Below, piece by piece: positions 1 to 64,000 of a DNA stretch of 64,000 bases. The number at the start of each line of letters is the position of its first letter. Position 1 is the first letter of the stretch. The notes beneath the pieces were generated by a model. That model saw only the letters and a list, made by a program, of their open reading frames with translations. It ran no database searches and was not told where the DNA came from. Source of the DNA: Saccostrea echinata (taxonomy: Eukaryota); contig NW_026889757.1 in the NCBI RefSeq assembly GCF_033153115.1, positions 11,656,001 to 11,720,000 of the forward strand, written 5' to 3'. Position numbers and translations under genes: made by a program.

Positions 1-13490: not shown

Positions 13491-14158
13491 ATGTCAGATG
13501 AGGATAAAAAATATGCCTATCTTCCCTCAAGTAAACAAAGAGTTAAATATTTAGATCCACCAACAGGAGGAAGACCATACATAGAAGGATTTGAAAGTGT
13601 ATCCGATGTTACCCAGGAAAGTTTCTCGGAGAAATTATTTGCATATTCCAAGAAAAATCCTTTTGTGATAGCAGGTATAAACAGACATTGCGTAATCATT
13701 GATCTTTATCAATTTTATTAAAAAAAAAAATCACTGCACTCCAAAAATCTTTTACAGGATATTATCAAAATCTCAAATAGGTAATGATACTTGCAAAGAT
13801 GCAAATACAGTTATTGTGGCAAGCTGTTAAAAATGTAAACTGTAAAACTGTATATCCCATTGTTATTCCAGGTTTTGGTGTTTGTTTTTATGCCTTTGTC
13901 AACGGAGTTCGGGCTGTCAAGAATAGGAACGCCGCTCTATCTGAGAAAATGATGGCTATTAGAGCCGGATCAGGGGTATTCATCATTGCAGCATTATGCC
14001 TTGGAAATTACTACCATAATGGAACATTTTTCCCTACAGCTAAAATTGAGGAGAAAGCTGAGCAAGAGAGGAGGCGAGCCAATGTGTATTATATGGCTAT
14101 GAAACGTAAAGAGGAGGCAGAGGGAAGTGGGGGAGGGACCGCAACTGTCAACACATAG
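13491..14158 (+). CDS. HIGD2A: HIG1 domain family member 2A-like (mitochondrial complex IV/supercomplex factor), 2 exons, ~156 aa
   Basis: Exons 13491-13674 and 13872-14158 (phase 1). The sequence ESFSEKLFAYSKKNPFVIAGFGVCFYAFVNGVRAVKNRNAALSEKMMAIRAGSGVFIIAALCLG aligns by eye to the HIG1 core (EK....ENP.VP.G.......L..G......GN...SQ.MMR.R..AQG.T..A...G). The head-to-head position with NOP16 supports HIGD2A orthology. Confidence 0.8.
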
Positions 14159-14679
14159 ACACATATAAAGATAACTGGGGGGGGGGGGGGGGGGAGAGTG
14201 ACTTTGTACACTTTGAAATAAATGCACAATATGTATCATGTATATATATTATTGATCAATGTTTTGTATCAACATGTCTTCTGTAATTGTTTAATAAAGC
14301 TAGGAAGTCAGCAAAGATACATACTCTTTAATTACAGTCTGTAGTGTTATGATTACATGATCTCATGTAATGGTATGGTCATATAGCCTTAAGCAAGGTA
14401 GGAATAACATATGAGCATACCATTTCTATATCATGTGCTGTAGAATAACTGTTAAAGAGAACACATTGTATAGAAAATATTTATTTATTCTTAGATCTTA
14501 CCACTAAACACTTAGATTATGCACATAATTGTCATCAATTCAAACCATCAACTCTCATGCATGCAGCACTTAAACAGAAGTGAATTAAGTCATGATGATG
14601 TTTTTTATGAAACAAATAATTTTGCTACTGAAATATTATTTCATTTAATGTACATGTATAGTTTTGTAATGATCAATTT

Positions 14680-17600
14680 TCAAGTTTTTGTGGATGGCTT
14701 TGTTGTCAGCAGTGATCGCAGGCTTCCAGAAGACTCAAATGGCATCTGATGCTTGATTCCACCTACACAAAAAGGAAAGGTCATTATAAGTCATATCAAG
14801 ATAAAATTTCCTTGGTATATAACAAGATTTTCTGCTCACAGTTGGGGATGTATTTCGCCACTTTCCAACATTGGTCAATCAACAACCTATCATTCCCTAA
14901 ATTGTAGAAATATTCTATAAACAACCTGTATATTTTATCCACTTCCTAACCTTCATTAGTGTTTATAATCATCTCTACAGATCAATAAACTCGCTATTGT
15001 GAATTTGTTGTGGGATTGCAAAAAATTCACAAGTGAGTTTATTGGTCTGTAGAGGCAACTATAAAGAATTAGGAGATGGATAAAATAATTATACAGATTG
15101 GTTTAAGGAATAACTGTCTAATTTTTTGGTTTCATGATGTGATCAATCGATTGGCTTGCGAGATAATTTGCATAAACGCCGAAGGCGTTTATGCATAAAA
15201 TTATCACACAAGCCAATCGATTGATCATTGTCATGAAACCAAAAAATCTGACAGTTATTCCTTATATTTAGTACATGCTCTTGATTCTGCCAATTTACGT
15301 GCTACAAGCCCCCGCTTCTGTCTCTATTTGTGCTGCCCCGTAAGGCCGTTCAGTGATTTTTTTTCACCAGGCCTATCGATGAACCAGTAGATTTATGTAG
15401 AAATAAAGTATTTTTACTATTTGAAATTTTGTCTCGGACAAAGACATTGGAAATGTAAATATGTAGAAATAAAGTATTTTTACTATTTGTAGTTTTATCT
15501 CGGACAAAGACATTGGAAATGTAAATATTATAGAATATGTCTACAATAAGGGAATGAAAGGCAGTTGATTGATCAATACTGGAAAGTGGCAAAATACATC
15601 TCCAACCATGCGCAGAAAATCTTGCGCCGTAAATTGCACCATATTTGCATTAAAGGATCTGTAGCGTTATGTCAAAGACTAAAATATCAAACCATAAAGC
15701 TACAGTTCTGCAGTGAATTTACAAGATAAATGTTCGTGGGGATGTATATACGGTAAGGGTAACCCACGACATTGGTCCCCTACGCACAATGATGATTCCA
15801 CAGTAGCTTTCCAGGGTTCGACACTCGTCAAAATTTGGACTCGCCATTTGGGCAACCTTGGTACTGATTTCAGGTTGCCCAAATGAATTTCAGGTTGCCC
15901 AAACAAAATATCAAATGAAAAAAAATGTGCATTTGTTTAAAATTTGTTAAGATAACAGAAGTTGTGCTTCTGTATTATAAAATGTACACCAGACATTTTT
16001 GGAATGCCAAAAGCTGTCTTCCAGTGTTTTATCAAACAAAAATAACAGCCAACAAATATTAATAAGTAGAATCAGAATGCTAATTAGGCTTTAAAAATTA
16101 TGTTTGTTTCATGTAACATTAATTCCCAATGAATCAAGGGTTGGTAGGTGGGGATTTTTTTTTTTTTTTTTTTTTTTTGCTAATGTACAATCTCACCTCA
16201 CATACTAACACAAAATAAACTTTCTAGTTTAAAACATTCATTTTCTCTTACCATAAAGGCCTAAATAAATGGGGTCAAGCATCCCTGGACTGAATTAACC
16301 AGGAGTGATGTTTACACTGGACACCCAACATGGCTGTCTAGCAGCAGAAAACGAACATTAGAAAGTTGTGGGGGAAATGCTAGATGTTACAATAATGATC
16401 ATTACCCTTTATATTAATGGTGATTGTTGACTAAGTTTACATATTTTATATCTCAAATAAAACTTAATTTAACACTTTTGGTAAAAATTACATCAGCTGA
16501 TTGATCAAACACAAATTTGACAGAAAGAAAAATCCTATTTGAATGGGTCGGTCGGGTTACAGGAAACAATGTTTTCAAGGCCTTATAAAGTTTCTTTTAA
16601 AATATTAAACAACATTATTGAATATTCCCAACTCGTCCCAGGTCGTCATTTGGGCGAGCCACACTGAAAATCAGGTCGTCCAAAATCATTCCGGGATGGA
16701 AATGACGAGGTGACGAGCGTGAATGTCGAACCCTGGCTTTCAATTTCTTTGACCAAAAAAAAAAGATTTAAAAAGTCAAAGTCATAAATAATACTGACAA
16801 TTTGCAATTTTAAAAGCATAGAAAAGCTCACCAGAGATTATAGCTCAAATGAGATAAAAATCTCACCTTTAATAAGTGCAACTCTGAATGCATCATATCC
16901 TATTGTGGGATCCTGCAACATCTCTGTACCAACACTCTCATTGGTGTCTGTTTTACTTATCTCAAACTTGACCCACTTGTAATTACTGCAACGTTTGGCC
17001 CCAGGGGAGCTCTGAATGAGATTCTGTACCACTGGGTGGGTCAGCCCAAAGAAATCTGCACCCCTTCCTGAGGGTTCAAGTATCTCCATACCTCTGTAAG
17101 GGAAGTAACTCTGATTAACTTATCTCCTAATTTATAAATACTGATATACCCTATAATAAATTGAGTACTTTTAAAATACAAGGACTATATATGTAACAAT
17201 CAAGTGAGAAAAATGCAATGACTAGATCAGGATTTGAATCAAGGCCCCTTGAGGCGTAAGTCAGGTGCTTTAACAACTGATCTATCTTGCCACCAGTGCT
17301 CAAACCTGTCTAACTGCCACATTCCTCCCTCCTTAAGTTTTTGTCCCCAAAGACTACAACCCTGGCTATTCCCTGGTCTTGCACTTGTCACTTCCAGGGC
17401 ATGGCATGACACCAAATGTAACCAGCAAAGGGAGAAAAATGTGACAGACAGACAGGATTTGTGCCTGGGTTCCCTGAATCACTAGGTGCTCTACCGAGCT
17501 ATCTGGCCACTGCCTAACCACCACACACAAATCATCAAATTTTGTCATACTACATTATTCTTATAACTTGAAATGCCAAGAAAAAAGAGAGCTGAATTTA

Positions 17601-19441
17601 ATAAAACTTGATTGTGAAGTATAACAAGGAACATATTTTGGTTGGCAATTAAATCTAAATATTTATTACTGTAGAACTTTTTTTTTCAATTTTTTGTTTT
17701 GTTTTCTTTTTTGCTACCATGTTTATATTTCTACTGACCTTGACCTATTAATCATGTTGATCAGCTGATTGTGACATTCTCCAATAGAATGGCTGCTTAA
17801 TACCAGATCTTCATCATCATCAGCATCTATTTCAAACTGCAAAAACCACAATAAATAAGTTAGTGTCAAGAAATCTTGAAAGTTACTAAAAGAAAAAAAG
17901 TCATTTACCATAGAGACCCAATTTTTCTTCTGTTGATTTATATAATAATGAAAAATTCTGAAATTGGTGAATTCTAGTTCATCCATTGCTATAGCTCAAA
18001 GCTTTCTGATATCAATGATAGAATATCACAGCTTAATGAACATAGAAGTTTAAACTCCTTATCAACTCTTAAATAAACATGGAAACATTGTACTGAAACC
18101 TATACGATAACACAATACTCTCATGAAACTGAAAAAGTCATACATGTATATATCAATATTTGGCCTATTCTTTTTAAAGAAGTGGAAAGGCATACCCTAC
18201 ATGAAAAATGAAAAAAAAAACTAACTTACCAGAGGCCCCTGTACACTGCTGGAGATTTTACAGGTATACAGGCACTTTTTGTCTGGAAACACAGTGGAGG
18301 CATAGTACCTTGTTGTACAGAAACCTTCTGGAAATATACACTGGACATTGTGGAAACTAGGTCTGTCTACCACAATCTGAAAATGGTGTATAATTTCATT
18401 GGTAACTTAATGTACATGTAAAAGAAAAACAAAACATGAACACTTTCCACTCTTGACACATTTAAATTATTTACATCAAATTTGATTTTAAAAATAGTGA
18501 TGCATATATTAGACATTAAAACCTTCCTCTGCATTTTAAATTTAGTCCTCTCTGGACAGTAATCACAAAAGACAAGCTTCACTTCACGGAAACTGGCTTC
18601 TCAATAATATTTTTTTCTCTTTAAAAATTAGATGTAACTGGAGATGTCCAAATAGGACTTATATCCCCATAGTCCAAAATATCTGACATTTTCCAGGCAT
18701 TTGATTCTATTTGCAAATATTGAAAATCAAGTTCAGCTGGGGGCAGGAAAATTTCCACTTTTCATAATGGGCTGGTTCTGACTTTTGCCTGGTATGTCAA
18801 ATATTAATCGTGAAAAATGCCTAGAAAACGTCAGATATTTCTGACTAATACCCCCACAATCAGAATGGCTCACTGTAAAAAATCTCTGTACAAAAATGTC
18901 TACAGACAGATGGACATGGCAATTCCAGTATAAAAATGTTAATGTCCTGTACTTTAACATAAAGACAAGTTCTCATCTAAATATTACCTCCCCTAAACTA
19001 TGCAGAGTCAGATCCCCCATTATGAGGGGAAAGATGGGTCTGCCCATGGAGTCTAACTGTAATGGAGGCACTACACGCTTGGTCACTTGTGACTTGGACT
19101 TCTTGGGCTTTGTCTGCATTGTTTCTGAAAATGATGAACCATGGAAATATTATTACCCACACTACATGTACTATGAATTTAAAAATACATGATTATGAAT
19201 CATATAATATATTCACAGTCGAGAATGTATCATGTGTGTAGAATTACAAATGGGAAAGCTGCCAGCTGGTTTTGGTAATGTTTATACAAACATTCACTTA
19301 GATTTGCTTTTGGTTTATACACTTAAATAAACTAAGAATATTTCAATATTAAATTTGTATATAAAACTTTCCAAGAAACATACAAACTCTGAAGTGGAAA
19401 ATTTCAGAATTGATATTACATTGGTAATTATAACAAAAATT

Positions 19442-19523
<82 letters not shown>

Positions 19524-22500
19524 TGCATTCCTACAAAAAAAGTGAAGCTTTGGGCTTCCTCATAAATTATTTTTTTTAAACACTGATAAAATACACTTCA
19601 GTATCTTTATTTTTTGTGGTATGTGTTATTGTACTATTTTGAGTACCCAATATTTCTTTGGCTACTGTGGGCACTGCTGTTGCTGATTTCCGTTTGTCTG
19701 TCCCACCAGAAGACTTCTTTTTGGACTTGCTCTTGATGATTGATGGTTCTGGATTACCCTCAGCAACAGATATCATAGACTTACTACTACTGCCACCTGG
19801 TGATACTTTACCAGGGGCAGGTAATCCATCTTTCAGGGATTCGTAGTGAAGGAGTTTTCTTAACAGAAACCTTCAACGAAATATATCTGTTAATTGTACA
19901 AGTTTTTTTTTTAACTACAACATTGCCAAATGAGCATAAGAATTTTGGCAATATGTATCTTTTTAAAGCAATGTTGTCTGCATAATTTCTGCAGTTCATG
20001 TAATCGATCTCAAATTTGCTTTTCAAGCATATACTGTACACTGCATGTACAAATAGCAATCAAGGAAATATCAAGAGTAAATTTTGTTTACTAGATATCT
20101 TATAAATGTATTGATTTAATTTTTTCAATGAATATCTGACAAATATATTAATTCAATTTATATGAATATGGCTAGCCACTTTACCTCCTTTCTTCTTTAG
20201 CTTTAGCAATCTTTTCCTCAACATGGACCACTTCGTCACAGATTGAAGCATTGACCTACACATATGTTTAAATACAAAGGAAATGTAAAAACACTGCATG
20301 TAACAATTTACATCTACCTGTACATATTCAATACATGTTGGGAAAAGCAATGACACTTTAACCATATCTTATTTTCACACAAAAATTTGAGAGTTGCCTT
20401 CTAATTTTGAATTTGAAAGCTACAAGCCAATCAATATAAGTGAATCATGAATTTAATTTTCATCTCATTTCAAGCTAAATTTGCAACTCTGAAAAATGTT
20501 GTTTTGTAAATACACATTCACATACTAATGTCATTTGATAAGTTTTTTCACCAACCCCATTTTTGTTATCTAAAACACGTTTTGGAGTCCCCATACTTAC
20601 AAACATTAAATCTTTGATGACTTTTTTGAGTCTTTTCCATCGCTTCAGATATGGATTCACTGGCACAGTTCTGGTTACAACTGCTGGTTTTGTTCCCACA
20701 ACAACTCTTCAAAATAATTCATGAATACTTTTAAGGTTTCATTAGTCATTCAAATGCAATCAAAAATACAGGCCGGTGGGTAAATGGTGGGTAAAATTAG
20801 GGCTGGTCGGTTAACGGAAACACATATTTTTTTTAGCCTTACCTGCCAGCTTGAACATTCTTCAAAATCATTCCATGGGGTCCTTTAATGACTTGTGTGA
20901 CATGCGGATTACTTGTACTGGTCCCTGATCCACTCATCATAGGACCAGCATGAGAGGTCTTCAATAAAGATGTTCCAGCTGTGGTATTTATCAACTGTGT
21001 AAATTAAATCAATTTCAAATAATTAGTTTTGTGGTCACTTTTAGGGGGACTGTAATAAGTATACCAATATAATTATGTAGTAGAGGTACTTTTATTAAAA
21101 ATTATAAAAGTTGAAATGATTTTAAATGAAATAAAATAAATATAAACTAAATAAACTATTAAATATGTTATAAATGCATAAATGATAAGTTTTCTAGTAA
21201 AGTTTCATTCTGTTCATTCTTTACTAACATGGGTATTTAGTGACATAGATATACACCCCTTTGAATCCACACCTGTACATATACTTTTACATGACCACAC
21301 ACATATCTATTGGTCAGATTTTGAAATGGTTAGATTTCATTGGTTGTAAATTTGGTCTTTGTGGGGTACTGAGTTTTATTCAGATTTAGCTCAAGATTTC
21401 ATGGTGTAAGACATACAGTTTAAGCTGCTGACTTTATTTATTTCTGAAGACCTAAGACAGTTCCTGAAAATGTAAGTTTTACCCTTTTATGCCTTAAGAT
21501 ATGTTTTCCATAATTTATGTGAAATAGGTGGAAAACAGAATATTTTACTTTTAAATGTTAACATATTGAATTATCTGTCTGTATAATCAGATGTAGATAA
21601 ATCTGATGGAGTTTTCTTATTAATTAATTTGTATATATACCTAGAAATATTTTGATGTGAATATTTTGGTAATCAAACTAATTTAAATATCTATTGGTTA
21701 TGAGAAAGGTATTTGTAAAGAACAAATCCCTGATTATTTTATTTGTTGTACATAGGTAACACCATAAGTAAACCATATAAATAATTGAAATTGGAGAAAG
21801 TTCAATTCCATAAATTGGTATGTCTATCTGTATATATATATTATGATTTGTAAGAAACATAAAAGAAAGATAACTCTTCACAAGACTGTTAAGAGTAATT
21901 ATGTTGTAAGAGTTAACTCCCTTATATAGAATATCTTCATTTTATCATATCGAGTTAAATTGATAAATATGATAATTAATTGTAAAAGGGAATACAGATA
22001 ATTTGTTATATTTTTATGATCAGAATATTAGATAATTGATATATTGTTTGTACATATTTTTATGATGCAATTTGTATATTGCAGGACATTTCCATATTAT
22101 CCATTTATCTATCATCAACTATGTCACCTTAATAAAAGAATAATTTAAAATTTACAACTGAGTGTGTTTCCATCATTGCCGGGAATACCTGCTACAATTA
22201 TATATCTAGATACTTTACTTTAAACTATGACATGCCATAAAAATTCAAAATATACTGATAAAAGATGAAACCCATAGATCTATATGATCTAAGTCCAAGG
22301 AATTTTTACAAGCTAACAAGAATTTGATGTAGCATTTTAATAATCCATATGGTAGTTTAAATGAACTACATCGTTGAAGTGAAACTACATGGCGCTGAAT
22401 ATAACTGTTCTTTATTGTAAGACAAAAGGTAGATTGCTCTCGTCAGGAAAGATTTTAGCATGTTTGGGAAAACTAAATGTTCAAAATGATTCGAATTTCC

Positions 22501-22681
22501 TCGACACCATAAACTCTCTATACACATGATGAAAATTCACCTGAGATGGTTTCCCAGTAAGAAGACTAATATGACTGTGGGATCGCTGAGCAACATTTTC
22601 ATGTGACGCTTGTTTGTTGAGGTCAGCTTGATACTGCTGCAAAAACGCTGAATCTTGACTAAAAATTTTGTTCGGATCCAT
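14680..22681 (-). CDS. TBRG1: Transforming growth factor beta regulator 1 (NIAM), FYRN/FYRC protein, 10 exons, ~461 aa
   Basis: Exons 22681-22541, 20994-20843, 20706-20601, 20255-20185, 19870-19647, 19124-18988, 18376-18230, 17836-17739, 17093-16867 and 14762-14680; all phase-consistent. Motifs: KRLKKVIKDLMFVNASICDEVVHVEEKIAKAKEERRFLLRKLL; LDSMGRPIFPLIMGDLTLHSLGEI..DRPSFH...IFPEGFCTTRYYAS...KKCLYTCKI (FYRN); GADFFGLTHPVVQNLIQSSPGAKRCSNYKWVKFE (FYRC). Confidence 0.93.
14823..15624. mobile_element. Fold-back element with ~100 bp TIRs enclosing two internal hairpins
   Basis: 14823-14920 is the imperfect reverse complement of 15528-15624. Internal palindromes lie at ~14923-15100 and 15105-15264 (the latter centred on GCC-GAA-GGC). 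Confidence 0.65.
15812..16735. mobile_element. hAT-like non-autonomous DNA transposon with 6-bp TSD, containing a nested Zator-like MITE (~16087-16583)
   Basis: GCTTTC|CAGGGTTCGACA...TGTCGAACCCTG|GCTTTC. The inner element is homologous to 56954-57373. Confidence 0.7.
17192..17554 (-). mobile_element. Miniature non-autonomous LTR element (TRIM) with tRNA-like sequence in both LTRs (Ajax-like)
   Basis: On the minus strand: 5' LTR TGT...GTTACA (17554-17417), PBS-like TTTGGTGTCA, ~95 bp internal region, polypurine tract AAGGGAGGGAGGAA, then 3' LTR TGT...GTTACA (17321-17192). Both LTRs carry degenerate A-box (GATAGCTCGGTAGAGCA / GATAGATCAGTTGTTAAAGCA) and B-box-like (CACAAATCCTG / GATTCAAATCCTG) motifs. 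Confidence 0.7.
19444..19520. repeat. (TA)n microsatellite
   Basis: Perfect TA run of ~38 units in TBRG1 intron 5. Confidence 0.95.
21076..22196 (+). mobile_element. Probable solo LTR (Gypsy-type) in TBRG1 intron 1
   Basis: ATTA|TGTAG...CTACA|ATTA: TG..CA termini, 5-bp inverted ends and a 4-bp TSD; AATAAA at 22131, near the 3' end; 1121 bp. Confidence 0.6.
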
Positions 22682-22808
22682 TTTTTCTTCCTTAGGTGCA
22701 CAACAAATCGTTCGTAAAGTAACTCGTAAGGTAACTCGTACAAAGATTCTTGACCCCCCCCCCCCCCTTTCTTTCAATTTTATTGCCTATCCATTATCTA
22801 AGTTCCAC

Positions 22809-22933
22809 CACAGGGGCTTGCTCCCGGCGTGTAATAATTATTTATTAAAAAAAAATCATATACGTTAATACTAAAACGTATATGATTTTTTTTTAAATAA
22901 ATAATTATTACACGCCGGGAGCAAGCCCCTGTG
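22809..22933. mobile_element. 125-bp palindromic MITE with 7-bp TSD (P-element-like termini) just upstream of TBRG1
   Basis: GTTCCAC|CACAGGGGCTTGCTCCCGGCGTGTAATAATTATTTA...TAAATAATTATTACACGCCGGGAGCAAGCCCCTGTG|GTTCCAC; near-perfect hairpin with a ~9 nt loop. Confidence 0.8.
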
Positions 22934-23589
22934 GTTCCACCTCTGGATGCTGAACTTTAAAAAAAAACTAAAACAATAGTGTATACCTATTGATATGCAA
23001 AAAGATCACAGATACTTGGGTCTTCGTTTATAAAGACATATAACATGTAGCGGTATCTCATATTTTTATAAACTAAGATCCAAGTATTGTGGATTAAATA
23101 AGAGATTAATCCTTGATATATACCAGGTACATGTATATAGATGAGTTTTGTTTGCAATTATTTGTTTTGTTATGTCGTTGTTGTTGTTTTTTTAATTTGT
23201 TTTGTTTTGTTTTAATTTGCCCCCCCCCCTTTTTTTTGGTTTTTGATTTGTCTTGTTTTTTGAACTTTCTTTTATTTTGGTGAATAAGTTCAATTTAAAA
23301 TTTTCTTCAATTTTTTCCAAAGTATAACTTACGTTACACTGTATTATAAATTGTCATGCAACAAGGACATAAAGTTGGAACAGTTTTAACTCGTTTTTGA
23401 TTCCTATTAGGCCCTATTTACTGTGCATTTAGGATGACTTATTTAAATGAAATAATGAAAGCCAAAACATCTGCGGTAGAAATAAAGCGTCTGAAACAGA
23501 TTCCTATCCCCCCTTTTTAAACAATGTAATTGAACTATATAACCCCACCCCCCTTAAAAAGGAGTTTGTACAAATAAGACACTGGTGCT

Positions 23590-24990
23590 GGGAACAAACT
23601 TTCAAATTCACAACAAAGAGTGAATTTGGTAGGTTTTTCATCAGCATATAGAACTATAGATGCTGGAGTGGCTCAGGGATCTGTACTTGATCCGTTCTTG
23701 TTTTTGTTATACATCAATGATATAGCTAAAAATATATCAAGTAATATTCGATTGTTTGCTGATGATACTTCTTTGTTTGCCATTATAGAAAATAATATTA
23801 CTAATCCAACAATGCCCCTTACTCAAGATCTTGAAAAATTAATAAATTGGTCCAAAGCTTTGGCTGTAGATTTTAATAGTGAAAAAAACTGTTAATGTTG
23901 ATTTTACAAGAAATCATATAAGTTATCCCTGCATTCAGTTTGGATATGGAGGTGATTATATAAAACAATAAAAGACTCATGTTCATTTAGGAGTACAATT
24001 TCAGGCAGATGTGTCTTGGAATAATCATATATAATGTAATTTTAGTTATAACGCGGTATTTGATTGGATAAAAAAATTACTTTGGGGTGCCTACGTCACA
24101 ATTACTTGCGTCAAAAACGTATCGATCCGCCTGACGTTACCTTTAAATTTTGTACAATTTGAAGTAATTTTTTATGCGCAATCATCTTTTTTCTTACAAT
24201 AAATGAATGAAATAAATAGCTACCCAATTTATACGGTATAAAGTGGGTTGGAACAGTTTACAATTTGAAGTAATTTTTTATGCGCAATCATCTTTTTTCT
24301 TACACTAAATGAGTGAAATAAATAGCTACCCAATTTATACGGTATAAAGTGGGTTGAAACAGTTTACACTTTTTTTATAAACCGCTTCCCAGTTTATAAA
24401 GTGTAAACTGCCCCAACCTACTTTATACCATATAAATTGGGTAGCTATTAAATTCATTACTTAAATCAAACATATATATGAAAGGGCATGTAAAAGACTG
24501 AATATACTTAGGTTATTGAAACATAGTATAGATAGAAATTCACTTATAAAATATTTTGCTTTCATAAGGCCAATCTTAGAATATGTAGACATTGTGTGGG
24601 ATAATTGTACACAAAGTAATTCAGAATTGCATGAAAAAGCTCAGATAGAAGCTGCCAGGATTATTACTGGGCTTAGGGTTAATTCTTCAAGAACTTGTTT
24701 GTATGGTGAACTTGGATGGGAACCATGCATTATATCTTAGAAGAGAAAAACACAAACTTAAGTTAATGTATAAAATAATCAATGGTTCTGCACCTGATTT
24801 ATTTGTACGAATCGATTCAACCCTTTTTTCCAATTCAACATGCATACAACCTAAGGTCTGGATGTAATACCAGTTTTTTAAAACAATGTCTTAGTATAAT
24901 AATTTTACTCCCTCAATTATAAAACTTTGTGAGAGTCTTAGTGAAGATGTCAAAAAACTCTCCATTATTATCTATCCTTAAAGCAGAACT
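23590..24990 (+). pseudogene. Degenerate CR1/L2-group LINE RT fragment, interrupted by an insertion at ~24030-24465
   Basis: Fragments GVAQGSVLDPFLFLLYINDI..IRLFADD, HVHLGVQF, IRPILEYVDIVWDNC and ELGWEP, with frameshifts and stops. The insert carries a ~106 bp tandem duplication and a hairpin at 24323-24447. Confidence 0.85.
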
Positions 24991-25017
24991 TAAAAGTTGG
25001 CGAGCAACTCAATCTAA

Positions 25018-25097
25018 TTAAAACTAGATGTTCCGAATCCGCTACCTCTTCTCAAACGTTTGAGAAGCGGAAACGGATTCGGAACATCTAATTTTAA
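25018..25097. repeat. ~80 bp palindrome (hairpin MITE remnant)
   Basis: TTAAAACTAGATGTTCCGAATCCG...CTTCTCAAACGTTTGAGAAG...CGGATTCGGAACATCTAATTTTAA. Confidence 0.7.
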
Positions 25098-25334
25098 TTA
25101 AGTTGCAGGCGTCGATCCAGGAATTTTTTTCAGGGGGGGGGGGGTCTACTCCAGTCAGAAAAAAAAATCCAACCCAGAAAATTGACAAAAACATGATAAA
25201 CCTATTCCGGGGGGGGGGGGACTTTTAAAGCTTCATACCTATGACTTTTCATACCAACATAACACATATCCGCGTTTATTAGGGGGGTCCAAGGTCACTT
25301 TTAGTTGGTTTAGTATATCCATTTAGTAACTCGG

Positions 25335-25337
<3 letters not shown>

Positions 25338-25415
<78 letters not shown>
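25338..25415. repeat. (TA)n microsatellite
   Basis: Perfect TA run. Confidence 0.95.
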
Positions 25416-25420
<5 letters not shown>

Positions 25421-25438
25421 CTTTCTAAAGATTGATTA

Positions 25439-37980: not shown

Positions 37981-40114
37981 CGTAACTTTAATTCCTTGAA
38001 CCGGTCTACTGGAGAAACCAAGTTTTTACTTGAAGGGAACACTATCACAGTGGAGACATGAAAGTTTAACTAATGCATACATTTGATTTCATATGCATAG
38101 TACTCTGAAAATCAGGAACCGTTTATTAACATAATCAGATCCAGGGGTTGGTAGGAAGTCATCACTTTCTCAAAAAATATTTTTTTAACAAGAGTCTGTC
38201 ATAAAGTCATCAAATTCATTAAAAGTACACATAAGCCAAAAGTATGCTGTGAACAATTTTGTTTTATTCAACAAGAACGGTAAAATCAAAACAACTTTTG
38301 TATAGAGAACAAGTTCTAATTCATACTCTAACAAGAGGCCCATATTATGCAAAATACACTCATTAGGGAGACATGGCGACATTATAAAATGCTTCTGATA
38401 AAGAAGGTTTTAGAATGTCAGACATAATGTAGCTCTGGTTTTGGTAATCTACATTTATTCTGCTTAGAATAAGGTAAAGATCGCAAATTACTGAAAACCA
38501 ACGAAGTTTTTATGTACTAATCAAAAGTATTTATCCTGACATAACTTTAAAATCTCTAAACAGAAGCTATATACCGTTTTGTTTTTTTTTTTCCTATCAC
38601 AATTTTTGCGAAAATATGCCAAAACACTGCAATTTTAAATTTTCATAGTTCTATTTTTAAGATTGTCCACATGATTTTATAGAGTTATCTATGTGATTAA
38701 CATGGTTTATATGGTATGCTGTCGGTGACAATGTATTGCCAATTAATTATTCTGTAATCTAATAATGCTTGAAAAGAAAGCAAAAAATTGGTTTGTTAAA
38801 AAAAAAAAAACACATTACATGGTATTCAAAGACACCAAGAACACAGAAAAGTTCTGAATCTTAATTTTCTCCCTCTTTTAATGGTATAAGTTGTATTTGT
38901 ATTCAACAATCATGGTCCATAATATATGAAATTCAACAAGAAATAAAATTTATACACTTGTACACTGTACATGAAATAATACTAACATTTGCCATATAAC
39001 AGCCTCATAAATAAATATTAACAACATATATAGCCAACTTTTTAACAAGAACAGCATATTAACAGTATTTTAAGGAAGTATAGCACAACTGCAAAAAACA
39101 TTACAATAGGGGAAAACAAAAATATATTAAGGATGATGAAAGACAGGCAGTTTGCCATAAAAACTCTCCCTGTCGCATTTTGTATTAAAATTTTTTGCCT
39201 TGGAAACTACATAATGTATACAGAGGTGTTTATACCCCATTTTGTATTTTTCAGTAATTTAAATGGTTTCTGTCCATACTTTTGGGGACTCTTCATTTGT
39301 ACCTAGTAATGTTATTTTTCTAATTTTCTAATATACATTTCATTAAGTTTAGATATGATCATATGAAGGTTTATGATTGTTACTATCCATTTTGTCAGCA
39401 TGTAAACTGTATCATACATATCAGTGACAATCTAAATATAAAACAGTGTACTAGGTAATTAGGGTCTTTAAGTGCATATCTATCATTGCTGAGGTATTAA
39501 TATGAAAAAAAAAAATTGTCCCATAACCAAGAAGCCATATTCTACAGGCCAATCTCTAATCCGCATTTTGAAACAAAAATCAGGAATATGGAAGAATTTC
39601 CTTAATGTTAAACAGCTCTCTGTGTATAAACATTTTTTTTGCTTTGCTTATATAAACTTTTGGATATAACATGATTTAATCTAATAAAAAATTGCTTTTT
39701 TGGTTTAAAGTCACTGTGAAAACCTGATTGAACAACTGACATATAGTTTACCATGCAAACGGATTAATGCCTCCTTAAATATATCAATAACAGAAAAATG
39801 TGACAAGCACATCATAACAATAAATAAACAACATTAACAGCTAATCAACAACTTTGTAATAAACAAATACAATTGTTAACATACATAAAACAATAACTTG
39901 TGCATGATTTCATTCATTAGAACATTAATTTTGTCTCATGATATGTCATGCCTTAAACAATTGAAACAAGTGAAAAGATATAAGCCATGCAACAAAACCT
40001 ACCAATTATCATTAATTTTTGATAAACATTGGAACAACTACTCTGATTTAAATAAAAACAATAATGAATGCCCATGAGTTGATAAAATAAAACTCTGGTC
40101 TTTCTGCTTGATCC

Positions 40115-43100
40115 TCAGAAATTGTGTCCCCTCTGGATAAGCATCTCTCCATAAGGCTCCCTCTGGTCAACATATACATTCCCTTTGGCACATAAATCTA
40201 GGGTAAAAAAAATTATTACTTACAGATAAAACAGCATTGCTTATGATCATTTTATGTACAAGTAAAATATATACAGGTATGTCCATAACCAGGCCTTCTT
40301 TTTTTCCATAGTATGATCTTTGAGAACACATATTCATGTAACTCTAGAATATTATATAATACACAGGATTATCTACACTAGATTAATGCAGTAAATTGTA
40401 AAAACTGTTTATATCCACTGTATGACATATTTTATACTAGGACACATTCATCCCATTGATTTATTTTACGTATGTACTGGGAATTGTTCATGAAATGAGT
40501 TCATTTTTTATTTGCTAGTGAATTGCCCATTCTGTTTTGCTACTTGGTTAACTATTTTCGATTTGGTTCAGTTCCAATTATCCTTAATTACTTGCATGAT
40601 CATACTACTGGAGAACATGAAAAAAATTATATGGAGGCAAGTTATTTTGTATTGATTGATAAAATCTGCCCGAAATTTAATTATCAATTTGAAGTATGAC
40701 TGGCTACATATGAGAATTACTCTTTTGCTGAAGGTAATGGTCCCTAACAAACAGACTGACAGACAAGATAATAATTTCTCTTCATGCATACCTATTGACT
40801 TTCTTAGTAGCAAGTTTGATTAAGACTAATTTCAAGTCTCAGTGTACATCAGTTATATAAAGTAAGGGGAAAGCAATAGATTCTAGATTGAAACTAACGA
40901 AGCAAGGCGTTGAACATGGAGGCTGCTATTTTTCTGTCATAAAAGTGTGGCGGGCAAACTTCCTCAAATGTTGAGTAATCCTTCTCACTTGTGTTTGAGT
41001 TGATTAACCTATAATTGAAAAAAAAATATTTGACTCGATCAGTATGTCCAGATTAAAGAATGTCCATGCAAAATCAAGGCAATAAGAAAAAGCAATAAAA
41101 ACCAAACTCTTGTTTTAATAAAAAAAATTCTTTCTCAATACATTCTACAGTATTACCTGAGAAATCTACTTTCTACTTGTGAGAGCTTGGAGATAATTGG
41201 TAACGGTGTGTCCACCATAGGTATTTCTGACTCCTCCTGCACCACTGAGAGATTTCGACTGATCCTTGAGAATGTGTCAGACACAGAGTGCTCTGAGGGA
41301 GGGACCAGAAGCTCCTCCTCAATGGATCCCCGAGATCGGCTCCTCCTTTTTCGACTAGAAAATACATGTAATTCTTTATCTAGTTTAAACATTAAAAATC
41401 ACTTACAGGGGCAGAATATCATAAGAAAATTGTAAACAAAAACAGAATCAATTCATCAAGTAATGAATAAATCTTTAAAAACAAAAAAAAGAAGACAAAC
41501 AAGAGGCCCATGGGCCTTGAATCGCTCTTCTGATAAACTGTACAACCTATCACTTCTATTTGAAGCCTCGAAGTATCCTGTATATTTAGATAAACCCTTG
41601 AAATTCCAATTCACACTCTGAGAACCCAAGATGATTCTAAGCCAATTAGTACCTGAGAGTTGGTCATGGTGACCTACTTATCACTTGTCATTCTCTGAAG
41701 ACCCATCAACTAAGTTTGATGATTCTAAGCCAATTAATACCTAAAATATTTTTTAAAATTATAACCATAAAATTTTATAAGTAGGTCAAAGTGACCTACT
41801 TTTCAATTGTTTTACTCCAAGGACCCAAGATGCAAAAGTTTGATGATTCTAAGCCAATTAGTACCTGTAATATTTAATTAAAGCCATAAATTTTCAAAAG
41901 TAGGTCACCGTGACCTACTTTTCAGTTGCTGTACTCCGAGGACCAAAGATACATCGACTGACAAAGTTTGATGATTCTAGCCAATAAGTACCCAAAATAT
42001 TTAATTACAGCCATAAATTTTCAAAAGTAGGTCACGGTGACCTACTTTTCAGTCAACCTACTCCGAGGACCAAAGATGCATCAACTGACAAATTTTGACG
42101 ATTCTAAGCCAAATAATTCCTGAAAATATTAAATACAGCCATAAAATTTCAAAAGTAGGTCACCGTGACCTACTTTTCAGTTGTTGTACTCCGAGGACCC
42201 AAGATGCATCAACTGACAAAGTTTAATGATTCTAAGCCAATTAGTACCCGAAATATTTGACTAAAGCCATAAATTTTCATAAGTAGGTCACCGTGACCTA
42301 CTTTTCAGTTGTTGTACTCCCAGGACCCATGACGCTTAAACTGACAAAGTTTTATGATTCTAAGCCAATTAGTACCCAAAATATTTTATTAAAGCCATAA
42401 ATTTTCCGAAAGTATGTCACGGTGACCTACTTTTTAGTCGTCCTACTCCGAAGACCCATGAGGCATCAACTGACAAAGTTTGATGATTCTAAGCCAATTA
42501 GTACCCGAAATATAATTAAAGCCATAAATTTTCAAAAGTAGGTCACTGTGACCTACTTTTTAGTCGACCTACTCCGAAGACCCATGAGGCATCAACTGAC
42601 AAATTTTGATGATTCTAAGCCAATTAGTACCCGGAATATTTAATTAAAGCCATAAATTTTCAAAAGTAGGTCACGTGACCTACTTTTTAGTCAACCTACT
42701 CTGAAGACCCAAGAGGCATCAACTGACAAAGTTTGATGATTCTAAGCCAATTAGTACCCGAAATATTTAATTAATGCCATAAATTTTCAAAAGTAGGTCA
42801 CTGTGACCTACTTTTTAGTCGACCTACTCCGAAGACCCAAGATGCATCAACTGACAAAGTTTTATGATTCTAAGCCAATTAGTACCTGAAATATTTAATT
42901 ATAGTCATATAAATTGAAAAGTAGGTCACTGTGACCTACTTTTCAGTTGACCTTTTTTGAGGACCCAAGATGCATCAACTTACAAAGTTTTATGATCATA
43001 GGACTTAAAATGTCCAAATTATGCCTCTAAAGCGCTTTGAAATCGAATGCCTGCAAAGTTCAAAAAGTAGGTCACTGTGACCTACTTTTTAATAAATATG

Positions 43101-46100
43101 TTTTATGGCCCCAAGATGCATCATCTTACAAGATTTAATGATTCTAAGCCTCCCCGTATTCGAATTAATGACCTTAATTGTTTTAAAAAAGATTAGCCAT
43201 AAAATTCAAAAAGTAGGTCAAGGTGACCTACTTTTTAGTTGACGTACTTTGAGGACCCAAGATGCATCAACTGACAAAGTTTGATGATCATAGGCCTTAA
43301 ATTGTTCAAAATATGCCTCTAAATCATTTTGAAAAAGAATGGCCGCAAAATTTAAAAAGTAGGTCACCGTGACCTACTTTTGAGTCAACATGATATGAGG
43401 TCCTTAGATGCATCAACTGACAAGATTTGATGGTCCTAGTCCTTATAGTAAGCAAAATATCAACATTTTAATAAAATGTAATTTTTGGTCAACTTTGAAG
43501 TGACCTTGAGACCACGCCCTTTGCCCCAGGGTAAATCCCCGCGCAAATTTTAATCTACAACATATCCTCATCCTTTTGTGTAAGTTTGGTGATAATCTGC
43601 CCAGTGGTTCTTGAGAAGAAGATTTTTTAGCAACCAGTACTTTTGTTTCTATTTTCCTAATTATCTCCCCTTGTTAAAGGGTCACAACCCCAGTTTTAGT
43701 ATAAAAGGGAGCCCTTGGGCCAAGGATACCCTGTGACAAATTTGACAATAATTGGCCAAGGGGTTCTTGAGTTATGGCCCATATTCTAAAAAGTTTACGC
43801 ACACCGCACAAATGGCCATAGCATTAGCTCTTTGAGCCTTTGGCTCAGAAGAGCTAAAAACACATTAATTCTTCTTGAAAATAAAGGTGTGCTGACAAAT
43901 GTAGATCATTATATGTAACACAGGAGCTTGGCTGTAAATAACAGTTCGTGGGACAATTTCAAGTTAAATTTATTCTCCTAAACCAAAATATTGGTACCTG
44001 GGGTACGTTTAATAACATATTATATACATTTTATACAAATTAGTCAGAGGTACCCTCCCCACTTTTTTTTTTAAATTTTGCCAACAATTACATGTAGCTT
44101 TAGAAAATTGACCTGGCAGTGGATCTATCAGACAGCGAGTCATCCTTACTCCTGGCAGACAGATGAAGCTGGATAGGGGTTGTGTCCTGGAGACTTTTTT
44201 CCATTGATATTGAGGCATCTCGGGGGATTTCCATAGATGGCATTTCATTCTATGAAATATGCATATTAACTGCTTATCAAGTGTTAAAGAAAAATATCTC
44301 TCCAAAATGTTTAGTTAGATACAATCTCTCATTACTCGCTCCTCTCCAACTATTTACACAGTTTGAGTATGATCAACTTGAAATGATAAATTTCCATTTT
44401 TATATTATATAAAACAAGTAAATTTTCAATTTCTATGAAACACTATATTTAAAAAATTACAAGACAATTCTGACTTTTCTCTTAAAATTCAAAACAATTT
44501 GTGTTCAAGATGCAGTCTGTCACTGTTGCTTAATTGATAACAAAACTTAATAGTTTCTCAGGCCAAAAATTTTAATTCAATGTGGCAGGCAGGTCCTTTG
44601 GAAGCAGGTGGTACACCTTTTTTTTTTTTTTTTTTTTTTTTTCATGTCAGTCATTCAACAAAATGATGATATCAACAGATTCTTACTTTTCTTGTTCTCT
44701 TACATTAATTATAATATGTATTCAACTTTGAATAATGTTATTCCAAACATTAAAAGTTAATTAATAAAATACTGTATTAACAAGAAATATATTGTTTATC
44801 TAATAAAACCTCTATCTATTAGTATTCATGAAAAGGGTAATAACTCGATTTTCTTTAATAGAAAATTGAGTTATTTCCTTTCTCAATATGTCAATAAAAT
44901 TGATCTATGTGGCTGTGCCTGAGAAACTACTGATTTTTGTATTTTTGCCTTATAGGGACATTTTTACTTACTCCCATACTAATATCTGCCCTGACTTTCT
45001 CTGGAGAAACTTTGTCTAGGGGGATTTCCAGTTGTGGGGGCTGTATTTCTGTCATCTGTATATCTGGAATCTCAGGCTGCACATCTCGTCTTTCCACTTC
45101 TGGTTCAGACAGGAGAGCTCGTCTAGATCTTTTACTACGTGTAGATTCATCTCCTAAACATAAGCCTTAAAATTTCCAGGATGGACACTATATTTGGGAT
45201 GGACTGACAGGCATGGACAACCTGCTCTCCCTCCCATCCCATTTCACTAGCAGCATGGGCAAGGGGCACAAAACTAATTTTGCTTAGTCTTGAAGTATTG
45301 TATTTTATTTATATACAATTAAGTTACAGACTACTATCATTTTAAATCAAATTCTTATTCAAGTTTTCCTTATACAGATTGTATCTAACTCAAACTCACT
45401 GAATATACTAGGCACAGTCCAGAAAGGAGTCTCAATATCAGACTCGGTCTCCAACACCCCTGGCCTGAGATTACATCGCCACAAGTCGATAAGGGGAGAC
45501 AATCTAAGGCACTTGCTACCTGGCTGATTGAAAAGAGTGGCACAGTCTGATCGCCCAATGACAGGGACACTCTGGGATAAGAAAAGGTATTTAAAAATAA
45601 GGTTAATTCAGCAATAGAAATATGATTTTCTTAAAACTCATTTATCTTTATAACTGTCCTAAAAGGGATGCTATGGATTACAATTAAATTAAAGAATCTT
45701 GTTAAAAATCACTTTTCCACAGCTATAACTTAAAGACTGCAAAATTTAACTCTTTATTTTTTCAGAATTACATGTACTATAAATTCAAAATACTCTGTAT
45801 CACTCCACATTACAGAAATTTAGTAAAATCAGAAGAGACTTAAAACTTACAAATGGTTTACACAGATCACTCCCTGTCTGGAGATTTTTCTTCATCTCAG
45901 TTTTGGGAATCATCATGTTCTCATCTACTATTAAGTGACGTCGTCTCCTTTTCACCGTCCTCGGACTTGGAGGCAAGGGGGCTAACTCTAGTGACATGTC
46001 AATCCGTCTCTGCATTAAATATAATTGCAGTGTTTTGCTTTTAATTATTGATGTTTTTGCTAAACAATTGTGAGAAAAATTTCTAACAATCTTTGCATTG

Positions 46101-49100
46101 TTGTTAGAGATTACTTCCATTCAAGGATATGATTCCAATGAATTGACCTTCCCCAGTACCTTTTCTACAATATCTCAACACAGTCTGCTCAAAAGTAATT
46201 ATGCAGGAAGCATGTACAGACCCTTTTTTTTTTCCCCAATTTTCCCTTTATTGACTGTAATTTATTATTCGACTAATAAACAAATAAATGATTAATTCAC
46301 ACAAAAGTTAGCACAAAAGTAAGGATCTACAAGAAAGAAAAACAATGATGTACTATATAACAGTTCTAAGTGAATTTCTAGTGATGAAACTATATGCCCC
46401 TCACCCCCACCCCCAAAATATATACAACACAGTGTAATAGCTACAAATTGTACTTTTCTTGAGCTCCGATAAGGTTCCTCCTCAGGTGGGGGCATTAGAG
46501 TGACCTCTGGCTGTGACCTTGGTCGAAGTTCACGAATAGCTGGAGGGGCTTCAGGGAGAAGCTCCTCAGCCTGTCCTCGGGGTGTCTTTTCTTTGGGTGA
46601 CATAATTTGTTCTTCAAGTTCTTTTGCCTCTTTGGTTGTCTTTTGAGGGGAAGAGAGACTGATTAATGCTTCTGATGCCTTTACAGAGCTACAAAATATT
46701 AAGCATTGATAACATGGATGAAGATTGTAGTGGCAAGTCCTAAATTACCACACAGGGAGTTTCTTTAGTGGGTGTAAGATTTGGCATTTTCCTTGCTCAC
46801 AGATATATAGTGATAATTTTGGCAGAACTTAATTTAGCCGACATGGAGTTGAATGACATTGCAGAGGGAGGAACTTTATCCCACAGACAAGTTTTCTTTA
46901 CGTTTTATGTGTCAGAATCATGATTTATGCAGTTGGAATTTATATTTAAGTAAAACCAAAAGGAAGATATGATGTATAACAATTAACACTGATCAAAGTT
47001 ATATTTCTTGTTCTCTGTACATATACACAAGGGTGCATATTTAGCAATAAATTTTTTTGTGTTTACATCCAAATTGCTAAAATAATTAAGCCAAAATTAT
47101 CACCCCACTAATCTAGATGTTGTTGACACGGTGACCAATCAAAGGGCTCCACTTTAGCAAAGGACATTAGGATGAAAGACCCTTTATCCAAGGGCATTCT
47201 TTGGGTGAAGTTTGAGCCAAAAACCTTAAGCTCAATGTCCATGAATAAACAAACTTTTCAAAGGTATACATGTACACTATAAAACAATTTTCAATATACA
47301 CATGTAATCATTGTGAAATTCATGCTCCTAAATTGGTTAAGGTGTGCTGCCTTTGTGTAACCAAAGGAGCATAAATTTCCCAATTCAATGGTTCATTTTA
47401 ATCATGCAAATAGTTTTCATATGACATATTTTCTCTCTGAGTTATTTCCCTTGGCCGCCATCTTGGTGGTCAACATGTTGATTTTTCCTCTTTGTCTTAC
47501 CAAATTTAAGAGGGTGTAGCAGAAAAATTTAGGGAAAAATCTTTATAAAACAAAAATTATGAAATAAAGAAGGCTTTTATAACAATTAAGTGTATATTTT
47601 TCATAAAAACAATGCTTCCTACCTCACAATGGCCAGTATAAAATGTAAAAGTTGGTTGAATAATATACTGAAGGAATATGAGCATGTTGACCTCTGATAT
47701 GGCAGTCAACGGGAAATAACTCTTGCTAATTCAGGCCTACTGAAATTCTGTCTATTAATATAAAAAAAAAGGAGTAAAGAAAATTTTTCCAAGATTTCAA
47801 AACAGGACCAACTTAGCCCCATAAATTTATATTAATTACTGTGGTCTATACTATGGACATGCACAAATTTCTTAATTTTGATAGAGGGCTAATCATGCAA
47901 ACAGCATGCCTGTTAGATACCAATGAGTAGAGAAGAAAAATTTTGTAACTGTATTTTGTAACTGTATTTTCCATATACAGCATGACCAAATTATCCTGAG
48001 CCTAGATAGGAATATATCTCATACCATCCTGACTTCTTAAGAGTACGGTACTTCACATGATAAACTGTCAATTACCTCTCCCCCAGAGGAATAGCAACAT
48101 CAGGTTGATGTGAAGTGTCAACAGGATGGAGAGTGTCCATTCTGGCTGACTCATTTAGCAGGGCTTGAATGTTCTGCTCATCAAGAGGAGGCAATTCTGT
48201 CTGCTCAGCAATCTGAAATAAAATTCATATAGTGTATCAACTTTCCTTTAAACAATTATTATAACAATGCTTTATTGTATATCATCAAAGCTTTTAAAAC
48301 AAATTTCATATTTGTTAATTTTTTCCCATGGTACATCAATTGCCCATACTGGAATAAATAAAGGGCTACCAAAACTGGAATGAAAATTTATGCCAAATTT
48401 TGATTCATAAATGTAATCCATTTATATAATTCTCCTCACTCAGTACCTCACCCTGTCCAATCTCTCCAACTCTGTCCAATGCACTTACCTTTGGAAGATT
48501 AGGTATATCAATCTCCTTCAGAGTAATTTGGTCCAGACTTGATACAGTGTGTGGAGAACCTAGAGCTATAAAGAACTATTTCTATTAGCTTTATTCTCTC
48601 TCCATGAATATTCATACATTTGTGATGGATATAAATTCCAACTGCAACAAAGTGCAACTTTGCATAGACCTATGAAATTTTTCCATATTTTTTTTTCTTT
48701 TCATACTTTGCAAGATGAAAATTAATTGTTCAAATATTTCTACGTAAACCCAGAATTTTGTCTGGGATATCCTTGCTATTTTATAGAAGACTTGTAATCT
48801 TTTTTTTTTAATTTAAATTCTCTATTCAGGGGTTGGTCCTCTCACCTGATTTTAGGAAGCTCTGTTCTGACTCAATTTGAATTGAGGAGGATGCTTCTGA
48901 ACCTCTGTGGCGCCGAAGGCGTTCCATGCTGGAGTCACTGCCAGGGGAAGATAACTCTGTCAACAATTTCTGCACATCTTCATAGTCCTGGGAAGATCCA
49001 TCAAAATAAACATCTAGACTATAACATCAGATTTCAAGAATTTCTACCTCAGTTGTTGAGCTTTACATGTACGACTTTTATGTACAAATAATATAGAAAT

Positions 49101-52100
49101 TGCTCAAGTTTTCTTTTATACTTTATTATAAAATAACAAATCATTTTGACTTGTTTATCATATGAAATAACTAAATGCTCAATGAAAAAAAGGAAATAAA
49201 TAAGCTTACCAATAAAATTGGTTGATGTTAAATTATAAGAAACTGAAATGAAACAAAACATAAATAGCTAACCAAAACCTCACAAGAAAAATAAATCTTT
49301 TAAAAATTAAATCAAAGAATACAAGAGGCCCAAGGACCTTAACAGTCATCTGAGTACAATATAACCCTTTAAAAGATCCTTGGAAAGGTATAATAGCACA
49401 AAATAAACTGAAAGAAAAGGCTGATCAGATCTCAACAAAATAGTTTTTCTGGTAACCAGCAACAACTCGGGAACATCATATATGCTAACTACATCCTCAT
49501 CAGATCATCACTGACACCAAATTTTACAATAGTGCTTTAGAATAAAACACAATGTTCTCAGAGTACCTAGTCAACAATAGCCTCTCTTGGTCTTTGAATT
49601 ATATTTATACAGATATTTTTGTCCCATTTTTATTCATTTATTAAATAAAAATCTACCTGACTATTAAAAATATGAAAGTACTTTTTATATCATACATTAT
49701 TCTAGTATAATTCTTTTATTCACTTACCTATCAATTACATTATTTACATAAATTATAATTATCTTTAAGCAAATAAAGAGGGGAATAACTTTTCTTAAAG
49801 TAGAAAAAATATTCCCATACATGATCATGATAGAGCCCCATCTTAAGTCCTGGACGCCTGTCTCAAGGGCCATGAAATTCACAATTTTGAAAAAAAAAAG
49901 GTGCTCTCTTTCATTATAACCAATTAACCATGCACAAAGTTTTCTTGCTAAATATTCAAGAGCAGAGGAGAAGATTTTCAAAGAATTAATGCATTTTCAC
50001 TATAGGATCAAAAGAGCCCATCCTAACTCCAGAACCCCTGACCCAGGGGCCATGAATTTCACTATTTGGAAGAGGCACTCTTAATCATCATATCTACACT
50101 TAGTTTGTCTGCTAAATACCCAGGAGCCATGCAACTCACACTGGAAGAGGCACCCTTGCTTATCAAAACTATACACTTAGTTTCTTTGCTTTATAACCAG
50201 GAGCAGAAAGAGGATTTTCAAAAATGCTTTTTCACTATATAATCAAGAGTCCCCCCCCTTCCCCAGAACCCCCAATTCCTGGGGCCATGAATTTTGCAAA
50301 GATTTTGGAAGAGGCATCCTTGTTAATCATAACCATGCACTTAGTTTATTTAAATAATACCCAGGAGCAGAAAAGAAGATTTTCAAATGATTAGTGCATT
50401 TTCACTATAAAATCAATAGAGCCTTGCCCTAACAACAGAACCCCTGACCCAGGGGCCATGAAATTCACAATTTTGGAGGAGGCACCCTTACTCATCATAA
50501 CTATGTTCCTTGTTAGTTTAATACCCAGGAGCAGAGAAGAGAATTTTCAAAGAATTAATGCATTTTTACTATCTAATCAATGAAGCCCCACCCTAACACC
50601 AGAACCCCTGGCCGAGGGACTATGAATTTCATAATTCTGGAATAAGCACTTACGTTAATTATAACCATGCACTTAGTTTGTCAACTAAGTACTCAGAAGC
50701 AGAGAAGATTTTTCCAGGAATTAATGCAAATTCATTCTATATAATCAATAAAGCCCTGCCCTAACTTTAGAATCCCTGACCCCTGGGTTATGAATTTCGC
50801 AATTTTGGAAGCACTCTTGCTCATCATTACCATGCATTTAGTTTGTATTCTAAATACCAAGTAGCAGAGAAGATTTTCAAAGATTTATATGCATTTTCAC
50901 TATAGGATCAAATTACAACCATGTCCTAATACCAGAAGTCCCAACTCACTGGCCATGAATTTCACAATTTGGAAGAGGCACTCTTGCTCATCATATCTAT
51001 GCACTTGGTCTGCTAAGTATTCAGGGGGAGAGTAGAAAAATTTTGAAGAATTTATGCATTTCACCATATCATCAATAGAGCCCCACTTTAACACCAGAAT
51101 CCCTGACCCTGAGGGCATGTATTTCACATTTTTGGTTACTACAATCAGCTCAAAATTGGACTGCTTGATGTCCAGGAGTAGAGAAGAAGATTTTCAAAAA
51201 TTGCATTAATTTTGATTGTTTTAGTCCTTCCGCTCAGGCACCAAGGGTTGGATTGGGAGGGATGGGCTTGGTGCAGGGACCAAGAAATTCACAATTTTTG
51301 TTCCCCGTTACCCATAGATGCTATATGACAAAATTGGTTGAAACTGGTTCAGCAGTTCCAGGGAAGAAGCTAAAAATGTTGAAATATTAACACATGACGA
51401 CAGTCGAAAACAGATAGCAACAAGTAGTGACTCAGGTGTCAAACCTAAAAATGCAAATCTGCACATAACCAAAGTAGAAGCTTCATCATAACACTATGCA
51501 CAAAAGATAAACAAATTTAAGAATTTTATTGATCTTTAAACCCATGTTTCTTTAATATGAAACACATATCAAAAGTCCTTGTGTTTTCATGCAGTATCTT
51601 CCCTAAAAACAGGCCAAACTGACTGCTTCAATTGATAAAAATGCCACGACAAAATCAAAAAAAAAAAAAAAAATTGTTATAGGGTCAACAGAAATGTTAT
51701 ACATTAACATGAACCTAATAGCCTGTTACAATTGATCTCCAACCATTTACTTTGAAATAAAGACAAAACACTGTGCATGGACATAAACATTCAATACCTC
51801 ATGATAATCTGTAATTTTGCCAAAGTATGGGTCGTAGAAGGGTTGTTTTTCTGTTGTCAATTCTACAATGTCTTGCATTGTTACATGATCTGGTCTAAAA
51901 TACATGAATATGGTAGATTACTAATTTTAATACATTGTACTTTAAAAAATTAAAAAATCAAGTAGTGTCATAAAAATGTGAATGCCATACATATCCCTTC
52001 TTGAATGGATTAACTTTTAATTTTTTTTTTTTTTTTGAAAAAGTAAAATAATTCTACTTGTTATTAGTTCAAGGAAATTTATTTAACCATTTACCTGCAT

Positions 52101-54560
52101 GCAATATTAAGATCAATATTTTCTGCAATATTTGCAGCTAGTCTCACTTTCACCAAGAAAGATGTGATATCCTCTGTAAATACAAAAGGAATGACACTAA
52201 TTATTGTAATAGAATGTATAGAATCATTTAAAAAGAAAGTAATTAATCATAGCCATGCCTATGACAATCAAAATTGTAGAAACTTAATTGGTTTATAGTT
52301 TCAATCCATCTCAATACCCTTTTATTAATTCTCAGAAATGACAAGATATCTTCAAAGGTCGATCTGTACTATCATAATTCATAATCATGATTATACGATT
52401 ATTCTGTGGAGATCTACATATAGTTACAAAAATTGTCCCTGAAGAAATTTAGACAGTCAATTAGGATGTACAGCTTCACTGCTTCATAAATTTTAAGCCT
52501 GAATGTACAGGCATAGAGAATTTGCTTAACCATGCATGCACATGCATGTGCACAAATTTATTTTCTGTCATCTGAGCTCATACTTAATAAAAGAAAATTT
52601 GAGTTGGTTTTAGTACCTACCTAGTAAATACTGAGTTTGCTTTTTGTACAGTCGCACACATCCAAACATCAGCTTGGCTGAGAGGTACAGGGAGAATCTG
52701 GGTCGGCTTCTCCCTCGCACCGAGGGTTGCTTCCTCACCATGATGTAATCTAAAATGTCTTCACTGAAAGCATGCAGATGGAAATAAAAAGAACAAAATT
52801 GCTTAAAAGTAGGATTTTAGTTTGTTTTTTTTTTTCAAATAAACAAGGTTTTAACAACTTTTCATTTTAAATTTTCCTCTCCTTAATACAAATTTCAAAA
52901 AAACTTTACCACTAAAGTAAAATTGACCCAAAACTCTTCAATTCAGAGAAATATCTCTTTTCAGTAATTCAACCTGAAAGCAATGTTTGTTGAAAATTTG
53001 CAAAGTCAGTAATCAAATTTAATCAGCTTGAAGTCTACTCATGTGACAAATATCAAAAAGGAGCCAAAACTGTAAGAGCATTTTGAGAGAATTCTTTAGA
53101 AATTTCTACAAATTAATAGTGAGCTAGCAATTTGTCCATGTTATATTTACCTTGGTGTGTAGTACATTTCTTTACCAAAATTAAATAATGGACCAAAACT
53201 GTATGATGAGAGCAGAGAAGCATTCTTGAAAGAATTTCACAGATATTTCTATTTTTACTAACAAAAGGTTCACGTCAGTGTAATATTTAGAGTAAATTAC
53301 TTGTGTTTATAGATATACATTCATTTTTCTCTTTTTTCTTTTTCTTTTTTTTTTTAAATTTTTATCTAATAGAATTGTATTGCTTATAAACCCATATGTT
53401 ATAATATGTGTAATATGCAATAAAGATTATCATTTATAATATTACCATGTTTTACATAGGTTCACTCTAGTAACATCTCTTCTCTTCAACACATGTTCAT
53501 CTTTAATTGTAGCTGCCAACCTGTAGTAAAATAATTAAAGCATTTTGATTTATAATAATATTGTATATATTATTCAGATATGTCAGTGGCCCATTCCCCC
53601 TTAAAAGTTGCCTATAATTAGCCCTCTGTGCATGATTTGATTTTCTCTTAATATCAGTGACCACCAACTCCCGAGAAGTAGGTGAAATTAACATCAAGAT
53701 TTGGGCCCAAAAATGTCTAAAACGTGAATTCCTTAGACATTGTACTAAAAGTTTGTAACACAATGTAGTGCAGTTGTCCAATATCGTGATGTTTTCAAGG
53801 ATATTATTAAAAGGAAAGCTGATGTTAGCATCAGAACCTGTAGCTTTATGTTGGACCTAGCTGCAGACCTGTAGCTCTCTGCCTGAGAAAATTCGGACAG
53901 ATAAACCAGTGAGCTACAGATCCAAGTGTTGTAAAAACCTTGATTCATGCTGCCACTTTTTTGTCGCTCACTTCGGGTATTATTTCTAGGGATATTTGGA
54001 ACCGCTGACAGGTAAATAAAGTATTACCTGGTAAGACGGGGAGTAAAATATATGATTAATTATTGGATACCATATGTGAATTAGGGGAATGCATAAGATA
54101 CAAGAAATAATACCCTAAGTGAGTGACAAAAAAAGGTGGCGTAAATCCAAGGTTTTTACAATGCTTTGATCTGTTGCTCTCTGGTTTATCTGTCCGAATT
54201 TTCTCAACCAGTCTGAGAGCTACAGTTCTGCAGCTATGTTGGACCCAACAGAAAGTAGCATTCTTGAATCAATTTTTCCATATTGCCAATCCACAGTTAA
54301 TTTCAAGCTTTATACAACACAAAAAAAACACAATGCATTAAGCACCCATCAATTGCTCAGTATCTCGAGACATTCTGACAACAAAAAACTCACTGGTTCC
54401 TATAGCTCCTACATGTAGAAATCTAGAAGTATATTCTATTCTGTTGAAAAGAACATCATATTCTTTGGAAAATTATAATGATAACTTTTTCAAAATAATT
54501 TTACCAGACTGTCCCAAAAACACCCCCTCTTCTATTCAAAATGCTCTGATGATAAAACAT
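40115..54560 (-). CDS. REC8: Meiotic recombination protein REC8 (meiotic cohesin kleisin), 16 exons, ~693 aa
   Basis: Exons 54560-54505, 53520-53446, 52763-52621, 52173-52095, 51894-51798, 48987-48846, 48565-48489, 48212-48076, 46688-46454, 46009-45851, 45571-45400, 45153-44972, 44249-44113, 41354-41157, 41008-40899 and 40197-40115; all GT-AG and in phase. The N-terminus MFYHQSILNRRGGVFGTVWLAAT...VNLCKTCEDILDYIMVRKQP...RPRFSLYLSAKLMFGCVRLY is REC8-type rather than RAD21-type. It also has KRRRRHLIVDE and the C-terminal winged helix RKIAASMFNALLHLC...VDQREPYGEMLIQRG. Confidence 0.95.
41499..43860. mobile_element. Helentron-like element (HINE) with a 128/146-bp tandem array whose unit contains the palindrome AAAAGTAGGTCACnGTGACCTACTTTT; in REC8 intron 13
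   Basis: Begins ACAAGAGGCCCATGGGCC and ends TTAGCTCTTTGAGCCTTTGGCTCAGAAGAGCTAAAAA; ~14 units between ~41650 and 43440. Confidence 0.85.
49321..51450. mobile_element. Older copy of the 5998-8240 HINE family (~168 bp array) in REC8 intron 5
   Basis: Same start (ACAAGAGGCCCAAGGACCTTAACAGTCATCTGAG), same unit (CCAGAACCCCTGACCCAGGGGCCATGAA) and a degraded terminal palindrome. Confidence 0.8.
53858..54236. mobile_element. Long-TIR MITE with 9-bp TSD (TAG termini, Academ/AcademH-like) in REC8 intron 1
   Basis: TGTTGGACC|TAGCTGCAGACCTGTAGCTCTC...GAGAGCTACAGTTCTGCAGCTA|TGTTGGACC; ~130 bp imperfect inverted arms. Confidence 0.75.
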
Positions 54561-54585
54561 TTTCTGCCTGTTCCACAACTTAAAG

Positions 54586-54594
54586 TTTCCCGCC
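54586..54594 (-). promoter_or_regulatory. E2F/E2F6 consensus site GGCGGGAAA, 26-34 nt upstream of the REC8 ATG
   Basis: TTTCCCGCC on the + strand in an otherwise AT-rich context next to the start codon. Confidence 0.5.
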
Positions 54595-56734
54595 TAAATA
54601 AGATTTCATTATATTTGTTAAACCAAACCCGATTCAATATTTTCGGGGGGGGGGGGGGGGACTATTACCACGTCTACAGTTGCTTTAGGCAAATATTTCA
54701 TGAATTGAATTATATATAAATGATATCGTTTAGTGAGAAAAAATACTTGGATTCGAATGGGGGAAGGAAGAAATGTTGCGAAGAATATTTTTGACAGCGT
54801 GACCTTTGAACCAGGATGTTCCCTTGCCACTTGCGTCATATTCGAAGATGGAACGAAGATCGAGAGGTAGAGTGTTTACAGTGTTTATAATGACATTGTA
54901 TTTATATACTGAACATTTCATTACCGATTTTTTTTTAAAATCATCATGGACATTCATGATAACATGTACTGTATGTATCATCCCAGACAATTACATTGCC
55001 CTACATACAATCATTGACGTATAAATATAATTAACTTAAACTACTTTGTATAATATAATATGTTGAATGTAAACGACATGTGACCATGAGGGATGGGTTC
55101 TGCTAACAGGCGCGGATTTACTCAAATTTGCAGGTGCATATGAATATATGAGAATACTGATACAGTATCATAAGTAAAACCCACATTCTCTAATTCAGTA
55201 ACATACCCTTTTTCATATCACATCCTGTATCAGCCCTGGACCAATATCAGTTAATAGGACCTTCAGCTGTCTGGCTGATATTGGTGTCTCGGGCTGAAAG
55301 AAGATGTGATGTGGAAAAGGGTATGATCTATTATGTTTATTAGGCCAAATAAAAAAATATGTGTGGTTCTGGTTACCCAACCGTCCCTATTTTACACCCC
55401 CGACCCTAAACTTTTTTTTGGCAATTTTCATATTTTTTCTGGAATTTTCTCCGATTTCCGTCATCCGCTCCAGTATTTAAGTTTTAGTTTTAGCAATGGC
55501 GGCCTCCTTGCAAAACATTGTTTCAACACATAGTGCAAGTGTTTAATAGTGTTAAATCTAATAAGCAAGCTAGCATGGCGTGGTGGCATGCTTCTTTTCC
55601 CAGCTTCATTTTTTTTTTTTTTTTGGTATTTGCTAGCCAAAATTAAATAAATGTGCCTAACAGTGGCGAGATTCACTAATAGTTGCTCAGTTTAACCAGC
55701 ACATGCTGATTAGCCCCTTTGTTTAATACATGCAAAGGTGTGAAGTCAGAATAGAAACACACACAGACAGCTGGGGAGGTAACATACCTTTGGGAGTTGG
55801 GGGAAGATAACATGAGAAAGCATTTGATTACATTGATTACGCAAGAATTAGCCTAATGTTTAAGATAAATTAATTTATTAATTATTAAATAATTTATATC
55901 AGGATCGTTTCTTTTAAACCGAAAATAGAAAAAAAAAAGCAGTTGATGAGTGACAAACAAGACTGCTGATTTTACCTGAATAAAGTCAACATACATAGTA
56001 CCAATATATAAGAGAAATGAGCTTGGAAGTATGAAGTCTTCAATAAGGCAAAAAAGTATTCATTGTAAGAATTTAAAATTTTAACAATATTAAATTTTTA
56101 TAATTCTCACACACATGAATGATTCTATGTCACCTTGCTTATGTGGTTTATTTTGTTTTAAACATTACTGTACAAAGTACAGGTGTCACTTTCCTCTGAC
56201 AGCTCTTATACTCTATGTCCATTTTCTATTTTATTGTTCTAAATTTATTCTTGAATAAAATAAGAATTACACTGTATAAAATTAAGTCATTAATTTCATT
56301 TATAAACATGGATTTAAAAAAAGGATGTTCACCTCGAACTTTTTTTTTACCAAAATGAAAAAAAAGATTATTTGTGTTTTTATTATTTTTGATTTAGGGG
56401 TGCCCCCTACCAATGTTAACTAGTATATTATCATGGCACATCTAATTATGCCACTTGCAAAGCAGTGATAGGTATTATTTAGAAAAATTTAGATTGATAG
56501 ATTGTTTGTTGTTTAACGTCCCTCTCGAGAATTTTTCACTCATATGGAGACACCACCACTTGCCAGTGGAGGGCTACAAATTAAATTTTGACCTACTCGA
56601 CACTCAGGGCCATTGAGGAGTGAGGGATCTTTTTTGTGCCAGCACCTACTGCAACACAGAACCTTTGTTTATACAGTCTCATCCGAAGGACAGGTCTCCA
56701 CGTCCCGCAGTGGGATTCGAACCCACGGCATAAG

Positions 56735-57621
56735 TAGTGATGGGACATCGGTTAATTTTCATAATCGATCATTGGTTGGAATCGATTACTGCTTCCGATG
56801 CGATTTTACTGATTATAATTGGATTTTATAGTTTTGTATACAAAAAAGCAGACTATTAAAATTATTTCATATTATTTCCTTAACATGTATTATAATATAT
56901 GAAATATATAATATATTATTTTCTTCGTTGTTTTGCTTCTTTTACACTTTCTAGGCCTAAAAAAATTATGTTTGTTTGTTTCCTGTAACATTCCCAAAAA
57001 ATCTAGGGTCGGTAGGTCAGGAATTTTTTTTTTTTTTTTTTTGCTTATGAATCAGGGGGTCAAACATCCCGGGACTGAATTATCCAGGTGTTATATTTAC
57101 AGTGGACACCCAACATGTCTGCCTAGCGGCAGAAAACGAAGTTCAAAAAGTTGTGGGAGGAAATGATTACTCTTTATATTAAGGTAAATGTTGACTAAGT
57201 TGCATATTTTATATCTCAAATAAAAGATACAATTAATATTTTTTGAATAAAAAGAATCAGCTGATTGATCAAACCAAAGAGCAAACACAGATTTGGCAGA
57301 AAAAAAATCCACCTGGGGGTAAATTGAATGGGTCGGTCGGGTTACAGGAAACAAACATAATTTTTTTTAGGCCCTATATATGCACCTTTCGGTTCTTATA
57401 TAGTCACCTCTGCATCGTGCTAGTTGGCTGGTATCAGATGCAGACGCCATTTTCTTTCATTAAGAAGAAATAAATTTTAAACCAGAAATGGATAATTCCG
57501 GAATGTATTGTATTAGAAGTATGTTTCCGATAATCGATTATAAAAAATTATAATCGATCATCGGAATCGGTAGCATATTTTCATAGACAATCGATGTTTT
57601 CTGATTATCGGTACAACACTA
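56735..57621. mobile_element. hAT-like MITE (TAGTG termini, degenerate 8-bp TSD)
   Basis: GGCATAAG|TAGTGATGGGACATCGGT...ATCGGTACAACACTA|GTCGTAAG; subterminal AATCGAT motifs. Confidence 0.65.
56954..57373. mobile_element. Zator-like MITE (3-bp TSD), innermost nested element
   Basis: CTA|GGCCTAAAAAAATTATGTTTG...CAAACATAATTTTTTTTAGGCC|CTA; homologous copy at ~16087-16583. Confidence 0.75.
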
Positions 57622-57897
57622 GTCGTAAGGATCAACTCCTTACTCCACGACTCTAGAGCAAATGCTCTAACCACTGCAGGCAAAAAATTTAGAAAATCCC
57701 TACCTACCTACCCTATTTTTTTTGGAGGTGTAACCAGAACCACACATATTTTTTTGTTTGGCCTTACAAAAACAATTAAATAATCATGCACTGATGACTG
57801 ACATGTAGCTTAATTATTATATCAAAGAGCAGTATGCGTGATTTAAAAGTAAACAAATGTGACCAAAAAAAAATATTAGATGTATTTTCACAAGTAC

Positions 57898-57898
<1 letters not shown>

Positions 57899-57947
<49 letters not shown>

Positions 57948-59513
57948 CGTTGTCTGTCCGTCCATCCGTCCGTCCATCCGTCTGTAAACTTTTCACATTT
58001 TCAACTTCTTCTCAAGAACCACTAGGCCAATTTTAACCAAACTTGGTACAAAGTATCCTTGGGTGAAGGGGAGAGTAAATTATTAAAATAAAGGGCCAAG
58101 TCCCCTTACAAGGGGAGATAATCAAGAAAAGACAAAATAGGGTGGGGTCATTAAAAAATCTTCTTCTCAAGAACCACTGGGCCAGAAAAGCTGAAACTTA
58201 TGTGGAAGCATCCTGGGATAGTGTAAATTCTAAATTGTTCAAATCATGACCCCCGGGGGTAAGGCGGGGCCACAATAGGGAATCCAAGTTTTACATTGAA
58301 ATACATAAGAAAAATCTTTAAAAATCTTCTTCTCAAGAACCACTGGGCCAGAAAAGCTGAAACTTATTTGGAAGCATCCTTGGGTAGTGTAGATTATAAA
58401 TTGTTCAAATCATAACCCCCGGGGGTAGAGCGGGGCCACAATAGGGAGTCCAAGTTTTACATTGAAATATATAAAAAAAATCTTTAAAAATCTTCTTCTC
58501 AAGAACCACTGGGCCAGAAAAGCTGAAACTTATATGGAAGCATCCTGGGGTAGTGTAGAATCTAAATTGTTCAAATCATGACCCCCGTGGGTAGGGCGGG
58601 GCCACAATAGGGAATCCAAGTTATACATTGAAATATATAGGAAAAATTTTTTAAAATCTTCTTCTCAAGAACAACTGGGCCAGAAAAGCTGAAACTTACA
58701 TGGAAGCATCCTGGGGTAGTGTAGAATCAAAATTGTTCAAATCATGACCCCCGTGGGTAGGGCGGGGCCACAATAGGGAATACAAGTTTTACATTGAAAT
58801 ATATAGGAAAAATCTTAAAAAATCTTCTTCTCAAGAACCACTTGGCCAGAAATACTGAAACTTATATGGAAGCATCCTGGGGTAGTGTAGATTATAAATT
58901 GTTCAAATCATGAAACCCGGGGGTAGGGGCGGGGGGGGGGGGGGGGCACAATAGGGAATCCAAGTTTTACATTGAAATATATAGAAAAAAATCTTAAAAT
59001 ATCTTCTTTTCAAGAACCACTGGGCCAGAAAAGCTGAAACTTATATGGAAGCAATCTTGGGTAGTGTAGAATCTAAATTGTTCAAATCATGACCCCCGGA
59101 GTAGGGCGGGGCCACAGTAGGGAATCCAAGTTTTACATTGAAATACATGAGAAAAATCTTTAAAAATCTTCTTCTCAAGAACCACTGGGCCAGAAAAGCT
59201 GAAACTTATATGGAAGCATCCATTGTTCAAATCATGACCCCCCGGGTGTAGGGCGGGACACAATAGGGAATCCAAGTTTTACATTGAAATATATAAGAAA
59301 ACTCTTAAAAAATCTTCTTTTCAAGAACCACTGGACCAATAAAGCTGAAACTTATTTGGAAGCATCCTGAGGTAGTGTTGATTCTAAATTGTTCAAAGCA
59401 TGACCCCCGGAGGTAGGGCGGGGCCACAATAGGTATATTAAAAGGGGGGAAATCTGGTAAAGAACAGCATGGCCAAAGCTACTCAGGTGAGATGTGGCCC
59501 ATGGGCCTCTTGT
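57899..59513. mobile_element. HINE/Helentron-like element with a 166-bp satellite array (Cg170-like)
   Basis: Starts with the TTTTTAGCTCACCTGAGCTGAAAGCTCAAGTGAGCT palindrome and a (GTCC)n microsatellite. Units AAAATCTTCTTCTCAAGAAC at 58155, 58321, 58487, 58653 and 58819 give a period of 166. Ends GGCCCATGGGCCTCTTGTT. Orientation is opposite to the 5998 and 41499 elements. Confidence 0.85.
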
Positions 59514-60186
59514 TAAAGGTTTAATCTACTAGGGGTGTGATATAAACCTGTATCAGCCCTGCAAATCCATATCAGCCCTGCAGGATTCGTCGGCTATTGT
59601 GACATTAGTCATATCGCATATATGCAAAAAAAACTGTATTTATCACTAAGTATAACAGAAATTAAGTATTTACTGGCTACACTGTTAACATGATCAATTA
59701 TAAAATATGCATGTTTTGTTTTGTTTTGTTTTTTTTAATTTATAAATACTTTTACATTTGATCTACAAGGAATTGTAAATTTACAAAAACACTACGTTAT
59801 ATTTAGATGATATATAATATTAAAAAATATTATTTGTTGACTACTAATCTTCATAGTGTTCCAGGAATGGGTTTTCTGGTAAATAATGCTTAGAATTTAG
59901 TGTATATATTTATTTCATAAATCATTTTTGAGAAACTTTGAAATAATATCTTAATTTCATAAGTTTAGCTTTTGTTTTAATTAGCCTACATTACATTACA
60001 GTTTTATTGACCTTTGAACTTTACCAGTCTGTTTCCTGTGTGTAAAGTTGCACTATATATGACTCAAGAAACAGGAAGTAAGAGAAGCAAGATCAAGGAT
60101 TGATATTGAAGAGTGTTAAACTGTGGAGAAGAATATGAATATTTTGAAGATGAACTTAATGACTAGCTGTCAGAATTAAACCACTT

Positions 60187-60537
60187 ATGAGAACGTCTGC
60201 ACCAAAATTATGGATAATTCTCTTCTGTGTAATAAAACACACAGAATTATCAGGTATTTTATTTACCATCTATCAATTGTATCCATGGTTGTATTTCTAC
60301 ACATAAGGAAATTTTATGAATATACTTCCCAGATCTTTCCATGAAAAAAACATGTCATATTTTCTGAGCAACTTGCACCTCTAATTCTGATATTGTATTT
60401 CTTTTCATTTCTTTTTCTGATCGAAATTTTTCTGTTGTCTGTCGGCGGCGGCGTTGTTGTTGTCGCACACAATTTCACAATTTCACCTTCTCCAAACTAC
60501 TGGGCCAATTTCAACCAAACTTGGCACAGAGTTTCCG

Positions 60538-60575
<38 letters not shown>

Positions 60576-61755
60576 GCGCCCTCTTTCAAGGGGAGATAAT
60601 AAAGAATTACTGAAAAATTAATAGCATCTTTTAAAAATCTTCTTCTCAAGAACCACAGGGCCAGGAAAGATGAAACTCATGTGGAAGCATCCTCAGTGAG
60701 TGTAGATTCAAGTTTGTCCAAATCATGACCCCCGGGGGGAGGGCGGGGCCACAATGGAGGATCAAAGTTTTACATAGAAATATATAGGAAAAATCTTTAA
60801 AAATCTTCTTCTCAAGAACAGCAAAGCCATGATGAGTCATATATATATATGGAAGCATCTTCAGATAGTGTAAATTCAAGTTTGTTCAAATCATTACCCC
60901 CGGGGGTAGGGCTGGGCCACAATGGAGGATCAAAGTTCTACATAGAAATATGTAGGAAAAACCTTTAAAAATCTTCTTCTCAAGAACAGAAAAGCCATGA
61001 TGAGTCATATTTATATGGAAGCATCCTCAGGTAGTGTCAATTCAAGTTTATTCAAATCATGACCCCTGGGGGCAGGGTGGGGCCACAATGGAGGATCGAA
61101 GTTTTACATAGAAAATATATAGGAAAAACCTTTAAAAATCTTTTTCTCAAGAACAGCAAAGCCATGATAAGTCATATTTATATGGAAGCATCCTCAGGCA
61201 GTGTAGATTCTATTTTGTTCAAATCATGACCCCCGGGGGTAGGGTGGGGTCACAATGGAAGATCAAAGGTTTACATAGAAATATATAGGAAAAATCTTTA
61301 AAAATCTTCTTCTCAAGAACAGCAAAGCCATGATGAGTCATATTTATATGGAAGCATCCTCAGGTAGTGTAGATTCAAGTTTGTTCAAATCATGACCCCC
61401 GGAGGTAGGGCAGGGCCACAATGGAGGATCAAATTTTACATAGAAATAAATAGGAAAAATCATAAGAACATATAGAAAAAATATTTCTTCTCAAGAACAG
61501 AAAAGCTATGTTTAGTCATATTGATATGGAAGCATCCTCAGGTAGTGTAGATTCAAGTTTTTTCAAATCATGACCCCTGGGATAGGGAGGAGCCACAATG
61601 GGGGATCAAATTTTTACAAAGGAATATATGGGAAAATTTTTATTAATATCTTCTCAAGTACAACAAAGCCATTTGTTATATTGACAAGCCCCCCCCCTCC
61701 CCCCCGGTAATCTTTCCAATACTGAACTGATTTGTGCTTTTGCCAAGCCAATGTG

Positions 61756-61791
<36 letters not shown>

Positions 61792-62973
61792 CTCATGTGG
61801 CCAGATAGTTGGCCCTTTGTGAGTTGAACCCCTTTGAGAATAATGAAAGAGATTTATCAATGTTGTTTTAACTACATGTAAACAGTACCTTTCTCAGTTT
61901 CCGGGTTCCCCTTTGGAAAAAAAATGTCTCAATACTCCTTTTAGTTACAGAAAATTTCCTGATTAAACATAAGGCCATAACTATTTCCCGAGGTAAAGCC
62001 AAGGGAAATAGTCCAGGTCAAGGGGAACTGGAATCTTGCTAACTCCCGCAATGATATACTTTTCACTATTTTATCATACCGATACAAGCGTAAAATTTAG
62101 AGGATTCAGATAGCATGATTTCAAAGCAGGGATTAGCTCACTTGACCAACACACAGGGATTAGTCCATTCGCATATCATAAAAATCTGAAAGTAAAATCT
62201 AGAGGATTACTTATAAATGGGAATTAGCTTTTGAAGCCGGGATTAGCTCCATTCATAACAATTTCTAGGGAATAAGTCACATCTAATGATCTAATGTTAT
62301 ATAAAGGAAAAATCAGTAGATGTATAATAATTAAATATAATAGATGAATCCCTAAAGTTACTCATTATACTGTTCAAATGTTTTCAAGCCAAATTGATTA
62401 CAGAAAAAATATTAACATCACATACATGTACACATAGTCTGTTTGTCCCAAATTGTCCTAGCTGTCCAAGTACAACTTCCTCTATCTCCATATTATGTGG
62501 CAGACACCCCCATCCCTTTCATTCTTCCTTCCTGCAGGTCTGATAAATTTATTGTGGGTTAAATTAGACAATATATGTTAGTAGTTTAATGAATGCACTT
62601 ACTTTGTAAAAGTTTGCTTATATAATTTTGATCATCATGCTATAGTAAGGTTGGAATAATCTTGTATAGCTTTTAAAAATTTTATTTTCAGACATTGATG
62701 CCAAAATTACATATGCTGAATTTGGTGCAGGATTGAATCTGAGCTGTAATTGTTTTTCTAAAAATACCGGAAGTCAAATCAAGAGATGGTGTGACAATGA
62801 TGGGTTAATTAAAGAATCGGGGGATGACTGGGGTCCAAAATTGTTTAATGGAGGTGAAATACTCAAAATACAAAGTGTCAGAAACCTGGACAAGAATATC
62901 ACATACGAGTGTCGAGTTGTTGGTCAAAACGGATCCGAAGAGCACTGTCAAAAATATACTGTACAAGCTTTTC
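60187..62973 (+). CDS. Immunoglobulin-superfamily secreted or membrane protein, 5' part (signal-peptide exon plus first Ig exon); continues beyond the window
   Basis: Exon 60187-60253 (MRTSAPKLWIILFCVIKHTELS, phase 1) joins exon 62692-62973 (phase 1-1): DIDAKITYAEFGAGLNLSCNC...IKRWC...GEILKIQSVRNLDKNITYECRV...YTVQAF. This gives the B-strand Cys, C-strand Trp, L-x-I and Y-x-C of an Ig fold. Confidence 0.75.
60412..61790. mobile_element. HINE/Helentron-like element with a ~167-bp array (Cg170-related subfamily) in intron 1 of the Ig gene
   Basis: Units AAAATCTTCTTCTCAAGAAC at ~60634, 60800, 60968, 61135 and 61301; ends CTCAGGTGAGCGATGTGGCCCATGGGCCTCTTGTT. Confidence 0.8.
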
Positions 62974-63141
62974 GTAAGTATTAGAAGTACATTAGTGGAA
63001 GATATCCCTCTGCTCTTTCTTAAGTAATTTTGTCAAATTTATAATGGCTAGAAGATGAAGACAGACTGAAATGAAAACCAAGCAAAATAAGTACCATATT
63101 CAATATTGGACAAAATCTGAGATGAATCATTTTATAAAAGA

Positions 63142-63330
63142 AACAAGATGTGTATATGAAACACTGATGCCCCCGTATGGCAACTTATAGCGAAAGTTAA
63201 ACTTTCTCAAATGCAAATCAAATATGATGGTACTGTACCCAAAGTGTACTTGTACCGAGGAATATACCTGTGTAATATGAAAGCCCTAGCAGCAACCATT
63301 GAAAAGATATGGAAAAGGTAAAAGTTTTTC

Positions 63331-63361
<31 letters not shown>

Positions 63362-63476
63362 AAGGGTCAAAGTTGTTGTTATCCAAAGAAAGGTCTTGTC
63401 ACAAGGATTACACATGTGAAGTATGAAAGCCCTAGCACCAACCGTTCAATAGTTATAGCCAATGTTAAAGTTTTTC

Positions 63477-63507
<31 letters not shown>

Positions 63508-63852
63508 AAGGGTCAAAGTTGTTGATATCCAAAGGAAGGCCTTGTCACGAGGATTACACATGTGAAGAATGAAAGCCCTAGCACCAACCGTTCAAAAGTT
63601 ATGGCCAAGGTTAAAATTGGGAAAAATTTTGTAAAACTGGATCAAACTCCAAGGTCAAGGTCAAATATGATGGTTCCCAAATAAAGGTCTTGTCACAAGG
63701 AATATACCTGTGAAATATGAAAGCCATAGCTTCAACCAATCAAAAGTTATGAGCAATGTTAAAGTTTTTGCGGACAAACAGACAGACAGACAGATGGACT
63801 GACAGGGCAAAAACTATATACCCCCGAATCTTCGATATGGGGGCATAACAAA
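63142..63852. mobile_element. HINE-like element with ~146-156 bp units rich in CAAGGTCAAGGTCA
   Basis: Starts ACAAGATGTG..TGATGCCCCC; three to four units; (GACA)n microsatellite; ends with the hairpin CCCCCGAATCTTCGATATGGGGGCATAA. Confidence 0.7.
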
Positions 63853-64000
63853 GTTATTAACCAATTTTAGAGTTTAGATATTAAATGTACTACCGGTAGT
63901 ATGTGAAAAAAAAATACTGAGGATTAATAATGACAAACGTCTGTAGACTAGGATTAAATCTAGAAATGTCACTGTTACAAGAGACATATATCTGAAAAAT

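Follow-up and report, generated by a model that had tools for sequence, protein, structure and literature searches.

Elements of the HINE/DINE-1 type have subterminal inverted repeats (subTIRs), a 3' palindrome, T-rich insertion sites and, optionally, tandem repeats, all of which recur in the element described here, family A; their autonomous partners encode Rep, helicase and endonuclease (PMC4067079; here and below, comparisons draw on parts of the papers cited). In Crassostrea gigas, the group 1 elements Cg_HINE_1/2/4/10_13 have in common a 5' subTIR, an inverted repeat and a microsatellite, and their ends are of the Repbase Helitron-N2 type (PMC7492417). The HSE-Helitrons of Caenorhabditis are rolling-circle elements that supply most genome copies of one transcription factor site; the copies form dense clusters, whose originally suggested role was to benefit the Helitron itself (PMC6927752). 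Family A resembles them in this respect; however, binding and gene induction were shown for the Caenorhabditis elements, whereas the nuclear-receptor palindrome of family A is known from sequence alone. As for the receptors, a gastropod ER is constitutively active and recognises the consensus ERE, a snail ERR apparently did not bind it (data not shown), and the same report remarked how little was known of EREs in mollusc genomes (PMC3778743). Our literature search, which covered few subscription papers, returned no paper joining nuclear-receptor sites or EREs with Helitrons or mollusc transposable elements.

The window, that is, the whole stretch of 64,000 nucleotides that was analysed, contains an array of receptor-type palindromes which is the core of a young non-autonomous Helentron (HINE), family A, of 2.36 kb. 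The host gene and the element are laid out as follows.

40115..54560, minus strand: REC8-like alpha-kleisin gene, 16 coding exons, about 690 aa (open exon model, Pfam and spliced contigs)
44113..44249, minus strand: REC8-like exon 13 (exon model and spliced contigs)
41157..41354, minus strand: REC8-like exon 14 (exon model and spliced contigs)
41499..43860, minus strand: HINE family A, 2.36 kb, oriented as the host gene (sharp ends common to copies)
43827..43860, minus strand: 5' end, with a T run, the subTIR GCTCTTCTGA and a partial inverted repeat (sequence; layout like Cg_HINE_1/2/4/10_13)
43460..43826, minus strand: non-repeated module, with a block common to the window's Cg170-like 166-bp HINE repeats (sequence)
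41499..41534, minus strand: 3' end, subTIR and then the palindrome AGGCCCATGGGCCT (sequence; Table S2 of PMC7492417)

As seen, several hallmarks of a HINE are present: GCTCTTCTGA at both ends, a AGCTCTTTGAGC inverted repeat by the 5' one, and the 3' palindrome at 41504-41517. The 5' end is followed, near 43797-43810, by a short degenerate GTGC-type microsatellite (GTGCGGTGTGCGT). The target is T-rich, a T (A on the window strand) adjoining the element end in 61 of 73 full copies, and there is no evident target-site duplication, since flank repeats of at least 5 bp occur in 7 of the 73 copies against 6.5 for shuffled flank pairs. The element is non-coding, its longest minus-strand open stretches being below 80 aa, and 17 other full-length copies are 95-98% identical to the one in the REC8 intron. 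The shared sharp ends, subTIRs, 3' palindrome and dispersed copies support the initial annotation's assignment of the array to a Helentron-type mobile element. Within the non-repeated module, TCAAGGTCA at 43501-43509 is what we take to be an ERR/SF-1-type site.

Family A and Cg_HINE group 1 share a satellite-like central array of fixed orientation, a 3' subTIR followed by the GGCCCATGGGCC palindrome, a T-rich target without target-site duplication, and insertion in genes, whereas the central repeat is different, as is the subTIR (GCTCTTCTGA in family A, GCTCACCTGA in group 1) (PMC7492417). AAAAGTAGGTCA, TGACCTACTTTT and GTGACCTAC had no matches among the CL1-13 array-table sequences listed in that paper, each compared over at most 400 characters, and identity with CL6 was rejected because the sequence differs, although CL6 is AGGTCA-rich. 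Receptor motifs are not discussed in the sections describing Cg_HINE that were drawn on here (PMC7492417).

The insertion lies in intron 13 of the REC8-like gene, as had been proposed, according to the 16-exon model and to spliced contigs that cross the element. Exons 13 and 14 are joined over it in four of four runs matched to the 3' exons, and also in three of four runs on upstream exons, the fourth being without a REC8 contig; among the joints listed, none connected the element to a REC8 exon, as exonisation would. Pfam matches to Rad21_Rec8_N and Rad21_Rec8 were obtained in 2 of the 10 exon pieces scanned, and a PDB search using REC8 exon 3 gave no match. The RAD21-like paralogue is a separate, higher-scoring kleisin on C14; the labels REC8 and RAD21, assigned by elimination and from motifs, are probable.

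The repeats themselves, with no strand assigned, are as follows.

41640..43460: ordered central array of 14 units (degenerate first, then 128-bp, then 146-bp), each with a 27-bp palindrome (sequence)
41783..43375: IR3/ERE cores, 11 perfect, and 2 more broken in the REC8 copy (substitution at 42414, deletion at 42668)
32163..32328: old remnant of the family A repeat, about 165 bp or about 1.3 units, with one perfect ERE at 32191

A motif scan recovered all 11 perfect AGGTCA-N3-TGACCT cores that had been reported, within 1.6 kb, as well as the one at 32191. When one mismatch was allowed, 14 matches were found against 0.11 expected, a number reached by 0 of 100 shuffles. The sites at 41661 and 42414 are indeed near-perfect, with one mismatch each, but that at 42668 is a 1-nt spacer deletion. 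Likewise, the 32191 site, described earlier as an isolated copy of the unit, does hold a perfect ERE but is only a remnant, about 77% identical to the element and matching neither element end in sequence comparison. The array has a period of 128 bp at 41835-42996 and of 146 bp at 42917-43460, and its palindrome consists of two 12-bp AAAAGTAGGTCA arms flanking a C-N-G spacer. The core matches the consensus IR3/ERE GGTCAnnnTGACC (consensus from PMC3778743). Each arm is also a perfect predicted ROR/Rev-erb site, and the RORE consensus DDMWBTRGGTCA (PMC7310410) is matched by 274 left and 271 right arms of 323 units; compared with the two consensus sequences, then, a family A unit is two inverted ROREs at ERE spacing, with a CpG in the spacer. 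ER-type and ROR-type DNA-binding exons are both present in the genome, at C9:52908433 and C17:5133041 respectively, and an ERR-type one is at C9:37082197. The expected binding by ER/ERR-class receptors agrees with the gastropod ER and apparently not with the snail ERR, and the constitutive gastropod ER upholds the description of mollusc ER as a ligand-independent ERE binder (PMC3778743).

Genome-wide, the family A element end has 874 exact matches, approximately 1 per Mb, and of the 12,790 perfect EREs, 9,608 belong to its extended palindrome. Perfect EREs were found in 56 of 60 end-selected loci, both ends in 46 of the 60, and a random 200 kb gave no perfect ERE, with AGGTCA ranking 31 of 4,096 hexamers (163 vs 111 expected). 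The proposal that a mobile family is spreading multimerised perfect IR3 sites is thus borne out by these copies. If most perfect EREs are transposon-borne and lineage-specific, motif scans for "estrogen-responsive" genes would mostly detect family A, and ER CUT&Tag must take in repeats.

Next, we considered which positions of the palindrome are conserved. Across the majority element's 13 units, variable columns amount to 0 of 12 in the half-sites, 2 of 12 in the outer arms and 69 of 101 elsewhere; where 19.9 changes would be expected in the arms, 2 are seen (Poisson p=5e-7), both inside the RORE consensus, and the constraint ends at the arm boundaries. The half-site conservation claimed by the initial annotation is therefore strong among units, but the outer arms are equally conserved (p=0.56; separate test, p=0.48), so that the footprint per arm is 12 bp, not 6. 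Functional EREs should have half-sites conserved above flanks and spacer, a pattern that was not seen, and because the outer arms match the half-sites, the result is largely the uniform conservation that had been named beforehand as pointing to a hairpin or transposition role only. Nor did the spacer prove free to vary: its third base is G in all 11 perfect sites of the window and its first is C in 9 of the 11, its variation is mainly CpG deamination (228 of 269 spacers), and AAG and AGG remain tied to unit position. CpG columns mutate about 9 times faster, which implies germ-line methylation and not open chromatin, a point against the receptor-docking reading given below.

Overall, the first reading of this locus is partly supported. 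Our own, held tentatively and at a little less than even confidence, is that the array is the core of a HINE in a REC8-like intron whose palindromes may dock a host nuclear receptor that aids copying of the element. A sequence-reading protein would bind, as an ER dimer on the IR3 core and/or as ROR/HR3- or Rev-erb/E75-type monomers on each arm. Receptor-bound copies could then be easier to reach for a Helentron transposase provided in trans; alternatively, bound copies nested upstream of a transposase gene could boost its transcription. Copies with intact sites would therefore be the sole founders of new bursts.

A structural signal, the main rival, is possible, if rather unlikely: the 12-bp stem would fold into a hairpin or cruciform while the rolling-circle intermediate is single-stranded, serving in priming, pausing or array-building template switching, and the ERE match would have arisen incidentally when an older AAAAGTAGGTCA word was duplicated in inverted orientation, leaving a minimal 3-nt loop. 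Equal constraint on both full arms, ending where they end, is consistent with such a signal, as are the predicted DNA hairpins (-8.5 to -13.8 kcal/mol) and the additional 1-5 stem pairs of some units, where the next position is G-C or A-T; a 3-nt loop would also predict a free spacer. Nevertheless, compensated arm pairs are essentially absent (1 in 3,876 cells, 0 among the 13 majority units), which indicates that the sequence itself is kept, beyond mere pairing. The related family C, a 146-bp repeat and distant kin of family A (motif-removed similarity z=2.3-3.4, 0-2 of 300 shuffles), carries just one RORE-type arm, placed in the same register, and lacks a hairpin, and yet it spreads well, with 3,111 exact anchor matches. 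On the other hand, we rejected RORE-specific conservation in the single-arm families, since conservation of the 12-mer does not exceed that of the remaining unit in family B (0.89 vs 0.89, rank 50 of 80 windows, 113 units) or family C (0.945 vs 0.935, p=0.11, 77 units), a result in line with a structural cause tied to the palindrome. It was through the motif that families B, C and D were first discovered, so its presence in them is partly circular. Homology of family A to family B or to the Cg170-like repeats was not significant.

Once copies have landed, the arms, those of the REC8 copy included, change as fast as the background. In 17 young copies, private non-CpG substitutions affect 17 of 2652 half-site positions and 153 of 22151 in the rest of the array (p=0.90), and rare variants among 323 flank-anchored units from 52 loci have frequencies of 0.0080 in half-sites vs 0.0078 (p=0.92); purifying selection on half-sites at inserted loci was thus not found in the young copies or, at the strictest rarity, in the 323 units. 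At looser cut-offs the half-sites appear somewhat protected (p=0.01 for up to 6 copies, p=0.045 for up to 10), which we read as probably due to inherited variants leaking in; weak selection on half-sites after insertion may also contribute. Arms kept among the units of the lineage and decaying at background rate after landing indicate that it was the transposing lineage, rather than host enhancers, that was under constraint, and sites that stay intact during multiplication likely serve the element itself.

Neutral maintenance, in which arm-to-arm template-switch repair or short inter-unit conversion would erase mutations without any function, is improbable. The palindrome-lengthening change in one unit and the lack of selection on landed copies are compatible with it. 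However, arm-to-arm repair predicts that about half of fixations be symmetric and none were, conversion would homogenise the spacer while AAG and AGG stay tied to position, and one-sided changes accrue in landed copies at the background rate.

We consider it equally doubtful that the Helentron Rep/helicase itself recognises the arms, whose likeness to receptor sites would then be accidental. The element-level constraint would suit such sites, and the genome contains intact Helentron ORFs (OTU-Rep-helicase-endonuclease), which reach about 2,900 aa, with roughly 150 or more Helentron transposase loci in all. Against this, zf-C4 was absent from the Pfam hits of the three transposase ORF pieces scanned, and Cg170-like HINEs, whose ends are similar, lack an arm of this kind in both units checked. 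In favour of receptor docking, family A copies lie just upstream of intact transposase ORFs, in sense orientation, in three of nine autonomous loci. Other HINE families also cluster there, so the nesting may reflect targeting of T-rich introns alone. An autonomous parent with family A ends around its ORF was found at none of the nine loci (a count that omits two single stretches, L298 and L305), and a matching 3' end downstream of the ORF was absent from all six loci of the clade hosting nested copies.

That the array is a co-opted, multimerised ER/ERR enhancer regulating REC8 and tying gametogenesis or sex phase to ER is very improbable, in spite of 11 perfect consensus EREs in 1.6 kb, an ER-type gene, a mollusc ER that binds EREs without ligand (PMC3778743) and Helitron-borne sites that rewire genes in Caenorhabditis (PMC6927752), because the genome contains at least 874 copies, the start codon lies 11-13 kb upstream of this one, and it is young, differing by 1.3% from the majority sequence, and has lost 2 of 13 sites where drift predicts 1.2-1.9, its 11 perfect sites comparing with a mean of 12.0 in the 17 young copies. 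With about one exact end per Mb, a single insertion in a meiotic gene is no evidence for the gametogenesis link, which we do not uphold; the REC8 insertion is most likely a passenger, and the array is probably not a hormone switch for REC8.

Returning to receptor docking, constraint in transposition followed by decay after landing provides an example, open to testing, in which selection would have favoured a rolling-circle element for carrying a host-factor site, comparable to the nematode heat-shock Helitrons. More broadly, and judging from sequence, oyster-type Helentrons might have hijacked host nuclear receptors, using ER/ROR sites for germ-line mobilisation and to drive the transposase genes they nest in, reshaping where the ligand-independent mollusc ER binds and occasionally giving genes like REC8 receptor input; this wider proposal is speculative and, as a whole, unlikely. 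Finally, among the transposase loci, the C9/C56 twin is 99.7% identical over 4,385 bp and may be either a composite that transposed or a duplicate, segmental or due to assembly.

A pattern search of the window for the estrogen-response element (ERE; the inverted repeat AGGTCA-N3-TGACCT), allowing up to one mismatch, returned 14 matches against 0.11 expected. The initial annotation's 11 perfect sites, its isolated copy and two of its three near-perfect sites were recovered. The main features are as follows.

41783-43375, 11 perfect EREs (pattern search)
32191, isolated perfect ERE (pattern search)
41661 and 42414, near-perfect EREs (pattern search, one mismatch permitted)
54560 to 40115, minus strand, REC8-like gene, 16-exon open model of ~690 aa (gene model)

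The array consists of tandem 128-bp units followed by 146-bp units, with one ERE per unit; the ERE at 42668 lacks one spacer base. Every array ERE forms the center of a 27-bp palindrome, in which two 12-bp AAAAGTAGGTCA arms, each a half-site plus an outer arm, flank a C-N-G spacer.

Pfam Rad21_Rec8_N and Rad21_Rec8 were matched by 2 of the 10 host-gene exon pieces scanned. The REC8-like name rests on motifs and on elimination, since a second, higher-scoring kleisin lies on another contig (C14). Public transcript contigs splice at the junctions predicted by the model and join exon 13 straight to exon 14 in two sets of runs (4/4 and 3/4), so that the element is removed with intron 13, the location originally proposed for the array. 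The intronic position of this copy is silent. In transcripts, the exon 7 acceptor lies at 48565 (48559 in the gene model), and a 6-nt insertion at window position 45016 distinguishes exon 12 in run X3 (organism B).

The stretch from 41499 to 43860 is a young nonautonomous Helentron (HINE), here called family A. Among the 40 candidates that were scored out of 3,261, 17 further full-length matches were 95 to 98% identical and shared its sharp ends. The 5' end has a T run, a subterminal inverted repeat and a partial inverted repeat, and the 3' end a subterminal inverted repeat and the palindrome AGGCCCATGGGCCT, matching the end features of Pacific oyster HINEs in the parts of PMC7492417 consulted, including Table S2, and of Helentrons in general in those of PMC4067079. 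Flanks were T rich in 73 full copies, among which target duplication was not above chance (7 versus 6.5). The exact 5' end occurs 874 times genome-wide; together with the ends and the near-identical copies, this bears out the proposal of a mobile, ERE-carrying Helentron-type element. In 60 loci chosen by 5' end among the first 100 listed, 56 contained perfect EREs and 46 both ends. The extended palindrome GTAGGTCA-N3-TGACCTAC occurs 9,608 times (control, 0) and perfect EREs 12,790 times (control, 40). From the extended-palindrome count, rather than from site-by-site mapping, 75% of the genome's perfect EREs may be taken as the family A share. Diagnostic words of the repeat found no match in the portions compared of the C. 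gigas CL1-13 table (PMC7492417), and no account of bivalve Helentrons carrying receptor sites turned up in the literature searched. The element ends, together with the Cg170-like repeats, suggest that the source organism is an oyster. The array is a striking, real sequence feature in a known element class, with a cargo undescribed as far as that literature goes.

Constraint on the arms acted in the copying lineage. Across the majority element's 13 units, 0/12 half-site, 2/12 outer-arm and 69/101 other columns were variable; the arms carried 2 changes versus 19.9 expected from non-CpG sites, and their placement ranked best for paucity of changes among all same-shape windows. In 323 units from 52 loci, anchored on flanking motifs, mean identity was 0.985 in half-sites, 0.969 in outer arms and 0.862 elsewhere. 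The half-sites are thus conserved above the rest of the unit, as had been claimed, but not above the outer arms beside them (P = 0.56). Similarly, the spacer does vary, but 228 of 269 spacers were CCG, CGG or single deamination products of these, and 31 were AAG or AGG, fixed by unit position. CpG columns changed about nine times faster than others, implying germ-line methylation.

We tentatively favor the reading that the arms or the core are bound by a nuclear receptor of the host and that the bound element would be favored for mobilization; in functional terms, the nearest parallel comes from the HSE-cluster Helitrons in Caenorhabditis, as portrayed in part of PMC6927752. The core is a consensus ERE, and in the parts of PMC3778743 consulted, snail ER binds this consensus without ligand as a constitutive activator, and snail ERR apparently does not bind it. 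The conserved footprint, however, spans 12 bp on either side of the spacer, and each arm fits the ROR monomer consensus DDMWBTRGGTCA (from part of PMC7310410), which occurs 100,977 times in the genome (control, 23,922); exact copies of the arm number 38,490 (control, 391). Forty receptor exons fetched included ER-type and ROR-type exons, with best solved matches to AncSR1/ER and ROR-gamma, and a third that matched PPAR and NR1D1. Two pairs of near-identical receptor first-finger exons, with members on different contigs (L191/L195 and L192/L193), are either paralogues or residual haplotype duplication. Counting against receptor binding, single arms in two other repeat families (B and C) were not conserved above their own units.

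A structural role is a serious rival because the palindrome forms a stable hairpin in silico (-8.5 to -13.8 kcal/mol); however, compensated pairs were virtually absent (1/3,876), which counts for a receptor, and a hairpin signal appears unlikely. Maintenance of the palindrome by neutral repair and its use as a transposase site are both improbable, to the same degree.

The genome holds many long intact Helentron open reading frames that encode OTU, Rep, PIF1 and endonuclease domains. At 3/9 loci examined, belonging to transposase lineages only ~44% identical in protein, an older family A copy (84 to 90% identical) lies in sense at most 3.5 kb ahead of the ATG, one stopping ~70 bp short of it. 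Such nesting would arise by chance with a probability of 7e-5 if copies were uniformly dense, or 0.007 if that density were multiplied by five. A pyrimidine tract and AG precede the ATG in these three loci and most others, so the upstream region is probably a 5' intron. Upstream of the gene, 10 sense and 0 antisense HINE 3' ends of this kind lie in the six loci of the clade with the nested copies, and 0 in the three loci of another clade. Since other HINE families nest there too, target preference alone may account for the nesting. In the six-locus clade, the apparent 5' intron of intact transposase genes has collected nonautonomous HINEs from several families, all in sense (G000:C9:52.67 Mb, L289; C20:8.01 Mb, L291; C64:4.47 Mb, L294; also on C10, C54 and C25). 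One composite has a 99.7% identical twin on another contig.

Once a copy has landed, its palindromes decay neutrally. Across 17 young copies, after removal of one duplicate locus, private non-CpG substitutions amounted to 0.64% at half-sites against 0.69% over the remaining array (P = 0.90); for variants in at most 3 of 323 units, the values were 0.80% versus 0.78% (P = 0.92). At rarity thresholds of 6 and 10, half-sites appear somewhat protected (P = 0.01 and 0.045), probably because inherited variants enter the count. Young copies average 12.0 perfect EREs; the REC8 copy, 1.3% from the majority, keeps 11/13, with a drift-predicted loss of 1.2 to 1.9. The suggested link of REC8 and sex phase to ER is unsupported, and an enhancer of REC8 is highly improbable.

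The single arm is present in three other repeat families. Family C has the 146-bp period and register of family A and, with the motif removed, weak homology to it (z, 2.3 to 3.4), suggesting an old single arm from whose inverted duplication the palindrome arose. A fragment upstream of the C25 transposase fuses sequence of both families. More family C and 160-bp repeats with ROR/Rev-erb consensus words lie at G000:C1:1626400-1628100 (L237), C1:1472700-1474500 (L236) and C1:177900 (L239). Family B, a 146-bp repeat at 63258-63769 and 30433-30564, has a single AAAAGTAGGTCA arm, after which come AGGTCA repeats in direct orientation; its anchor has 3,895 exact genome matches, and its best-conserved window is AGGTCAAGGTCA, a ranking that alignment gaps may inflate. 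Cg170-like and 164- to 168-bp HINE arrays occur at 58154-59433, 60630-61672, 6809-7931 and 50142-51135, one of them in REC8 intron 5. By eye, 33145-33770 is a retrotransposon-like, integrase-like coding fragment and 35370-35740 a minus-strand SINE-like stretch that has a tRNA-like end; 35812-37419 is MITE-like, with direct and inverted 21-bp repeats.
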